Assembly (NCBI GenBank): GCA_021817225.1 | Contig: JAKAVR010000004.1 | Location: forward strand, 1 to 61,935 | Length of the DNA stretch: 61,935 bases | Source: Thermoplasmata archaeon | Lineage (GTDB): Archaea > Thermoplasmatota > Thermoplasmata > Sysuiplasmatales > Sysuiplasmataceae | Direction of reading: 5' to 3' | Part shown: in pieces, positions 1 through 61,935 of the stretch | Layout of the letters: each line of letters opens with the position of its first letter | Position numbering within the stretch: the stretch's first letter is position 1 | Program-made: the position numbers and the translations under genes | Notes under the pieces: generated by a model | The model's database searches: none | Seen by the model: only the letters and a program-made list of their open reading frames with translations | Told to the model about the DNA's origin: nothing

Positions 1-2
1 TC

Positions 3-1091
3 AGCAGAACATTCGAAGAGAAGGAGATTTTCGAGGGGGATGAGATATGCATCCGGTACTCCCTCGGATTCAGTGGATTCAGGCCGAGGCTTGTGCAGCT
101 GGTACAGGAGTTTCCCGAAGGCATGTCATTGCCTCCGGCCCAGGAGTACAGGATTATTTCCGGGCAGGCGGAACTCGAAATGAGGGTCAGGGCGGTCTCA
201 AGGGGAAAGTACCTCTTCCCGCCATGCAGGCTGGCGGTCTCGGACATTGCCGGCCTGAAGGTCGAATTTCACCATTTCGGCGGCGAGGAGCGCATTCTTG
301 TCTCTTCCAGGGTGCAGAGAATAGACGTGGACGCCATTCAGCCAATGCGCCCGAAGACGGTGACGGGCAACAGGATTTCACGCTACAGGGGAGGAGGCAG
401 CGACTTCTACTCCCTCAGGAAATACATGGAGGGGGAGTCGGTCCGCAGGATAAACTGGCGCGCGTCCGCCAGGTCGGATGAACTCTGGGTCAATGAGTAC
501 CTCGCCGAAAGCAGCGGGACTCAGATCATTGTTCTTGATGCCAGGACAATGGAGGACGACAGGCGGCTCACAAAGGAGATGGCCGATGCAGGCATTCGTG
601 CAGCAACTTCAATAGCATATTCATCCCTGAACGACCGCAATGCAGTCGGCATGTTCATAATCTCCGATGCAGCGAGGATAATCAGGCCGGACTACGGCGC
701 AAGGCAGTTCATACGCATCGGCGAGGCCCTCAAGAACATGGGCGTCCCAACCTCAAAGGGGGCGCTCAATATGCAGAGGATGGCAAGGGTCTACGGCGAC
801 GAAAAGGCGCAGTATGTTGTCATTTCGCCGCTGCCGGATGATGATACACTTGATTCCGTGGCAGAGCTCGCTCTCTCCCATGAAGACGTACTCGTGCTTG
901 TCCCGCTTGTAAGCATAAGGGAAAGGGCCAACGGGCCGGAGGAGATGGCATTGACTGTCACGAGACTCAGACAGGAGACAAATGCAGTCATACTGTCGCA
1001 GATTTGCAGGACGCTTACCTGGCAGAAGGACAGTGAGCTGTCTGTGGCTGTGGGCAGAGCAGGAATGTACCAGATAAGGAGGAGGCTATGA
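3..1091 (+). CDS. DUF58 domain protein (5' end off-window)
   Basis: Frame is open from base 3; DUF58 motif DFYSLRKYMEGESVRRINWRASAR followed by IIVLDARTM. Confidence 0.85.
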   Translation, partial: SRTFEEKEIFEGDEICIRYSLGFSGFRPRLVQLVQEFPEGMSLPPAQEYRIISGQAELEMRVRAVSRGKYLFPPCRLAVSDIAGLKVEFHHFGGEERILVSSRVQRIDVDAIQPMRPKTVTGNRISRYRGGGSDFYSLRKYMEGESVRRINWRASARSDELWVNEYLAESSGTQIIVLDARTMEDDRRLTKEMADAGIRAATSIAYSSLNDRNAVGMFIISDAARIIRPDYGARQFIRIGEALKNMGVPTSKGALNMQRMARVYGDEKAQYVVISPLPDDDTLDSVAELALSHEDVLVLVPLVSIRERANGPEEMALTVTRLRQETNAVILSQICRTLTWQKDSELSVAVGRAGMYQIRRRL

Positions 1092-1597
1092 ACAGAATTT
1101 CGAACATTGTGCTTGCAGCGCTCTTCCTTTCGGCGGTAGCAGTCATGTATCTGCTGGCAGGAAAATACCTTCCTGCCTATCTGGCAGGGGAAGCGGCGAT
1201 CGCGATCTCAGCTGCATTCAGGGCAAGACTCCCGATCCAGGCAGCCGGACTTTCGCTAACATTACTTTTCGCCCTGACATCCATACCCACCCTTCCCCTT
1301 CTTCTCCTTTCAGTCCTTTTTGTGGGCATATTCGTCTACGGTGTAAACTTCTTCGGCTACCTGCCGTGGAGAAGAGTTGAGACGCCTTTCCAGGGGAGTG
1401 GCGGAGGCCGTGCCGTGCTATCGAACATTTCGGAGATTTCGGCGGTCGGCGTCGCCATCTTCCTTCTGTCCCTCATGGCATCCGTCTTTTCAGGGCTGAC
1501 TTCAGTCAGGGCAAACGGCATTATTGTTTTCCTGTTCATGATTTCGATCGGCCTGCTTCTTCTTGCATTCGTGTCGGCGTACATGGCTGAGCGCTGA
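1088..1597 (+). CDS. Hypothetical integral membrane protein
   Basis: ATGA overlap with upstream stop, GGAGG RBS, several hydrophobic segments. Confidence 0.75.
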   Translation: MNRISNIVLAALFLSAVAVMYLLAGKYLPAYLAGEAAIAISAAFRARLPIQAAGLSLTLLFALTSIPTLPLLLLSVLFVGIFVYGVNFFGYLPWRRVETPFQGSGGGRAVLSNISEISAVGVAIFLLSLMASVFSGLTSVRANGIIVFLFMISIGLLLLAFVSAYMAER

Positions 1598-1608
1598 TGT
1601 GCGGCAGG

Positions 1609-2430
1609 CTACGCTCCAGTCCGCATAGTCCTTCTTGCTGTCCTTGCCACGAGAATGAAAACTGCCAGCACCGCCACGGATATCACTGTGATAGCGAATC
1701 CCGAACCTGACGCGGCAAGAGAAACCGAGAGAACAACTATTGTGGCTGCGGCACCGACTGCAAGATGAAGCGCCGTTTGCTCCAGCCTGATTGAATTCAC
1801 GCCACCTGCTGCATGCATTATGAACAGGAAGAAGCCGGCAACTGCGAGGAGTAGAAGAAAGAGTATTTCGGGGGATATTCCGATGTTCATTGTCTGCAGC
1901 GGCAGGCCGGACTGGTACCCGCTCTCGAACAGGGAAGCTATTCCAGAGAGCTGAAGCGACCAGACGTCGATGTAGGCTGCAATCACAGGCACCGTGTGCA
2001 TCTGAGAGTAGCTGACAGTTGCAACTTCATCCAGCGTAATCCCTGTGCCGAGAAGGAACGCGCTCATCGCCTGGAAAGGCTCCCTTGAACGGAGTATTTC
2101 CATTCCGAATATGAAGGGAAGAGCAAACTCCGCCGACATGATTGCGGAGTATACCTCGGTCCCCCTTTGCTGGGCGCCGCCCCCTGTCGGCCCGATGGCA
2201 TAAAAGAGAACAGAGAGCATAAAAAGCATCTCGACGGCGAAATAGAATGGAACTTTCCTCCTGTCTGGCAGGGCCCTCGACACAAAGGGGACTGCAATGA
2301 AAGGGACGACGAGAAGGGGGTTCAGGCCAGGAGCAAAGAAGGGGACCGTGTATGCGAAGAGGGCAAAGAGAGGAAGAGCCACCAGGAGCCGGGATGTGTT
2401 CAGAAGGGTTCTGCCTTCAGTATCCGGCAT
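1609..2430 (-). CDS. Hypothetical polytopic membrane protein
   Basis: Start chosen at MPDTEG after GGAGGT RBS; many hydrophobic helices; last gene of the minus-strand MoxR operon. Confidence 0.75.
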   Translation of the reverse strand: MPDTEGRTLLNTSRLLVALPLFALFAYTVPFFAPGLNPLLVVPFIAVPFVSRALPDRRKVPFYFAVEMLFMLSVLFYAIGPTGGGAQQRGTEVYSAIMSAEFALPFIFGMEILRSREPFQAMSAFLLGTGITLDEVATVSYSQMHTVPVIAAYIDVWSLQLSGIASLFESGYQSGLPLQTMNIGISPEILFLLLLAVAGFFLFIMHAAGGVNSIRLEQTALHLAVGAAATIVVLSVSLAASGSGFAITVISVAVLAVFILVARTARRTMRTGA

Positions 2431-3724
2431 ATGAATACCTCCCTTCGAACCATACGGCCGCGAGGTCTGAAACAAGCGTCCTGGAGGAAGACAGCTTGGC
2501 ACGTACCCCGAGCCCGTTGAGCAGCCTTACGTTGTTTGACATCTGACTCCTCCTTCCGACTGTGACCATCCTCATCAGTGTGAAGCTGGCATTCTTCCCG
2601 GAGGAGTCGAAGAAGGTGGATGCCTCCGGGACTATAAGCCTCACCGAACGTCTTGAGAGAAGAGGCACAGACTCGCGGCTAATCGCCATGCCGTCGAAAG
2701 TCATCAGAGGCGAAATGACAACAGTAAGCGCTGACTTGCCGTACCTTTTTTTCAGCGCCCTGACAGACCCTGCCAGGTCAAACTGCCCGTCGGGTTCGGT
2801 CGACTTCAGGATCGCCTGCAGCTGCTTCGCCGATGATGCGACAGGTTCGGGAGCAACAAAGAAATTCCGTGTCGATGAATAAAGGAAGAAACCTACCCTG
2901 TCGCCCTGCCTGCAAAGTGCAAAAGATGCGCGGAGGGCACTTGATACCTCGTTGCAGTATATCCTGTCCAGCTGGCCGATGTTGGTTGATGAGCTATAGT
3001 CGATTACGAATATTGTATCCGTGTTTCTCTCGTCCTCCATCTCCTTGACATAGACATCATCACCACTGACCGTTCCGAACCTGTTCCATGCTATCCTTCT
3101 CGATTCATCGTGGACAGTGTAGGGCCTTATGCTGAGGAACTGGTAACCCTGGCCAGGGCGCGGCAGGCTGCCCGCCCCTGCGACGAATGTGTTGCTCCGC
3201 GTGGCCACGCCCCTCATCTCGGCCCTTTCGGCTATTATGGGAGGAATGGCAACCCGGTCCGTTACTGGCTTCAGTATCCTGAAGCGGCAGAGGCCAAACG
3301 GATCAGATGCGCTCAGCTCCAGCGGTCCTAGAGTGTGGCGGCCGAAGTAGGGGGAGGTGACCGAATACTCCTTGTATGCCTGCCCTCTGCCCCTGAAGAT
3401 TATGCTCCCGCTGCTCTCGCCCTGCGCCTCGAGGCCTTCCGAGAGCAAATCGGCATATTTGAAGACGAGAAGTCCCTGGCCGGTACCTGAAAACTCAAGT
3501 GCAACGTCGAACCAGCCCGCTTTCGCCGAAGGAACTATCCTTCTGCGTACCTGCAACGACTTGATTCGCTCCACTGTAACAGTATGAAAAATGACAACAT
3601 CTGCTGAAACAGTGAAGAAAAGAAGCAGCGAAAAAATCAGGAAGTAGCTGTATCCGAGCATAACTGCCTCGAATATGCCGAAAGTGAGCAGAAACAGCAG
3701 CGGGTAGGTGGACCACTTTATCAT
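2417..3724 (-). CDS. DUF58 domain protein
   Basis: N-terminal TM helices; GYQFLSIRPYTVHDESRRIAWNR motif; FVIDYSSS VWA-like motif; ATGA-coupled to MoxR. Confidence 0.85.
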   Translation of the reverse strand: MIKWSTYPLLFLLTFGIFEAVMLGYSYFLIFSLLLFFTVSADVVIFHTVTVERIKSLQVRRRIVPSAKAGWFDVALEFSGTGQGLLVFKYADLLSEGLEAQGESSGSIIFRGRGQAYKEYSVTSPYFGRHTLGPLELSASDPFGLCRFRILKPVTDRVAIPPIIAERAEMRGVATRSNTFVAGAGSLPRPGQGYQFLSIRPYTVHDESRRIAWNRFGTVSGDDVYVKEMEDERNTDTIFVIDYSSSTNIGQLDRIYCNEVSSALRASFALCRQGDRVGFFLYSSTRNFFVAPEPVASSAKQLQAILKSTEPDGQFDLAGSVRALKKRYGKSALTVVISPLMTFDGMAISRESVPLLSRRSVRLIVPEASTFFDSSGKNASFTLMRMVTVGRRSQMSNNVRLLNGLGVRAKLSSSRTLVSDLAAVWFEGRYSYAGY

Positions 3725-4692
3725 CTTGGAACTTTCACGTCCTTTATTATCCCGTTTATGACCGCATTCATCACCGCAAGTGGCTCGTTGTCGCTCTCCA
3801 GATGCATTTCAGGTTGAAGTATGAGCCTGTGGTTCAGCATCTCATATGCAATGAATTTCACGTCGTCAGGCAGGACATAATCTCTGCCGCACAGGAGCGC
3901 GTTTGCCCTTATGGCCCTGATGTACTTGACGCTCGTCCGCGGACTGGCACCTAGAAAGACTCCTTTTGCCTCCCTTGTATGCCTGATAAGGTCAACCACA
4001 TATTCGGACACCTCGTCCGATACATGGACATCCTTCACTGTCTGCCTCAGCGACCTGATCTCTTCGGCCGTGAAAAACTCGGGTCTCTCACCCGCATCCA
4101 GGGAGGTGCGAACTGCCTTGAGTTCATCTTCCCTTGTGGGGTAAGTCATCCTGTATCTGAACAGAAAACGATCCAGCAGCGCCTCCGCCAGCGGAAATGT
4201 GCCTTCCTGCTCTATCGGGTTCTGAGTGGCTATAACAAAAAAGGGCTCGGGCAGAGGATGCATCTGGCCGTTTGAGCTTACCTGCCTCTCCTCCATCGAC
4301 TCCAGAAGTGCTGACTGCACTTTCGGCGGCGTTCTGTTTATCTCGTCCGCAAGCAGTACATTTGTGAAAACAGGTCCTTCCCTGAATTCCATTTTCCTTG
4401 TCTGCAGATTCAGGACGTAGTTTCCCATCACATCGGTCGGAAGCATGTCCGGGGTGAACTGAATTCGCTTGAAGTCCAGGCCGAGATGTCTTGCAAACTC
4501 ATTTGCAAGCCTTGTCTTGGCCAGACCTGGGACACCCTCCAGAAGAATGTGGTTTTCGGTGAGGATCGAGATGAGCATGAACCTCACTATCCTTTCCGAC
4601 CCAATGACGCGCTTTCCGATCTCAAGCCGGAGCCGCAGCATCTTCTCATCCAGGCCTTTTCTCTCTCTTTCTTCCATGACCGCACCTGTCAT
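3721..4692 (-). CDS. moxR: MoxR-family AAA+ ATPase
   Basis: HILLEGVPGLAKT, RIQFTPDMLPTD, LLADEINRTPPKVQSALLE, ATQNPIEQEGTFPL..LLDRF. Confidence 0.93.
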   Translation of the reverse strand: MTGAVMEERERKGLDEKMLRLRLEIGKRVIGSERIVRFMLISILTENHILLEGVPGLAKTRLANEFARHLGLDFKRIQFTPDMLPTDVMGNYVLNLQTRKMEFREGPVFTNVLLADEINRTPPKVQSALLESMEERQVSSNGQMHPLPEPFFVIATQNPIEQEGTFPLAEALLDRFLFRYRMTYPTREDELKAVRTSLDAGERPEFFTAEEIRSLRQTVKDVHVSDEVSEYVVDLIRHTREAKGVFLGASPRTSVKYIRAIRANALLCGRDYVLPDDVKFIAYEMLNHRLILQPEMHLESDNEPLAVMNAVINGIIKDVKVPR

Positions 4693-4698
4693 GAGCCC

Positions 4699-5157
4699 CT
4701 ACCTCCTTCCCCGGCTGAGCGACAAGCCCTCGTCCCCGGTCGACTCCTTGTATATGAGCGCCATCTGTTCAATGATTCGGTCAATGTCCGCGCGCGTCGA
4801 TGCTTCTCCCTGGCCGGTTTCCCCGGCAATGGCCGTAAACTCCGAGCGAAGTCTTCCAAAAGCGGAAACATCGCCCCCCGACTCCTTCACCATTTCACCC
4901 ATTGCCTCCACATAAGGCAGGTAATGGCCCCCCCTTATCATGTCAAGCTCCCTCTGATAAGCGCCGACTTTCTCATTTGTGCCTCCGGAAGTATTGGACG
5001 GCCGGTATATTTTCCAGCCGAATCCGAAAAGCCTGAACAAATAGGCTGCTGCAACGATTGCGGCAACCGGAATTATGAATCTGGAGAGGGATGAGGCTAA
5101 ATCCACCCCTGAGGCCACACCGGCGAAAAGCATGGGAGAGCTGGCTGGTTTGCCCAA
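4699..5157 (-). CDS. Hypothetical membrane-anchored protein (start uncertain)
   Basis: Co-oriented in operon; one TM segment followed by a helical domain. Confidence 0.6.
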   Translation of the reverse strand: MGKPASSPMLFAGVASGVDLASSLSRFIIPVAAIVAAAYLFRLFGFGWKIYRPSNTSGGTNEKVGAYQRELDMIRGGHYLPYVEAMGEMVKESGGDVSAFGRLRSEFTAIAGETGQGEASTRADIDRIIEQMALIYKESTGDEGLSLSRGRR

Positions 5158-5179
5158 TCTGCACTTTGTCTCCAGCCGA

Positions 5180-5668
5180 TCAGTCCTCCGTACCAGACCG
5201 GCTCATTGCCTCCCTGAAGAGAAGTTTCATTCTCTCAGCATTAGGCTTGATTCCACCCCCGAAGACGAACGGCTCGTATGATTCGAAGTAGAGTGTTGAC
5301 AGGGACACGATAGCTTCAAATTGGTCTCTGCCTGGGCCATTATCCCACACGAGAAGGCTGGTGAATTTCAGTGCATCTCTTGAATCTGAAGTGAGTATTG
5401 AATCATTAACCGTACTGAATGAGGAAATTGAATCCGAGATGAATTCCCTGTAGGTGCTTGAGCTGTCTATTGTCTTCTTGAATCTTCTGAGATAAGCGCC
5501 AAGCGCTGTTTCGAAACCCCTTCTTGCTGCCAGCTGAAGCTGCCCTTCTTCAATCATCTTCTCAATTCCGCTCCCCTGATCTTCAGTTGGTCCGGCGACA
5601 GAGGGATTCTGCTGCTCGCCCTTCTTCAGCGCATATTTCCTTTCAAGGTAATTTTCTCTCCAGTCCAT
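5180..5668 (-). CDS. Hypothetical protein
   Basis: GAGGT RBS, operon position, charged helical composition. Confidence 0.65.
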   Translation of the reverse strand: MDWRENYLERKYALKKGEQQNPSVAGPTEDQGSGIEKMIEEGQLQLAARRGFETALGAYLRRFKKTIDSSSTYREFISDSISSFSTVNDSILTSDSRDALKFTSLLVWDNGPGRDQFEAIVSLSTLYFESYEPFVFGGGIKPNAERMKLLFREAMSRSGTED

Positions 5669-5677
5669 TTTCCTACC

Positions 5678-7897
5678 TCATGTTGTGTAGCCGCTTCCAA
5701 CCGGCATGACAGTTGCGATTGAGTAATCTAGCTTGAGGACCAGGCTGACCACCATGTCATTTCCATCCGTGGAATTGAGTCCCGAGGAGATTAGGTTTAT
5801 TGTGAGGATACCTCCCTCGACAGTATGTGGATGCGCGAAAACAGTCGAATTCCCGGCGAAGGAGAATGCCGCATGCGAGATGTAAGCTGTTGAAAGGGAT
5901 GGAGTGAAATTCAGGGAAAGGAGCTGCATGCCATCAAGGAGAAGGGCTGATGCAGCCGTTGTGCTCATGGTGAAAGTTGCGTTGTAGATGCCAGTGGTCG
6001 CGTTGAAGCTGCTTCTGGCAGCGGCGGACGAGATGTTTGCAAACGTCCTGTTGAAATAGAGTGTGATGACGGGGATGGCGGCCGAGATGCTGAACGACGC
6101 GGACAGGGGGTATGTGCCGTTCATTGTCGTCGAGGCCATGGAGTAGTTACCGATGTGCTCCTGGAACACCAGTGCAGTGTTTCCGCCTAGAGTCGTATTG
6201 CTGATGCCGGTTGAAGATGTGAGGCTAACATTCCAGGTCAGATTCGAACTGTCAGTCAGCACCACAAGGTACGGCAACAGGGGCAGGTTGACACTGACAT
6301 TGTTCCCGGAGATGTTCGCAGCAACCGAGGCGTTGACATATCCCGGTCCCGTATAGGAAAAGGAATACCGGCCGTCCGGCAGGAAGTATCTGAAGACGGT
6401 GGAGTTGCCGGATGCATGTGCGACAAAAGGGATTGTGAGAAGTGAATTCGAAACTGAAATGCCGCCTGCAGGAACGCTGAAGTTGTGAAGCCGGTCCGAT
6501 GCATTAATCGAGAGGTTGTGGGATGCCTGCCTTGACAGCTGCAGGGAGAGCGAGGAAGAGCCGCTGTAGAATGAGGAAGTGCTGTACCGGCCGTAGAAGA
6601 GCGTAAGCACAGCGATGCTGTATGAGCCTGAAAAGTTCAGCCGAATGGAGCCAATGCTCTGGCTGCCTGAGCCGAATATGCCCCTGTAGAATATTCCTGC
6701 CGAGTCTATGTATGCCAGGAACTGAATGTTGGGCAGTGGGCTTCCTCCGTAGCTGAAGCCAAGGGACAAAGAAGCTGGAGCGTAAGAAACGGGACCGGAT
6801 GGATTTGCCGAGGATAAGGTGGAAACCAGAGAGGTTGCGTTTGTTGAAGGATCACCAGTCTGGGACGATGATGTGAGATTGATGATGTGAAGGCCCTGAC
6901 CGATGGAGAAGAGGGGATGCATTGTCAGATTGAGTTCGGTCTGGTCAGCCACTATGGAAGTGACAACGAAGGAACCATCTGAATACCCAGGCGAGCTTAC
7001 GTTCAATTTGACCGAACCATACATGTTCTTCAGTGTAAAATGGCCATCGGCTCCGGTTTTCGTGCCGTTAAGGATAGGGAAGGTGGACAACGTCGCATTT
7101 GCTACCGCATGGCCCGCTGTGTTGAGAACATACCCACCGAGACTGAAGGGTGAAGGAACGCTCGGAGTCAGCCTGACTGACAGGTTGGTGATGCTGCGGC
7201 CGCTGACATTCAGAGTCACATTCAAGGCAATGTAATTGATTCCTGAAAATCTGACCTGGTAGCTGCCGTTTGTGAGATACATTGCGAAGCTCCCGTTCCC
7301 GCCAGACAGAGCGCCAACCGCCTGGTAGAAGTCGGCTGCTGTTACGCCCACATCCGCTATCCTGTTGTCGTAGGCATCGGATACATTGCCCGCAACCTTG
7401 TACTTGGGCATTGGCTCCATGCTCATGTTCGCCCACACAATGTTTCTCCCTGCATCTATATGAACAGTTCTGGGATAGTAACCTGGAATCTTGTATGCAA
7501 AATCACCGTTGCCCCTGTACATTATGTAATACTGGTAGACCCCGTAACTGTTGGTGGCGATTACGGTCTCGACTGGAAAGACAGCGACGAAGAGCCTCGA
7601 GGAGACAATGGGCAATGCGCTTGAATTGTTGTACACAAGACCCTCTATGAGGACTATGGACTGTGACACGGGGGAAAAACTGGTTTCGTTTGCGCCCAGT
7701 CCGCTTGTGTCGTTGAATTGGTTGAGGAAAAGCTTGAATGTTTGCCCTCCTGGAGTCGTTTTCTGCGGTGAGGTCGGGTAAACGACCCTGAATAAGCTGA
7801 AAGCTGAAATGACAAGAGTCACGGCAACGACTAGTATAAGCGCTGCCCTCAACACAGAGCCTTCGTTTGACATCCGCTTCAACGAAATGCCCCGCAT
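5678..7897 (-). CDS. Large secreted or membrane-anchored beta-sandwich repeat protein (carboxypeptidase regulatory-like domains)
   Basis: N-terminal TM; repeats like G.V.....I..V.V...T..NG.F...L..G.Y.V.....GY; Ser/Thr/Asn-rich with many N-x-S/T sequons. Confidence 0.8.
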   Translation of the reverse strand: MRGISLKRMSNEGSVLRAALILVVAVTLVISAFSLFRVVYPTSPQKTTPGGQTFKLFLNQFNDTSGLGANETSFSPVSQSIVLIEGLVYNNSSALPIVSSRLFVAVFPVETVIATNSYGVYQYYIMYRGNGDFAYKIPGYYPRTVHIDAGRNIVWANMSMEPMPKYKVAGNVSDAYDNRIADVGVTAADFYQAVGALSGGNGSFAMYLTNGSYQVRFSGINYIALNVTLNVSGRSITNLSVRLTPSVPSPFSLGGYVLNTAGHAVANATLSTFPILNGTKTGADGHFTLKNMYGSVKLNVSSPGYSDGSFVVTSIVADQTELNLTMHPLFSIGQGLHIINLTSSSQTGDPSTNATSLVSTLSSANPSGPVSYAPASLSLGFSYGGSPLPNIQFLAYIDSAGIFYRGIFGSGSQSIGSIRLNFSGSYSIAVLTLFYGRYSTSSFYSGSSSLSLQLSRQASHNLSINASDRLHNFSVPAGGISVSNSLLTIPFVAHASGNSTVFRYFLPDGRYSFSYTGPGYVNASVAANISGNNVSVNLPLLPYLVVLTDSSNLTWNVSLTSSTGISNTTLGGNTALVFQEHIGNYSMASTTMNGTYPLSASFSISAAIPVITLYFNRTFANISSAAARSSFNATTGIYNATFTMSTTAASALLLDGMQLLSLNFTPSLSTAYISHAAFSFAGNSTVFAHPHTVEGGILTINLISSGLNSTDGNDMVVSLVLKLDYSIATVMPVGSGYTT

Positions 7898-7961
7898 TTG
7901 ATATTACCCTTTGGTATATCAGGCAGGCTCTGGCAATATGGAAGGAGTGAATAATGCTGCC

Positions 7962-8822
7962 TCAAAAAGATGCGCGCCTTGTCCAGTAGTAGTACAGGAG
8001 ATAGAAAATCAGCGTATTGAATACAAGACCGGCCACCAACATTACAATCAGTGTGGGCGTCATGTAATCCGGGGCCGGGGAAAGAGAGGGAAAGCTTATT
8101 GCCGGAGCTGACAATAAAACGTAGGCGCTTGCCGAAAGAGAAGGCGTGAGCAGCGCAGACACGAACAGCGGCTGCGTGCTGTCATTGTGCAGGGCGAGCA
8201 GAACAGGAAGCAGCGACACGACAAGATAGGACATTCCGTAACCAAAGGATCGTGCAGGACTCCTTGTAATGACCCCTGTCCAGAGTGTGACTGACGCCAG
8301 GCCCATAACGGCAAGGAAGTTGAAACCTACAATTAGAAGAGCATCGGCCGGGGAAGGCGAATTGGCGGAAAGCGCCATGGCGGTCAGAACAGGAATTGAA
8401 AAAACAAGATAAGGAAGGAGCGCCGAGGAAACAATTATAGACGAAAACACAGCCTTCCTTCCCCCCGGCATGAGGATAAGAGTGGACATTGTCCCGTCCC
8501 TTATGTCCCCCACGGCGCCAAACGAAAGATTCTTGAAGAGAAGGGCAAGTGCGGCAAAGCCGCTCAGAATAAATGAATCGAACACAGTGTTCAGCTCAAA
8601 GAACCGTTGAATTGGATCTGGGGCCTGAATGACGGTGAGCACGGGAGGGCTGATTACCGGAAGCGGGACACTGTTGAAGACTGGAAGGAACGGGTTTACC
8701 GCGCCCAGGGATATGACGACCAATATTAGGACTGCGGACGCAAGCGAGTCATAGTCCATTTCGAGCCTCATTACAAGGATTTCAACGAAATCACGAAGCG
8801 CTTGTGTTCTCGTCCTCTCCAA
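7962..8822 (-). CDS. ABC-2 type exporter permease
   Basis: About 6 TM; GAVGDIRDGTMSTLILMP resembles the ABC-2 ExxxGT motif; follows the ABC ATPase. Confidence 0.7.
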   Translation of the reverse strand: MERTRTQALRDFVEILVMRLEMDYDSLASAVLILVVISLGAVNPFLPVFNSVPLPVISPPVLTVIQAPDPIQRFFELNTVFDSFILSGFAALALLFKNLSFGAVGDIRDGTMSTLILMPGGRKAVFSSIIVSSALLPYLVFSIPVLTAMALSANSPSPADALLIVGFNFLAVMGLASVTLWTGVITRSPARSFGYGMSYLVVSLLPVLLALHNDSTQPLFVSALLTPSLSASAYVLLSAPAISFPSLSPAPDYMTPTLIVMLVAGLVFNTLIFYLLYYYWTRRASF

Positions 8823-9669
8823 CCGAGAATTCCTCCCCTACCCTTTCAATTGATTTGATCCTCACTCCGCTCCCCTCAAGCAGCGCGATGGCGGAAGAAA
8901 TGCCATCGGGTGGTTCTCGTATCAGTATGGAACCACCTTCAACACCCACAGCATTGAGAACCCGGCTTGCAAGCACAACGTCGGAGACCCGAAGCCGCAG
9001 CCTTGAACCGGAGCGGACAGCGCCTTCGGAAAGGGATAACCCGCTTTTCACACAGCCGTCCTGGATCCTTACAAAGGAATTCGCGAAATCTTCCACGCTG
9101 CGCCTATCAGAAGTGGTTATGAAGAGCGTGGATGATTTGTTTCTGACAATGTCAGCAAGGCAGGAGTAGATGAAACTCAATTGGGACGGATCGAGTGCCT
9201 TGTCCATGCAATCCACAATCATGAGCTCTGGCCTGCGGCAGATGGGAAGAAGAAATTTGGCAATCTCCACCTTGTGAGACGGAATTCTGGAAATACGCAC
9301 GTGCCTTTCATTCCACAGGTCCAGCAGCCGCAACGCCTCTCTGGCATCATCCCGCGTGAATCCATACAGCTTGGATGCGTGGACGAGCATATCATCCAGG
9401 TAAAGGTTCGAAGGGAGTGAATAGCGGCCCGAAACGAATGCACAGCTGCGGCTCAGTTGTAGGGAGGAGAACGGATCCACTCCCAGGACACGGACCCTTC
9501 CGCCGTCGATCGTGGTCAGTCCTGCGATGATGGATACAACAGTTCCCTTCCCTGAACCCGGCGGGCCCGTAAGGCATGTGACTTCCCCCGATTGCGCGGC
9601 AAAGGAAACTCCTTTCAGGGAAACGTCCCTGCCCTCCTTCGAGACTTTTTGAAACTCGATAGCCCGCAT
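8791..9669 (-). CDS. ABC transporter ATP-binding protein, degenerate
   Basis: Walker A GPPGSGKGT and exporter-type layout; signature, Walker B Glu and switch His are substituted. Confidence 0.8.
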   Translation of the reverse strand: MRAIEFQKVSKEGRDVSLKGVSFAAQSGEVTCLTGPPGSGKGTVVSIIAGLTTIDGGRVRVLGVDPFSSLQLSRSCAFVSGRYSLPSNLYLDDMLVHASKLYGFTRDDAREALRLLDLWNERHVRISRIPSHKVEIAKFLLPICRRPELMIVDCMDKALDPSQLSFIYSCLADIVRNKSSTLFITTSDRRSVEDFANSFVRIQDGCVKSGLSLSEGAVRSGSRLRLRVSDVVLASRVLNAVGVEGGSILIREPPDGISSAIALLEGSGVRIKSIERVGEEFSVGEDENTSAS

Positions 9670-9857
9670 GAATGGAACCAGCTGTTTCAACTTTCCTGGA
9701 TGCCCATTCGATACTCGTCCACAATATATGTTTGTTTTGAGGAGGGGCGAGGACACGGTAATTGCAAAACCGACAGTTTAATTAATGATATATTATAACG
9801 TGAAACCAAGTGCTATGATCGACAATCCTGACTGGTGTTGGCAGAGGATGCGGAGAG

Positions 9858-10823
9858 GTGTCGATTTTGCGTGAGACATCCGCACTCGGTGGAACCGTAG
9901 AAGATGCCGTGGATGCCATAAAGGCAAAGAACGGCATAGTAGGAAGGGAAAAGGAGCTCAGGCTGGCGCTGCTCTGCTCCTTGGCAGGGAGGCACACCCT
10001 CATAGAGGGTCCAGTGGGAGTCGGAAAGACGGTTCTGGCGACAGCCATTGCAGACCATCTCAACCGGCCCATATTCCGTGTTGACGGCGATGAGCGCTAC
10101 ACTGAACAGAAACTGACAGGGTGGTTTGATCCCCCCATCGTGATGAAGAAAGGCTACACAATGGATGCGTTCATAAGCGGGCCGCTGACATCGGCGATGG
10201 ACACAGGTGGCATCCTTTTCATCAACGAACTGAACAGGCTTAATGAGGGCGTGCAAAACGTTCTGCTGCCAGCAATGGACGAGGGAAAGATAGAGGTCCC
10301 GAGGATTGGCACCATGATGGCAAAAGAGGGTTTTCTGATCATTGCAACGCAGAACCCACGTGAATTTGTCGCCACGAGCTCCCTCTCAGAGGCATTGTCA
10401 GACAGGTTTGAGCTGCTGCCCCTCACTTATCAGTCGGAGGAGGAAGAAAGGCTCATAGTTGAGACGAGGACTGGAATCAAGGAGCAGCGTGTCATCAGGG
10501 CAGTCACATCCATCATCCGCGAAACAAGGGTGCACCCCTCGATTCGCCGCGGCGCATCAATCAGGGCGGCCACAGGAATGGCCCTCCTTCTTTCAAGAAT
10601 GGGAACCTCATTCGCGGCATTCCGGGAGGCCGCGTACATGTCAATACCCACCAGGGTCGAACTCCGTGAAGATGCCAAGAAGACGGTCTATGAGGTAATA
10701 GACGAAATACTTGAGAAGGTTCTGACAGATATTCCGATTGAGCAGCCCGCTCAGGTCAGAGCTGAGTCGAATGAAGAGCCTCCGGAGAAGAAGTCCGAGG
10801 AAAAAAAAACGATCAGGAAGTAG
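9858..10823 (+). CDS. MoxR-like AAA+ ATPase
   Basis: HTLIEGPVGVGKT, ILFINELNR, ATQNPRE..LSEALSDRF; ends in a charged linker containing an A9 run. Confidence 0.9.
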   Translation: MSILRETSALGGTVEDAVDAIKAKNGIVGREKELRLALLCSLAGRHTLIEGPVGVGKTVLATAIADHLNRPIFRVDGDERYTEQKLTGWFDPPIVMKKGYTMDAFISGPLTSAMDTGGILFINELNRLNEGVQNVLLPAMDEGKIEVPRIGTMMAKEGFLIIATQNPREFVATSSLSEALSDRFELLPLTYQSEEEERLIVETRTGIKEQRVIRAVTSIIRETRVHPSIRRGASIRAATGMALLLSRMGTSFAAFREAAYMSIPTRVELREDAKKTVYEVIDEILEKVLTDIPIEQPAQVRAESNEEPPEKKSEEKKTIRK

Positions 10824-10852
10824 AGAGTGAGCCTGACGATGCCCTGGACATA

Positions 10853-11719
10853 ATGCAACGGTTGAAGGGTATAGTCGATGTTCCCGGGGGAACCGGAGAG
10901 GAAATTATCTGGTCGATTGCAAAAAACTACCAGAAGATAAGGCTCAAGGCAAAGGACCCATCGCTTGTGAGGGCGGCAAAAAGGATTGCAATAAGGGCAA
11001 TAATAGACAGGACACTGAGGCAGCTCGGCCCCACCAAGATGCCTACGGTAAAAAGGCTTGTGGATTACAGGCCGGGCGTTGAAGGGGAGATTGAGATAGC
11101 CAGCACACTGGATAATATTGCTTCCCCCAGGGACATTCAGCCCGAGGAAATAGTGCTTGAGAGGAAAGAACTGAAACACATTGCATGCGTGCTTATGATC
11201 GATGCAAGCCTCTCAATGACAGGGGAGAAGCTCGCCGTTGCAACTAGCTCGATAGCTGTCCTGGCGCACAGGCTCAAGGGAATTGAGTACGCGGTGGTGC
11301 TCTTCGAAAACAAGGCAAACACAATAAAGAAGATGGAGAAGGATGCGGACATGGAAAAGCTCATTGGCGATCTCCTTGACCTGAACGCCATGGGATACAC
11401 CAACATAGAGGAGGGATTGAGGGCGGGCCTCAGGGAGCTCGAAAAAGCAAAGACTCCCAATAAGATAGGTGTAGTCGTCACAGACGGCAATTATACCATG
11501 GGCCACGATCCGAGGCAGCTTGCAGCATTGTTTCCGAAGCTGCACGTTATGATGACAACAGGACTGGATGCAAGGGACGACGTGTGCCAGGGAATGGCAA
11601 GCAATGGCAAGGGTGAGATGTACGAGATCAAGAATTACGAGGAAATGCCGAAGGTCCTGTACAGCCTGATCAAGACGTTCAACCTCAGACTGCACCAGAG
11701 GGGCGGAACAAACAGGTAG
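10853..11719 (+). CDS. VWA domain protein (possibly C-terminal part of a -1 frameshift fusion with the AAA+)
   Basis: MIDAS LMIDASLSM, GYTNIEEGL, VVVTDGNYT; frame is open upstream to about 10775. Confidence 0.88.
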   Translation: MQRLKGIVDVPGGTGEEIIWSIAKNYQKIRLKAKDPSLVRAAKRIAIRAIIDRTLRQLGPTKMPTVKRLVDYRPGVEGEIEIASTLDNIASPRDIQPEEIVLERKELKHIACVLMIDASLSMTGEKLAVATSSIAVLAHRLKGIEYAVVLFENKANTIKKMEKDADMEKLIGDLLDLNAMGYTNIEEGLRAGLRELEKAKTPNKIGVVVTDGNYTMGHDPRQLAALFPKLHVMMTTGLDARDDVCQGMASNGKGEMYEIKNYEEMPKVLYSLIKTFNLRLHQRGGTNR

Positions 11720-11782
11720 GCAGGCACCAGCCAACTGTTAAATAACCTCTGATGATTCTTTCAGGCCATAAAAGTGGTTGTT

Positions 11783-12823
11783 ATGGTCTACAGGGTTACT
11801 TTGATTCCGGGGGACGGCATAGGACCAGAAGTCACGCAGGCCGCAGTGAGGGTTCTCGAAGCGACTGGAGTGCGATTCGACTGGGAAGTGGTAGAGGCTG
11901 GACAGAAAGTAATTGCAGAAAAGGGGACTCCGCTTCCAGAGAGCGTCCTGGAGAGCCTGAGGAAGAACAAGGTGGGGCTCAAGGGCCCTCTGACGACGCC
12001 AATCGGCGGCGGCTTTAGGAGCGTAAATGTATCACTGAGGCAGATGCTCGATCTGTATGCAAGCGTCCGGCCGGCAAGGTCCATTGCAGGTGAGGGTACG
12101 CTGTATTCGGATGTGGACCTTGTTGTCGTGCGGGAGGCAACGGAGGAACTCTACTCGGGCGTGGAGCACTGGGTCGACAGGGATCATTCTGCCGCTGAGA
12201 CGATAGGCATTGTCACGAGAAAGGCATCCGAGCGGATTGTCAAATTCGCGTTTGAATATGCGCTCAAGGAGAAGAGGCACAAGGTCACGGCCGTCCACAA
12301 GGCCAATATTATGAAGTTCACAGGCGGCCTTTTCCAGGAAGTCGCGCAGAAGATCGCAAAGTCATACCCTTCGATACAGTTCGAAGAGAGGCTCGTCGAC
12401 AACATGGCCATGCAGCTTGTGAAGAAGCCCCAGGATTATGATGTCATTGTAACGACAAACCTGTTTGGTGACATACTCTCCGACCTGTGTTCTGGACTTG
12501 CTGGCGGGCTGGGTATAACACCCGGGGCCATTATAGGGGAGGATATGGCTTTGTTTGAACCGGTCCACGGTTCTGCCCCCAAATACGCGGGCCAGGATAA
12601 GGTAAACCCTGTTGCGACCATCCTTTCCGGAGAAATGATGCTGAAGTACCTAGGCGAGAGAGAGGCTGCTGAAAAAGTGTGGAATGCAGTCTACGAGACA
12701 ATAAAGGAAAAGAAGCATGTCACATACGACCTCGCTCTACCGGGCTACACATCGAGGCCTGTGCCGCCATCAAAGTGTTCGGAAATGACGGACGAGATTG
12801 TGAAGAGGGTCGAGGCAACCTGA
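11783..12823 (+). CDS. icd: Isocitrate/isopropylmalate dehydrogenase family, likely isocitrate dehydrogenase
   Basis: [60 protein letters not shown]. Confidence 0.85.
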
Positions 12824-14053
12824 TCAGAGGGCCAGCGTCTCTCCCTTCTTGGGCATGAACACCCGCCTTTCGCCAAGAGCGTCGGCAAGCGGCTGCCTTT
12901 TGTCGCCGTCCCCGTGAACCAGTATTACAGTCTCCGGATCACACCTGTTGACAAAATCAACGAGTTCCGAGTGGCCCGCGTGGGCAGAAAGGTCAAATCG
13001 CTTCACCTCGCACTTGACTGTCTCCAGTACCCCGTTTATTTCAAGTTGACCCGTATGCAGCAGCCTGTAGCCGTTTGATTCCTCAACCTGGAAGCCGCTC
13101 ATCAGCACGCCACTTTTTGTATCGTTTTTTATTTTTTCGATGTAGGTCAGCGCGGGTCCACCGTCCAGCATTCCGCTCGTGGTTACTATGACATCGGCCC
13201 TGTCGCTTCTGAACCTGTCTTCGTTGGTCTCCACCGCGAACGCCTTCAGGCAAGCCCTCTTCAAAGCGGAGTGGGAGGTCACATATTCCCTGGAATGGTT
13301 GTATATCCTGTTTATCTTGCGGCCCATGCCGTCGACCCAGATGTTGTAGTCTGTCTTCTCAAGTATCATCAGCAGCTCCTGGGTCCTTCCGACGGCAAAG
13401 GCAGGGAGTATGGCCTGACCGCCCCTGTCTACAATCTCCTTCACCTTGTCCAAGAGTTCGTTTTCTGTCTTCCTTCTGTCCGGATGGTCGCGCCCGGAAT
13501 ATGTTGATTCTATGACAAGGATGTCGGCCTTTGGCACGATGGCCCCAGGTACGAGCCGCGTCTCGGCGGTGTGTATGTCACCGGTGAAAAGCACTGTGTT
13601 CTCGCCCTTGAATTCGAACATTGCCGCTCCCGGAATATGGCCCGCCTGCCTCGGTATGAATTCGGTGCCTCCGATGTCAAACCCGTTATCGAACCGTTCG
13701 ACCGAGAAGAGCGACATCGTGTCCTCCACATCTCCGTTCTCGTACGGTTCCATGTATCCTTCCATCTTCGCGACCTTGAGGCTGTCGAGCATGAGCAGTT
13801 TTCCAACTTCCTTCGTCGGATAAGTTCCGTGAACCGGAACCTGGTATCTTGACGCTATCCACGGTATCATCCCGGAGTGATCCACATGCGCGTGAGTCAG
13901 TATGATCTCGTCAACAGGCGGTGCCTGAAGCGGATAAACTGGCGGATCCTTCGGTATCAGGCCATAGTCGAACATTACCTTTCCAAAGCCGTCTTCAACA
14001 GTAACTGCGAGTCCGCCGACTTCATCGGCCCCGCCATAAAATGTAAACTTCAA
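12824..14053 (-). CDS. Beta-CASP metallo-beta-lactamase ribonuclease (aCPSF-like, no KH domains)
   Basis: GGADEVG, THAHVDHSG, AGHIPGA, FTGD, IESTY, AFAVGRTQE, SAHAG, VHGD. Confidence 0.9.
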   Translation of the reverse strand: MKFTFYGGADEVGGLAVTVEDGFGKVMFDYGLIPKDPPVYPLQAPPVDEIILTHAHVDHSGMIPWIASRYQVPVHGTYPTKEVGKLLMLDSLKVAKMEGYMEPYENGDVEDTMSLFSVERFDNGFDIGGTEFIPRQAGHIPGAAMFEFKGENTVLFTGDIHTAETRLVPGAIVPKADILVIESTYSGRDHPDRRKTENELLDKVKEIVDRGGQAILPAFAVGRTQELLMILEKTDYNIWVDGMGRKINRIYNHSREYVTSHSALKRACLKAFAVETNEDRFRSDRADVIVTTSGMLDGGPALTYIEKIKNDTKSGVLMSGFQVEESNGYRLLHTGQLEINGVLETVKCEVKRFDLSAHAGHSELVDFVNRCDPETVILVHGDGDKRQPLADALGERRVFMPKKGETLAL

Positions 14054-14431
14054 TCCCTGTCACCCATCTGATAATCTGTGCGATACAACAGAACACTAAT
14101 ATCTATTTTCAGTGAATGCTTAGACAAATCGGTATATGTACTTTTTGCAAAGGAAGCCATGGAGTCGCGACGGATGTGAACATCGGATTTTCCTTCAAAG
14201 CCGCTGGAGAATACCTCCCGACTGATTCAGAAGGTGGCTGTACGAAGCACGACGGGAGTCAACAAAAGATAAGCCAAAATGGCGCCAGGAGACTCAATTG
14301 AAGTTTGCATGCGAATACATTTCGCCAGTGACGAGTCGCGGTCATGCCGGTTGGAATTCATTTAACACAACGAAACAACATCCACAGAAAAGTGCATATA
14401 TACCGTATCCTTATAAGTGAAACGAGCGGAA

Positions 14432-15499
14432 ATGGAACTGCGCTTCTATATTGTCAGGCGTATACTGGTCCTCATACCTACTCTGCTCGGCCTGACGCTT
14501 CTGATGTTCCTGCTTGAGGCAATGATTCCTCCGGCACTGCTTGAAATACCATACTTCAATCCCAAATCAGGTATCTCAAGAACAATACAGCTGCATAACG
14601 CTGCAATACTTCTTGGACTCAATCTGCCTCTTCCGCTTAGGTATTTCAAATATGTGTGGCTCATCCTCCATGGTGATCTTGGTGTTATGAACCTTGCCGG
14701 TTACCCCGGTTCTGTCACGCTGGCAATAGAGCAGGCTTTTCCTAACACAATACAGCTTGCACTTTTTGCAACAATCCTTGCCCTGGCAATAGCGATTCCG
14801 CTTGGCACGTTCATTGGTGCCAGGCCGAACAGCGTTGCGGATCAGGTCGGCAGAGTGTTCTCCCTTTCTGGGTTTGCAATGCCCGCCTTCTGGCTTGCCG
14901 TCATGCTGCAGATAGGGCTCGGCAAGAATGTGATAACAGGCAACCCGTTCGGCGTATTCCCGATCAGCGGATCCGTCCCCGATGTCCCGATTGCACCGTC
15001 CTTCTACACCAATGGAATAACATCGCCGACTCATATACCGATATTTGATGCATTGCTCCACGCTGACTGGTCTTACGCGTGGGGGTCGTTCATGCATGTC
15101 GTGCTCCCGACTCTGACTCTTACATACGGCATTCTTGCGGGTATTCTGAGGTTCATAAGGGCGGGCATGGTGGACAGCACTTATCAGGAGTATGTGCGCA
15201 CAGCAAGGGCAAAGGGAGTGCCTGAAAGGGATGTCATCAAGAGACATATAAGGAGAAACGCCCTGATTCCGACGGTCACCGTCATGGGGCTTCTGTTTGC
15301 GAGCCTCCTTGGCGGGGCTGTGCTTGTCGAAACTGTTTTCAACTACCCCGGCTTAGGATTGCTCTCGGTGCAGGCGGCGATAAATTTCCAGATTTTTGCC
15401 GTTATTGGAAGTACACTCGTATTCGGAGTGATCCTGATGGTCGCGAACCTGATAGTGGACATCGTGTACGCACTGATAGATCCGAGGATAAGGTACTGA
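14432..15499 (+). CDS. dppB: Peptide ABC transporter permease
   Basis: YIVRRILVLIPTL, EYVRTARAKG, RNALIP, LIDPRIRY; alternative GTG start at 14417. Confidence 0.9.
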   Translation: MELRFYIVRRILVLIPTLLGLTLLMFLLEAMIPPALLEIPYFNPKSGISRTIQLHNAAILLGLNLPLPLRYFKYVWLILHGDLGVMNLAGYPGSVTLAIEQAFPNTIQLALFATILALAIAIPLGTFIGARPNSVADQVGRVFSLSGFAMPAFWLAVMLQIGLGKNVITGNPFGVFPISGSVPDVPIAPSFYTNGITSPTHIPIFDALLHADWSYAWGSFMHVVLPTLTLTYGILAGILRFIRAGMVDSTYQEYVRTARAKGVPERDVIKRHIRRNALIPTVTVMGLLFASLLGGAVLVETVFNYPGLGLLSVQAAINFQIFAVIGSTLVFGVILMVANLIVDIVYALIDPRIRY

Positions 15500-15509
15500 G
15501 GGAGCACCA

Positions 15510-16493
15510 ATGGCTGATGTCAACGTAACCGGTAAAATGAAACCCGCCGTCACGGCTGCGAAGAAAAGACACCCGATGCTGGAAGACTTTTCTGCCACCT
15601 TCAAGGCATTCACGAGAAACAAGTTGGCGGTCGTCGGCTTCAGCATAACAATGGTGTACTTTGCACTGACTATTCTTGATTACGTTTACCCTGCATATCT
15701 TGGCGTAAGCAACATAGATCAGGTGACAAGCTGGGTATTTCCGCTGACTGCCAATCCTCCGACGGGTCCATTTATAATCCCGAGCACGGCCGCGGCGACA
15801 GCTCCGCACTGGTGGTTCTGGTTCGGGACTTCGCTTTCACGACAGCCAATATTACCGATTATGCTCGCTGCCCTTAAAACGGACATAACGTTTACCCTTG
15901 AAGTGGTCCTGCTTGGACTGTTGATAGGCATAACTGTGGGGGCCGTCGCAGGTTATCTGGGCGGAGTTGTTGACGAGACGCTGATGAGGATTACAGACAT
16001 ATTCTTCAGTGTTCCTTCACTGATACTTGCAATTGCCTTCGTGTATGTGCTTGGCTATTCTCTAAACAATCTTCTTGCTGCTCTTGTCATCCTCTGGTGG
16101 CCCACCTACGCAAGGCTCACAAGGGGCGTCACGCTTACAGTCAAGAGCATGAAATTTATCGAGGCCTCCAGAGCGAGCGGCGCCTCGAAAATCAGGATAA
16201 TATTCCGGCACGTCATTCCTAACGTCCTCTCTCCTTCATTTGTTCAGCTATCACTTGACCTCGGAACCGTCGTGTTGATACTGGCGGGCCTCCGTTTCAT
16301 AAATCTGCCGATTATCAGCCCCCTCATTCCAGAGCTTGGGACAATGATAAACGATGGGAACAGTGTTCTTGTCGGCGGATACTGGTGGGCCGTTACAGTC
16401 CCCGGCGTCTTCCTGCTTATTTTCACCGTTGCTGTAAATCTAATGGGGGATGGGCTCAGAGATGTTTTCGACCCTAAATTGAGAGGATTGTGA
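15510..16493 (+). CDS. dppC: Peptide ABC transporter permease
   Basis: MRITDIFFSVP, FIEASRASGAS..RIIFRHVIPN, NLMGDGLRDVFDP. Confidence 0.9.
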   Translation: MADVNVTGKMKPAVTAAKKRHPMLEDFSATFKAFTRNKLAVVGFSITMVYFALTILDYVYPAYLGVSNIDQVTSWVFPLTANPPTGPFIIPSTAAATAPHWWFWFGTSLSRQPILPIMLAALKTDITFTLEVVLLGLLIGITVGAVAGYLGGVVDETLMRITDIFFSVPSLILAIAFVYVLGYSLNNLLAALVILWWPTYARLTRGVTLTVKSMKFIEASRASGASKIRIIFRHVIPNVLSPSFVQLSLDLGTVVLILAGLRFINLPIISPLIPELGTMINDGNSVLVGGYWWAVTVPGVFLLIFTVAVNLMGDGLRDVFDPKLRGL

Positions 16494-18202
16494 TGGCGGT
16501 TTCTTCGGACGGACAAAACAGCAACTATTACGTTAGAGTGGATGGACTCGTCACCAGGTTCTTCACTTCACGTGGCATTGTCAAGGCGCTTGACGGCATC
16601 ACGCTTGGCATTAGAAAAGGTGAGATTTTCGGTCTCGTCGGCGAAAGCGGGTGCGGCAAGAGCGTCACCGCGAACTCGATAATGGACCTCATACCTGATC
16701 CACCGGGAAGGATTATGGGCGGAAGCATATTCATCGACGGTTTCAACATTGTCAGTGACATCGAGAAGATGTCGACTGTCAATGTCAAGAGCGAGACAAA
16801 CGTCAAGGTAAGAAGGAGGAAAAGGTACATCAAGAGGCACAATTACATTCTTTCGCGGATAAGAGGAAAGAAGGTGGCCATGATCTTCCAGGAGCCTTTC
16901 CTCGCGCTGAATCCCGTCATCACTTCTGGCGAACAGATAATGGAGTCTATAATGCTCCACGACAGAATCGGGATCGCGAATTCAATAATCAGGAGAGAAA
17001 CGATCAAGCAGGATGATATTGATTCATTTGTGGACGATGTGCTCGCTGCACATGACCCAGAGGACAGGAAAAAGGTAATCAACAGATGGACAAGGCAGTT
17101 TGGATTTGCGGAGATTGAGCCTTCTCTCAACGATCTGTTTGAAAATGAGAAAAACAGGGAGAGAATAAATTCCGAGATCATAAGGATTGCAGGTGAAGAG
17201 AAGACTGGCATAAAGACGGCCAGACTTTTCAAGGCAAGAGATTACTACAGGCAGCTGGACAACGTCTTTGAGCTGAGTCTCAGGCAGCTCGAGATGGAAA
17301 ATGAGCAGGAGGCTGAAGTCAGGCGACTTTCGTCAAAGCTTGCAGAGACACGGACTGCACTTGCAAAGGCAAAACAGGAACAGGACGCCAGTGCAATAGA
17401 ACAATTGCAGGGCGAAGTGCAGAATCTGAGGAAAGAAATCAAGGAAGCAAGCACGAAAGTGGACAGAACAGAGATCAGGAGTCTTGGAAGGCAGATACGA
17501 CAGCTCAAGATGGAGATCTTCAGGAAGAACCTGCCGTACATAATCGCTCTGAAGCTTCTCAGAAAGAGTACAGAGAAACCTTTCAAGAATGAGGCAAGAA
17601 AGAGGGCACTTGAACTTCTCCAACTGGTAAACATAGCAGAACCCACGAGAGTCATTGATTCATATCCGCATGAGTTGAGCGGCGGCATGCAGCAGAGAGT
17701 GATGATCGCGATGGCACTTTCGAGCAATCCAAGATTGCTCATTGCGGATGAGCCGACAACCGCCCTCGATGTCACGACGCAGGCCCAGATCCTTGACCTC
17801 ATCAAGGAGCTGAGAAGCGTTACTGACTCGTCCGTCCTTTTCATCACGCACGATCTGGCAGTCATCGCCGAAATGTGTGACAGGGTCGGCGTGATGTACG
17901 CAGGCAATCTTGTTGAGGAGGCAACCTCGAATGAGATTTTCTTCAACGCCAAGCACCCCTACACGCAGGGTTTGCTGCAATCCATCCCCAAGACGCCCGA
18001 CGGAGGAATGAAATTCCAGAAACTGAGTTCCATTCCCGGCAGCGTGCCCAACCTGATTACGCCGCCGGAAGGCTGCCGCTTCCATCCACGGTGCGCGTTC
18101 AAAATGGACATATGCGAGAAGCAGAAACCGCTTCTTGTGGACGTCGGAAAGGGACACAGGGTAGCGTGCTGGCTTTATCCTGACCAGCAGAAGGTGAGCT
18201 GA
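16490..18202 (+). CDS. dppD: Peptide ABC transporter ATPase with large helical insertion
   Basis: GESGCGKS, YPHELSGGMQQR, IADEPTTALD, ITHD, C-terminal CRFHPRC..C..C. Confidence 0.9.
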   Translation: MMAVSSDGQNSNYYVRVDGLVTRFFTSRGIVKALDGITLGIRKGEIFGLVGESGCGKSVTANSIMDLIPDPPGRIMGGSIFIDGFNIVSDIEKMSTVNVKSETNVKVRRRKRYIKRHNYILSRIRGKKVAMIFQEPFLALNPVITSGEQIMESIMLHDRIGIANSIIRRETIKQDDIDSFVDDVLAAHDPEDRKKVINRWTRQFGFAEIEPSLNDLFENEKNRERINSEIIRIAGEEKTGIKTARLFKARDYYRQLDNVFELSLRQLEMENEQEAEVRRLSSKLAETRTALAKAKQEQDASAIEQLQGEVQNLRKEIKEASTKVDRTEIRSLGRQIRQLKMEIFRKNLPYIIALKLLRKSTEKPFKNEARKRALELLQLVNIAEPTRVIDSYPHELSGGMQQRVMIAMALSSNPRLLIADEPTTALDVTTQAQILDLIKELRSVTDSSVLFITHDLAVIAEMCDRVGVMYAGNLVEEATSNEIFFNAKHPYTQGLLQSIPKTPDGGMKFQKLSSIPGSVPNLITPPEGCRFHPRCAFKMDICEKQKPLLVDVGKGHRVACWLYPDQQKVS

Positions 18203-18203
18203 G

Positions 18204-19682
18204 ATGGCAATGCCTGCAGAGATGCCCAAGAGCGACATACTCCTCTACGTCTCCGATCTCAAGAAGCACTTCGAGATTTCAAACGGCCTCAGGACGACGG
18301 GATACGTGAAGGCGCTGGATGGTGTCACCTTCCAGCTTCGCCGAGGGGAGACCCTTGGTGTTGTGGGTGAAACAGGATGCGGGAAGACAACTCTCGGGCG
18401 GACGATCCTCAGGCTTATAAAAGCAACAGACGGATATGTGTACTTCGATTTGCCAGACGACGTCATGAAGAACGTAATCAGGCTCGAGGAAGAGCTTCAT
18501 TCACTGAAGAACAAGGATGAACCGAGCGAGGAGGACGGGAGAAGGACCTCTGAACTTACCGATCAGCTGGGCCACCTCAGAAAGCAGTATTCGCTGACCA
18601 TGATGAGCGAAAGGAAGCTTAGGGCGGCAAGAAGGAAAATGCAGCCCATATTCCAGGACCCGTTCAGTTCACTTGATCCAAGGAAGCTTATCAAAGACAG
18701 TATTGCCGAGCCAATGAAGCTTCTCACCGATATGCACAGGGGCGAGATTTTCGAAAAGACGAAGGAGCTCGTGGAAAGCATAGGATTGAGCGAGGACCAC
18801 CTCTACAGGTTCCCACACGAGTTCAGCGGGGGGCAGAGGCAGAGGATTGGCGTCGCAAGGGCCATAGGCATCGACCCACTCCTTCTTGTGCTGGATGAGC
18901 CCACATCGGCGCTTGACGTGTCCGTCCAGGCCCAGATACTGAACATACTGAAGGATATCCAGTCGAGGATGGGCCTTTCGTACATATTCATATCCCACCA
19001 CCTCAGCGTCATAAGGATAATGGCGGACAAGGTAGCGGTAATGTACCTTGGACAGGTAATCGAGCTTGCTGAGACTTCGAAACTGTTCTCCGAGATGCTG
19101 CACCCCTACACTGCTGCGCTCCTGAGCGCCATACCCGTGCCGGATCCGAGGACAAAGAGGGAGAAGATTGTCCTGGAGGGCGAAATACCCAGCCCCGCAA
19201 ATCCGCCCGCCGGGTGCTATTTCCACCCCAGGTGCCCTGTCGCCATGGAAAACTGCGGATGGTCTCCCAGGGATATGAGCAAATCGGTTCAGCACATGCT
19301 TGACAGGACAAGAAACATTGAGGCTACCGAACTGCCTGAACTTGTGGAAATAATCCTTGACGAGCCGAACTGGGAACTGGAGATCGTTTTCAGCGGGAAC
19401 ATCAGCGACGCATCGCTTGAGATTTTCAGACGTATAATGGCGAAAGAGGCCGAGAGACAGGGAGGCGTCAGGTTCAAGGCGGTCAAGTCCATCGGCATTG
19501 GAGAGGAATCAACATCCATCAAACTCATCATGCGGAAGCCCGATATTCCCCGCCTGAAAGAGGTGGCCGCAGACCACTTTGTGTCATGCCTCATTTATGA
19601 CAAAACCGACGTTGTCAGAAAGGGGAGCTATGCAGAAGAGGCATCCAGGATACGTAAAAGTATCACAAAGACAAGTGCGTGA
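18204..19682 (+). CDS. dppF: Peptide ABC transporter ATPase with insertions
   Basis: GETGCGKT, FPHEFSGGQRQR, LDEPTSALD, ISHH, CYFHPRC. Confidence 0.9.
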   Translation: MAMPAEMPKSDILLYVSDLKKHFEISNGLRTTGYVKALDGVTFQLRRGETLGVVGETGCGKTTLGRTILRLIKATDGYVYFDLPDDVMKNVIRLEEELHSLKNKDEPSEEDGRRTSELTDQLGHLRKQYSLTMMSERKLRAARRKMQPIFQDPFSSLDPRKLIKDSIAEPMKLLTDMHRGEIFEKTKELVESIGLSEDHLYRFPHEFSGGQRQRIGVARAIGIDPLLLVLDEPTSALDVSVQAQILNILKDIQSRMGLSYIFISHHLSVIRIMADKVAVMYLGQVIELAETSKLFSEMLHPYTAALLSAIPVPDPRTKREKIVLEGEIPSPANPPAGCYFHPRCPVAMENCGWSPRDMSKSVQHMLDRTRNIEATELPELVEIILDEPNWELEIVFSGNISDASLEIFRRIMAKEAERQGGVRFKAVKSIGIGEESTSIKLIMRKPDIPRLKEVAADHFVSCLIYDKTDVVRKGSYAEEASRIRKSITKTSA

Positions 19683-20004
19683 GGAAGAAGTCAGTTCCAA
19701 GGATCTCACCAAGCGTGAGCTCTTCTCATATGTCTTATCCGATTTCTTCAGAATCTCGTACGATGTGCTTGCCATATTCTTCGACGGGCTGATACTGCCT
19801 GAAATATACTTCCTCAGGCCCAGGGGGCCACTCTACTCGTCGTTTGAGAGGAGTTTCTCCCTTTCAGGCATCACCTATATGATTTACATGTATTGCGTCA
19901 TCGCCTTGCTTGAGGCGTCCGCAATCTGGCTTCAAATCCACGGATATCGCCGGCTGTGGCCTAAAGTCCGGTCAAGCAGCCCAAGAAGTAGAAGGATCGA
20001 ATAG
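19675..20004 (+). CDS. Small membrane protein
   Basis: GTG start overlapping the dppF end; two hydrophobic segments. Confidence 0.55.
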   Translation: MREEEVSSKDLTKRELFSYVLSDFFRISYDVLAIFFDGLILPEIYFLRPRGPLYSSFERSFSLSGITYMIYMYCVIALLEASAIWLQIHGYRRLWPKVRSSSPRSRRIE

Positions 20005-20280
20005 CCTGGAACGGGATAGGAGAAGCCTTTTCAGCTGCATTCATCTGCTCCCGAGAAGGAGGGCAGCCGATATTATCGTCAATGGCTCTGACTCTTCCCG
20101 CTTATGAACAGAAGCGGGGTACGCACATGCTCCCTTGGCCAATAGCAGGCAACATCAGACCATGACGGAGGAATGCAACTTGTATGTTCTGTGCCGGGGA
20201 ACACAAGAGAAACATGACATGAAAATAAAACTGGAAGAGATTGTGTAAAAGGTTTTGTGGTCCGACCAGTCGGATACTCA

Positions 20281-23118
20281 TCAGGTGTACTTCACATACT
20301 GATACAGGAGGTCTCCCGACTGTCCAGTGTATGTGGACTGCTCCCACTGCAGCAGTGCGTTCTTGTCCACGCTCGTGTTGTATATCCAGAAGGTGTACGT
20401 CTGGAATATGTAGACATAGAACGTCATGTTGATGAGCATGTCGTTCATGGCGTGGAACCATGCCTCTGCGTGCGCCGGGTCCGCTACTGTGGCATTGTGG
20501 TAGTCGTTGAGCATCGAAGTCAGGTTGTTCGACTGTGAGACCATACTCGACTGGCCCATCAGCGGGTTGGATGTGTTGCCGTTGAACCAGTACGGTGTCA
20601 TGTCGTTCGGGCCAGGGTATGTGCTCGAGTTGACCGGCAATGCCATTGGTCCAAGGTAGTCTGTCGGGTACGGGTAGTCGGGGGCCCAGCCAAGTTCATA
20701 GACAGGCATGGGGTTCTGCCCCTGTACCTGGTAGGCAAGCAGGCTGGTGAACGCTGTCGGGAAGATTGTAGACTGGAAGCCCGGGATGACCTGAGCGAGG
20801 TATGCTTCCCAGCTTGTGGCACCGGCGAGTGAAACCGGGTCTGCACTGAATATAAATATCGGTACGTTCAGCGCCTTCCCGTTATACTGGTCGATTCCAC
20901 CGCTGTAGCTGATTCCCATTTTAGTTCCCATCGAGCTGTTGACAAATCCGGCCCATATGGACTGCGCCGTTGCCAGGTTGAAGTAAGGTACGCCGTTTGT
21001 CGTCGTGTTGAGTTGTGTTATGCTCTGGTTGTAAAGCATTCCAGCCGGGAGCATTCCAGCATACTTGCTGGCGAACGTCACATTGTAGACTGCGTTTCCG
21101 ATCTGCTGCTGGATGAACTGGTCATACTCGAAGGCATATGCGAATGCCTGCCTTGCGGCAAGGCTGTCGAACAGCACTGCCGGCAGGTTTGCGCTCTTGT
21201 CAACGCCGGAGAGCATTGTCATGTTAACCAGCGCGTTGAAGTTGAACCAGAATATGCCGAGGGTCGGGAAACCGAAGTAGTCTGCGGTGTGCGTCTTCTG
21301 CAGTCCCTCAACAAGGTTCCACTGGCTCGTCGGTACGGACGAGAACTGAGAGGAGCCTGCCTTCAGGTTGAGGTACGACGTTGATGGCTGAGCTACCCAC
21401 TTGATGTAGATTGTCTTGATTACCGGCGCCGGGAAATACTGGTTCGGAGACACAAAGTTCGGGTTGGCAATGAGCACGACTTGCTGGCCCGGAACACTGT
21501 AACTGACTGTGTAAGGCCCGTCTGCAAGAACGTTGTACTGCACGTATGTGTCGTAGCTACCCTGGTTGCCCTGAGCCTTGTATGCTTGGAAGCCACTAGC
21601 GCTCCACGGTATTCCTGCTCCATGCTTTATCAGCCACGCTGCGCTTGCCCAGTTGGAACCGGCCGCCTGACCGAATGTCTCGTAGAAGAGCTGCGGTGCT
21701 ACGGGGCTCTGGAAGTGCATCGTAAGGCTGTTTGTTGCGTTGTTGTAGGTCATGTTTGTAGTTATGTTATAGAACGTGTTGCTCGCGTAGTAGTCGCCTG
21801 GCAGCAGGAACTGAGCCTGTATCCAGCCTGGCGTGCCTGGAGAACCGCCGTCAAACAACAGGTTCCTTATCAGTGAATAGTAGACATCATAGGCTGTCAC
21901 TGGTGTCCCGTCCTGCCACTTCGAGTTGTTATTGATGTATACTGTGTAATTCTGGTAAGGCAGAGAGTTGATTGTCAGGCTGCCACCGTTCGGTCCCGCA
22001 ACAGTGTAGTTGTATTCGATGCCGTTTACCTGACCGTTCTGGACAGTTGGCAGATCCTTTGCAAGTACTGGTATGAACGAGTTGGAAGCTCCGGTAGAGT
22101 TGTAACCGAAGAGTGTCAGGTAGGTGTTCATCACAATTTCATTGCTCACCGTGTCATACTCAATCGCCGGGTCGAGTGTCTTGAAGCCGCCTGTCTCGAG
22201 CTCATACCTTACGAGCTGACCAGAGGCGACGCCACCTGTAGAGATGCTCACGTTTGAGAAACTTGGTATGTCATAATAGGTGTAGGTCACATTCGTGGGG
22301 CTGGAAAGCGGACCGCTCGCACCGAAAGGAGCCGTGTAACTTGCTATGACCACCGTGTAGTATGATGAAGCCATGTTAATCAGGTTCACCGTCTGAGATG
22401 TTGCGTTGCCAACATAGGGCACGGAGAAGCTCTGCACCATCTGTGTTCCCTGGTATACTAAGACGCTCTGAGACACAACACCGTATTCGATGTTTGGAGC
22501 AGGTATTGCCGCAGAAAGGTTGAACACAGCGCTGGATCCTGGTGTGAACGCATAGATGGGGCTGGTCAGTGTCGGCGTGTCGCTGAGAACTGGATAAAGT
22601 TCCATTGTTCCGTAGGCAACAAACTGTTCTACTGATGCCTGAACTTGGGCGTTGGGGTATCCAACTGTCACGATGTTCAGCGCGTTTGCGTTGTTGGCGG
22701 AAGATGTCGAATTGAAGACGACATCATAGAAAACAGCAAAGGTACCAGTCGAATGGTACGTGTGAGAAACAGCCACTACTTTTGACCCAGAATAAGAAAC
22801 TGTCTGGGTAAAGCCGTCTCCCCAATACACAACGATCTGTTGAAACGGACCGTTGGCAGTGACGGTATAATTGACCTGCTGGCCAATATTTGCTGTTGCG
22901 GTCGATAACGTTGCGCTTGCCGATGTTCCGGGCTTCACAGCCGGAGTGGTCTTGCCCTGCTGTGCCACTATGACTACAGCAAGACCCGCAATCACCACCA
23001 ACAAAACGATGATGACGACAAACCACTTGGTATTCGGAGAACCGCCAGCCTTCGGAGGGGCCGATGGTTCGCCTATACCGCCGGTGTTAGCGCCCTTTCC
23101 TTCAACACTACTGGTCAT
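20281..23118 (-). CDS. Family-5 ABC substrate-binding protein with N-terminal anchor and PKD domain
   Basis: TM anchor; VYWGDG..SHTY..G.F (PKD); KTLDPAIEYD, WQDGTPVTAYDVYYS, GPY, GWAPDYPYP. Confidence 0.88.
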   Translation of the reverse strand: MTSSVEGKGANTGGIGEPSAPPKAGGSPNTKWFVVIIVLLVVIAGLAVVIVAQQGKTTPAVKPGTSASATLSTATANIGQQVNYTVTANGPFQQIVVYWGDGFTQTVSYSGSKVVAVSHTYHSTGTFAVFYDVVFNSTSSANNANALNIVTVGYPNAQVQASVEQFVAYGTMELYPVLSDTPTLTSPIYAFTPGSSAVFNLSAAIPAPNIEYGVVSQSVLVYQGTQMVQSFSVPYVGNATSQTVNLINMASSYYTVVIASYTAPFGASGPLSSPTNVTYTYYDIPSFSNVSISTGGVASGQLVRYELETGGFKTLDPAIEYDTVSNEIVMNTYLTLFGYNSTGASNSFIPVLAKDLPTVQNGQVNGIEYNYTVAGPNGGSLTINSLPYQNYTVYINNNSKWQDGTPVTAYDVYYSLIRNLLFDGGSPGTPGWIQAQFLLPGDYYASNTFYNITTNMTYNNATNSLTMHFQSPVAPQLFYETFGQAAGSNWASAAWLIKHGAGIPWSASGFQAYKAQGNQGSYDTYVQYNVLADGPYTVSYSVPGQQVVLIANPNFVSPNQYFPAPVIKTIYIKWVAQPSTSYLNLKAGSSQFSSVPTSQWNLVEGLQKTHTADYFGFPTLGIFWFNFNALVNMTMLSGVDKSANLPAVLFDSLAARQAFAYAFEYDQFIQQQIGNAVYNVTFASKYAGMLPAGMLYNQSITQLNTTTNGVPYFNLATAQSIWAGFVNSSMGTKMGISYSGGIDQYNGKALNVPIFIFSADPVSLAGATSWEAYLAQVIPGFQSTIFPTAFTSLLAYQVQGQNPMPVYELGWAPDYPYPTDYLGPMALPVNSSTYPGPNDMTPYWFNGNTSNPLMGQSSMVSQSNNLTSMLNDYHNATVADPAHAEAWFHAMNDMLINMTFYVYIFQTYTFWIYNTSVDKNALLQWEQSTYTGQSGDLLYQYVKYT

Positions 23119-23444
23119 TTTTTAACACCACAGTTTGGCGATTAAGACTTGCTAATCTCACAGTGCTATATAAAAGGCATTGTTATCGAAGTTGATATTA
23201 AGTGGCCAACTGGCACCAGCAATGCCCCTAATCCCATGGGATGGAGTTGGTGCAACCCCAGGCTTGACTAGGAGCTGCTGGCAGTGTCGTCCCTGTCCAC
23301 CTGGTATATTTACAGATTGATAATGATTTTTGCACATGTCACAGATATCAGACGGGATAATCAGGGCTAGCTTCGGTTACCTATTTGAAAAAGAAAGCAA
23401 CATTCATTCCGGTATGAAATCCTGACAATCTGCCCGGAACGGAA

Positions 23445-23777
23445 TCAGTTTGTGTATGCTATGAAGCCATAACGCTTCAGAGCAATTTCGTTGAACTCGT
23501 TAGCGACCCTTGCAGTCGGGACTTCATGTTTGAGAACATCCGCGGGATCGTAGCCGGTGAACCCTGCCAATTTCATCAGCCTCTCAAACGGAAAAGGCTG
23601 TTTTCCGATAACTATTTGCCTGAGTGGCCAGGCAGGATGTATTCTCGACTTGTATCCGATTATCCGGGCAAGCCTGTTTATGCCGTCGGCCTTCTCGATG
23701 CCTTCGCTAATGATTCGTATACGGAAGGGGGCGCTGAGCCACACTTTCCTCGTGTTCGTCATGACCTCAACCGCCAT
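23445..23777 (-). CDS. Hypothetical protein, possible HTH DNA-binding
   Basis: GINRLARIIGY...LMKLA pattern; TATA-like TTAAATA upstream on the minus strand. Confidence 0.55.
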   Translation of the reverse strand: MAVEVMTNTRKVWLSAPFRIRIISEGIEKADGINRLARIIGYKSRIHPAWPLRQIVIGKQPFPFERLMKLAGFTGYDPADVLKHEVPTARVANEFNEIALKRYGFIAYTN

Positions 23778-24015
23778 TATGGGGGTTTATTACCCTCTTA
23801 CAGTATTTAATAGAATGCTCATTAAAGGCTTTGTGAATAATCCATGTGTTTGCCCATCATCATTCGCTTCCATTCATCTCCTCTGTAGATTGGGGGAGTC
23901 GGCCGAATGCTGTCAGGTGGCACCACATTCCTGCGAGTTCATAAAGCGTTCAAGAGACACGAATGCGGGGCCAAAGAATACACGAAGAATGTGCACGCTT
24001 GAATCATACTCTTCA

Positions 24016-25251
24016 TCAATAGTGAGTGAATTTTCTGTCTGCGTAGACTGGTTTTCCGTTAATGATGGTATGTGTAACATCGCTTGCCTGTGCGCTATAA
24101 ACAATTTGATTGACTGCATTCTGCCTCGTAAGGGGAGCCATCCTGAGGCTGGAACTGTCAAGGACCACAAAATCTGCTTTCTTCCCCTTCTCTATTGACC
24201 CAATCTCGCCCGCCGCCCCAAGGGATGCAGCGGCGTTCCTGGTGGCCATGTCCAGAGCCGTCGCGGCGGGGAGCACGGACGCATCCCACTTGCTGACTTT
24301 CTGGAGAAGGGATGCCGTTCTTATTTCCTCCAGCATGTCAAGGTTGTTGCTTGTGGTCGCGCTGTCTGTGCCGAGTGACACAGTGACCCCTTCATCAATC
24401 AGTTCCTTCACCGGGGGGATGCCTGACCCGATCTTCATGTTAGACCTCGCGCAGCTCGACACACGAACATCCGCGTTTTTCAGAGTCCTCATCTCTGACT
24501 TTGTCAGCCATGCGCCGTGGGCAGCCAGCAGCGGGACGCTCCCGTCGAGGAGACCGATATGGTCAAGCCATTCAACCGGCCTCTTCCCTGTCTTGCCTAC
24601 ATGACCGTAGACCTCATGCCTCGTCTCGCAGAGATGCATGTGCAGACCTGTTTCAAGTCGTGAGGCAACTTCCTTCGCAGAAAGCACCGTGTCTTCGGAA
24701 CATGCGTAGACCCCCTGCATTCCCACCATGGGAGTTACGAGACTCTCCTTTCCGCGCCAGCTTTTTACAAAGTGTTCGGCATTCGAAACAGGATCGCCTT
24801 CCTGCGTGGTGATCTCTTTGTCAAGGGTCACCCATGCCAGGAAACCGCGAATGCCGATGTCCCTGCATGCCTCCGCTATGACGTTCTCCGAATAGTACAA
24901 ATCTGCGAAGCTCGTGGTCCCACCGCTTATCATTTCGCGCAAAGACATGAGTGACGCCTGACGTATGTCTTCATCGGTTCTGCCAGAATCGAGCTTGAAT
25001 GTCTTTTCCAGAAATGGTTCGAGGTTCAAATCGTCCAGAAGGCCTCTGAAGCCGGTCATGGCGACGTGGGTATGAGTGTTTATCAGCCCGGGGACAACAA
25101 CACCGCCCTTTGCTTCGACGACAAAATCGGATGTGTCAGTTGATTTCCCGACGTGAGTGATGATCCCGTCCTCAACGAACAAATTCCCTTCAACTATTGA
25201 TCTGTTATCATCCTGCGTGACAATTATTGCATCGCGAACCAGCAGATTCAT
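24016..25251 (-). CDS. Amidohydrolase, MTA/SAH deaminase-like
   Basis: PGLINTHTH, HMHLCET, AAHG, SLGTDS, GSIEKGKKADFVV; start chosen at MNLLVRD. Confidence 0.88.
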   Translation of the reverse strand: MNLLVRDAIIVTQDDNRSIVEGNLFVEDGIITHVGKSTDTSDFVVEAKGGVVVPGLINTHTHVAMTGFRGLLDDLNLEPFLEKTFKLDSGRTDEDIRQASLMSLREMISGGTTSFADLYYSENVIAEACRDIGIRGFLAWVTLDKEITTQEGDPVSNAEHFVKSWRGKESLVTPMVGMQGVYACSEDTVLSAKEVASRLETGLHMHLCETRHEVYGHVGKTGKRPVEWLDHIGLLDGSVPLLAAHGAWLTKSEMRTLKNADVRVSSCARSNMKIGSGIPPVKELIDEGVTVSLGTDSATTSNNLDMLEEIRTASLLQKVSKWDASVLPAATALDMATRNAAASLGAAGEIGSIEKGKKADFVVLDSSSLRMAPLTRQNAVNQIVYSAQASDVTHTIINGKPVYADRKFTHY

Positions 25252-25417
25252 AATGGGCACCACTGGGAAATACTGAAAATGGAGATATAAAAACATGCGG
25301 AGCATGCATCCAGGGCATTTGCAGCTCAAGTGAAGTCGGTCGGAAACGCGGGAGCGACGCAATATTAAATATTATGAAGTCAATATCGTCAGACGGATGT
25401 CAGACCGGTGATTTAAC

Positions 25418-26674
25418 TTGAAGAGATATGCAGATCAGCCCTTCAATGCCGAGGACATGTACAGGATACCGATGGATCCCTCGACACAGCAGCCTGTAGT
25501 TTACCAGCTGCCAAAGCAGCAGGACAAGAGGAAGAGGCCCGGTCTTGGCGGCAAACCGTACAGCGTCTGGGCTGCATCCAAGTACATACTCATGATTTCG
25601 CTCATGCTGTACTGGCTCCCGCTTGTCGGACAGATGATAGGCGGGTTCATAGGCGGGAGGCGCGCAGGGTCACCGTTGCGAGCCATAATGGCTGCAATAG
25701 TACCTGTCGCGATATTCTTTGGTATTTCAATGGCGCTGCAGACAGGATTTATACCAATCAAACTTCAAAACGCCACTGTTCTTGCCTATACTCTGGTGGA
25801 GCAGACGCTTGAAAGGCTTCCCATTGCATCCCCGTATGTGAGCTTTGCAACAACATATGTGGGTTCTTTCATAAATGAGCTGAAGTCCGCGGCTTCCCTG
25901 AAGGTGGGGAACTACCTCATAACGATCGCATTCGCATATGTGGGAGGCATTCTGTCTGACCAGAGCAGAAGAGAACTCGAGTACGTTTCCAGATACGGAT
26001 CACCGACCACGAACATACTCGTTTCAGGCAGGGAGCAGGAACAAAGGCATGTCCAGTTTCCCAATCCCATGTCCTTCTTCCATTCGCTTGTCCCTTCGAG
26101 GAGAACACAGCAGGCGTCGGGCTTCGCGAGCCTTATGCCAGTCGCATATTCAGCGAACGGGACTGCACCCGCAAGGCGGCAGCAGGTAAGCCGGGCACAG
26201 CTGGCGCAGGATGAACAGGATTTCGCCCCCGACCCCAACGAGGGGAGGATGGTGCGCAGGAGACCTGCCGCCCCGGAATTCAAGGCGAGGTCCTGGGAGG
26301 ACGTCTATCTGAGGAACATGAGGATAGCAGGCCTTTCCGGGGCAGGCGTCGGAAGACGTGGCTCAAAATGGAGTGTGAGGGACAATTCCCAGAACATTGT
26401 GGCAGCGGGATTTGATACGGATGCACCGGAAGAGCCCAGGTTTGTGCGGGAGAGAGCCCCGGCAAGGCAAGTGCCTGCAGTTGTCCGCAAGGACAGGATA
26501 CGGGATGAGAGCACGAGGAAACTTGTCGAGAGGGCACTTGGAAAAGACTATATGAAGGGGCCATCGGCTTCAAATAGGCGGGCATCTGCAAAACTTACTC
26601 CCTTGCCCGACCATGCGTCCGGAAGGAAGTCGGCTCCGGCAATCAGAAAGAACGGTGAATGGGAACTCCTTTGA
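25418..26674 (+). CDS. Hypothetical membrane protein with long low-complexity C-terminal tail
   Basis: TM helices with GGFIGG, then an Arg/Pro/Ala/Ser-rich tail. Confidence 0.7.
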   Translation: MKRYADQPFNAEDMYRIPMDPSTQQPVVYQLPKQQDKRKRPGLGGKPYSVWAASKYILMISLMLYWLPLVGQMIGGFIGGRRAGSPLRAIMAAIVPVAIFFGISMALQTGFIPIKLQNATVLAYTLVEQTLERLPIASPYVSFATTYVGSFINELKSAASLKVGNYLITIAFAYVGGILSDQSRRELEYVSRYGSPTTNILVSGREQEQRHVQFPNPMSFFHSLVPSRRTQQASGFASLMPVAYSANGTAPARRQQVSRAQLAQDEQDFAPDPNEGRMVRRRPAAPEFKARSWEDVYLRNMRIAGLSGAGVGRRGSKWSVRDNSQNIVAAGFDTDAPEEPRFVRERAPARQVPAVVRKDRIRDESTRKLVERALGKDYMKGPSASNRRASAKLTPLPDHASGRKSAPAIRKNGEWELL

Positions 26675-26702
26675 TACCACTGGCTGCACGGGATCGCTCC
26701 TG

Positions 26703-26717
26703 CAAAGGCATTTAAAC
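26703..26717 (+). promoter_or_regulatory. Putative BRE/TATA promoter of tfs
   Basis: CAAAGGCATTTAAAC about 30 nt before the ATG at 26746. Confidence 0.5.
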
Positions 26718-26745
26718 TAGTTACATCTCTAAACATTCGACATTG

Positions 26746-27051
26746 ATGTTTTGTCCGAAATGCAAGTCGTTAATGGTTCCCGAGGAGGGGCTTCTCAGGT
26801 GCAAAAGATGCGGATACGAGATGAAGGCTTCGGAAAGCCCTAGGCCGACGATAAGGTCGGAAATGAATGCCGACATGGGAATGCTTGTTGTTGAGGGAAA
26901 AACGGACACTCTACCGAGAACGGAGATAAGATGCCCTAAGTGCGGCAACAACGAGGCTTACTGGGTTCTCAGGCAGACACGCGCGGCCGATGAGCCCGAA
27001 ACAAGGATCTACAGGTGCACAAGGTGCAGCCACTCCTGGCGTGAATACTGA
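26746..27051 (+). CDS. tfs: Transcription factor S
   Basis: Two Zn ribbons (CPKC..CKRC; CPKC..CTRC) and catalytic QTRAADEPET. Confidence 0.95.
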   Translation: MFCPKCKSLMVPEEGLLRCKRCGYEMKASESPRPTIRSEMNADMGMLVVEGKTDTLPRTEIRCPKCGNNEAYWVLRQTRAADEPETRIYRCTRCSHSWREY

Positions 27052-27169
27052 ATGAGATGCCAAATTTCAGTCATCACAGCCAAAAGGCACGAAACACTTT
27101 CCGAAAGAATCGGGCCATAAGCACAACCATTATATTTTTCAAGCCTTTTACACCGATCCGGAGTTCTAA

Positions 27170-27904
27170 ATGTTGAAAGCCAGCGCAAAAGCAGACATCC
27201 TCAAACAGATTGTTGATGTCGTTTCCACGCTAGTGGATGAAGCCAAGTTCAATGTGGATGCAGACGGCATATCGCTCAAGGCGGTGGACCCTGCGCACGT
27301 AGCGATGATAGAGCTGACGCTCGGAAAGGATGCGTTCGAAAGCTACGAAGGAGAGGATACAGAGCTTGGCATAGATATAGAAAAGCTCAAGGAAATACTG
27401 AAGCTGGCGCACTCGGGGGATGTAATCAAGATAGAGCACAATGAGGACAAAAACCAGCTCGTAATGAAGATAGGGGATGTGACAAGGCGCATGAGCCTTG
27501 TCGACACTGCAGGAATGTCCGACCCCAAAGTGCCAAACATTGAACTGCCCACTGTCATGAAGCTCAGGGCGGAGGAACTCAACTACGGCATAAAGGCGTC
27601 GGAGAGCGTTTCGGATCATATTGCTCTTGTTGCAGACGAAAGCTCCTTTGAAATGAGTTCGGAGGGAGATTCGGATTCGGTGGACTACAGGCTTCCCAAG
27701 GAAAAACTCATTTCGCTCGAGGCAAAAGGAAAAGTGAGGAGCCTCTTCCCCCTGGATTATTTCTCAAATATGGCCAAGGCAATTTCAAGCGGCAGCGAAG
27801 TCAAGCTTAACCTGGGGAACAACTATCCTGTGAAGCTTGAGTTCGACATAGCAAACGGAAACGGACATGTCAGATACCTTCTGGCGCCACGGGTCGAGAG
27901 CTGA
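27170..27904 (+). CDS. pcn: DNA sliding clamp PCNA
   Basis: AVDPAHVAMI and C-terminal YLLAPRVE. Confidence 0.96.
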   Translation: MLKASAKADILKQIVDVVSTLVDEAKFNVDADGISLKAVDPAHVAMIELTLGKDAFESYEGEDTELGIDIEKLKEILKLAHSGDVIKIEHNEDKNQLVMKIGDVTRRMSLVDTAGMSDPKVPNIELPTVMKLRAEELNYGIKASESVSDHIALVADESSFEMSSEGDSDSVDYRLPKEKLISLEAKGKVRSLFPLDYFSNMAKAISSGSEVKLNLGNNYPVKLEFDIANGNGHVRYLLAPRVES

Positions 27905-27913
27905 GCAGGAGCC

Positions 27914-28513
27914 ATGCACAGACTGTGTGTGCTGGTGTCCGGGAATGGAACAACACTGCAGGCAATAATCGACTCGATAGACAGGGGAGAACTTGAGGCC
28001 TCCATAGCTGCCGTGATTTCAAGCAGGCCGGACGTTTACGCGCTGACCAGGGCTTCCAGACACGGAATCGAGGCGATTGCGCTTGACTTCAGAAAATCGG
28101 GGCAGAAGCAGTACGACGAGATGCTGTATGAGAGGCTCGTCGTGCTTTCGCCGGACCTTATCTGTCTTGCAGGATATCTCAGAATACTTGATGCGCGGAC
28201 AGTCAGGCATTTCAAAGGAAGAATTGTCAACACGCATCCGGCACTGCTCCCTTCCTTCGGGGGGAGGGGAATGTACGGTGACAGGGTTCATGATGCGGTA
28301 CTGAAGAGCGGGGCGCAAAAGAGCGGTTGCAGTGTGCACTTTGTCACGGAGGGCATTGACACCGGTCCAGTCATTCTGCAGGCATCTGTCCCCGTGAAGA
28401 AAGGGGATACTGTCAGGGATCTCGCCGACAGGGTGCACGATGTGGAGCTGAAGGCTTACCCTGAGGCAATAAGACTCGTGCTCGAGGGCAAGGCTGTCTT
28501 CAGTGGCGCCTGA
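27914..28513 (+). CDS. purN: Phosphoribosylglycinamide formyltransferase
   Basis: VLVSGNGTTLQA, LAGYLRIL, NTHPALLPSFGG, GCSVHFV..DTGP. Confidence 0.95.
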   Translation: MHRLCVLVSGNGTTLQAIIDSIDRGELEASIAAVISSRPDVYALTRASRHGIEAIALDFRKSGQKQYDEMLYERLVVLSPDLICLAGYLRILDARTVRHFKGRIVNTHPALLPSFGGRGMYGDRVHDAVLKSGAQKSGCSVHFVTEGIDTGPVILQASVPVKKGDTVRDLADRVHDVELKAYPEAIRLVLEGKAVFSGA

Positions 28514-28617
28514 TGGCTGATCAGTCGGAAGCATCAGATTTTGTTGTCCATGTTGACCAGCTTCTTAAAAAGATTAAATACGTGTATCTGTTCGCAACAA
28601 ATCAGGTGTGGAATCCC

Positions 28618-29466
28618 TTGTTCGAACCCCTCCCCAGGAACAGGACATATGAGGAGCTGGAAAGAATTGCCCGAGAGGTCAGGAAGGACATCATAAGGGT
28701 GACAAATGCAGCAGGCTCCGGCCATCCCGGTGGATCCCTTTCCTCCGCCGATATTCTGACCGCCCTGTATTTCAGGCTGCTGAAGCACGACCCGAAGAAC
28801 CCTAAATGGGAGGGACGCGACATATTCATACTCAGCAAGGGTCACGCCGCCCCTGGCTATTATTCCGTTCTGGCCGAAGCAGGCTACTTCTCGAAGGAGG
28901 AACTGATGACTCTGCGAAAGATGGGCAGCAGGATACAGGGACATGCACACACGGATGTCCCGGGTGTCGAGGTTTCCACAGGCTCACTCGGCCAGGGACT
29001 TTCGATCGCGAACGGTTTTGCACTTTCATACAGACTCGATGGCAGAAGCCAGAGAATCGTGGCATTGCTCAGTGATGGGGAAAACGACGAGGGGCAAACA
29101 TGGGAGGCGGCCATGTTTGCCTCTTTCCGCAGGCTTGACAATATCACCATCTACGTGGACAGGAACGGCATACAGAACGACGGTTTCACAAAGGATATCC
29201 TTGACACCAGCCCTCTGGAAGAGAAATGGCGGGCATTCGGCTGGAATGTAATAGTCATTGACGGGCATAGCATGAAGCAGATTGTTGAAGCCTACGAGGC
29301 ATCACTGAAGGTGAAGGGAAAGCCGACCGCCATAATTGCCAATACAGTCAAAGGAAAGGGAGTGTCTTTCATGGAGAACAACGTTGCATTCCATGGCAAG
29401 GCACCGAACAAGGAAGAGACTGTTAAGGCGCTTGCTGAACTTGATGCGGGGAGAGGGAGTCAATGA
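28618..29466 (+). CDS. Transketolase N-terminal subunit
   Basis: GSGHPGGSLS, LSKGH, STGSLGQGLS, SDGENDEGQTWEAA; TTG start favoured by upstream TTAAATA and AGGTG (ORF track starts at 28513). Confidence 0.92.
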   Translation: MFEPLPRNRTYEELERIAREVRKDIIRVTNAAGSGHPGGSLSSADILTALYFRLLKHDPKNPKWEGRDIFILSKGHAAPGYYSVLAEAGYFSKEELMTLRKMGSRIQGHAHTDVPGVEVSTGSLGQGLSIANGFALSYRLDGRSQRIVALLSDGENDEGQTWEAAMFASFRRLDNITIYVDRNGIQNDGFTKDILDTSPLEEKWRAFGWNVIVIDGHSMKQIVEAYEASLKVKGKPTAIIANTVKGKGVSFMENNVAFHGKAPNKEETVKALAELDAGRGSQ

Positions 29467-30425
29467 GTCCGGCGGCGGTCAAGATGGAAAGCCAGCGCAG
29501 GGAATACGGAAGGGCCCTTGTCGAGCTTGGCGCAAGGAACAGGGATATCGTGGTGCTCGACGCCGACCTGTCAGTATCGACACGCACTGCCGACTTCGGC
29601 AAAGCATACCCCGAGCGCTTCTTCAACTGTGGTGTCTCCGAAGCCAACATGGTTACGACGGCAGCGGGACTTGCAATGGCGGGCAAGCTTGTGTTTGCAT
29701 CCTCATTTGCAGTCTTCCTCACGGGGCTGACATACAACCAGATCAGGCAGTCGATCGCATATCCGAGGACAAACGTAAAGATCGTGGCGAGCCATGCGGG
29801 ACTTTCAGTCGGTCCGGACGGCGCGACGCACCAGATGCTCGAGGATGTCGGACTGATGCGGGGCCTGCCAAATATGACAGTTGTCGTGCCGGCAGATGCG
29901 CGTGAGACCTACCAGGCGACGCATGCACTTGCATCATTCAAGGGCCCAGCGTACATGAGGTTCGGACGGGCGGATGTGCCTGCCATCTCTGATGAGGGAA
30001 GTGATTTCGCCATAGGCCGGGCATCGATGCTGAGGAAAGGCGCCGACGTAACGCTCATAGGCTGCGGGCAGCTTGTCCATACCTGCCTTGCAGCCGCACG
30101 ACAGCTTGAAACAGAAGGAATAAGCGCTTCGGTGGTCAACATGAGCACCATAAAACCACTTGACACCGGCATGGTGGACAGGTGCGCGAGGGACACCGGT
30201 GCAATTGTCACGGTTGAAGAGCACAACATAATAAACGGACTGGGAGACGCGGTGTGTTCCGCGGTTGCAGCACACTATCCGGTTCCCGTGACAAAGATCG
30301 GGACAATGGACACATTCGGTGAATCAGGGGAAGCGGGTGAGCTGCTTGTCAAGTACGGTCTTTCGGCGGAGCAGATTGCAATGAAAGCAGCCAGGACCGT
30401 AGAAACAAAGAAGAGGATGAGATGA
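29463..30425 (+). CDS. Transketolase C-terminal subunit
   Basis: [33 protein letters not shown]. Confidence 0.93.
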
Positions 30426-31069
30426 TGAAGCTTTTTCTCGACACGGCCAACATTGATGAGATACGTGAGGCGTGGAGCTGGGGAGTAATAGACGGTGTGA
30501 CAACGAATCCATCCCTTGTTTCAAAAGAGGGCAGGAAATTCAAGGATGTTCTCAGGGAAGTCTGCAAAATAGTTGACGGCCCAGTCAATGCTGAGGTCGT
30601 AAGCACCGAATGCGAGGGCATGCTGAAAGAGGGACGGGCGCTCGCCAAGATAAACAGGAGAATCGTGGTCAAGGTGCCGATGACCTCCGAGGGCATCAAG
30701 GCAACGAAAACACTTTCTTCAGAGGCAATCAGGACAAATGTGACTCTCGTGTTTTCCCCAAACCAGGCGCTCCTCGCCGCAAAGGCAGGCGCAACATTCG
30801 TCAGTCCCTTCATCGGGAGGCTTGACGATGTTGGAAACGAGGGGATGCAGATAATAGGGGACATAGTCACCATGTATTCCCACTACAGCTACAGGACCGA
30901 AGTCCTGGTTGCAAGCGTTCGACATCCGGTCCATGTCGTTCAGGCGGCGAAGCTTGGGGCACACATTGCAACAATTCCCTTTTCGGTCCTCAAATGGATG
31001 CTCAAGCATCCGCTCACTGACACCGGCCTCGAGAGATTCCTCAAAGACTGGGAGAGAGTTCCCAAATGA
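30422..31069 (+). CDS. tal: Transaldolase (FSA/TalC type)
   Basis: [41 protein letters not shown]. Confidence 0.93.
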
Positions 31070-31305
31070 ATTCCCCCGAGCCCCAGGAGCCGCAGCAGGA
31101 AGCACCCGAAAAGAAGGATGCGCTTGACGAATGGGTGGATGAGCTCGACAGGCTCATCGGCATCGAGCCGATGACTGAAGAGGATATGGCACTGCAGCAA
31201 CAGAACACGCAGAAGAAAAAGGGTTTCGACCCTGTCGTTGTGATTGTCGCAGTCATCTTAATTCTGATAGTGGTGGCGCTTCTGTTCTATTTCAGGGTCA
31301 TATGA
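31066..31305 (+). CDS. Small tail-anchored membrane protein
   Basis: ATGA overlap with tal; acidic N-terminus and a single C-terminal TM. Confidence 0.65.
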
Positions 31306-31397
31306 CCATGCAGACAGATGGGGTTGCCGAATGAGGGCAAATTAGCACCGGGCCCCGCGCAATTCTTGTGCGGCAGAGCGCCCTGCGCGATTCCGTC

Positions 31398-32654
31398 CTA
31401 AGTTGTCAGGAGATAGAATATATTGAAACCTAAAATCACGGATGCGAAAACAACTGCTGTCACTGTGATCAATTTCCTGTTGACAAAATCACCCATGAAC
31501 TTCTTCCTTGACGAGTAGTAGATCAGCGGTATCATGGGCAGTGGTATCATTATGCTTAGAACAACTTGGCTGTAGAAGAGAACAAAGAACGGATTCAGGC
31601 CAATAAGAATGGCAACGGTCGTGGGGAAGACGTTGATGACCCTTGTGACGATTCTTCTCAGCCACGGGTTGACCTTCCTTCCAAGCATGCCCTCCATTAT
31701 GGACTGCCCTGCGATTGTGCCTGTTGTGGATGAGGATAAACCGGATGCAAGGAGTGTTGCGACGAAGACATAGGCGGCCGCATTTCCGAAGAGCGGCCTG
31801 AGAGTGTGGTAAGCCACGTCGATGGTTGTGGCAAAGGTTAGATTCCTGGCGTGAAATGCTGCTGCGGCCATGATAAGTATGCACGCGTTCACTATCGACG
31901 CCGCAGTCAGGAAGACGATTGTATCTATGCGATGGTATCTGAGAAGCTCCCTCTTTTCCTCCAGGGTGCCCGTCTTCAGCTTCTTCCTTGTGAGATCCGA
32001 GTGCAGGAATAACACATGCGGCATGACGGTCGCGCCTATTATCGAGACTGCAAAAACAGCAAGCTGAGCATTGAGTGAAGGCACGAACGAGTTTGTGACA
32101 ACAGTTCCCATGTCCGGCTTTACGATCAGAAGCTCATACACGTATCCAATACCAATCATTCCGACAAACAGGAAGAATGCCTGTTCCACCCTCCTGAACC
32201 CCCAGCGTTGAAGGTAAATCAGGAGGAATACGTCGAAAACACCTATTAGCGATGCCTCGAGATAAACCATGCCGAAAATCAGGTGGAGTGCTATCACGGT
32301 GCCAAGGAATTCAGCAAGATCCACTGCCGCAGAAGCAGCCTCCGCACCCACCCAGTAAGGCAGGACAAGGTAAGGCTTCCCGAGGGATGAGCGGACGAGC
32401 TCCGGAAGCGACTTGCCTGTTGCTATCCCGAGCTTGCCGGAGAGGTACTGAAGGACCATGGCCATCAGCCCCGCCAGCCATACGACCCAGAGAAGCGTAT
32501 AGCCTGTGAGTGCACCGGAGTCTATGTCGCTGGCAAAATTGCCGGGGTCCTGATAGGCAACGCTGACTATCAGTGCCGGGCCCATGAATGCGACAAGTTT
32601 GAGAAGGCGCGCTGACCTTCCGGATTTCTTACCTTCGCTCTTGCTATAGAACAT
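31398..32654 (-). CDS. mntH: Nramp family divalent metal transporter
   Basis: AYQDPGNF, GATVMPH, SSSTTGTIAGQ. Confidence 0.93.
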   Translation of the reverse strand: MFYSKSEGKKSGRSARLLKLVAFMGPALIVSVAYQDPGNFASDIDSGALTGYTLLWVVWLAGLMAMVLQYLSGKLGIATGKSLPELVRSSLGKPYLVLPYWVGAEAASAAVDLAEFLGTVIALHLIFGMVYLEASLIGVFDVFLLIYLQRWGFRRVEQAFFLFVGMIGIGYVYELLIVKPDMGTVVTNSFVPSLNAQLAVFAVSIIGATVMPHVLFLHSDLTRKKLKTGTLEEKRELLRYHRIDTIVFLTAASIVNACILIMAAAAFHARNLTFATTIDVAYHTLRPLFGNAAAYVFVATLLASGLSSSTTGTIAGQSIMEGMLGRKVNPWLRRIVTRVINVFPTTVAILIGLNPFFVLFYSQVVLSIMIPLPMIPLIYYSSRKKFMGDFVNRKLITVTAVVFASVILGFNIFYLLTT

Positions 32655-32687
32655 TTTACAACTTCAGGAAACTTCACAAAACGTTTC

Positions 32688-33029
32688 TCAGGCACTTGCA
32701 CGCTTTCCCGGTGGGATAAGCCAGTCCATCAGGAAGTTCTTCATCGGAGGGCCAAGATCTGATTTGAGCAGTTCGAGCGACTCCCTTCCCCTTGAGGTCG
32801 TCGTGTAGTACTTGTGTACCTTTCCATGCTCAATCCTCACTTCCTCTTCCAGAAGGCCGTCATCCATGAGCTGGTGCAAAACGGGGTACAGCTTTCCGGG
32901 ACTCAGCACATGGTCGTGCATCCTTTCCACGTTCAGGAAATCTGTCCCCGAAATTGGTGACTTTGAGCAAATCCAGAGCACATAGGGCCTGAAAAGGCCT
33001 CGTTCCAGGAAGCGTGTCATTTCATCCAT
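32688..33029 (-). CDS. PadR family transcriptional regulator
   Basis: SPGKLYPVLHQL..GLL..KYYTTTSRG. Confidence 0.85.
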   Translation of the reverse strand: MDEMTRFLERGLFRPYVLWICSKSPISGTDFLNVERMHDHVLSPGKLYPVLHQLMDDGLLEEEVRIEHGKVHKYYTTTSRGRESLELLKSDLGPPMKNFLMDWLIPPGKRASA

Positions 33030-33163
33030 AGGGGCATTCTCCAGAGAATAATAACGGTCATCGATATCGGCATCCGATATTAATAGGTTTCAGCTGCAGG
33101 TCAGAAATGAAGAAACAATGCAGATGCAGCGGACTGAACGCAGCCGGAATGGCGCGCGGAGGC

Positions 33164-33919
33164 CTATCTGCCTCGGAATGAAGGGCGTCTCTTCTCTCCG
33201 AAGGCCTTCTTTCCCTCCTCAAAATCCCCGGACAGGCCGAGATTCCTCTGGACTTCCGCCTCCAGGGCAAGGAACGACTGGGATTCGCCAAAAATAGACT
33301 TGTTAATCAGCCTCTTGCTCTGCAGGTAGGACAAGTATGGGCCGCCGGACAGTTCCGAAGCTTTCTTCAGCGCTTCGCCCACGGGGTCATCCACGGAGCG
33401 GAAGAGACCCAGGGCTGAAGCCTCTTCACTGTCCATTTCCCCGCCCGAGAGCAGCATCTCCATCGCTTTCCCGGCTGGCATCAGTCTTGGCAGGAGAAAG
33501 GAAAGGCCTGTGTCCGGGGCAAGGCCGATCTTGTGAAAGGCTGTAATGAACCTGGCGCCGCGGGAGCAATACCTCACGTCGGCGGAAAGTGCGAGGCTGA
33601 TGCCCGCCCCGGCGGCGACGCCGTTGACAGCGCTGATAAATAACTTTGGCCCGAACCTTATCTCGTTAAGCAGCGGATGGAATGTGCTTGCCAGGTCAGC
33701 CCCAAGATCCTCCTTGATTGAATCAAGGTCGGCGCCGACGCAGAAACCCTTGCCTTCGCCAGTCAGCACAATGCACCTGACAGTTTCGTCTGAATTGGCA
33801 CCCTGCAGTTTGGCCATGAGCTCAAGCCTCATCTGTTCGTTGAGAGCGTTAAGCTTCTCGGGCCTGTTGAGCCTGAGGACGGCTGTTTGACCCTTCCTTT
33901 CCGTTTCCACTAGACTCAT
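33164..33919 (-). CDS. Enoyl-CoA hydratase/isomerase, PaaG-like
   Basis: LNRPEKLNALN, FCVGADL, AVNGVAAGAG, GLAPDTG (Asp as in PaaG); TGATG overlap with upstream gene. Confidence 0.85.
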   Translation of the reverse strand: MSLVETERKGQTAVLRLNRPEKLNALNEQMRLELMAKLQGANSDETVRCIVLTGEGKGFCVGADLDSIKEDLGADLASTFHPLLNEIRFGPKLFISAVNGVAAGAGISLALSADVRYCSRGARFITAFHKIGLAPDTGLSFLLPRLMPAGKAMEMLLSGGEMDSEEASALGLFRSVDDPVGEALKKASELSGGPYLSYLQSKRLINKSIFGESQSFLALEAEVQRNLGLSGDFEEGKKAFGEKRRPSFRGR

Positions 33920-34683
33920 CACTTCCACTCCGGTTTCCTCTTCTCCACAAATGCGGTGATGCCCTCCCTTCCTTCCTCGCTTTCCAGGGAGAGATAAAAG
34001 TCCCTGCGTTCGAATTCAAGGCCCTGCTGAAGCGTCGTCTCGAAGGCTGCATTTATGCTTTCTTTTGAAAGCTCGAGAGCGAACTGTGGTCTTGAGCCCA
34101 TTGCCACCGCAATCGATACAGCCTCATCCATGAGATGCCCATCATCGACAGCCCTGAGTATGAGACCGCACTGAGCCGCCTCTTCAGCGGACAGGAGCTT
34201 CCCCGTCATTACCATCTCCATCGCCTTCTGCTTCCCCACAGCCCTTGTGAGTCTCTGCGTTCCGCCCGCGCCTGGCATTATGCCAAGATTGGTTTCAGTC
34301 TGGCCGAGCATTGCGCTTCTTGATGCGACTGCGATGTCACACGCCATTGCGAGCTCAAGGCCGCCACCAGCAGTTATGCCGTTGAGGGCTGCAATCACCG
34401 GTTTCCTGAAGCTCTTTAATCTTGTCCACAGCGGCATGTGCCCGCCCCTTGCCACCTCTTCAATGGACATGTGAGACATCTCGACGACATCGGCGCCCGC
34501 TGAAAAGGCCTTCCCGTTGCCCGTTACTATTACAGTGCGGACAGCGTCGTCCTTCTCGAATGAGTCAAATGCCTCGACGAGGTCCTTTACCATTTCCATA
34601 TTGATTGCATTCAACTTTGCGGGCCTGTTGAGACGGATGATGCCCGCACTCCCCCTTGTCTCTATTTCAACGGTTCCAGCCAT
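33919..34683 (-). CDS. Enoyl-CoA hydratase, PaaF-like
   Basis: FSAGAD, GGGLELAMACD, GQTETNLGIMPGAGGTQRL with both catalytic Glu. Confidence 0.87.
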   Translation of the reverse strand: MAGTVEIETRGSAGIIRLNRPAKLNAINMEMVKDLVEAFDSFEKDDAVRTVIVTGNGKAFSAGADVVEMSHMSIEEVARGGHMPLWTRLKSFRKPVIAALNGITAGGGLELAMACDIAVASRSAMLGQTETNLGIMPGAGGTQRLTRAVGKQKAMEMVMTGKLLSAEEAAQCGLILRAVDDGHLMDEAVSIAVAMGSRPQFALELSKESINAAFETTLQQGLEFERRDFYLSLESEEGREGITAFVEKRKPEWK

Positions 34684-34858
34684 GCCGAATCACCAGCCAC
34701 TTGAACCGAATACATATATCTAACAGTATAGTCCCGGCAGCCGCTCGGTTTATCCGGTGCGCAATGACGCCTCAATCGGGCGCTTGCGCCCGCGCCGTTC
34801 AAGGCATGCACCAGCTGCCCATTCTTAAATAATCGACAGTGCACTATCCCAAACCAAC

Positions 34859-35887
34859 ATGAATGAAAGCGGTGGACCGGACAAGATAGAGCTGCCCGAA
34901 TTCCCGCCAAACAACATTTACCCCGCGGAGTGGGACTTCAGGAACGACCTGGAATGGAGACTCTATTCCAGGTCAAAGAGGGAACAGTGGGACGAGGAAA
35001 AACTGAACTGGGCAAGACTCGATGAAATTGTGACCGGACTCGACAACAAGGAAAGGCTTGCGATGGCCTACTGGTGGGCGCTTCTTTCCACCTTCGACAA
35101 TGCAAATCCTGTCTTCTCCTACGCCGTTGTAAAGGCGCACGAACTGAAGGAGAATACGGCGGTGAGATGCCTGCTTAACACAATAGCCTTTGACGAAAAC
35201 AGGCACAACATAGTCTGCGGAATGTGCATAAACAAGCTGTGCCCCGGCTTTCCCATGAATTTCAAGCCGAAGGACGACCTGGAGGCACGGGCGAGGGCGA
35301 ATATCATATGGACTTGGTACAACGGCGCAAGATACTGGAAGGCTTATCTCGAGTCATATAACAAGTACTCGACCGATGTGCTTTTCACATCTTTCATGAT
35401 GGGGGAGGCAGCAGCCACGACCGTATTCACCCAGATGTCAAACAACACAAAGATCGAAACCTTCAGGGAAGCATTCAGGAACATTGCAGTGGACGAGACA
35501 AGGCATTACGCGTTCACACAGCTTGTAATGGCCGACGGCGCCAAGAAGATGAATGAAGAAAGGAAGAGGCTGGTGACAAAGCAGATCAAGGCCGGCTTCA
35601 TCTTCCTGTCTCTGATCACATACAAGCTTCCGGCCAAGTCAAACACTTTCTGGAAGTTGCCCCATTACTTCGTAGAAGTGAACGAAAGGATGGAAGACAT
35701 TGCAAGGGATTCCGGTCTTGGAATACCACTTCTTTCTGAAAAGGAGAACGCATGGAGATCGGCTGTAATGAAGGTGGGCGCGTCACTCAAACGGTACGGT
35801 ATAAGGCTTCCCGAAATACCTGAGCTTGGAATCAGCGGGGACGACGTCGGCGATGTTGACGGTGACGAGATAGTGCCCGTGTTCTGA
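34859..35887 (+). CDS. Ferritin-like diiron-carboxylate protein
   Basis: Two DExRH motifs (FDENRH, VDETRH) with intervening GEAAA. Confidence 0.75.
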   Translation: MNESGGPDKIELPEFPPNNIYPAEWDFRNDLEWRLYSRSKREQWDEEKLNWARLDEIVTGLDNKERLAMAYWWALLSTFDNANPVFSYAVVKAHELKENTAVRCLLNTIAFDENRHNIVCGMCINKLCPGFPMNFKPKDDLEARARANIIWTWYNGARYWKAYLESYNKYSTDVLFTSFMMGEAAATTVFTQMSNNTKIETFREAFRNIAVDETRHYAFTQLVMADGAKKMNEERKRLVTKQIKAGFIFLSLITYKLPAKSNTFWKLPHYFVEVNERMEDIARDSGLGIPLLSEKENAWRSAVMKVGASLKRYGIRLPEIPELGISGDDVGDVDGDEIVPVF

Positions 35888-35917
35888 TCAGGCTGGAAAT
35901 TCACGAGGAAACTGGAA

Positions 35918-37084
35918 ATGGTCTCCGGAAAGTATGATGCTGTTGTCATCGGTGGAGGACCTGCTGGCCTCACATTCGCGGCTGAAACGGCCGGGAAGAT
36001 GAGCGTGCTCCTTCTGGAAGAGAACTTCGAGGTGGGAAAGCCAGTGCAGTGCTCTGGGCTTGTCAGCCCGAGGGTGATCGAGATGAGCGGACTCGACAGG
36101 TGGCACAATGTCATCGGCTCCGTAGATTTCATCTCGCCGAACGGAGGCAGGCTCTCGCTGCGCGGAAGCGAGCCGAAGGGTTATGTGATCGACAGGAGCG
36201 GCCTTGACGTCCACCTCGCGGAAAGGGCGGCAAGGAACGGGGTCGAGACGCTTATGGGGGCGACATTCACAGACGCACAAAGGGTACCGGACGGCGTCAG
36301 GATTTCATTCAGGCAGGGCGGGGAGACACGATTTGTGGAGACGGGCCTTGTCGTCGGGGCAGATGGTGTGTCCTCTGCAGTGGGCAGGAGGTTCGGCCTC
36401 ACAAGATTCAGGGAAATGGTCTCATGCATCCAGACGGATGCAGTCGCGGCAGGTCTTGACGAGGGGGACGCAGTGAGTCTTTTCTTCGGGTCGGAAGTGG
36501 CGCCCGGTTTCTTTGCATGGTCCATACCCGCGGGCGGTTTTGCAAGAATCGGCCTGGGAATATCGGCAGGCGCGAACACAGCCGACCACTACTTCAAGAA
36601 ACTTCTCGAGAGGCTCGGCGTCAGGAGGACGCTCAACATAACGGCCGGGCCCATCCCCATCGGAAACAGGGGGAGAATGGTCGACGACAACGTGCTGATA
36701 GTGGGTGATGCTGCGGGACAGGTGAAACCCATCTCCGGCGGGGGCATTTTCACTGGCATGGCCGCGGCGCGGCTTGCCGCCGGGGTCGCAATCTCCGCTC
36801 ACGAGAGGGGCGGAATGACGAGGAAATCACTCTCGCTGTACGAGAGCGGCTGGAGAAAGGGGGTAGGGAGGGAACTTGAACGCGCAGCTCTTGTGAGAAG
36901 GATCTTCCTGCAGATGAACGATTCAAAGCTCGACCTGCTCTTCCGCATACTCGACGAGAGCTCGCTGAAGGAAGTGCTCTCAACTGGCGACATAGATTTT
37001 CCAACAGAGCTTTCACCGCTTCTGCTTTCAAGGGAGCCATCACTATGGCGTTTCTCGCCCCAGTTGATTCGTGCGCTCTTCTGA
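35918..37084 (+). CDS. Geranylgeranyl reductase family flavoprotein
   Basis: VIGGGPAG, KPVQCSG, IDRSGLD, GADG, GDAAGQVKPISGGGI. Confidence 0.88.
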   Translation: MVSGKYDAVVIGGGPAGLTFAAETAGKMSVLLLEENFEVGKPVQCSGLVSPRVIEMSGLDRWHNVIGSVDFISPNGGRLSLRGSEPKGYVIDRSGLDVHLAERAARNGVETLMGATFTDAQRVPDGVRISFRQGGETRFVETGLVVGADGVSSAVGRRFGLTRFREMVSCIQTDAVAAGLDEGDAVSLFFGSEVAPGFFAWSIPAGGFARIGLGISAGANTADHYFKKLLERLGVRRTLNITAGPIPIGNRGRMVDDNVLIVGDAAGQVKPISGGGIFTGMAAARLAAGVAISAHERGGMTRKSLSLYESGWRKGVGRELERAALVRRIFLQMNDSKLDLLFRILDESSLKEVLSTGDIDFPTELSPLLLSREPSLWRFSPQLIRALF

Positions 37085-37801
37085 TCATATGTGCCTGCGC
37101 TTCTTTTCGACCCTGTACAGGACATAGGAGAATGCGGCGAATACACCTGCGAGGCCGCCCGTAATCCACAGCAGGTAGACGGGCGAAGGCGAGTTGACCG
37201 TGAAGGATGTGTCCGGCAGCACACCCTGGTACCCCAGCGTTCCGTTGAGGTAGCTGTAGTTAAGGTAAGTCGTCCCAGTCCCCTGGACGAGAATCCTGCT
37301 CCACTGAGTCTGGTTGAATACACCCTTTGACGCCATGCGTATGGTGCTCCCGTTGAGCGAAAAGGAAAGGTAGGTGCTTACGAAGTATGTCCCCGTATTG
37401 AAGAAGTCACCGTGCCTTGTAGACTGTGTAGTGGCCACAGTGAAATTGAGGTAAACCGATGCAAGCGGGCCGAGGCTGCTCAGATTGCGGTAGGCTGCCG
37501 TCCCGCCGCCAACAAAAGAGGGGCGCTGTGAGGAAGGAAGGGAAACAACCGAAGCATCCGAATCTGTTGTTGCATAGCCGTATATCACAAGCCTGACACT
37601 TGCATTCGCGATAGTGTGGTTGAACGGGTTCAGGACCTTCAGCTCAAGGGGGCCGGACTGTCCTGGAGACAGCTGTGGTGTTTTCACAACGACGAGAAGC
37701 CTGTCGGCATAGTTCTGGTAGTTTGCGGGACCTGCGACTGCAGGCTGGAAGGAACCGAGCAGGAGTGAAAGAACGAGCAGTGGCATGATGACCCTGAGCA
37801 T
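37085..37801 (-). CDS. Secreted protein with C-terminal membrane anchor
   Basis: Signal peptide, beta-rich domain, C-terminal TM followed by KKRR. Confidence 0.75.
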   Translation of the reverse strand: MLRVIMPLLVLSLLLGSFQPAVAGPANYQNYADRLLVVVKTPQLSPGQSGPLELKVLNPFNHTIANASVRLVIYGYATTDSDASVVSLPSSQRPSFVGGGTAAYRNLSSLGPLASVYLNFTVATTQSTRHGDFFNTGTYFVSTYLSFSLNGSTIRMASKGVFNQTQWSRILVQGTGTTYLNYSYLNGTLGYQGVLPDTSFTVNSPSPVYLLWITGGLAGVFAAFSYVLYRVEKKRRHI

Positions 37802-37855
37802 CGACGGACAAAATCACCGATAACTATTAAAAACCGGTCGGTTGAATGCCGACCT

Positions 37856-38878
37856 ATGGTGCCGAGCGCTGCATTGCTCGTAGCGGCAGGTGAGAGGAAG
37901 AGTGCGATGCAGTATCTAATTGGCGCGGGACTCGTGGACCCGAGGTTCAGGGTAGTGGCTCGGGGCGGTGATGTCGTAATACCGCTGAAGGAAATGCCGG
38001 CGGAGCTGCCTGAAGGTGTGGAAGTCAGGCAGGCGGATGCAGCAATTTTCGAAGGTAGATATTCGGGCGACCCTTACACCGTTGCTGTCATGGAAACAGG
38101 CCTGGCCGAGCATCTCAGGAAGATGCTTCCCAGGAAGTGGGAGATGGTGGGCCGATCTCTCATGCTGAAGCTGGATCCGGTGCTCCTTGATCACGCCTTC
38201 GATATAGGCCGTGCGTATGCGACTGCACTGAACGCCGAAAGCGCCTATGTGGTTCTGGGGAGGGTGAGGGGGAATTACAGGAAACCCTCCCTGCGACTCG
38301 TCTATGGCAAAGGAGGCGAGACAGTGCACAGGGAAAACGGCGTCGATTATGTACTGGATGTTGCAAGCGTCATGTTTTCCTCGTCGAATCATGACGAGCG
38401 AATCAGGATGTCGGCGCTGGACTGCACGGGCGAAACGATTGTGGACATGTTTGCAGGCATCGGACACCTTTCCATGCCCATTGCTGTCCACGGTTCGCCT
38501 GCACGCATCATTGCTTCTGAGGCCGACGCTGACACATTCATGTACCTGAAGAAGACGATAGAGGCTAACCTTGTTTCCTCAATATACACCGCCGTCAATG
38601 CGGACAACAGGGAACTGGAAGTTGCGGATTGCGACCGCATAATCATGGGCTACCTGGAAGGGACAAGGGATTATCTGCAGAAGGCGCTCTCGATGGGAAG
38701 GAAGGGGACCGTCATTCATTTCCACGAAGAGGTAAGGCACGGGATGGAAGATGAATGGAGAAGGCTGATAGTTGACAGGTACTGCTCCGGAAGGGTAAGG
38801 GCGCTGTCGATGAGGAAAGTCAAGGGTTATTCGGCACTTTCGGACCACATGGCGCTTGATCTCGAGGTGCTGGACTGA
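37856..38878 (+). CDS. Trm5/Taw2-family SAM-dependent tRNA-modifying enzyme
   Basis: HRENG..Y.LD..VMFS..N..ER, VDMFAGIG, DRIIMGY. Confidence 0.82.
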   Translation: MVPSAALLVAAGERKSAMQYLIGAGLVDPRFRVVARGGDVVIPLKEMPAELPEGVEVRQADAAIFEGRYSGDPYTVAVMETGLAEHLRKMLPRKWEMVGRSLMLKLDPVLLDHAFDIGRAYATALNAESAYVVLGRVRGNYRKPSLRLVYGKGGETVHRENGVDYVLDVASVMFSSSNHDERIRMSALDCTGETIVDMFAGIGHLSMPIAVHGSPARIIASEADADTFMYLKKTIEANLVSSIYTAVNADNRELEVADCDRIIMGYLEGTRDYLQKALSMGRKGTVIHFHEEVRHGMEDEWRRLIVDRYCSGRVRALSMRKVKGYSALSDHMALDLEVLD

Positions 38879-38938
38879 ACAGGGCGCAAACTGTTTAGTA
38901 AACAGATAGCATTGATTGAAAACTGAACAGGTCTGGTT

Positions 38939-39658
38939 ATGGGAGAAAGAGAGGACTACGCCAAGGGATTCCTGAAAGGGTACGAAGACGCCCTCAACGA
39001 GGTTTGGAACGAGGTCCTTGCCATCGGCAGCAGGTCGTACTCCCCTCACGAGCTTCAGATACTCGCCCGGACCAGGAAGAACATGATCCAGCAGTCCGTG
39101 GAAATGAAGAAGGCGGAACTTCAGAGGTTGCTGGGCATAGTGCTCTCGGTGCCCGAGGACAGGTCGAAGCTTGCCTCGGGCCTCTCGGAGGGCGATTCCA
39201 TAATGGTCAGGGAGGAAAGGCCCGACAAGGCGTTTGCAATATTCGCAAGGCTCACGGAAAGGGGCATGAGGGGCATGTCGGTGACAAGAACGGACCCCTT
39301 CAAGGCAGTTGCCCGCTACGGACTGAACGGCGGGAAGATAGATTTCATCTGGCTCACAAGGATAGAGAAGGACGTGATTGAAAACGGAGGAATAAGGGCA
39401 AAGGTCAGGAGCAATCTGGCCGGCCTGGCGTCCGAAATAAGGGACTTCCTTTCAAAACCGGGTGGAGGGGCAGTCGTGCTCGAGGGGATGGAATACCTGG
39501 TGACGCAGTACGACTTCAGGTCGGTGCTGCGCTTCATCCAGATGGTCAGGGAGCAGGTTTCCTACACAGGCGGTTTCTTCATCATTTCCGCCGACCCTGA
39601 TGCGGCGGATGAGAAGGACTACAGGCTGATTGAGAAGGAGATGACGCTTACACTCTGA
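38939..39658 (+). CDS. DUF835 domain protein
   Basis: FIWLT, AVVLEGMEYL..YDFRSVLRFI; N-terminal YAKGFLKGYEDA helix. Confidence 0.75.
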   Translation: MGEREDYAKGFLKGYEDALNEVWNEVLAIGSRSYSPHELQILARTRKNMIQQSVEMKKAELQRLLGIVLSVPEDRSKLASGLSEGDSIMVREERPDKAFAIFARLTERGMRGMSVTRTDPFKAVARYGLNGGKIDFIWLTRIEKDVIENGGIRAKVRSNLAGLASEIRDFLSKPGGGAVVLEGMEYLVTQYDFRSVLRFIQMVREQVSYTGGFFIISADPDAADEKDYRLIEKEMTLTL

Positions 39659-39662
39659 TCTC

Positions 39663-42335
39663 TCAGTCCTGGTCAGTGCCCGACTTTTTCACCTTTCCCC
39701 TTATGGCAGCCTGGGCCGCGGCAAGCCTCGCCACGGGCACCCTGTAGGGCGAGCAGCTGACGTAGTCGAGGCCGGCATTGTGGAAGAACTCGACGCTCTT
39801 CGGATCACCGCCGTGCTCCCCGCAGATGCCCGTCTCCAGATGCTTGTTGACCTTCTTTCCCCTCTGTATGCCAATCCTGACAAGCTCCCCGACACCTTCC
39901 GCGTCGATCGTCTGGAATGGATCGTATTTCAGGAGAAACTTGCCGACGTAGTCTGGAAGGAACCTTCCCGCATCGTCCCTGCTTATTCCCAGGGTTGTCT
40001 GGGTGAGGTCGTTCGTGCCGAAGGAGAAGAACTCAGCAATTTCGGCTATCTCGTCAGCGAGAAGCGCCGCACGTGGAAGCTCGATCATTGTTCCGACGAG
40101 GTAATGGACGCTGAAGCCGTATGCTGAAAAGACTTCGCCTGCCACCCTGTCAACATCCTTCTTGAGCAGCTCCAGTTCCTCCTTCCCCACAATTAGCGGG
40201 ATCATTACTTCAGGCACCGGATTGCGCCCTTCCTTCTTGAGTTCACATGCTGCCTCGAATATTGCACGGCACTGCATCTCATAGATTTCAGGATAGGTCA
40301 CGGCAAGCCTGCAGCCCCTGTGCCCGAGCATCGGGTTCAGCTCCCTCAGCGCCTCGGTCCTTGCCCTTACCCTCTCCGGCTCGATGCCCATCTCGTGCGC
40401 CAGGCTCCTCACTTCAGCCTCCCCCTTGGGAAGGAATTCGTGGAGAGGCGGGTCAAGCAACCTTATGGTTACTGGGAAGCCGTCCATTTCCCTCATCAGG
40501 CCAATGAAGTCCGACTTCTGGTACGGGAGCAGAGATTCGAGCGCAATCTTCCTTTCCTCCGTGGTCTCGGACAGAATCATTCTCCTCATGTGAGGCAGGC
40601 GGTCTGACCCGAAAAACATGTGCTCAGTCCTCACAAGTCCTATTCCGGTTGCACCGAACTGCCTTGACACCCTGGCGTCGACTGGCAGGTCTGCGTTCGC
40701 CCTCACTCCAAGCCTCTTGATTTCGTCCGCCCAGTCAAGGAATGTCCTGAAGTACGATGTAACCTCGGCGCTCCTTGTGGGAATCTGACCGAGGTACACG
40801 ACCCCCTCGGTTCCGTCAACGCTTATGTAGTCCCCCTTGGAGACTGTGACGCCGCCGTTTCCCCTGAAATGGCCAGCTGAATAATCGATTGCTATGTCCG
40901 AGCAGCCTGCAACGCATGTCTTGCCCATGCCCCTGGCGACAACAGCAGCATGGGAAGTCATGCCTCCGGTGGCAGTCAGTATAGCCTGAGCTGCCGCCAT
41001 TCCGTGGATATCCTCGGCGGAAGTCTCGTTTCTGACCAGTATTACCTTCTCGCCACGACCGGCCATCTCGACCGCCTGCTCGGCATCGAAGACGACCCTG
41101 CCTGTTGCGGCTCCGGGCGAAGCCGGAAGACCCTTGCCTATCCTCCTCTTTTCCGCCTTTTCGTCAAACACGGGGTGAAGCAGCTGGTCCAGCGTGGACG
41201 GGTTGACGGAGAGCATTCCCTCCTCCTTCGTGATCAGCCCCTCGTTGACCAAGTCAACTGCTATCCTGACAGCCGCGCCTGCGGTTCTCTTCCCGCTCCT
41301 TGTCTGGAGAAGGTAGAGCTTGCCGTTCTGAATTGTGAATTCTATGTCCTGAACGTCCTTGTAGTGGGATTCCAGCTGCGCCTTTATGGCGATCAGCTGA
41401 CCGTGGACCTCCGGCATCCTTTCTTCAAGCGAAACACCTACTTTTCCCGCCTCCCTGTTGATCGGCTGGGGCGTCCTTATTCCCGCGACAACATCCTCGC
41501 CCTGGGCGTTTGGCAGATACTCGCCGTAGAACCTGTTTTCACCTGTGGACGGGTTGCGCGTGAAGGCTACGCCGGTCGCACAGTCGTCGCCCATGTTTCC
41601 GAACACCATCGACTGGACGGTGACCGCCGTTCCCCAGTCTTCAGGAATGCCGTTCAGCTTCCTGTAGGTGATAGCACGCCTGTTGTTCCATGATTCGAAA
41701 ACGGCACCTATGGCTTCCCATAGCTGCTGCTCAGGCTTCTCCGGGAAGGGCTTCCCCGTTATCTCGCTGATCTTCTGCTTGAACTTTGTGACTATATCCC
41801 TGAGTTCCTCTCCACTCAGTTCCGTGTCCAGTGCGATGCCGCGCCTTGACTTCACCTCAGACATAATGTGCTCGAACTCGTCGTGCTCGACGCCCATGAC
41901 AACGTTCCCGAACATCTGCACAAAACGCCTGTATGTGTCATATGCCCATCTCGCGTTTCCTGTTTCCCTCACCACAGCAGCGAGCGTCCTGTCATTCAGG
42001 CCAAGATTCAGCACAGTGTCCATCATGCCGGGCATCGAAACCCTGGCGCCTGATCTCACAGACACGAGAAGCGGCTTTTCATCTGAATCGAATGCCCTCC
42101 CCATCTTCTGCTCAACGGTCCTGAGCGCCTCGTTCACCCGTCTCCTGAGGCCGGGGGGGAACTTCCTGTCCAGCCTGTAGAATATGTTGCATACGTTGGT
42201 GGTAATGGTGAAACCGGGCGGGACAGGAAGTCCCAGCCGTGTCATTTCAGCCAGGCCCGCTCCCTTGCCGCCCAGCAGGTTCCTCATTTCTGCGCTCCCT
42301 TCCTCAAAAAGGTAGACCATTTTTCTCTTGACCAT
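39663..42335 (-). CDS. ppdK: Pyruvate, phosphate dikinase
   Basis: LLGGKGAGLAEM, SVRSGARVSMPGMMDT, GGMTSHAAVVARG, SFGTNDLTQ, ICGEHGGDP. Confidence 0.97.
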   Translation of the reverse strand: MVKRKMVYLFEEGSAEMRNLLGGKGAGLAEMTRLGLPVPPGFTITTNVCNIFYRLDRKFPPGLRRRVNEALRTVEQKMGRAFDSDEKPLLVSVRSGARVSMPGMMDTVLNLGLNDRTLAAVVRETGNARWAYDTYRRFVQMFGNVVMGVEHDEFEHIMSEVKSRRGIALDTELSGEELRDIVTKFKQKISEITGKPFPEKPEQQLWEAIGAVFESWNNRRAITYRKLNGIPEDWGTAVTVQSMVFGNMGDDCATGVAFTRNPSTGENRFYGEYLPNAQGEDVVAGIRTPQPINREAGKVGVSLEERMPEVHGQLIAIKAQLESHYKDVQDIEFTIQNGKLYLLQTRSGKRTAGAAVRIAVDLVNEGLITKEEGMLSVNPSTLDQLLHPVFDEKAEKRRIGKGLPASPGAATGRVVFDAEQAVEMAGRGEKVILVRNETSAEDIHGMAAAQAILTATGGMTSHAAVVARGMGKTCVAGCSDIAIDYSAGHFRGNGGVTVSKGDYISVDGTEGVVYLGQIPTRSAEVTSYFRTFLDWADEIKRLGVRANADLPVDARVSRQFGATGIGLVRTEHMFFGSDRLPHMRRMILSETTEERKIALESLLPYQKSDFIGLMREMDGFPVTIRLLDPPLHEFLPKGEAEVRSLAHEMGIEPERVRARTEALRELNPMLGHRGCRLAVTYPEIYEMQCRAIFEAACELKKEGRNPVPEVMIPLIVGKEELELLKKDVDRVAGEVFSAYGFSVHYLVGTMIELPRAALLADEIAEIAEFFSFGTNDLTQTTLGISRDDAGRFLPDYVGKFLLKYDPFQTIDAEGVGELVRIGIQRGKKVNKHLETGICGEHGGDPKSVEFFHNAGLDYVSCSPYRVPVARLAAAQAAIRGKVKKSGTDQD

Positions 42336-42462
42336 CGGGAAAGCACCTGCTGATTCGGTAGCAAGTTCGTATAATTAAATGGTTCGAAGTCCGCAACACA
42401 GGCAGCGCTGGCGCCGGCGAATGATGTTGTCTGCGGCTATAAGACACGAATTGAGTATGTTC

Positions 42463-42735
42463 TCATTTGCCGAGGACAATCTCTATCGAGGAGACGTTGG
42501 AAGTAGTCCCGTCCTCCTCCTTCAGCACTTCGGTTGTTATCTTGATGTCCTTGACAAGCGCTTCCTTGAGAAACCTGTTCCTCGTTATCTCGGCAACGTC
42601 GACTGCCCTGCTTATCGATTTGCCCCTGGCCTTGATTCTGACATCCTTTCCCGCACTGTTGAATTGTGTTACGACCGCCAGGACATAGTTCATTGCCGGT
42701 TTCTTGCCAATGTAGATGATGTTATCTTCTGCCAT
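42463..42735 (-). CDS. albA: Chromatin protein Alba
   Basis: [37 protein letters not shown]. Confidence 0.95.
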
Positions 42736-42932
42736 TTGTCGTCACGACTGTTTATAGATGTTTATATGGGCCGATTGCAGCGTTTTTTGAAGACGCTACG
42801 GGTATTAATACATTATTTCAGGCCCGGCCTGCCGCTGGCAGGAGGACGGCAATGGTTCAAGGCTGCCCGGGAACGGCCTGCGGCATCAGCATAGTATTTA
42901 AACAGGCTGGTTTTCCATAAGTTCGAGAGTTC

Positions 42933-43493
42933 TTGAAGGCACTCATAATTTCCGGGATGGCCGGGGCGGGGAAGACCGAATTCGCTGTTTACTGCAAATC
43001 GCTCGGCATACCCGTTGTGCAGATGGGCGACATAGTAAGGGAGAAAGTGGCCGAGCACGGACTTGAACAGACCGGAAAGAACGTTGCACGTATTGCAAAT
43101 GAAGAGAGGCTGAAACGTGGTAACGATGTCTGGGCAAGAAGGACGGTCAAACGAGTGGGCGGCAGGAACACCGTGATCGACGGGACAAGGAGCGAGGCTG
43201 AAGTCGCCTATTTCAGGAGCTATTTTGGGAAGGACGCTGTCGTTGTGGCAGTGGTTGCATCTGCGGTGACGAGATATGAGAGGCTGAAGTCCAGGAACAG
43301 GGAGGATGTGCCGCTCAGTCTCGGGGAGTTTGATGAAAGGGACAGGAGGGAGCTGGGATGGGGTCTCGGCAACGTCATAGCCCTTTCAGACAGGGTTGTT
43401 GGCAATGAGGGCACCATCGAGGAACTCAGGAAGAGCATAATGTTGCTTCTTGAAGAGCTCGATTTTATCAAGAAGAGTGAACAGGAGGCCTGA
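42933..43493 (+). CDS. UPF0200-like P-loop kinase
   Basis: GMAGAGKT, MGDIVR, IDGTRS, ERDRRELGWG. Confidence 0.8.
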   Translation: MKALIISGMAGAGKTEFAVYCKSLGIPVVQMGDIVREKVAEHGLEQTGKNVARIANEERLKRGNDVWARRTVKRVGGRNTVIDGTRSEAEVAYFRSYFGKDAVVVAVVASAVTRYERLKSRNREDVPLSLGEFDERDRRELGWGLGNVIALSDRVVGNEGTIEELRKSIMLLLEELDFIKKSEQEA

Positions 43494-43496
43494 GCG

Positions 43497-43808
43497 GTGG
43501 ATTTCCTCACTGCGAGGCCATGCACCGGTAACTCCTACGTTGTCTATCCGTCAAGGCTTTACGAGCTGCCGCTGGCAGAATGCGGCAGGGTCTTGAAGAA
43601 AAACGGCTGCAAAGTGAGGGAATCGGGGTTCATGATAGACATAGACCTTCCCGGCCACACATGCACTCTTTACAGGACGGGCAGGCTGCTTGTGAATCCG
43701 TGCGTAGACGAAGAAACTGCACTTCAACAGGCAAACCGCATCTTCGGGCTGATTGAGAAGAACCCGAGGCTATCACTGCTTCTGAAGGAAAGGGGAGCGT
43801 TATTATAG
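43497..43808 (+). CDS. Hypothetical protein
   Basis: Operon position; TLYRTGRLLV motif. Confidence 0.6.
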   Translation: MDFLTARPCTGNSYVVYPSRLYELPLAECGRVLKKNGCKVRESGFMIDIDLPGHTCTLYRTGRLLVNPCVDEETALQQANRIFGLIEKNPRLSLLLKERGALL

Positions 43809-43821
43809 TACGGCCTTCGAA

Positions 43822-44574
43822 TTGGGATTGTTCCTGATGCTTGCTTCATTGCCTGAAGGGATAATATCCATCATACTCAGCCTGCTGCTCAGTTACGCAG
43901 CCTACAGGCAGAAGATGCTCACTCTGGCGGGATCGGTCGCCGCATTCACAGTCAGCGCCCTCATCGGGCTGCTGGGCAACCTTTCTTGGCTCCTGCTCAT
44001 TCTCACATTTGTTGCTGCGGCATTCGTCACAACCAGGTTCCGTATACTGGAGAAGGCCAGAATGGGGCTCCAGGAGGGAAGGAAAGGAGAAAGGGGCAGC
44101 CTCAACGTGGTGGGAAACAGTCTTCCCGCTGTCTTTATTGCCCTGCTCAGCACGGTTCTTGGAGTGCAGGGCTCCCAGACGAGCTACGCAATAATATATA
44201 CGGTGGCGATTGGCGCGGCGACTGCCGACACGCTTGCAAGCGAGATCGGTGTGATTGACAGGCACCCGCGGCTAATCACGACGATGAGGCCCGTCCCGCC
44301 TGGAACCGACGGCGGCATCTCAGTGCTCGGGACCGCTGCCTCCTTTGGCGGCGCCCTGTTCATATCGGTGGCTGGATACGTCCTTATGATGCTCCTCGGC
44401 CAGCCCCTTCCTGCATACTTCATTCCACTTACGGCGGTGCTTGGCCTTCTTGGCTCGTTGATTGACAGCCTGCTCGGGGCAACGCTTGAGAGAAACGGAC
44501 TGATTGGCAAGCAAACGAACAATCTTGCCTCAATTGTTGTCGCCTGCCTCATCGCCGGGGCCCTTGTGATTTGA
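43822..44574 (+). CDS. DUF92 (TMEM19-like) membrane protein
   Basis: RGSLNVVGN, ATADTLASEIG, PPGTDGGIS..G, DSLLGATLE. Confidence 0.88.
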   Translation: MGLFLMLASLPEGIISIILSLLLSYAAYRQKMLTLAGSVAAFTVSALIGLLGNLSWLLLILTFVAAAFVTTRFRILEKARMGLQEGRKGERGSLNVVGNSLPAVFIALLSTVLGVQGSQTSYAIIYTVAIGAATADTLASEIGVIDRHPRLITTMRPVPPGTDGGISVLGTAASFGGALFISVAGYVLMMLLGQPLPAYFIPLTAVLGLLGSLIDSLLGATLERNGLIGKQTNNLASIVVACLIAGALVI

Positions 44575-44603
44575 TGCAGGCAGTGATTTCGCATTCGTCC
44601 CTG

Positions 44604-44618
44604 CAAAAGGCATAAATA
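44604..44618 (+). promoter_or_regulatory. Putative BRE/TATA promoter of 5S rRNA
   Basis: CAAAAGGCATAAATA about 25-30 nt upstream of the 5S start. Confidence 0.5.
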
Positions 44619-44645
44619 GGAAATAGGATTGTTGATTTTCAGGAA

Positions 44646-44868
44646 TGGTACGACGGCCAAAGTGGTGGTGTCACACCTGGTCTCGTCCGATCCCAGAAGT
44701 TAAGACCACCTACGTTCCCTGTGGTACTGTTGTGCGCGAGCCAACGGGAAGCTTGGCCCCGCAAGGGGTTTTGCCTTTAGTGCCCAGGCAAATTAATCGA
44801 TATCCTTCGGGATAACGATGAAGTTTGCCGTTATAAAGGTGCTAAAGCGCTTAGAGCGCTGTCGGCCA
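44646..44868 (+). rRNA. rrf: 5S rRNA with ~98-nt internal expansion
   Basis: Helix I (TGGTACGACGGC / GCTGTCGGCCA), helix II GTGGT/ACCAC, ACACC..CCGATCCCAGAAGTTAAG loop B/C, GTAC..GCGAG..GGGAAGC loop E/helix IV; 3' strand resumes at about 44853. Confidence 0.9.
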
Positions 44869-44946
44869 TTCCCCGCTGCTTTTCTGTGAGAACGACTCAG
44901 TAAGCTTTATTTGCGCATCTGCAGACTATCGCAGAGGGTAAATGAC

Positions 44947-45831
44947 TTGGACCTGACCATTCAGACCGCATTCATCCTAGCCGCGCTGATAGCGGCCCTC
45001 ATCCTGGCAGGCTACCTGGAATGGAGTTACGCCAGAGGCAGGCTGATGAGGAAGAGGAGCGCAAGACTCGCGGCCGGCGTTGCAAGGGAGGAGGCATTCA
45101 ACGCCTCTGTAACAACAAAGGCAATCATGAGAAACCTCAGGGCTCAGGGTTACGACGTTGCCAGGGCAGAACCTCTTGTGAGGCAGACGGATGCTGAGCT
45201 CGAAATGGGCAATTTCACCAGCGCCAAGCTTCTCGCCGAAGATGCAAAGAACACACTGTTCGAAATCAAATCGGCCAGCGTGAGGCAGACAGGCGGGCTG
45301 ACGAAGGAGCCTGCAGGCGAAACAGCAGGTGCGCAGAAAGGGCAGGGAATCAGGCAGGCGCCGCCCCCCGCCGAGGCGCGGCAGCCAGTCGCACAGAAGA
45401 AGCTGCCAAGGAACTATGCCGAAGCAAGCTTCACAATCAAGTCCGTTGAAACAGAAGTTGAGAATGCGGCCGGTGAAGGGAAGAACACCGAGATACCGGC
45501 TAAGTTCCTGGCGGAGGCAAAAGAGAATTTTGAAGATGAAAGGTACGATGATGCACTTCGGCTTGCCGTGAGGGCAAGCAGGTCACTGGCAGGAGAGGGA
45601 GGCGGCGAAACAAACATACAGGCTATCCCGCCGCAGACACCTGCGAAGAGCGGTGAAACTCCGAAAACAGCAAACCAGGTATGTGAAGAGTGCGGTGCAC
45701 CGTTGAAGACAGGCGACAGTTTCTGCAGGAAGTGCGGCGGGAAGATCAGACTTCAGTGCCCTGCTTGCGGAGAGCAGCTCTCGAAGGGTGATACCTTCTG
45801 CGGCAAGTGCGGCGGCAGGATAGAAAGCTGA
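44947..45831 (+). CDS. Membrane-anchored helical protein with C-terminal double zinc ribbons
   Basis: N-terminal TM; CEECG..FCRKCG and CPACG..FCGKCG. Confidence 0.78.
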   Translation: MDLTIQTAFILAALIAALILAGYLEWSYARGRLMRKRSARLAAGVAREEAFNASVTTKAIMRNLRAQGYDVARAEPLVRQTDAELEMGNFTSAKLLAEDAKNTLFEIKSASVRQTGGLTKEPAGETAGAQKGQGIRQAPPPAEARQPVAQKKLPRNYAEASFTIKSVETEVENAAGEGKNTEIPAKFLAEAKENFEDERYDDALRLAVRASRSLAGEGGGETNIQAIPPQTPAKSGETPKTANQVCEECGAPLKTGDSFCRKCGGKIRLQCPACGEQLSKGDTFCGKCGGRIES

Positions 45832-45936
45832 GGGCATTGTCACATGTGTCCATTCCCGGCCCATATAAGGCACAAATAATATTATATTGGAAATCCACGA
45901 TGGGTATGCGTATACAAAGGAGTTGAACACACCACG

Positions 45937-46323
45937 GTGGAGAGCAAAACAGCGAACAAGAAGACCGAAGAGCGAATTCTAGACAGGCTCGTTTCAGAAG
46001 GTCCTCTCACATCATGCTCAATTGTTTCAAGAACGGGGCTGCTCGTGGCCGGGGACTCTGTGAGCCCGCAGAAGAAGGAGACATTCGCTGCCATGGCCGC
46101 CATAGTATTCAGCGCAGCCGAGGCAGTCAAGGGGGATGTCAAGGCAGGGAAGGTGGACAACATAGTTGCGACCTTTGAAGACAACAGGCTTCTTCTTTTC
46201 CCAGTGAGCTCCAATTACATACTGGTGGGAGTGCTCGAGGATTCTCAGGCGACGGAAAAGGCGCTCCGCGGGATGGAAGAAGTGGCGACGAAGCTCAGAA
46301 AGGAAGCGCCCTGGCTGAACTAG
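45937..46323 (+). CDS. Roadblock/LC7 domain protein
   Basis: SIVSRTGLLVAG, ETFAAMAA..SAAE pattern; 128 aa. Confidence 0.8.
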   Translation: MESKTANKKTEERILDRLVSEGPLTSCSIVSRTGLLVAGDSVSPQKKETFAAMAAIVFSAAEAVKGDVKAGKVDNIVATFEDNRLLLFPVSSNYILVGVLEDSQATEKALRGMEEVATKLRKEAPWLN

Positions 46324-46778
46324 ATTATGTATTTCTCCACACTGGACTGAATCCTGTCACAGAAATGGCACTTGAGCGTCAGCGGCCTCTGGCTTACAAC
46401 GAGGAAGCTGGTCTCCACAGGCTCGTTGCTGTTTGTTACGCAGTTCGGATTGGCGCACCTGACTATGCCCTTCACGACCGATGGAAGCTCGACCTTCATC
46501 TTCTCGGCCACGTTGTAATCCCTGATTATGTTGATTGTGGCACGGGGCGCGATTAGGGAAATTCTGTTTACCTCGTCCGAATAAAGCTCCCTGTCCTCGA
46601 TCTTCACAATGTCCTTCCACTCATCCTTCTTGCTCCTCACGTGCATGGCCACGCTTACTGTGCTCTTTATGTTCTCCCCTGTCACTTCGAGTATTTTGAG
46701 CACGCTCAGAGCGGCACCCGTTTCAATATGGTCTATCACGGTGCCATTCCTTATCGGCTGGACCTTCAGTTCCTTCAG
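46320..46778 (-). CDS. pyrI: Aspartate carbamoyltransferase regulatory chain (probable CTG start)
   Basis: (L)KELKVQPIRNGTVIDHI, KDIVKIE, CANPNC..CHFC. Confidence 0.92.
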   Translation of the reverse strand: MKELKVQPIRNGTVIDHIETGAALSVLKILEVTGENIKSTVSVAMHVRSKKDEWKDIVKIEDRELYSDEVNRISLIAPRATINIIRDYNVAEKMKVELPSVVKGIVRCANPNCVTNSNEPVETSFLVVSQRPLTLKCHFCDRIQSSVEKYII

Positions 46779-47707
46779 AATTCCACCCCCAGAAGCATTG
46801 AGAGTATTGCCATTCGCACCGGGATACCGTATGCGGCCTGCTTGAAGTAAAGTGAATGGGATGTCGAATCCACCTCGGGAGCTATCTCGCTGATGCGCGG
46901 GAGCGGATGCATCACCGAAAGCGTTGACTTTCCCTTTGAAAGCAGTTTTGAGTCTATCCTGTAGGAGCCAGCGACCTTCGCGTACTCTGTCGCATCTGCA
47001 AACCGCTCCTTCTGTATCCTTGTCACATAGAGCACATCAGCATCCTTCACCGCGTCCTCGAGCGCGGTTGCATACCTTGGCCTGCAGCCCTTTGATTCTA
47101 TCTCGGCAATGACTTCCTTTGGCAATTCAAGCGAAGGGGGTGCTACGAAGGTGAGGTTTGCACCGAAAAGTGCCAGCGCCTCCGAAAGGGAGTGGACGGT
47201 CCTTCCGAACTTGAGGTCGCCGAGTATGACTACATTGAGCCCTTCAAGCTTCTCCTTGCTCTCAAGCATCGTGAAGAGGTCGAGTATAGTCTGCGTTGGA
47301 TGCTGTCCGGCACCGTCCCCTGCATTGACAACAGGCTTCGTGCTCAGGTCAGCCGCCAGGCGTGCGGCACCCTCCAGAGGATGCCTTATCACGAGTATGT
47401 CTGCATATGTTTCTGTGACACGGATGGTGTCTGAAAGGTTTTCCCCTTTCTCAATTGAGGTGCCCATCGGGGAGGAAAAACCCATCACCGCCCCGCCGAG
47501 CCTCAGCATCGCCGATTCGAAGGAAAGCCTGGTCCTCGTTGAAGGCTCATAGAAGAGAGTGCCAAGAATCTTGCCTTCGAGTGCATTTGACTTCTCTTCG
47601 CCGCTTGCGAAAGGGACCATCTGTTTTGCCTTCTTCAGGACAAATGAAATCTCCTGCTTCGAAAAGTCCCTAATCGACACAAAATCAGAAAATCGTGGAC
47701 TCCCCAT
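46775..47707 (-). CDS. pyrB: Aspartate carbamoyltransferase catalytic chain
   Basis: FYEPSTRTRLSF, NAGDGAGQHPTQ, YVTRIQKER, HPLPR. Confidence 0.96.
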   Translation of the reverse strand: MGSPRFSDFVSIRDFSKQEISFVLKKAKQMVPFASGEEKSNALEGKILGTLFYEPSTRTRLSFESAMLRLGGAVMGFSSPMGTSIEKGENLSDTIRVTETYADILVIRHPLEGAARLAADLSTKPVVNAGDGAGQHPTQTILDLFTMLESKEKLEGLNVVILGDLKFGRTVHSLSEALALFGANLTFVAPPSLELPKEVIAEIESKGCRPRYATALEDAVKDADVLYVTRIQKERFADATEYAKVAGSYRIDSKLLSKGKSTLSVMHPLPRISEIAPEVDSTSHSLYFKQAAYGIPVRMAILSMLLGVEF

Positions 47708-47834
47708 CTCACACCATAAATGCTGATGTACTTGGAGTATTAAATCGTAGGGGTAAAGAAGGGCGATCCAGCCCAAGCCGACCTGTGGCTGGACATGCAA
47801 ATACCTTTTAAAAGGACGAGGTCATCTTTCACCG

Positions 47835-49664
47835 ATGATCGATATACATTCACGCTACTCCATTGCAAAAGTTGCAACTTCATCCCTCGGCACGGTGAAG
47901 CTCCGTGTCCCCAACGTCCTTTTCTCTGAACCCCACGACAGGGATGAGTATGCGGGTCAGTTCGAGGCGCTGCTCACATCCAGGATCATAGACACGGAAA
48001 AGGTGCAGTTTGTTGCCCCGCAGAACGAAATGGTAAGGGGTGAAAGGAAGGCGGTTTTCGGCGGCGGCGCGGTTGTAATGCCGAACTACATACCATTCTC
48101 ATCCCTCATAGAGAACATAGAAACAAGCTACGAAAGGGACAGGAATGCCGAAGTCTTCATCGCAGTCGGCAGAAATGAACGGATTGCCTCGGAACTCAGT
48201 GGCGTGAAGTCGGAACTTGTCGAGGTATCCAATGCGCCCGAGCTGTCAAGGGATCCCTACGACCTTGCTCAAACGATCATAAGTGCGAGGGGCGCCGTCG
48301 GGATGAACAGGCTCCTTTACTTTCCCGGTGTGGCAACGCCTCAGAACCTCTCCATGCTTGTGTATTCCGGCGCAGACATCACCGACTCCTCGTCCACCGA
48401 CCTTTCAGCCCTGACCGGACAGGTATTCGTCGATGGCATTGCCTACCCTGCCTCCGCGCTCAGGGAGGGGATATGTTCATGCCCCGCGTGCATGTCCGAT
48501 GCAGGGGAGAGACCCGTCTGGCACAACAGGTACCAGCTCCTCTCCGAGCTCATGAGGTGCAGGGTGGCAATATCGTCCGGCAGCCTCAGGGAATATGTAG
48601 AGTCAAGGGCATCCGTTTCGCCCTGGAACACCGAGTTCCTGAGGTACCTTGACAGCATCCACCGCGACTTCATCGAGAAGTATGCCCCGAATGCAAACAT
48701 CATGATCAGGGCAGGCACGGCACAGTCGCTGACAAGGCCCGAGATAGTCCGCTACGTGAACCGTGTTTCGGAACGCTATACACCTCCGCCTCTGAAGATC
48801 GCCCTGCTTGTCCCATGTTCCCACAGGAAGCCATATTTCCTTTCAAGATCGCACCGCCTCTTTCTCGAGGCGGTGAGGGCGTCAGGGCACAGTGACCAGG
48901 TGCACCTCGTCACCGTTACTTCCCCCCTGGGAGTGGTGCCGGAGGAGCTGGAGACCGTCTTTCCTGCGGCCAGCTACGACATCCCGGTCACGGGTCACTG
49001 GTCACACGAGGAGAAGGAGAGGTCCATCGCGCTGCTCAGCTCGTTGATATCGAAGGGAGGCTATGAGCTTGTCATCTCCCATCTTGCTGATGAGAGGGAT
49101 TTCATCAACCGGGCGCTCGAAAGCGCAGGAGTGCGCTACGTGGACACATCCATGGGAAACACGCGGTCGGCCGAGTCCCTCAGGAGACTGACGGAGGCCG
49201 TCGACTCAGCCGGAGAAATGAAACATGTCCGGTGGGAAGAAAGAATGAAATGCCTTCTTTCAAACCTCGCCGCATTCCAGTTTGGTGAAGCTGGCAGGGA
49301 ACTTCTGAACGGTGCACGCCTTTCGGGAAGGTATCCGTACGTGCGCATTACAAGGGGACAGAAGCAGCTCGGAATGCTCACGGGGCAGCGCGGCGTCATA
49401 TCGCTGACGCTTGACGGGGCGGATGCGCTGCAGGGAAGTGTCGAGGGTTACACAGTCGAGATGGAAGACTTCAGGCTGATAGGAAACTTGTTCGCTGCTG
49501 GTGTGGCCAGGGCAGGAGAACTGCTTAGGATTGGGGATGAGGCATTGATTTCAAGGAAGGGCAGTATCATGGCCGTGGGGGTGGCCTCGATGAGCGCTTT
49601 GGAAATGAACGAAAAAAAGAAGGGAGAGGCTGTCCATGTCAGGCATTTCAGAAGAGAAGCCTGA
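47835..49664 (+). CDS. arcS: Archaeosine synthase subunit alpha
   Basis: Degenerate TGT-like region with [46 protein letters not shown]-terminal PUA. Confidence 0.87.
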
Positions 49665-49750
49665 CCGGTCAGAGCCTGTGCAGCGCGGCATATTTTCGGG
49701 CTACTCCCCCTGACATGTATTTAAATAAACGCAATCTGGTAGTGAATCCG

Positions 49751-50716
49751 ATGTCAAGTTCAAAAACAATCCAGGTCAAAGAAAAGAAGCTCGAAGAGAT
49801 AAGCGGCATAGGGCCAGCAACTGCCGAAAAGCTGAAGGAAGCGGGCTACAGCGACCTAATGAGCATTGCGATTGAATCACCAAGGAACCTGGCAGAGATC
49901 TGCGAAATTGGAGAGTCGACGGCTGCCAAGATAATCGCCTCCGCCAAGGAAGCGGTGGACATAGGAGGCTTCGAGACGGGTGACGAAATACTGGAACGCA
50001 GAAGGCTGATTGGAAGGCTCACGACGGGTTCCAAGGCGCTGGACGAACTCATAGGCGGCGGCCTGGAAACACAGGCGATCACGGAGGTTTACGGTGAGTT
50101 CGGCAGCGGCAAGACACAGCTATGCCATCAGGCAGCTGTCACTGCAACCATGCCGGAGGACAGGGGAGGGCTCAACGGCGAAATTGTGATGATAGACACC
50201 GAAAACACCTTCCGGCCGGAAAGGATTGCGCAGATGTCATCCGCAATGGGTCTCGACCCTGTCGAGACGCTCAAGAAGATACATGTTGCAAGGGCATACA
50301 ATTCTGCGCACCAGATGCTCCTGGTGGAGAAGGCTGCAGAGCTTGCAAAGGAAAAGCCTGTGCGCCTGCTTCTTGTCGACTCGCTCACCGCGCACTTCAG
50401 GGCGGAGTATGTTGGCAGGGGCACACTCGCGGAAAGGCAGCAGGCCCTGAACACACACATGCACGCATTGCTGAGATTCGGCGATCTGCACAATGCAGTC
50501 ATACTGTGCACCAATCAGGTGGCAGCAAAGCCGGATGCATTCTTCGGCGATCCGACGAGACCTATCGGCGGTCACATTGTGGGGCACACGGCAACATACA
50601 GAATATACCTGAGGAAGAGCAAAGCAGGAAAGAGGATCGCAAGGCTTGTGGACTCTCCCAGCCTTCCTGAGGCGGAATGTGTGGTAACTGTTAACGAGGA
50701 TGGCATCCGGGACTGA
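49751..50716 (+). CDS. radA: Recombinase RadA
   Basis: Hh[42 protein letters not shown]. Confidence 0.96.
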
Positions 50717-50738
50717 TTCAAAGGCACAATCGACGAAT

Positions 50739-51770
50739 ATGCGTGGTTCTGCAAGATACCTGTTTGAGCTTTCGCTGGAACACAGCGACTTCCCGTATAA
50801 TGAGCTGGCGGCGGTCAGTGAAAGGCTCGGTGACAAGTGCACCAGGACAAGCAAGCGGATATGCATCGTGGAGTCTCCCAGAACCGGCGTGGAAATGAAG
50901 GCGTATGGTGAAACGCTCGCCTTCTGCCTTAGGATTTCGTCCCTCCATGGAGAATACTCCGACTGGGAGGATTTGAAGCGGGGCGTCGAAGATGTTGCCT
51001 CGGCCGCACGAGGCAGCACAGCCTGCGTCCGCGTGGCTTCCGGCGACGAAGAGATCAGAAGAAAGAAGCCTGAACTTGAGAGGGAGCTTGGCGGCCTGGT
51101 GTCGCGCTACTGCACAATAAGGCTCGACAAGCCTGAAACAGAGGTGAGGATCGTTGCAGAAGCAGGCGTATTCTTCCTCGCCACCAAGATAATGGATGTG
51201 GACAGGAGAGCAATAGACTCCCGCCACGTCAAACACAGGGCCTTCTTCTCACCGGTCTCCCTCTCGCCGCGTTATGCGAGGGGACTGCTCAACCTGTGCG
51301 GGGTCGCCAGGGGAAAGCGTGTTCTTGACCCCTTCTGCGGCACGGGCGGAATTGTGATAGAGGCGGTCCTGCTTGGCGCGGATACAGCAGGCAGCGATAT
51401 AGATCCGCTTATGGTTGAAGGCACAATGAAGAACCTCGAACAGCTCGGGCTGGCATCGGGTTGTGAACTCCGTTGCATGGATGTGGGCCGTATTGGAGAG
51501 TTCGGGACATTTGACGCTGTTGTTACAGACCCTCCATACGGCAGGTCATCTTTCTACAACAGGGAGGATATCGGCAAACTCTACATGCGGTACCTGAATG
51601 CTGCAGAAAGGTGCCTTAGAGAAGGCGGCACAATAGGCATTGTGGTGCCTGACATTAAACTGCTTCCCGAGATCGAAGGTCTTGAGATGAGGGTGCACAT
51701 AGCACAGAGAGTGCACAAGTCGCTTGTCAGAAACTACGTCGTCCTGGGCAGGAAGGCCCGCCGGGCCTAA
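50739..51770 (+). CDS. tRNA m2G10 methyltransferase (Trm11/TrmG10-like)
   Basis: THUMP-like N-terminus, RAFFSPVSLSP, LDPFCGTGG, VTDPPYG. Confidence 0.82.
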   Translation: MRGSARYLFELSLEHSDFPYNELAAVSERLGDKCTRTSKRICIVESPRTGVEMKAYGETLAFCLRISSLHGEYSDWEDLKRGVEDVASAARGSTACVRVASGDEEIRRKKPELERELGGLVSRYCTIRLDKPETEVRIVAEAGVFFLATKIMDVDRRAIDSRHVKHRAFFSPVSLSPRYARGLLNLCGVARGKRVLDPFCGTGGIVIEAVLLGADTAGSDIDPLMVEGTMKNLEQLGLASGCELRCMDVGRIGEFGTFDAVVTDPPYGRSSFYNREDIGKLYMRYLNAAERCLREGGTIGIVVPDIKLLPEIEGLEMRVHIAQRVHKSLVRNYVVLGRKARRA

Positions 51771-53221
51771 GAGTAGCCGACTGTAATGGGAACGGAACTC
51801 ACGTACCCGTTGCTTGAACCCTGTATGTGGAGTATGTATGTCCCGGACACAATGGTTGAGGTGGCGGCAATACGGACCGATGCGGATGCCGTTGCGCCAG
51901 GATCTATATTCAGAACAACGTAAGTGCCATACTGTCCACTTCCTGGCGGATATGCAAATGTGGCGACGACGTTCGCGTTCTGCAGCTGAGTGATATTGAC
52001 CGCTTCCTGGACATTTCCCGTGTTCACGACTGTTATGTTGAAATACTGGACACTGGAGGCCGAGTTCATGGAAATCAGCTGTGTGCTGGAGGAGATTGTG
52101 AATGATGTGCTGGACGATACTGTCACGATCGGAAAGGGTGTGAAAGTGACAAGGAACATCGCCAGCGCAACAGCACCGAGCATTTTCCTGCTTACCTTCA
52201 GCTTTGAAATATCGTTGAGCGGCGGGGGATGCCTGACGCCGACAAGCAGGACGAAGAGCGCTATGAGTATCCAGCTCTCGAACTCGAATGAGAGTAAGAC
52301 CATTCCCAGGATTGCAGCCCAGCCGAGATACTTCGACTGTTCTCCAAGCAGAGCCCTGGCGACATGCCCGCCGTCAAGCTGTCCCGCGGGGAGCAGATTC
52401 AAAGCGGTCGCAAAGAAGCCGACCCAAGCCGCGAACGCAGTGGGGAATATGTTCAGATTCGAGGAGAAGGGAAAAAGTGAGAGCATCAGGCTGTAGAGGT
52501 AGGGGACGGTGAAAACCTGCGCCCCTGGCGTAAGTGGTGGTGAAACAACGGGGTTCATCTGGGTCAGGTAGAAACCAACGAAAGCAACAGGTATTGCCAC
52601 GAGAAAACCTGCGATCGGCCCCGCGATGCCTATCTCGAGCAGTGCTTTCCTGTTAGGGAACGGATCGCGTATTGAAATGAATGCACCCAGAGTGCCAAGC
52701 GGTGGAATGGATGGAATGAAGTAGGGAAGCGATGCGTTGACCCTGAACCTCCGTGCTACAAGAAAATGGCCCATCTCGTGCGTTCCAAGTATGAGCATTA
52801 CAGGAGTCACGAAATATACCAATCCGTTCAGGAAGTTGCTGAGTGTCCATATGTTGTTGCTGTTGTAGTAGCCTGCCCAGAGGAAGGCGCCTGCAATGGT
52901 CGTCGAAATAAGCGTTGCCGCAAGGAGTATGATGTTTGGTATGTTTCCCTTCCTGCCGACCGGCTTTCGTTTCCCCACGGTGATTGTGTACTCTCCGCCC
53001 CTTTTCTGGAGGAATGGTATGTAGTTTATCGGGACAAGAGCCTTCCTTATAGAATCAAAATTGTTCTCCAGGGTTGCTGGATTGCAGTCCACGAAGAAGA
53101 CAACAGCGTCATAGGTGACCCTTATGTCATATACTTCAAACTGGGAAGAGACAAGGGACTTCAGTCTCTCCACTTCAGCGCCGAGCGAAGAGGGCCCGGA
53201 CGTGCCATCTCGGTAAGCCAC
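51767..53221 (-). CDS. Site-2 protease (M50) with C-terminal beta-rich domain
   Basis: HEMGH, IAGPIAG, NLLPAGQLDGG; start (GTG) uncertain. Confidence 0.88.
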   Translation of the reverse strand: MAYRDGTSGPSSLGAEVERLKSLVSSQFEVYDIRVTYDAVVFFVDCNPATLENNFDSIRKALVPINYIPFLQKRGGEYTITVGKRKPVGRKGNIPNIILLAATLISTTIAGAFLWAGYYNSNNIWTLSNFLNGLVYFVTPVMLILGTHEMGHFLVARRFRVNASLPYFIPSIPPLGTLGAFISIRDPFPNRKALLEIGIAGPIAGFLVAIPVAFVGFYLTQMNPVVSPPLTPGAQVFTVPYLYSLMLSLFPFSSNLNIFPTAFAAWVGFFATALNLLPAGQLDGGHVARALLGEQSKYLGWAAILGMVLLSFEFESWILIALFVLLVGVRHPPPLNDISKLKVSRKMLGAVALAMFLVTFTPFPIVTVSSSTSFTISSSTQLISMNSASSVQYFNITVVNTGNVQEAVNITQLQNANVVATFAYPPGSGQYGTYVVLNIDPGATASASVRIAATSTIVSGTYILHIQGSSNGYVSSVPITVGYS

Positions 53222-53345
53222 GCTGCAACAACGCAGCCACATGTAAATAAGTATTATGTCATCCATGAGCCCGGAGCCCACTGCTGGTGCGCCGCACAGC
53301 ACAATTAACTAATTAAACAGGGTTGCGGAATTCAGGCCGTTACAA

Positions 53346-54200
53346 ATGGAGCATGGGACGGGTGGAAGTGCGGCAGGTCCGGCAAGTTATCTTGGACTCA
53401 TACGCTACAGGAACTGCATCATGTCGGCTGTCGCGGTGTTTCTGGGCGCGTTTGTTGTGACCGGCAGGTCGATCACGGGCCACCTCATAGCCGTCACGGC
53501 AGGAATGGCCGTTGTCTTCCTGTTCACAGGAGCGGGAAACTCTCTGAACGACTACATAGACGCGGACATAGACAGGGTGGCCCATCCGGAGAGGCCGATT
53601 CCCTCGGGAGCAATAAGAAGGGGGAACGCCAGGCAGCTGTCATTCACTTTTTTCGCGATCTCAATTCTGCTCTCGGCGTTCATTAATGTCTACGCGCTCG
53701 CCGTGGCGCTCGTGTCCCTGGCGATAATGGTATCGTACGAATACAGGCTTAAGAACTCTGGACTGTCCGGGAATGCAGCCATTGCCTGGCTGACTGCATC
53801 GCTGTTCCTGTTCGGGGCGGTCGCGGTTGGCTCAATCTTGCCCGTCTGGGCCTTTTTCGCAACCTCATTCATGGCAACACTGGGCAGGGAAGTGATCAAG
53901 GACATTGAAGACATGGACGCAGACAAGGGCATCAGGAAGACCCTCCCCATGGTCTTGGGAACAAGGAAGTCCATGGCACTGTCAACCGTGTCGCTTGCGG
54001 GGGCAGTTGCGGTAAGCCCCTTCCCGTTCGTATTCCACCAGTTTGGATACATGTTTCTTGCGGTTGTGATTGTTGCTGATGCCATATTTGCATATACGGC
54101 ATACGTGCAGTGGAAGAGCGCCCCGAGGGCGCAGCGTATCGCCAAGGCGGCGATGTACGTTGCAATGCTCGCCTTCCTTGTGGGCGCACTGGAGGTTTGA
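53346..54200 (+). CDS. Digeranylgeranylglyceryl phosphate synthase (UbiA family)
   Basis: NDYIDADIDRVAHPERPIPSG, REVIKDIEDMDAD; adjacent to GGGPS. Confidence 0.88.
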   Translation: MEHGTGGSAAGPASYLGLIRYRNCIMSAVAVFLGAFVVTGRSITGHLIAVTAGMAVVFLFTGAGNSLNDYIDADIDRVAHPERPIPSGAIRRGNARQLSFTFFAISILLSAFINVYALAVALVSLAIMVSYEYRLKNSGLSGNAAIAWLTASLFLFGAVAVGSILPVWAFFATSFMATLGREVIKDIEDMDADKGIRKTLPMVLGTRKSMALSTVSLAGAVAVSPFPFVFHQFGYMFLAVVIVADAIFAYTAYVQWKSAPRAQRIAKAAMYVAMLAFLVGALEV

Positions 54201-54202
54201 AA

Positions 54203-54955
54203 ATGGGAAAGGTCATGGAATACATAACCAGGAGCCTGGACAGCGGACCCATGCACATGACTCTGATAGACCCCGACAAGCAGGATCCGGAAGAGGCAGG
54301 GAGGATAACGGCGGAGGCGGAACGGTTCGGGACAGGTGCGATAATGGTCGGCGGGTCCACAGGCGTGGGGCTGGAGATAACGGACAGGACCGTCGCTGAA
54401 GTGAAGTCGAAGGTGAAGGTACCGGTGATTGCCTTCCCGTCCAGCGCGGGTGGGCTCAGCCCCCGTTTCGACGCTGTCTATTTCCTGTCCATGATGAATT
54501 CGATGAACCCGCGGCACATCACGGGAGAGCAGGCTTATGCATCATCCATCGTCAGGGACTTCGGAATTGAGCCAATAGGCATGGGATACATCATTGTGGA
54601 GCCTGGCATGAAGGTGGCTGAAGTGGGGGAAGCTGATGTTGTTGGAAGGAAGGACATTAGGAGGGCAGTGGGCTACGCCCTTGCAGCCCAGTATTTCGGC
54701 ATGAAGCTTGTCTATCTCGAGGCGGGAAGCGGAGCGCATCTTCCAGTGCCGCCGGATATGATCGGCGAGGTGAAGAAACAGCTGTCTATACCGCTGATCG
54801 TCGGAGGCGGGATAAGAGACGGTGCGACGGCGGGCACAGCGGTGAGGTCCGGGGCAGATATTGTGGTTACCGGGACCGTTGTTGAAAAGAACGGAGGGCT
54901 GTCAAAGCTAAGCGAGATAGTACGCGCGGTGAAAAAGGGGCAGGCCGGGCATTAA
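54203..54955 (+). CDS. Geranylgeranylglyceryl phosphate synthase
   Basis: LIDPDK, IMVGGST, VYLEAGSGA, VGGGIR, VTGT; GGAGGT RBS. Confidence 0.92.
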   Translation: MGKVMEYITRSLDSGPMHMTLIDPDKQDPEEAGRITAEAERFGTGAIMVGGSTGVGLEITDRTVAEVKSKVKVPVIAFPSSAGGLSPRFDAVYFLSMMNSMNPRHITGEQAYASSIVRDFGIEPIGMGYIIVEPGMKVAEVGEADVVGRKDIRRAVGYALAAQYFGMKLVYLEAGSGAHLPVPPDMIGEVKKQLSIPLIVGGGIRDGATAGTAVRSGADIVVTGTVVEKNGGLSKLSEIVRAVKKGQAGH

Positions 54956-55539
54956 ATCTCGAGAAGCATTCTGTGAATCGAGCTGTCGCCTGAGAGTTCA
55001 GGGTGGAAGACAAGCCCCACGATATTGTCCTGCCTCGCCATGGCGATCCTGTCGCCTATTCTGGATAGCGGTTTGCAGTTGCCCCATGTTTCAATGATTG
55101 CCGGAGCCCGGATGAAAACACCCCTGAATTTGTCAGTCAGGCCGTCAATGCTGAGATCAGCCTCAAACGACTCCCTCTGCCTTCCGAAGTAGTTTCTGTC
55201 CACCCTCATGTCCATCAGGCCGAGCAGGCTCGTCGAGGTACTGTCCACCTGCCTGTCCCCCTTCTTTGCAAGAAGTATGCAGCCTGCGCATGTCCCCATC
55301 AGAGGCATCCCCTCATTCGCCCTTCTGATTATTGCATCGAACATTCCAAACCGTTTCAGCAATTTCGATATCGTAGTGCTTTCGCCGCCGGGAATGACGA
55401 GCGCGTCCACTTCTCTAACCTCTTCAACATTCCTTACCCTGATCGCTTCCCCGTGCATCGACAGGGAAGCCATTGCCGACTCAAGTGCAGCCAGATGTTC
55501 GCTCACATCACCCTGAATTGAAATTACGCCTGCCTTCAT
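54952..55539 (-). CDS. pdxT: PLP synthase glutaminase subunit
   Basis: QGDVSEH, PGGESTT, GTCAG, RNYFGRQRESF, FIRAP, FHPEL. Confidence 0.95.
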   Translation of the reverse strand: MKAGVISIQGDVSEHLAALESAMASLSMHGEAIRVRNVEEVREVDALVIPGGESTTISKLLKRFGMFDAIIRRANEGMPLMGTCAGCILLAKKGDRQVDSTSTSLLGLMDMRVDRNYFGRQRESFEADLSIDGLTDKFRGVFIRAPAIIETWGNCKPLSRIGDRIAMARQDNIVGLVFHPELSGDSSIHRMLLEI

Positions 55540-55633
55540 CGTATTGGGGGAACGAATACAAGCCCGATTTTATCCTTTTTGCTCCTGCAATCCTAATCAA
55601 AAGGAATAAAGCGAAGAGCAGTAATTTTGAGGT

Positions 55634-56104
55634 GTGAGAGCGCATCACCGCAACCTGGACGAAAATTGCGTATTCTGCAGGATAATAGAGGGAAAGGCAC
55701 CCAGCTTCAGTGTTTATGAGAATGATTCGGCAATAGCCTTCCTTGACACTTTTCCAATTGTTCCCGGGCACACACTCATCATGCCAAAGGTGCACATCGC
55801 AGACATGACCGATGTGCCCGGGGAACTGTTGGCATCCGTATTTGACGTGGCGAAACTGATTTCCAGGTCGTTCTATTCAATGGGATACACCGCGGTAAAC
55901 TATCTCGTCAACGAACGGGCGGACGCAGGTCAGGTGATCTTCCATGTCCACTGCCACGTCATACCCAGGAAACCCAACGACGGCATAGACCTGAGAATGA
56001 GAAGGGCCCGTCTTCCAGGAGAAGAAATGGAAAGGACAGCATCGAACATAAGGACAGAAATACTCCGGACCGCCTCGCAGGGAATGCCTGAGCCTGATCC
56101 CTGA
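55634..56104 (+). CDS. HIT family hydrolase
   Basis: CVFCRII, PGHTL, AGQVIFHVHCHVIPR. Confidence 0.92.
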   Translation: MRAHHRNLDENCVFCRIIEGKAPSFSVYENDSAIAFLDTFPIVPGHTLIMPKVHIADMTDVPGELLASVFDVAKLISRSFYSMGYTAVNYLVNERADAGQVIFHVHCHVIPRKPNDGIDLRMRRARLPGEEMERTASNIRTEILRTASQGMPEPDP

Positions 56105-56152
56105 GGAGAAACTGGGCACGCGCGGCAAACGGCAAGAGAAAACGAAGGCATG

Positions 56153-56261
56153 TCCCGACTCCCGGATTTGAACCGGGGACCTGCTGATCTCAGCGGCAAC
56201 AATCGGATTAGCCGATAACACAACTACAGTCAGCCGCTCTACCAGTCTGAGCTAAGTCGGG
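56153..56261 (-). tRNA. tRNA-Tyr(GTA) with 35-nt intron at 37/38 (intron 56189-56223)
   Basis: Minus strand CCCGACT TAGCTCAGACTGGTAGAGC G GCTGA CTGTAG[intron]A TCAGC AGGTC CCCGG TTCAAAT CCGGG AGTCGGG A; C1:G72 and A73 fit archaeal Tyr identity; CCA not encoded. Confidence 0.95.
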
Positions 56262-56678
56262 TCAATCTCAAATTGCAATCAGTATATAGTATTTATTCCG
56301 TCCGCAAATCATGGCGCCTGAAGACGATTCTGGTGCGGTTTCGAGCAGCCGGAAAACATCTGGTTTGAACAGGAACAGCTCTCAGATTCGGAATGAATGT
56401 GACTTGTGCCAAATCTTGAAAAACAGGCTTTCATTTCGACGAGGCAGAGGATTAGTGCGCAGGTATCGAAGGCAGGTATGTCCTGAATGACAGGCCTTGA
56501 AGGGAGTGCGTGAATCAAACCTCAGCAATCAGCTTGGTGTGGAATAATTCAAACAGTCCAGATTGATTGAAAGAAGCAGGCAGATTGGAGAGGTTGAGCA
56601 AAAATTTCGTACCGCAATTCCATGCTTGACCCTTCGATCACCGGAACAGCGCCCGGGTAGCTTGAAGGCAATGTGGCC

Positions 56679-57671
56679 TCAGTTTGCCTCTTCGACACGC
56701 TTCAGCACTCGCATCGCCTTTAGCGTGATCCATTTACTTGGCATTCCAGGACGTTCGAGCGTCAGCGGTCTCGTGTTTCGCCGAGTGTCGTGCGGTACCT
56801 CGTCAGGATGGGAACGATCGAGAAGCCATGTCCCGTCCTTTCTTCGTTTGCTGGAAAGTATCTGAAGGGCCGGCTGAAGTCGTCGATCACCGGCGTAACC
56901 CAGCCCTGTCAGGACATCAAGTCCCACGAGAATGTCATAAAAGTAATGCGTAGGATAGTGGAACCTGAACCAGGGAGAGTACCTCGCACCCTCCTTGAAC
57001 AGATTCCGTTCGAGATAGAACTCAGCACCTCTCTCAATTGCACGCTTGATCGCGGCAGTTCTGCCTGCCTTCGGAATCGTGGATAAAGCAGAGAGCGCCT
57101 CCCAGCAGTCCAGAGTCCCAGGCTTCCCCTGTGAACAGTTCCAGCCACCATCTTCCCGCTGGTCCTCAATCATCCAGTCGTATAGTTTCCTTATCCTCCT
57201 GTCGTCGCCATAACCGAACCGAGACATCATGGCCGCCGTGTTTCCTACGATGCATACTTCCTCGGTGAAAATGTTAAGTGGCGAGCCGAGTGAAAGCATG
57301 TACCTGAAGACCTGTTCAGACAACCTCTGTACACCTGGTTCAGATTTCGTGAAGCCCATATCGGAAAGGATCATTCCCCGCCAGATCGAAGACCTGAAAA
57401 GGGGAAATCGGAGGAAGTTGAACCATTCCCGGGGGGATCTGGGTTCGTGAGCCTCCCAGTAACCCTCGGGCTTCTGCGTTTTCATAATGTCATGCCCCCA
57501 GCCTGAATACGGGATCAGTGAATTGGCCCTCTTTGCCTCCCCGTCATTTTCACTCATGTCGAGGAGATCAATCATGGTGTAGTATCTGACCGAAGGCTGG
57601 TTCTCCTCCAGCAACCAATTGGTCACATTGGCTCCCGGACCGTCATCGTTTGAATGGTTTCTCTTCAGCAT
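56679..57671 (-). CDS. Prenyltransferase/squalene-cyclase-like repeat protein of unknown function
   Basis: QW-like repeats QKPEGYW, QREDGGW, RRKDGTW; no DxDD motif seen. Confidence 0.7.
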   Translation of the reverse strand: MLKRNHSNDDGPGANVTNWLLEENQPSVRYYTMIDLLDMSENDGEAKRANSLIPYSGWGHDIMKTQKPEGYWEAHEPRSPREWFNFLRFPLFRSSIWRGMILSDMGFTKSEPGVQRLSEQVFRYMLSLGSPLNIFTEEVCIVGNTAAMMSRFGYGDDRRIRKLYDWMIEDQREDGGWNCSQGKPGTLDCWEALSALSTIPKAGRTAAIKRAIERGAEFYLERNLFKEGARYSPWFRFHYPTHYFYDILVGLDVLTGLGYAGDRRLQPALQILSSKRRKDGTWLLDRSHPDEVPHDTRRNTRPLTLERPGMPSKWITLKAMRVLKRVEEAN

Positions 57672-57931
57672 GGGAAGCAAGTTCAGAAGTGTGCACGTCT
57701 CGAACCTTATAAATCATGATTGGTTTGCAAGTGTACGCCATTCTTCAGCAGGAAGCTGTGTTGATGCCTTGATTGGTTCTGATATGGCACCCAAGATCAC
57801 ACAATCGGGCTTAAAACCGAGTCTACTGGAATAAAATCACAAAACCTAAAAATTTCACAACGCCACCAGCGTAGGCTTTGTGAAAGAACGAGCGAAAAGA
57901 TATGACTTTTTTCACAGGACGAACAATAAAT

Positions 57932-59233
57932 TCACAGTTCTGATCCGCTGTTATCTTCCCCGATACATCGAACCAAGTATGGTGAATGTGCTCCGCTCGT
58001 CACAGTGTCGGTATCGGGAGGGTAAGGGAAGCTGATTCCGCGTTTGAAGATTTCGTGTATCACTACGGATATGTTGTATGCGATGATTTTGCAGTAAGCC
58101 TCATTGACTTGTGCTGTAGGGTTCTTTGACTTTATTGTCTCTCCGAATTTCGTCTTGATGGCAGCAAAGACCGACTCGACGTTGGAACGGACATGATACC
58201 GCCTGTCAAATTCATCACGGTTCAGAGTGAAGAGATAGTACATCTTCTTCCAGCCTGGAGATCCTTTGGCCATCGGAATAGAATCAGATTTGAAGGGGAT
58301 GATGACATCAACCCCCAGATTCGAACCTACGTTGAAGTTCAACCTGCTCAGGTATCCCTTATCTGCCACGGCCGTTCCTATGTCAAATCCTGCATGCAAT
58401 GCATCCGTCAGGAGTTCCGGAAACAGATTTACGTCAGCAATGTTGTTTTGAGTGACAGACGCTCTGAATACTCCGTGAGTTTCGCAACCCACAAGAATGG
58501 ATGACTTGAGCCAGATGTTCTTTCTTGTTGGTCCGTGTTTCTCCTGGCAATAGAAACCGTACGCAGTCGTCCTGAAACCCGAAGAGTCGATTGCAACGGT
58601 AGCTCTATCTTCGAGAGCTGCCAATGGCAGGGAAGAGAAGGATACAAGGTCTTTCAGAATTGGAGTCACATCTTTCCTAACGAGCAATCTTGAAGATATG
58701 GAGTAGTTAGGGACGAAATTGATCATTTCGTTCTCTGTCGCTCTTTCAAGGAAACCATAGGATCTCCTACAGGAATACATCGAAGCGACTTTTCTTATGG
58801 TGCAGAACAAATCTGTCGAAAACTCTGTCCGTGGTCTGCCTGTAGCCCGCGTTTGCCGAGGGTCGGCAATATTGGCCACCAAATCGCGCAATAAGGGATC
58901 AAACAGCTTGAGTTCCGCTTTTTGAGCAAGATCGTAAGTTTCCCAATCCTGTGTGCAAGAAACACTTTGAATTGTGTCTTCGGCCACTTGCACTTCATCG
59001 ATGAGATGCTCTTGTCTGACCAATACTGCAGCTATGTGCTTACAGATTTCCTCCTCTTCGCGAAAGAATCTGCATTCACATGTCCAGCGATCGATCATAT
59101 CATTAACTCTGTATCTGCCCGCACCAGTTTCAGAAGCTACAGAGAACTCACCTTTTCCCAAGTATTCGATTGCATTCGGGAATTTCCTTAGTAGCCTTTC
59201 TCCCTTTTCCTTGAGCGACTTAGTTAACTTCAT
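57932..59233 (-). mobile_element. DDE transposase (IS4/IS5-like) with N-terminal SWIM zinc finger
   Basis: TCECRF..ICKHI (SWIM); AIDSSG, VADKGY, YHVRSNVESVFAAIK (YREK). Confidence 0.88.
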
Positions 59234-59376
59234 CTTGAATTGCCTTTTTATTGGCTTATTATTTGCCTTATATGTTAGTCATATTATTTAAAGTTTTGTC
59301 TTATCTATGAGCCAATATCTTAGCCAAATATACTTAAACCGGAACTCACATAATGCATTGAGGATCTGAGGATCAA

Positions 59377-59571
59377 GTGTCAAGAATATTCAAGTCGAAA
59401 GTAACGCGTGTAATGCCAACCTCCAGTTCACTACGAGCAACAATTCCTGAGGGCGTTGCTGCCCTGATTGGTGCTGAACATGGTTCCACTCTGTTATGGG
59501 AGACTGAACCTGGATCAACCAAAGTTGTGGTATCGGTTGAGGGGGAAAAGGGCTCACAAAGAGCGCGTTAA
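59377..59571 (+). CDS. Small AbrB/MazE-like DNA-binding protein
   Basis: SKVT..SLRATIPEGVAALIG..GSTLLW; divergent from the transposase across an AT-rich spacer. Confidence 0.65.
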   Translation: MSRIFKSKVTRVMPTSSSLRATIPEGVAALIGAEHGSTLLWETEPGSTKVVVSVEGEKGSQRAR

Positions 59572-59593
59572 ATCCCGCTTTAACTTGAGTTTC

Positions 59594-59962
59594 TCATGTT
59601 TCCCACTTCTTGGCGCTGATGTCCTTTGCATACATTGCGGCGATGAAGTCCTCAATGCCAGTGTATCTCTGATATGGCTGGAATATCTGTGTCCTGAAGG
59701 TGCCTTCCCTGTCCCTAGGCACCTTCAAGTTGTCGATGTGGCCATACCTTGTTGTCAGATCCCTCTCGTAATGGCCGTTCCTGGTGCCATTCGAGTGTTC
59801 CAGGAACACATCTCGTTCGATTCCCATTACGCGTTCAAGCTCTTCTTTCAGAACTTTCTTTACAGCCGAGTCCAACCCTGTTTCGATATCCTTCACGACA
59901 TTACCCTCCTCAGGGAGTCGTGGAGGTATCCTTTGCTTCTACACAAAACTTAATGCACTACC
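59594..59962 (-). mobile_element. IS256-family fragment (left end and N-terminal transposase)
   Basis: RNGHYERDLTTRYG..LKVPRDREG.F; IR-like GGTAGTGCATTAAGTTTTGTGTAG at about 59939-59962 on the minus strand; truncated. Confidence 0.85.
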
Positions 59963-59995
59963 TTAATTAATGGGACGAATGATAATATTATTGGT

Positions 59996-60241
59996 ATGGC
60001 AAGAATGAATAGGCGGTTTAAGGCAGCCCTGCTGGGCGTGCTCATAGTGGTGGTCGCCTGTGTAATACTCTTCGTACCATTTATTCCAGAGGCAATAGGA
60101 GCCCCTGTACAACAGGTTGGTTATCCTCGTTTCATATTTCATTACTATGGATCGATTGGCTACGTGCTGTTTGGCCTCGGGGTAACATACTGGAGAGGCG
60201 AGTTTTATTGGGGCCCTCCACCACCATATTTCTATGCATAA
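59996..60241 (+). CDS. Small membrane protein (possible cargo)
   Basis: 81 aa with two hydrophobic segments; between IS remnants. Confidence 0.45.
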   Translation: MARMNRRFKAALLGVLIVVVACVILFVPFIPEAIGAPVQQVGYPRFIFHYYGSIGYVLFGLGVTYWRGEFYWGPPPPYFYA

Positions 60242-60408
60242 TCACTCAAGTCTTATGTGAACTTCCACCTTACTATGAGAGAGCCCATACCCTACGGGCC
60301 AAAGCCTTTCACGCATACCGTCACGCAGCATCAGGCTTGTATTTTGGAATAGCCGTGTCGTTAGATTTGTCTACTGCACTGTGAATTTGAAACGACAAAC
60401 TTCGGCAT

Positions 60409-60914
60409 AGACTGTCTTGAAAACGGACGTGTACACATTTTGCTGTAAATTTCAATAAGACACTGTACCTTCCCTTCACCCTTGAGTCATTAGGAGTGAA
60501 TCAGAATGGAAGCACAGGGCATAGAGAACAAGGAAATCAGGGATTTAATAGCTAGCTATCTGGAAGGCAATGAGCAGGGAATGCGTGAACTCATGACATG
60601 GTTTCTCAACCATGTCATGGATCATGAGGCGGAACAGCAGTCCGGTGCAGGCAAGTACGTAAGGGGAAGGGGCAGGAGAGCACACAGGAACGGACACAGG
60701 GAGCGGTCACTCAGCACAAGGCATGGACTCCTTCAGCTGTCCAAGCCGCAGCTGAGGGAGTTCCCCTTCAGGACAAGGGTCTTCGAAACCTATTCCAGGG
60801 TGGAGAATGCGCTCACCAGTGTCATAATGGAATCGTACATACAGGGTGTTGCCACAAGGGATGTGCGCAGTGTTGTGGAAAGCCTGGGTGTGGAGAACAT
60901 ATCGCCATCCACTG
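60409..60914 (+). mobile_element. Second IS256-family fragment, interrupted by an IS3-family element
   Basis: ORF from 60506: RNGHRERSLSTRHG..PQLRE, YIQGVATRDV, ISPSTVS, then similarity ends; IR-like AGACTGTCTTGAAAACGG at about 60409. Confidence 0.8.
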
Positions 60915-61935
60915 TGTCAAGTGACGTGCTTACTATTGATCCGTACAGTGCGCGTGTGGAGTCCAGAGGAGAGGGGAAGGGCTTCCTTGGATCCGCTTTC
61001 TTTCATAATATTACCTCCATATCAGCTGACTTTTCAACAGATTTCCTGAACTCACTAGGCGTCATATATTCGAGCGAGGAGTGCGGCCTTTCCTCATTGT
61101 AATGCCTGACGGCTTTGGATAGCATGAGCTTAGTTTCAGCGAAGCTCATGCTTTCCCGGATGAAGACATAGTCTATCTTGAAATGGCCGTGCAGTGCTTC
61201 CACCATGCCGTTGTCCTCGGGCTTCCTCTTCCTGATTGCCTCGAGCCTTATGCCGAGCAGACCGCATCTTTCCCTGATTGCAGTCGATGTGAACTGGCTG
61301 CCGCCGTCTGTCTTCAGGCGTAGAGCGTCCGCCCTGCCTGAAGGGATTGTGTTTATTACGGCGTCCTCGACAACGGCGAACGCTTCCGCCGCTCCGCACG
61401 ATGCTATGGAATCCCATGCCCTGATGTCCCTGGTGCATGAATCCTCAATCTCAATGAATGCACAGGGGCCGAAATCTATCGTATCTATGTATGTTATGTC
61501 CTCATACTACCGGACGTCAGGAACATCAGAAACGAGATTGCCTGTCTGAGACAGTCTCGGCTTGGGGAAGTGCGTCTCCCTGAGCAGGTGCATTTCACCC
61601 ATTATGCGCCTGACCCTGTTTTGTGCTGATGAATGTGCGCTGTCTTCGCAGCGGCGCCCATATGCGACGGTAGCCGTATGTGATGTTCTCTCCGGCAAAT
61701 GTCCTGATAATGTCCCTCTTCTCCGATTCATCGGTCCTGAGGCGCCTGCAGGGAGCTCGTTTCACATACTGGAATGTCGATCTGGATGTGTGAAGCATGG
61801 AGGCGGCCGAGAGTGCAGTGATCTCTCCCTTGCCTATCATTGCCCTGAACGCCTCCATGATTCGTTTTTTCCCTTTGTGACTGCCTCATTCAGCTCCCTG
61901 AGGCGGTCAATGACGAGCGCCTCCTCTGCAACAAG
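60915..61935 (-). pseudogene. Degraded IS3-family element (rve integrase), continues off-window
   Basis: YGYRRI, (stop)YEDITYI, LKTDGGSQF, PEDNGMVE, YNEERPHSSLEY; frameshift near 61625 and in-frame TAG at 61507-61509; end TGTCAAG at 60915. Confidence 0.85.

Follow-up and report, generated by a model that had tools for sequence, protein, structure and literature searches.

A candidate recoded gene joining a MoxR/AAA_5-type ATPase to a VWA/MIDAS domain in a Thermoplasmata archaeon

Described systems closest to the locus

Recoding within the linker between an AAA+ ATPase and a von Willebrand factor A (VWA) domain has been described for the chelatase genes known as fs-chlD. According to two reports (PMC3711429, PMC9227772), the AAA+ and VWA halves of these genes are joined by a linker with a conserved A-rich slip site, mostly in the -1 register; the ATPase alone forms the short product and the long product carries VWA in addition, the two halves are annotated as adjacent genes, and fused versions occur in other species. 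A9 is among the run lengths tested there: when chlD cassettes were placed in E. coli reporters, frame change amounted to 10, 40 and 63% for A7, A9 and A11, respectively, in Antonov et al. 2013 (PMC3711429). Kuznetsov et al. 2022 (PMC9227772) also list fs-chlD genomes that lack the large subunit, and the large subunit is not strictly defining. The locus described here resembles fs-chlD in all of these architectural features, as observed or predicted, and differs from it in belonging to a different protein family.

Two further recoded genes offer useful comparisons. The dnaX gene represents one family with two devices, a ribosomal frameshift at A_AAA_AAG in E. coli and slippage on a bare A9 in Thermus thermophilus (PMC3711429, PMC1088944), and a similar duality is suggested here; however, the recoded product of dnaX is usually the shorter one, whereas in the present case it is predicted to be the longer one. 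A9 is also, according to PMC1088944, the run length at which many bacteria begin to show evident selection against slippage-prone runs, and Thermus dnaX uses this same length. Within the Archaea, a 2021 review (PMC8211752) lists only one reported cellular -1 frameshift, that of fucA1, in addition to a predicted one in methanococcal chelatase genes. Like the present locus, fucA1 of Saccharolobus solfataricus is an archaeal cellular gene with two ORFs in the -1 relation and an A-rich heptamer, A_AAA_AAT; it is a single case in one species, whereas the site analysed here is conserved across genera and phyla.

At the protein level, the closest parallels are NorQ/NorD and CbbQ/CbbO, which likewise combine an AAA_5-type ATPase with a MIDAS-bearing VWA partner; these are encoded by two genes, with no recoding described (PMC9976466, PMC13036017), whereas here there is one gene, either fused or apparently recoded. 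One NorD is reported to bind a NorQ hexamer, which provides a rationale for fewer VWA tails than ATPase subunits. The present family also differs from both systems in its Walker B motif, which is hhhhNE rather than hhhhDE. In midasin (Rea1/Mdn1), AAA_5 modules connect through an acidic linker with a MIDAS domain at the C-terminus. Unlike midasin, which is eukaryotic and has six AAA modules, the protein considered here has one module per chain, and we know of no recoding in midasin.

The locus and its protein family

The window, that is, the whole stretch of DNA that was analysed, comprises 61,935 nucleotides of contig JAKAVR010000004.1 from a Thermoplasmata archaeon, and all features discussed below lie on its forward (+) strand. 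An AAA+ ATPase ORF of the AAA_5/MoxR type (9858..10823), with the Walker A motif GPVGVGKT, encodes 321 aa in the standard frame and corresponds to the short product. It is followed by a VWA/MIDAS ORF (10853..11719, as gene callers annotate it), which encodes 288 aa from its ATG and would form the C-terminal half of the predicted long product. Near the end of the ATPase ORF lies an A9 run (10801..10809), the candidate recoding site, across which the AAA+ frame reads GA[A AAA AAA] ACG ATC AGG AAG TAG. The heptamer A_AAA_AAA (10802-10808) thus stands in the AAA+ frame in the canonical X_XXY_YYZ arrangement, and is followed by four codons and then by the TAG stop (10821..10823). In all orthologues this stop occupies the same position, the fifth codon past the two in-frame AAA codons, as TAG, TGA or TAA. 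The VWA ORF lies in the -1 frame, which has an upstream stop at 10772-10774 and is open before the annotated ATG from 10775 to 10852; its translation upstream of VWA reads ...GKKNDQEVESEPDDALDIMQR, and positions 10808-10852 would encode linker residues of the long product. The preliminary description of this DNA had placed the A9 run as A_AAA_AAA four codons before the TAG and the VWA ORF in a -1 frame open from about 10775, and the sequence agrees on both points.

From comparison of sequences, ORFs 9858-10823 and 10853-11719 most probably constitute one recoded gene, specifying a short ATPase and a predicted ATPase-VWA protein. Standard decoding would stop at the TAG at 10821 and yield the 321-aa AAA+ ATPase of the MoxR/AAA_5 kind, and in a fraction of expression events a one-base change of register at the A9 run would lead to a protein of ~620 aa (317 + 303) composed of the ATPase, an acidic linker and the VWA/MIDAS domain. 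The run by itself is no more than chance would provide, and it is its conservation that exceeds chance: the 1.97 Mb genome contains three A/T runs of exactly 9, against 5.4 expected from composition, and none longer. The other two (C30:2614 and C34:31977) show no recoding arrangement between two long ORFs. The host is an acid-mine archaeon. A promoter and terminator scan, which relies on a bacterial consensus, gave nothing relevant.

The ATPase matches the Pfam model AAA_5 over its full length (79.8 bits against a cut-off of 22; model positions 1-139 of 139) and AAA_3 with 56.8 bits. Among 15 sequences, the Walker A motif is invariant, as are N113 and E114 in the Walker B position (F-I-N-E), where Asn stands in place of the usual Asp. 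The VWA ORF scores 40.2 bits against Pfam VWA and 39.4 bits against VWA_2, and none of its MIDAS residues D117, S119, S121, T183 and D211 varies among 16 sequences. When the ATPase profile of the family was compared with solved structures, midasin was by far the best match (E = 7.9e-36, 126.9 bits, profile positions 24-274), followed by MoxR (2r44) and NorQ (E = 3e-13). The corresponding search with the single VWA sequence gave nothing meaningful, and the VWA profile retrieved generic VWA domains, with neither the midasin MIDAS domain nor ChlD at E <= 0.01.

The assignment to a non-chelatase family, already made in the preliminary description, is borne out by these nearest solved relatives, midasin and NorQ, as well as by the chelatase models and the gene content of the genome. 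The ATPase scores 38.0 bits against TIGR02031 (BchD-ChlD; cut-off 499.55) and 42.7 bits against TIGR02442 (Cob-chelat-sub; cut-off 779.45), and a fused orthologue (L010) likewise remains below both cut-offs (34.1 and 66.4 bits, respectively). The genome from which the window derives has no match to either model above its cut-off; a ChlD-like protein from a genome that also carries the family reaches 750.8 bits against TIGR02442, itself under the cut-off of 779.45. In BLASTP, this ChlD-like protein gives E = 1e-5 with the window's ATPase, along 107 aa, and E = 0.62 with the VWA protein, and in a comparison with 79 family members at E <= 1e-6 its C-terminal half matched none of the 79 VWA parts and its N-terminal half only one of the 79. 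CobN/ChlH (PF02514) is absent from the window's genome, which is 95% complete, in a search that was positive as a control in 5 of 14 named genomes.

Conservation of the site and of the frame beyond it

A total of 13 related loci were compared, of which 3 are fused and 10 are split, the latter representing 3 genera and 9 genomes, of which G008 contributes a second contig, with protein identities to the window of 67-96%. The string G-A9-CGATC is exact in all 10 split loci, and the -1 register is kept in all 10 as well. Directly 3' of the run, the motif CGATC(A/G)G (10810..10816) is invariant in its first five bases in all orthologues, and this invariance takes in the third positions of -1-frame codons (AAC GAT); double-frame constraint or a sequence signal possibly lies behind it. 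The linker just 5' of the run is unconstrained, with mean pairwise differences of 0.54/0.58/0.67 by codon position. GGAG and GAGG, pointed out in the preliminary description, are indeed present upstream (10784-10787 and 10797-10800, respectively), but a role as a conserved stimulator is not borne out, as GAGG precedes the run in only 5 of 9 orthologues and only its last G, the base before the run, is invariant.

Misassembly or faulty sequencing could in principle have produced the split, as could decay into a pseudogene: errors are frequent at homopolymers, and the genome is a metagenome bin of 99 contigs. Four sequencing runs were compared, all as Logan contigs, which hide rare variants. Those from other studies that span 10300-11300 provide independent evidence on run length: one (X5) has 0 differences from the window across this interval, and two others (X7 and X8, the same 4284-base contig) have 19 substitutions and 0 gaps. 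Since the independent contigs carry no indel and nine other genomes also have A9, the run is not a homopolymer error, a doubt (A9 versus A10) that the preliminary description had itself raised together with the question of whether orthologues keep the slippery site and register, which they do. The VWA ORF is uninterrupted, its MIDAS residues do not vary and its substitutions follow a purifying pattern, which argues against a pseudogene, and the artefactual reading as a whole is highly improbable. DNA-level phase variation, in which replication would alter the length of the A run and toggle the fusion within populations, is only slightly less improbable. Homopolymer runs are hypermutable, according to PMC1088944, and A9, A10 and A11 are all found across the wider family (among the best 80 of 230 relatives); nevertheless, A9 without an indel is present in each of the 10 split orthologous loci as well as in contigs from a strain ~98% identical, and no A10 (fused) allele was seen in the window's clade at the resolution of contigs, which hide low-level variants.

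Further support for a single gene comes from the -1 frame before the annotated ATG. Between the run and the ATG, a distance of 14 codons, mean pairwise differences in the -1 frame are 0.276/0.165/0.516 by codon position, the same pattern as in the 14 codons that directly follow the ATG (0.27/0.139/0.558); judged by this pattern, the -1 frame upstream of the ATG is under coding-type constraint. In 6 of 9 loci the -1 frame offers no ATG, GTG or TTG from its upstream stop up to the ATG position, and in L007 and L006 it opens only 2 to 5 nt ahead of the run. The window's -1-frame peptide can be aligned, through the ATG, with the linker of the fused orthologues (sister family f4), where Met is not conserved, in accordance with the earlier proposal that this peptide continues the linker.

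A competing explanation is gene fission, in which two ordinary genes would exist, VWA would be translated from the ATG at 10853 by its own initiation or by re-initiation once the neighbouring TAG has been passed, and the A9 run would be an incidental lysine-rich remnant. The ATG is retained in 8 of 9 loci and lies only 29 nt from the TAG, public gene calls hold the 288-aa protein that starts there, and NorQ/NorD and CbbQ/CbbO are separate MoxR ATPase and VWA genes (PMC9976466). The ATG lacks a clear ribosome-binding site, as had been remarked before, with no SD-like 4-mer within 25 nt of it in the window. Thermoplasmata may not need SD sequences. Fission is nevertheless unlikely, as it leaves unexplained the exact A9 and CGATC in 10 of 10 loci beside a freely varying linker, the coding constraint before the ATG in a stretch that lacks any start codon in 6 of 9 loci, the GCG found at the ATG position in the remaining locus (G005), and the fact that the peptide encoded before the ATG is homologous to the linker of the fused relatives. 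It also fails to account for the arrangement in the wider family, which was surveyed among the best 80 of 230 archaeal and bacterial relatives: 43 are fused, 36 are split and 1 is cut by a contig end, and among the split loci 35 of 36 have the halves in the -1 register (the exception, with A11, being +1) and all 36 have a slippery motif in the frame overlap. The AAA+-VWA fusion inferred in the preliminary description thus gains weight from the coding-type constraint in the -1 frame, from the orthologue without the ATG and from the fused single-ORF orthologues. Alongside recoding, an independent start at the ATG at 10853, suggested by its retention, may provide an additional or alternative route to free VWA protein.

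Candidate routes of register change and the wider family

Within recoding, the change of register at the A9 run could arise in two ways. RNA polymerase slippage would add one A, so that A9 in the gene becomes A10 in the mRNA; alternatively, or as a co-contributor, ribosomes would slip by -1 on A_AAA_AAA. Polymerase slippage is slightly favoured. A heptamer suffices for a ribosomal slip, yet 23 of 26 poly-A sites among the best 80 of 230 relatives are exactly A9, which favours the polymerase route; likewise, the A9 of all 10 split orthologous loci is longer than a ribosomal heptamer needs to be, as programmed transcriptional slippage would lead one to expect. The literature consulted contains no demonstration of programmed transcriptional slippage by an archaeal RNA polymerase.

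Purely ribosomal -1 frameshifting at 10802-10808 on mRNA that is faithfully A9, the leading mechanism in the preliminary description, is a sub-case of recoding that does not conflict with the overall reading and has a real chance of being correct, although well below even. The heptamer is of the canonical X_XXY_YYZ type in the correct frame, poly-A is intrinsically slippery for ribosomes, and the CGATC that invariably follows the run may itself act as a ribosomal signal or form part of one. In addition, the motifs at split loci among the best 80 of 230 relatives comprise not only A9 (23 loci) and A7, A10 and A11 (1 each), but also the heptamers A_AAT_TTY (7) and G_GRT_TTT (3), which belong to other clades, are too short for polymerase slippage and are accompanied by a hairpin; this combination suggests that the family uses ribosomal frameshifting in those clades. 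Against an exclusively ribosomal route at the window site stand the invariance, in 10 of 10 loci, of the two A's beyond the heptamer and the distribution of downstream RNA structure.

In the window's clade, no conserved stimulatory hairpin or pseudoknot was found 5-9 nt downstream by RNAalifold or single-sequence folding, and Rfam gave no match at E <= 1 within 10650-11000. Downstream fold z-scores in this clade range between -2.8 and +1.2, the lowest belonging to one locus of family f1 (L038, z = -2.8). A weak TCAGG/CCTGA stem (10813..10836) had been noted in the preliminary description. The pairing segments (10813-10817 and 10832-10836) are present as described and the stem is weak, but a stimulatory role is rejected: RNAalifold on the orthologues returned 5 pairs only (consensus -4.5 kcal/mol), broken in some sequences and without compensatory change, and the single-sequence fold of the window has z = -1.42. 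Across the wider family, downstream structure is lacking at the 25 sites with at least 9 A's (mean z +0.23; over 50 nt, mean MFE of -8.2 kcal/mol), in contrast to the strong structure at the 11 sites with a heptamer or A7 (mean z -2.39; mean MFE of -19.1 kcal/mol), a comparison among related sequences with mononucleotide shuffles that is descriptive only. The heptamer clades have an 8-bp GC hairpin 7-8 nt downstream, and the sole A7 site (L077) has a strong hairpin of -32.8 kcal/mol (z -4.1), whereas the sites with at least 9 A's have none. This opposition of bare runs and hairpin-backed heptamers or A7 points to polymerase slippage, or to hairpin-free ribosomal slipping, at the window site.

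If ChlI/ChlD and NorQ6:NorD1 are taken as a guide, the two forms may assemble together in a ring whose VWA tails number fewer than six. That 43 of 79 relatives (among the best 80 of 230) make only the fused form weakens the stoichiometry argument. We infer from these comparisons the production of the long protein, as well as its route and the proportion and assembly of the two forms.

The device itself is already published for chlD, and the window locus is an extension of it to a different, widespread family rather than a new principle. Among the papers listed by literature searches, judged in part by title and the opening of the abstract, none describes recoding in a MoxR/AAA_5-VWA family. 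Within the wider family, the apparently recoded arrangement recurs in Thermoplasmatota, Hadarchaeota, Methanomethylicia, Nitrososphaerota, Bathyarchaeota, Baldrarchaeota, Jordarchaeia and several bacterial phyla, and in a sister family (f4) most members (40 of 46 genomes were matched) have one open frame of about 600-700 aa. Tentatively, and with a probability well short of one half, a broader picture can be drawn in which one ancient midasin-like AAA_5-VWA chaperone family, present in at least nine archaeal and bacterial phyla, would be recoded in its linker in about half of its lineages by two interchangeable devices, namely a bare A9 acting via polymerase slippage, which would make it the first conserved example in cellular genes of archaea, and a heptamer plus hairpin acting via ribosomal -1 frameshifting. 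Recoding efficiency would then set the number of MIDAS tails per ring (compare NorQ6:NorD1 and midasin at 6:1), and B12/corrinoid neighbours would suggest a cofactor-loading or reactivating role.

A family with both poly-A and heptamer-plus-hairpin sites offers a natural comparison set for archaeal RNA polymerase on A9 and for archaeal ribosomal frameshift signals. If the proposal is true, it would also give MoxR/VWA biology a genetically encoded setting of the ATPase:VWA ratio. For genome annotation, such pairs of "AAA ATPase" and "VWA protein" genes would be read as one recoded gene; at present, the 321-aa ATPase, as delimited here, is absent from the public protein collection, in which the 288-aa VWA protein is present without a name. 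The neighbourhood of the locus in the window, over 1-26 kb, contains no B12 enzyme or chelatase gene, and in methylotrophic archaea and some bacteria the family gene lies among genes for B12/corrinoid enzymes.

The A9 run and the reading frames across it

In the window sequence, the A9 run (10801-10809, plus strand) lies within an upstream ORF (9858..10823, plus strand, 321 aa) matching the full Pfam AAA_5 model with 79.8 bits, and is followed by a downstream ORF (10853..11719, plus strand, 288 aa from its ATG) with Pfam VWA and VWA_2 matches in the -1 frame relative to the first. The upstream frame crosses the run as GA[A AAA AAA] ACG ATC AGG AAG TAG, and the -1 frame is open from 10775, with GKKNDQEVESEPDDALDIMQR read across the annotated VWA start. 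The preliminary description had claimed this layout of run, frames and -1 VWA frame, and its observation is confirmed. Nor is the run a homopolymer artefact at the contig level: Logan contigs from sequencing runs of other studies cover 10300-11300 with 0 indels, although contigs, as opposed to reads, leave rare variants in A-run length invisible. Over this interval, the contig of run X5 shows 0 differences, and the 4284-base contig shared by X7 and X8 differs by 19 substitutions, with 0 gaps. X1 and X5 also contain a diverged relative whose matches are confined to islands, 10790-10818 among them. None of the sequencing runs listed for the locus was of RNA.

The coding signal ahead of the ATG was assessed by mean pairwise difference at codon positions 1/2/3 in nine sequences. 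The 14 codons from the run to the ATG, read in the -1 frame, gave 0.276/0.165/0.516, and the first 14 codons after the ATG gave 0.27/0.139/0.558; the 14 linker codons before the run, in the standard frame, gave 0.536/0.575/0.671. Judging by these differences, the pre-ATG stretch therefore looks coding in the -1 frame; the linker ahead of the run, by contrast, varies alike at all three positions. Synonymous to non-synonymous codon differences between run and ATG were 116:211 in the -1 frame, compared with 50:262 and 27:275 in the remaining frames. Between the upstream stop and the ATG position, the -1 frame contains no ATG, GTG or TTG in six of the nine loci; it opens merely 2 nt (L007) and 5 nt (L006) before the run in two relatives, and genome G005 has GCG in place of the VWA ATG. 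In an alignment with fused proteins from the sister family f4, the pre-ATG peptide DA[LF][DE][IL] falls on D[IV]xD[ILV] of their linker, and the window's Met corresponds to V, M, A, S or L.

Conservation in orthologues and in the wider family

The gene is present in 12 of 41 related genomes (E <= 1e-30) and in 49 of 401 genomes of the class (E <= 1e-40), all within two families, namely the window's own, f1 (8 of 9 genomes besides the window's), and f4 (40 of 46). Open frames measure about 320-340 aa in every f1 genome and about 600-700 aa in f4 wherever the contig allows, four f4 entries being much shorter (325, 224, 186 and 193 aa). One f4 match (G197:C30:7091-7942) contains a single in-frame TAG.

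As the preliminary description expected, orthologues keep both the slippery run and the -1 register: the motif G-A9-CGATC(A/G)G is exact in all ten split loci (nine genomes from three genera, plus a second G008 contig), and the standard-frame stop occupies the same codon position in all of them; the three fused loci compared with these ten have no such A run. CGATC directly after the run (10810-10814) is invariant in the ten loci, synonymous -1-frame positions included. The second, partial G008 copy (L013, G008:C59) differs from the G007 locus (L005) at 1 of 129 junction bases compared, and may reflect bin contamination or recent transfer.

A profile of the ATPase core retrieved 230 relatives from a species-level genome collection. 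Among the best 80 of these 230, 43 loci encode a single fused ORF, 35 are split with VWA in -1, one (L052) is split with VWA in +1, and one (L103) is cut by a contig end. All 36 split loci among these 80 carry a slippery motif within the frame overlap, which often spans only 10-40 nt. The motif is A9 in 23 loci (Sysuiplasmatales, Hadarchaeota, Spirochaetota, Sumerlaeota, Abyssobacteria, Poribacteria, Oligoflexia and one Methanomethylicus), A7 in L077, A10 in L110, A11 in L052, A_AAT_TTT or A_AAT_TTC in seven (Methanomethylicia, Nitrososphaerota, Bathyarchaeota and Baldrarchaeum) and G_GGT_TTT or G_GAT_TTT in three (Jordarchaeia). In the hadarchaeotal L052 (3306-3385), the frames would be joined by the loss of one A rather than by the gain of one. 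Taken together, the comparative evidence, which is at the sequence level, supports the proposed recoding at the window locus.

A quick maximum-likelihood tree built from 79 ATPase cores (SH-aLRT support only; long-branch warnings for L077, L087, L091 and L110) requires a minimum of five changes of the fused/split state. In it, the window's clade (Sysuiplasmatales) stands apart from the fused Thermoplasmata clade and next to a Nitrososphaeria sequence, in the vicinity of Hadarchaeota, a placement that, at a modest SH-aLRT of 90, hints at horizontal transfer.

Downstream structure and the possible route of recoding

Folding of the 50 nt after the motif was compared across the 36 split loci. Sites with nine or more A's (n=25) had a mean z of +0.23 and a mean MFE of -8.2 kcal/mol, versus -2.39 and -19.1 kcal/mol for heptamer and A7 sites (n=11); the difference (Mann-Whitney p 1e-4) is descriptive only because shuffles were mononucleotide and rows are related. 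A typical heptamer site is followed by an 8-bp CCUCCCUC/GAGGGAGG hairpin that begins 7-8 nt further on. As short heptamers are unable to support polymerase slippage, the heptamer clades are predicted to use ribosomal frameshifting. Textbook -1 cassettes, with A_AAT_TTT (or G_GGT_TTT) immediately or 1-2 codons ahead of the stop, occur in relatives from Methanomethylicia, Nitrososphaerota, Bathyarchaeota and Jordarchaeia (L082, L085, L089, L096, L098 and L104, at about 3400-3480 of each locus; L099, L100 and L105, at about 3340-3400); the A_AAT_TTT loci among these nine bear the same hairpin at the same distance.

In the window's clade, RNAalifold recovered solely the weak 5-bp stem of the preliminary description, which shows no compensatory change, and the window sequence folds at z = -1.42. 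At bare A9 sites, RNA polymerase slippage is a candidate route: the lack of a stimulator agrees with it, as do the two conserved A's beyond the heptamer. Thermus dnaX has been shown to use this route at its A9, and in many bacteria such runs begin to be avoided at length nine (PMC1088944). Alternatively, ribosomes may slip on poly-A independently of a hairpin at these sites.

For chlD, recoding at a poly-A site that separates the AAA+ half from the VWA half is already in the literature, with reporter values in E. coli of 10% for A7, 40% for A9 and 63% for A11 (PMC3711429), and has been reviewed (PMC5009743, PMC9227772). The device proposed at the AAA+/VWA junction is the same, whereas the AAA_5-VWA family is a different one, for which no description of recoding was found in the literature searched (Antonov 2020 and supplements outside its scope). 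The mechanism is known from chlD; what is new is the family, how broad the pattern is, and its division between two devices.

Family identity and gene neighbourhood

Model scores and sequence comparisons place the family outside ChlD, in line with the non-chelatase assignment made previously. Curated ChlD and cobaltochelatase models gave 38-66 bits against cut-offs of 499-779; the window's genome yielded no match above these cut-offs and no CobN/ChlH. A ChlI/ChlD-like pair (512.9 and 750.8 bits, TIGR02442, both below the cut-off of 779.45) and a family member (L080) are encoded in one Abyssobacteria genome, G404, so the two families coexist as separate paralogues; the pair (L118, L119) is unsplit and L080 is A9-split. 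Compared with the G404 ChlD-like protein, the window ATPase gives E = 1e-5 over 107 aa and the window VWA gives E = 0.62. At a threshold of E <= 1e-6, the C-half of this protein matches 0 of the 79 VWA parts of the family, and the N-half 1 of 79. The Chelatase DB rule, requiring both halves at E <= 1e-6 (PMC9227772), would thus most likely not have collected the family, judging from this one representative. Among solved structures, the ATPase profile comes closest to midasin (7.9e-36), MoxR 2r44 (2.6e-15) and NorQ (3.2e-13). At the Walker B position the whole family has hhhhNE (F-I-N-E) instead of the usual hhhhDE, N113 and E114 of the core alignment (A3) being invariant in 15 sequences.

The neighbouring genes in the window encode an ABC ATPase and an isocitrate/isopropylmalate dehydrogenase; both persist across the clade but are functionally uninformative. 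In 11 of 40 sampled relatives (L040, L076, L077, L082, L085, L088, L090, L096, L101, L104 and L108), the flanks are corrinoid methyltransferase system genes (DUF2284, MtrH, URO-D-type methyltransferase, B12-binding protein, MttB, MtmB and RACo), and in L110 (Oligoflexia) a gene for the lysine-fermentation enzyme BKACE follows. These flanks suggest B12 or corrinoid enzymes as clients of the family in those lineages, a lead rather than evidence for the window locus; window 1-26 kb holds no corrinoid/B12 enzyme gene. Another MoxR operon, of the classical kind, is located 5 kb upstream (2420-4692, minus strand); its AAA_3 ATPase gene (207.6 bits) precedes one for a DUF58 protein, and a further DUF58 gene is found at 93-1088 (plus strand).

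Follow-up and report, generated by a model that had tools for sequence, protein, structure and literature searches.

A conserved, structured insertion in helix V nearly doubles the 5S rRNA gene of a Sysuiplasmatales archaeon and recurs across the Thermoplasmatota

The window analyzed here, a 61,935-nt stretch of DNA from the metagenome-assembled genome of an acid-mine Sysuiplasmatales archaeon (99 contigs, ~95% complete), carries at positions 44640-44872 of its plus strand the only 5S rRNA gene found when the whole genome was searched with the Rfam model RF00001. The model matches positions 44649-44767 at 59.2 bits, against a gathering score of 38 bits, bearing out the 5S identity assigned to the locus in an original prediction made from the sequence alone; the check for other 5S copies that the prediction had called for left this locus as the only match. 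The prediction had also anticipated that standard annotators would truncate the gene, and the Rfam match does so, because it threads the 3′ strand of helix I wrongly into an insert, with 8 non-pairs, and thereby places a false 3′ end within it; the true 3′ strand of helix I (GCTGTCG) lies at 44858-44864. ARAGORN returned 0 tRNA and 0 tmRNA, a result with no bearing on the 5S gene. The locus comprises the following features.

44606..44618, plus strand: putative archaeal promoter, a BRE-like AAAGG followed by the TATA box CATAAATA, ~22-25 nt upstream of the RNA 5′ end
44640..44872, plus strand: 5S rRNA gene or abundant RNA species, 233 nt with helix I extension and insert included; based on the RF00001 match, the sole genome copy and a relative's RNA-library contig that covers exactly 44640-44872
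44642..44648, plus strand: helix I extension, 5′ strand GGAATGG, pairing with CCATTCC at 44866-44872
44651..44657, plus strand: helix I, 5′ strand, pairing with 44858-44864; 100% of cells paired in 98 sequences, one covarying pair
44662..44713, plus strand: helices II-III with loops B and C (beta arm), from the Rfam alignment
44714..44722, plus strand: helix V, 5′ strand, of which 44714-44717 pair with 44854-44857 (proximal part)
C44718-G44755, plus strand: helix V junction pair, U-A in 64/98 sequences, C-G in 34/98 and unpaired in 0
44721-44722 / 44751-44752, plus strand: pairing of the distal part of helix V
44723..44750, plus strand: loop E, helix IV and loop D (GCGA), ending in GGGAA; helix IV 100% paired, 3 covarying pairs
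44756..44853, plus strand: 98-nt expansion segment interrupting the 3′ strand of helix V, with five bases between it and the loop-E GGGAA
44756..44769, plus strand: P1, a 5-bp hairpin (GCCCC/GGGGT) with a GCAA tetraloop at 44761-44764
44773-44784 / 44838-44850, plus strand: P2, base of the long arm, GCCTTTAGTGCC/GGTGCTAAAG(C)GC, with C44848 bulged
44785..44786, plus strand: asymmetric internal loop, short side CA (consensus C-Y-A-G-G)
44787-44794 / 44822-44829, plus strand: P3, GGCAAATT/AGTTTGCC, 89.7% paired, 6/7 pairs covarying
44796..44819, plus strand: P4, distal hairpin ATCG/CGAT plus TATCC-TTCG-GGATA, with one A-A mismatch and a UUCG tetraloop at 44806-44809
44830..44837, plus strand: asymmetric internal loop, long side GTTATAAA, 8 nt (Thermoplasmatota consensus G-Y-T-N-K-A-A-M)
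44854..44872, plus strand: 3′ strands of proximal helix V (44854-44857), helix I (44858-44864) and the extension (44866-44872)

The element at 44606-44618, which we take to be a BRE/TATA promoter on general knowledge of archaeal promoters, recurs as AAAGGCATAAATA at a fixed distance in all 10 Sysuiplasmatales 5S loci, with one-base changes in two sequences and AAAAATTGATATA in genome G005; the spacer between promoter and gene varies. The 7-bp extension of helix I (44642-44648/44866-44872) is invariant in 9/9 sequences of the order. Complementarity of the gene flanks averages -10.0 kcal/mol across 97 expanded genes, compared to -5.9 kcal/mol for shuffles, and -4.5 against -3.9 kcal/mol in 19 normal 5S genes. 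The predicted near-doubling of the 5S gene is real, but the gene is longer than had been claimed, with this further helix falling inside the ends of the RNA contig at 44640-44872.

Comparative analysis drew on 103 candidate sequences, from which L105, L126, L159 and L167 were dropped as normal 5S genes with a chance downstream match and L093 was set aside as haloarchaeal, leaving 98 distinct expanded sequences of Thermoplasmatota from independent assemblies. Across these 98 sequences, pairing reaches 97.2% over 41 pairs of the core, the junction and P1, and 18 of these pairs change two-sidedly, giving a covariation score of 0.317, compared to 0.132 in shuffles, that 0/500 shuffles reach. Helix II is paired in 95.8% and helix III in 100% of cases, with covariation in both. 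Helices I-V of the 5S core are formed and maintained by compensatory change, and the core is intact despite the insert.

Covariation sets the insertion site exactly between base pairs C44718-G44755 and C44717-G44854, so that the limits originally proposed (~44755-44852) were about right but one base off the 44756-44853 obtained here. The gap between GGGAA and GCTGTC measures 9 nt in 19 normal 5S genes of the same class, compared to 104-122 nt in expanded genes. In shape, the insert consists of a short GCAA hairpin and a long unbranched arm with a 2/8-nt asymmetric internal loop and a UUCG cap, and every helix named in the original prediction (the GCAA hairpin, the stems of the long arm and the TTCG hairpin) is present in the fold. 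Taken in isolation, the insert has a folding energy of -43.6 kcal/mol, compared to -26.8 ± 3.2 kcal/mol for shuffles (z-score -5.28), and 0/200 shuffles fold as stably. Model R1 scores 44756-44853 at 88.1 bits, and the best Rfam match to the insert alone, at a permissive E-value, has E = 1.5, so the insert has no match among known families.

The individual helices of the insert are well supported by compensatory change. P1 is 98.5% paired, with all five pairs covarying through 4-5 pair types each (96 distinct sequences); P2 changes two-sidedly in 6/12 pairs within the order alone and in 12/12 pairs covaries class-wide; P4, present in the minimum free energy fold, is 78-83% paired with 9/10 pairs covarying, and its length differs among families. 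In the covariation alignment (A4), which was fitted to the model structure and may thus be biased in favor of pairing, 84.7% of insert cells pair, compared to 61.4% in shuffles, and 745 cells show two-sided change, compared to 264. The insert covariation score of 0.645 (0.241 in shuffles) is reached by 0/500 shuffles, slid controls giving 0.08-0.14, and within the order alone 9 insert pairs change two-sidedly, again with 0/500 shuffles reaching that figure. A naive search for complementary diagonals on alignment A1 was abandoned on account of too many chance matches among G/C-rich conserved columns. The same hairpin-plus-arm fold is obtained for 85/98 isolated inserts. The covariation among relatives that the prediction had proposed as a check is strong across the 98 distinct sequences, and fold, covariation and conservation together uphold its central claim of a genuine 5S nearly doubled by a structured insertion under selection on RNA structure.

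The original prediction treated the insertion as a feature of one genome and overlooked its breadth: the insert is a phylum-wide conserved module inside 5S, not private to one genome. It is present in 9/10 Sysuiplasmatales species genomes, the tenth (78% complete) being without an assembled 5S, and in 60/151 sampled genomes of the class, with exactly one match in each and none elsewhere in the genome. Presence is all-or-none by family in 26 of the 29 families of the class. Twelve families bear the insert (f1 8/9, f4 16/16, f7 1/1, f14 3/4, f15 15/17, f16 1/1, f20 4/4, f22 3/3, f24 2/2, f25 4/4, f27 1/1 and f29 1/1), and the other 17 have 0 of n genomes with it. In a phylum sample of 151 genomes, 18 genomes belonging to other classes matched, and the two matches that were checked both lie in 5S genes downstream of 23S. 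Insert size in the clade is 95-113 nt. A contig pattern scan detected at least 119 stretches, its counts being lower bounds, and insert and flanks were found together in contigs from three DNA runs of three studies.

We assign a negligible probability to an artefact of assembly, to a pseudogene and to a 5S gene recently interrupted by a mobile element. The 99-contig, metagenome-assembled nature of the genome would be compatible with such an origin, but the same structure occurs in the 98 sequences from independent assemblies and in the three DNA runs, the gene is the sole 5S in the genome with core and promoter conserved, and insert-bearing genomes hold one copy of the module and none elsewhere. 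The GCTT direct repeat noted in the prediction is indeed present, at 44751-44754 and 44849-44852, but its meaning as a flank is not supported. As a target-site duplication it was rejected: neither genera g2/g3 of this order nor other families preserve the repeat, and we therefore attribute it to chance.

Transcript evidence comes from the metatranscriptome run X20, in which one 264-nt contig at a depth of 540.6 covers 44640-44872, insert included in full; its two termini match those predicted for the gene, and no joint skipping the insert was reported in it. The contig, a single one from a single run, derives from a related species (genus g3-like, ~20 differences). Because the insert is kept in this relative's RNA, it is best read as a retained expansion segment and not as an excised intron, and of the two options left by the original prediction the former is favored by the RNA contig and its lack of a skipping joint, while the excised intervening sequence is disfavored.

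Removal of the insert after transcription as an archaeal intron or intervening sequence, leaving a normal-sized or fragmented 5S, appears very improbable. Archaeal rRNA and tRNA genes do carry introns, the window itself holding a tRNA with a 38-nt intron; a 4-nt repeat flanks the insert at this locus; and a minor spliced form would be compatible with the contig data, since RNA contigs drop rare variants and cannot quantify such a form, and RNA libraries can contain DNA. Yet the sole RNA-library contig is continuous over both junctions, 44756-44853 included, at its depth of 540.6, and size (95-113 nt), distal helices and loops are conserved phylum-wide in a manner that endonuclease-based splicing would not need. 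The insert is moreover single-copy and all-or-none in 26/29 families instead of patchy, it contains no noteworthy open reading frame, and P1 begins directly at the 5′ junction. A geometric scan for bulge-helix-bulge motifs yielded no 10/10 fit, the best (9/10) lying off the insert junctions, and did no better on the tRNA intron control; being non-discriminating, it counts neither for nor against an intron. The insert resembles bulge-helix-bulge introns in being an extra structured segment inside a stable archaeal RNA gene, but differs from them in being retained in the RNA contig and in having its internal structure conserved across the phylum.

The RNA contig also holds an unexplained head-to-tail junction. 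It is circularly permuted, with record positions 1-132 corresponding to 44741-44872, followed by one A, and positions 134-264 corresponding to 44640-44770. The 30-nt terminal overlap would fit an isolated cycle in a graph of k = 31. A permuted contig with this overlap implies that reads spanning the junction of 3′ end to 5′ end exist. One reading is a covalently closed circle, either as the abundant 5S RNA itself or as a stage in its formation, like the archaeal 16S/23S intermediates, with the extended helix I joining the ends. We consider this unlikely. The circularly permuted RNA contig and a 14-bp helix I that would hold the ends side by side speak for it, but the observation comes from one contig of one run, and reverse-transcriptase template switching on an abundant small RNA, or library ligation, would give the same junction. 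In addition, the 5′ end falls on the expected transcription start, ~22-25 nt past the conserved TATA box; a primary start would bear a triphosphate, a poor ligase substrate; and the scan, non-discriminating as it is, found no convincing bulge-helix-bulge motif at the gene ends. Excerpts of the literature describe circular pre-16S and pre-23S, as well as circular 23S in archaeal ribosomes (PMC12918454, PMC7758197), and these share with the present case a head-to-tail junction in RNA-derived sequence and a terminal helix that joins the ends; in the expanded 5S, however, transcription seems to begin right at the 5′ end, and the junction comes from one contig. A passage of PMC12918454 states that circularization applies to 16S and 23S ‘but not 5S rRNAs’.

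The closest known counterpart of the retained expansion segment is the Halococcus-type insertion, given in excerpts of PMC7812874 (citing Luehrsen et al. 1981) as 108 nt between core positions 104.1 and 105 in a 5S of ~231 nt. The same excerpts of this survey (Stepanov and Fox 2021) list 15 archaeal genomes with expansions, all Halobacteriales, identify 104.1-105 as the sole archaeal site, allowing unhindered expansion, and describe the haloarchaeal insert as an asymmetric V formed by a short hairpin arm and a long unbranched arm with internal loops. The site is shared, five bases after the loop-E GGGAA and between loop E and the three-helix junction, and the cryo-EM study of the Halococcus ribosome (Tirumalai et al. 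2020, PMC7530397) likewise puts the insert at the site seen here. The Thermoplasmatota inserts form the same asymmetric V (85/98 fold so, and P1-P4 covary), at a comparable length of 98 nt (95-113 nt in the clade), relative to 103-107 nt in the haloarchaeal inserts extracted here and 108 nt as published. The RNA measures 233 nt here and ~231 nt there, and the genome has no 5S type besides the expanded one. Both also have the GCAA-capped P1, an 8-nt GTTAYAAM opposite CAGG between P2 and P3, and AATCG after P3. The CCCAGG of the short side of the internal loop is present in 7/11 distinct haloarchaeal inserts, and the haloarchaeal long side reads GTTACAAC or GTTATAAC in 7/11.

The two types differ in their host phylum, Thermoplasmatota instead of Halobacteriales, and in their distribution, which is far wider and deeper in Thermoplasmatota (12/29 sampled families of one class, plus other classes). 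In Thermoplasmatota, a simple hairpin (UUCG or the like) forms the distal arm in place of the conserved haloarchaeal distal element, and expanded genes tend to have a helix I lengthened by 5-8 bp. The Halococcus form has a solved ribosome, whereas that of Thermoplasmatota is known here from sequence and an RNA-library contig. In keeping with the statement in the original prediction that no such case had been reported for Thermoplasmatota, literature searches found no published report of an expanded 5S in this phylum, although the supplementary tables of PMC7812874 might list further taxa.

Sequence comparison suggests that the Thermoplasmatota and haloarchaeal inserts are homologous, at E-values that are marginal. 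Model R1, which includes the shared 5S flanks, matches 13/13 haloarchaeal expanded genes at 18.9-34.3 bits, compared to ≤12.0 bits for five normal haloarchaeal loci; under default filters it gave no match to the haloarchaeal insert. An insert-only MAFFT alignment of Thermoplasmatota (A5) was out of register in P1 and P2, so no model was built from it and the flank-free covariance model of the haloarchaeal insert (R2) was used instead. The six best R2 matches in 84 kb lie precisely on Sysuiplasmatales inserts, at 14.3-22.2 bits and E 0.008-0.6, with a rough calibration, marginal E-values and part of the score coming from the common GNRA hairpin. In a FastTree phylogeny of the 98 Thermoplasmatota and 13 haloarchaeal inserts (~123 columns), the haloarchaeal sequences form their own clade on a long branch, and the smallest clade uniting them with Sysuiplasmatales inserts has 52 tips and a support of 0.39; at this length they are placed with no Thermoplasmatota group, and no donor can be named.

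The independent origin put forward in the original prediction is not supported, given the same site and V layout and the reciprocal detection by covariance models. It nonetheless retains a sizeable, if lesser, share of the probability: the inserts may have arisen separately at the one unobstructed site in 5S, where a four-way junction favors a hairpin plus a long arm. Consistent with this are the account, in excerpts of PMC7812874, of 104.1-105 as the sole archaeal site with unhindered expansion, the failure of R1 to detect the haloarchaeal insert under default filters, the lack of affinity between both groups in the tree and their different distal arms. The shared 8-nt loop GTTAYAAM opposite CAGG, the GCAA-capped P1 and the AATCG after P3 argue against it, as do detection in both directions, with R1 scoring 13/13 haloarchaeal genes above normal-5S controls, and the location of all top six flank-free R2 matches on Sysuiplasmatales inserts. 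Bacterial expanded 5S rRNAs, reported in Thermoanaerobacterales, Clostridiales and others in excerpts of PMC7812874, are likewise insertions of structured helices into a 5S whose core fold is preserved, but according to those excerpts they occupy other sites (loop C, a helix III bulge, helix IV), are mostly shorter and often occur beside normal 5S copies.

Taken as a whole, the evidence makes it very probable that the locus is a working 5S gene with a retained, old, vertically inherited helix V expansion segment. The gene would be transcribed from its own promoter, and the insert would stay in the abundant RNA, where it is predicted to make helix V a four-way junction. Its branches would be the proximal part of helix V, the distal part, which runs on to loop E and helix IV, the hairpin P1, and the long arm P2-P3-P4. 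By analogy with the Halococcus ribosome, the insert may take a corresponding position in the ribosome of this archaeon, and the conserved asymmetric loop of the long arm, in which CA faces GUUAUAAA, is the best candidate for a site where a protein or a second RNA might dock. The module appears to be old and to have been inherited vertically across many uncultured Thermoplasmatota lineages, and common ancestry with the insertion in haloarchaeal 5S is probable. A far bolder proposal, which we rate as a long shot, is that of an ancient mobile helix V module that arose deep in Thermoplasmatota and passed across phyla to haloarchaea together with its docking loop (CAGG opposite GUUAYAAM), the doubled 5S being a covalently closed circle; if true, a doubled 5S with an extended terminal helix would be the first circular 5S rRNA.

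The expansion segment also bears on genome annotation. Standard 5S models give a truncated gene with a false 3′ end, so many metagenome-assembled genomes probably carry wrong annotations of these genes, which may also affect completeness checks based on 5S. Large archaeal 5S expansions had been regarded as a peculiarity of a small number of haloarchaeal genera. The present results make a module of the Halococcus kind a stable, selected feature in a large share of uncultured Thermoplasmatota. As judged by record titles, the insert-bearing lineages span acid mine drainage, soils, sediments and soda lakes, and high salt therefore cannot be the reason for the module. Its conserved internal loop offers a candidate binding site for testing, the function of the expansion can now be compared between two phyla, and it becomes feasible to ask whether an rRNA expansion segment has been transferred laterally.

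Searching the window with Rfam model RF00001 identified a single 5S rRNA, at 44649-44767 on the forward strand (59.2 bits; gathering score 38), with the 3′ strand of helix I mis-threaded into non-pairing letters within the insert. On direct reading, the 5′ strand of helix I (CGACGGC, 44651-44657) pairs with GCTGTCG at 44858-44864, and the molecule is closed by an extra perfect 7-bp helix between GGAATGG (44642-44648) and CCATTCC (44866-44872). The window shows no linkage of the gene to 16S or 23S.

Protein-coding genes flanking the 5S rRNA gene
43822-44574, forward strand: DUF92 membrane protein, upstream of the 5S
44911-45831, forward strand: zinc-ribbon protein, downstream of the 5S

The search for other 5S copies yielded none besides the expanded gene, which gives the sole RF00001 hit with E ≤ 1 in this 99-contig assembly of 1.97 Mb (95% complete). 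At 44606-44618 lies AAAGG-CATAAATA, with its distance fixed in 10/10 Sysuiplasmatales loci and a variable spacer; from general knowledge of archaeal promoters, we infer that it constitutes a BRE/TATA promoter with a start near 44640-44642. The locus is a real, functional and singly encoded 5S rRNA.

Within Sysuiplasmatales, a conserved block about 25-50 nt past the 5S 3′ end comprises TGAGAAYGG followed by GTAAG-YTTTATTT (window 44873-44930 and the corresponding part of loci L033-L040), and could serve as promoter for the downstream gene or as an element of processing or termination. An open frame of 56 codons is contained entirely in the 5S gene (44645-44815, forward strand) and is likely to be a source of a spurious automatic protein call. 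Elsewhere in the window, Rfam detects a tRNA gene at 56153-56261 on the reverse strand (56.7 bits), in which a 38-nt intron follows the anticodon loop; ARAGORN, by contrast, finds no tRNA anywhere in the window.

The insert is present in nine of the ten species genomes of the order, at 85-100% identity; the tenth (78% complete) has no assembled 5S at all. For other families of the class, several lower-scoring 5S matches ended in a hairpin and not in helix I, and reading past those ends revealed inserts of 95-113 nt in the same place. A pattern-based scan, in which each species was represented by one genome, returned at least 119 stretches, nearly all from uncultured Thermoplasmata metagenome-assembled genomes. 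With one haloarchaeal gene left out, as well as four normal 5S genes whose downstream match arose by chance, the set analysed contains 98 distinct expanded sequences among the matches listed. A covariance model of the insert and its short flanks (R1; 123 positions, 34 pairs) recovers all 98, at 58-117 bits. When applied to an evenly drawn sample of the class, R1 matched 60 of 151 genomes, exactly once in each, and presence was all-or-none in 26 of 29 families. Twelve families carry the insert, in 1/1 to 16/16 of their sampled genomes, the exceptions being f1 (8/9), f14 (3/4) and f15 (15/17); in the remaining 17 families R1 matched no sampled genome. Across the phylum sample, 18 genomes from other classes also match R1 (family f41, for instance, in 9/9), and the two of these matches that were checked both lie within a 5S gene downstream of 23S, with the same layout.

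Genome G008 (Sysuiplasma, 6% contamination) holds two differing expanded copies, both at contig ends (C7:78-308 and C19:9-141), which may stem from a pair of strains or from a genuine second copy, and in G264 a single contig bears two expanded copies separated by 2.5 kb. In G038 (family f6), model positions 1-120 of the 5S are accommodated in 88 bases (C1:81505-81592 and C9:8713-8800, 59.7 bits), which could reflect either a 5S of reduced length or a large deletion in the alignment. One Thermoplasmatota genome from a different class has, besides an expanded 5S, a group I intron (RF00028, 89.2 bits) within its 23S rRNA gene (locus L194, 2784-3022, reverse strand).

The predicted fold of the whole stretch has a minimum free energy of -89.9 kcal/mol (z-score -4.05), and that of the insert alone -43.6 kcal/mol (z-score -5.28), a value equalled by none of 200 shuffles. 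All the helices named in the original prediction are present, and 85 of the 98 isolated inserts fold into the same arrangement of a short hairpin (P1) plus a long unbranched arm (P2-P3-P4). Covariation among relatives was evident in the model-guided alignment A4 (96 distinct rows), where pairing is seen in 84.7% of cells (61.4% in shuffles), two-sided changes affect 32 of 34 pairs and 745 cells (264 in shuffles), and the covariation score of 0.645 (0.241 in shuffles; 0.08-0.14 with slid partners) is reached by 0/500 shuffles; fitting to the model biases this alignment towards pairing. A plain MAFFT alignment of the order retains nine pairs with two-sided change, again unmatched in 500 shuffles, six of them in P2 at the base of the long arm. 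Plain MAFFT on the 98 full genes gives 97.2% pairing across the canonical core, junction and P1, with a score of 0.317 versus 0.132.

A single pair, 44718-44755, fixes the insertion site: it is U-A in 64 sequences, C-G in the other 34 and never anything else. Since the neighbouring 5′-strand base, C44717, is paired to G44854, the insert spans 44756-44853; it is real, with limits one base downstream of the roughly 44755-44852 initially proposed. It turns helix V into a four-way junction having no linker on the 5′ strand or between distal helix V and P1, and three-base linkers flanking P2. In the long arm an asymmetric internal loop is conserved, with CA facing GTTATAAA (class consensus C-Y-A-G-G opposite G-Y-T-N-K-A-A-M), and the arm ends in a length-variable hairpin, mostly capped by a stable tetraloop.

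The extension of helix I tends to go together with the insert, adding 5-8 base pairs that normal 5S genes of the class mostly lack. Flank complementarity (loci L001-L190) averages -10.0 kcal/mol in 97 expanded genes versus -5.9 when shuffled, and -4.5 versus -3.9 in 19 normal ones.

The stretch, or part of it, occurs in 20 public runs from 10 studies, with labels including mine drainage, soil, sediment and wastewater, and the gene appears with its flanks in three DNA runs from three studies. The only RNA library, metatranscriptome X20, provides a single 264-nt contig (depth 540.6) spanning 44640-44872, helix I extension included, and nothing outside. Its approximately 20 differences follow the pattern of genus g3 (Sysuiplasma), and the contig therefore derives from a relative and not from this species. 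That its ends fall on those predicted for the gene points, for this one assembled contig, to an RNA molecule and not to contaminating DNA. The whole insert is present, with no insert-skipping joint, and the expansion segment is most likely kept in the mature RNA. The contig reads as a circular permutation whose termini overlap by 30 bases, and junction-spanning reads must therefore exist. One extra A separates 44872 from 44640; in L038 and L039, the g3 loci best matching the contig, that A is the base following CCATTCC. A circular 5S RNA would generate such a junction (a passage of PMC12918454 describes 5S as not circularised), and so would template switching from end to end of a small, abundant RNA. 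We deem real circularity unlikely.

According to passages of a 2021 survey (PMC7812874), expanded archaeal 5S is found only in Halobacteriales (Halococcus, Halalkalicoccus, Halomarina and Halodesulfurarchaeum), as an insertion of 108 nt that lies between core positions 104.1 and 105 and forms an asymmetric V of short hairpin and long unbranched arm, at the only archaeal site permitting unhindered expansion; a passage of PMC7530397 describes it as flexible. We detected this insert in 27 of the 401 haloarchaeal species genomes sampled (loci L195-L222; class Halobacteria, that of genome G276), more than the 15 listed in the survey abstract, with two loop variants, GTTACAAC and GTC-GAC. In the extracted genes it begins five bases after GGGAA, as in the present gene, and shares with the Sysuiplasmatales form a GCAA-capped first hairpin, CCCAGG, AATCG and, in 7 of 11 distinct haloarchaeal inserts, an 8-nt loop (GTTACAAC or GTTATAAC). 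R1 aligns full-length to 13/13 haloarchaeal expanded genes (18.9-34.3 bits, E 3e-5 to 0.04 in 68 kb), scoring at most 12.0 bits on five normal haloarchaeal loci. In the reciprocal search, R2, a model built from the haloarchaeal insert with all 5S flank excluded, was applied to 84 kb in which Thermoplasmatota loci, 18 expanded and 10 normal, were included; its best six matches fall exactly on Sysuiplasmatales inserts (14.3-22.2 bits, E 0.008-0.6), with zero in the normal loci. The tree did not place the haloarchaeal inserts. This cross-detection, the same site and the common motifs disfavour the independent origin initially suggested, and we consider it more probable than not that both inserts share ancestry.

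The original prediction knew of no report for Thermoplasmatota, and we found no account of a 5S insertion there in the open full-text literature, as judged by titles, abstract openings and passages, nor, by title, among papers citing the 2021 survey, in whose text "Thermoplasma" and "metagenomes" each occur zero times. Our best guess is that the expansion segment would act as a solvent-exposed platform, its conserved asymmetric loop being a putative site for a partner. Both the helix I extension and the head-to-tail junction of the RNA contig are worth following up. The insert, conserved and structured, is a Halococcus-type expansion segment, and it extends that type to a new phylum and a far wider range.
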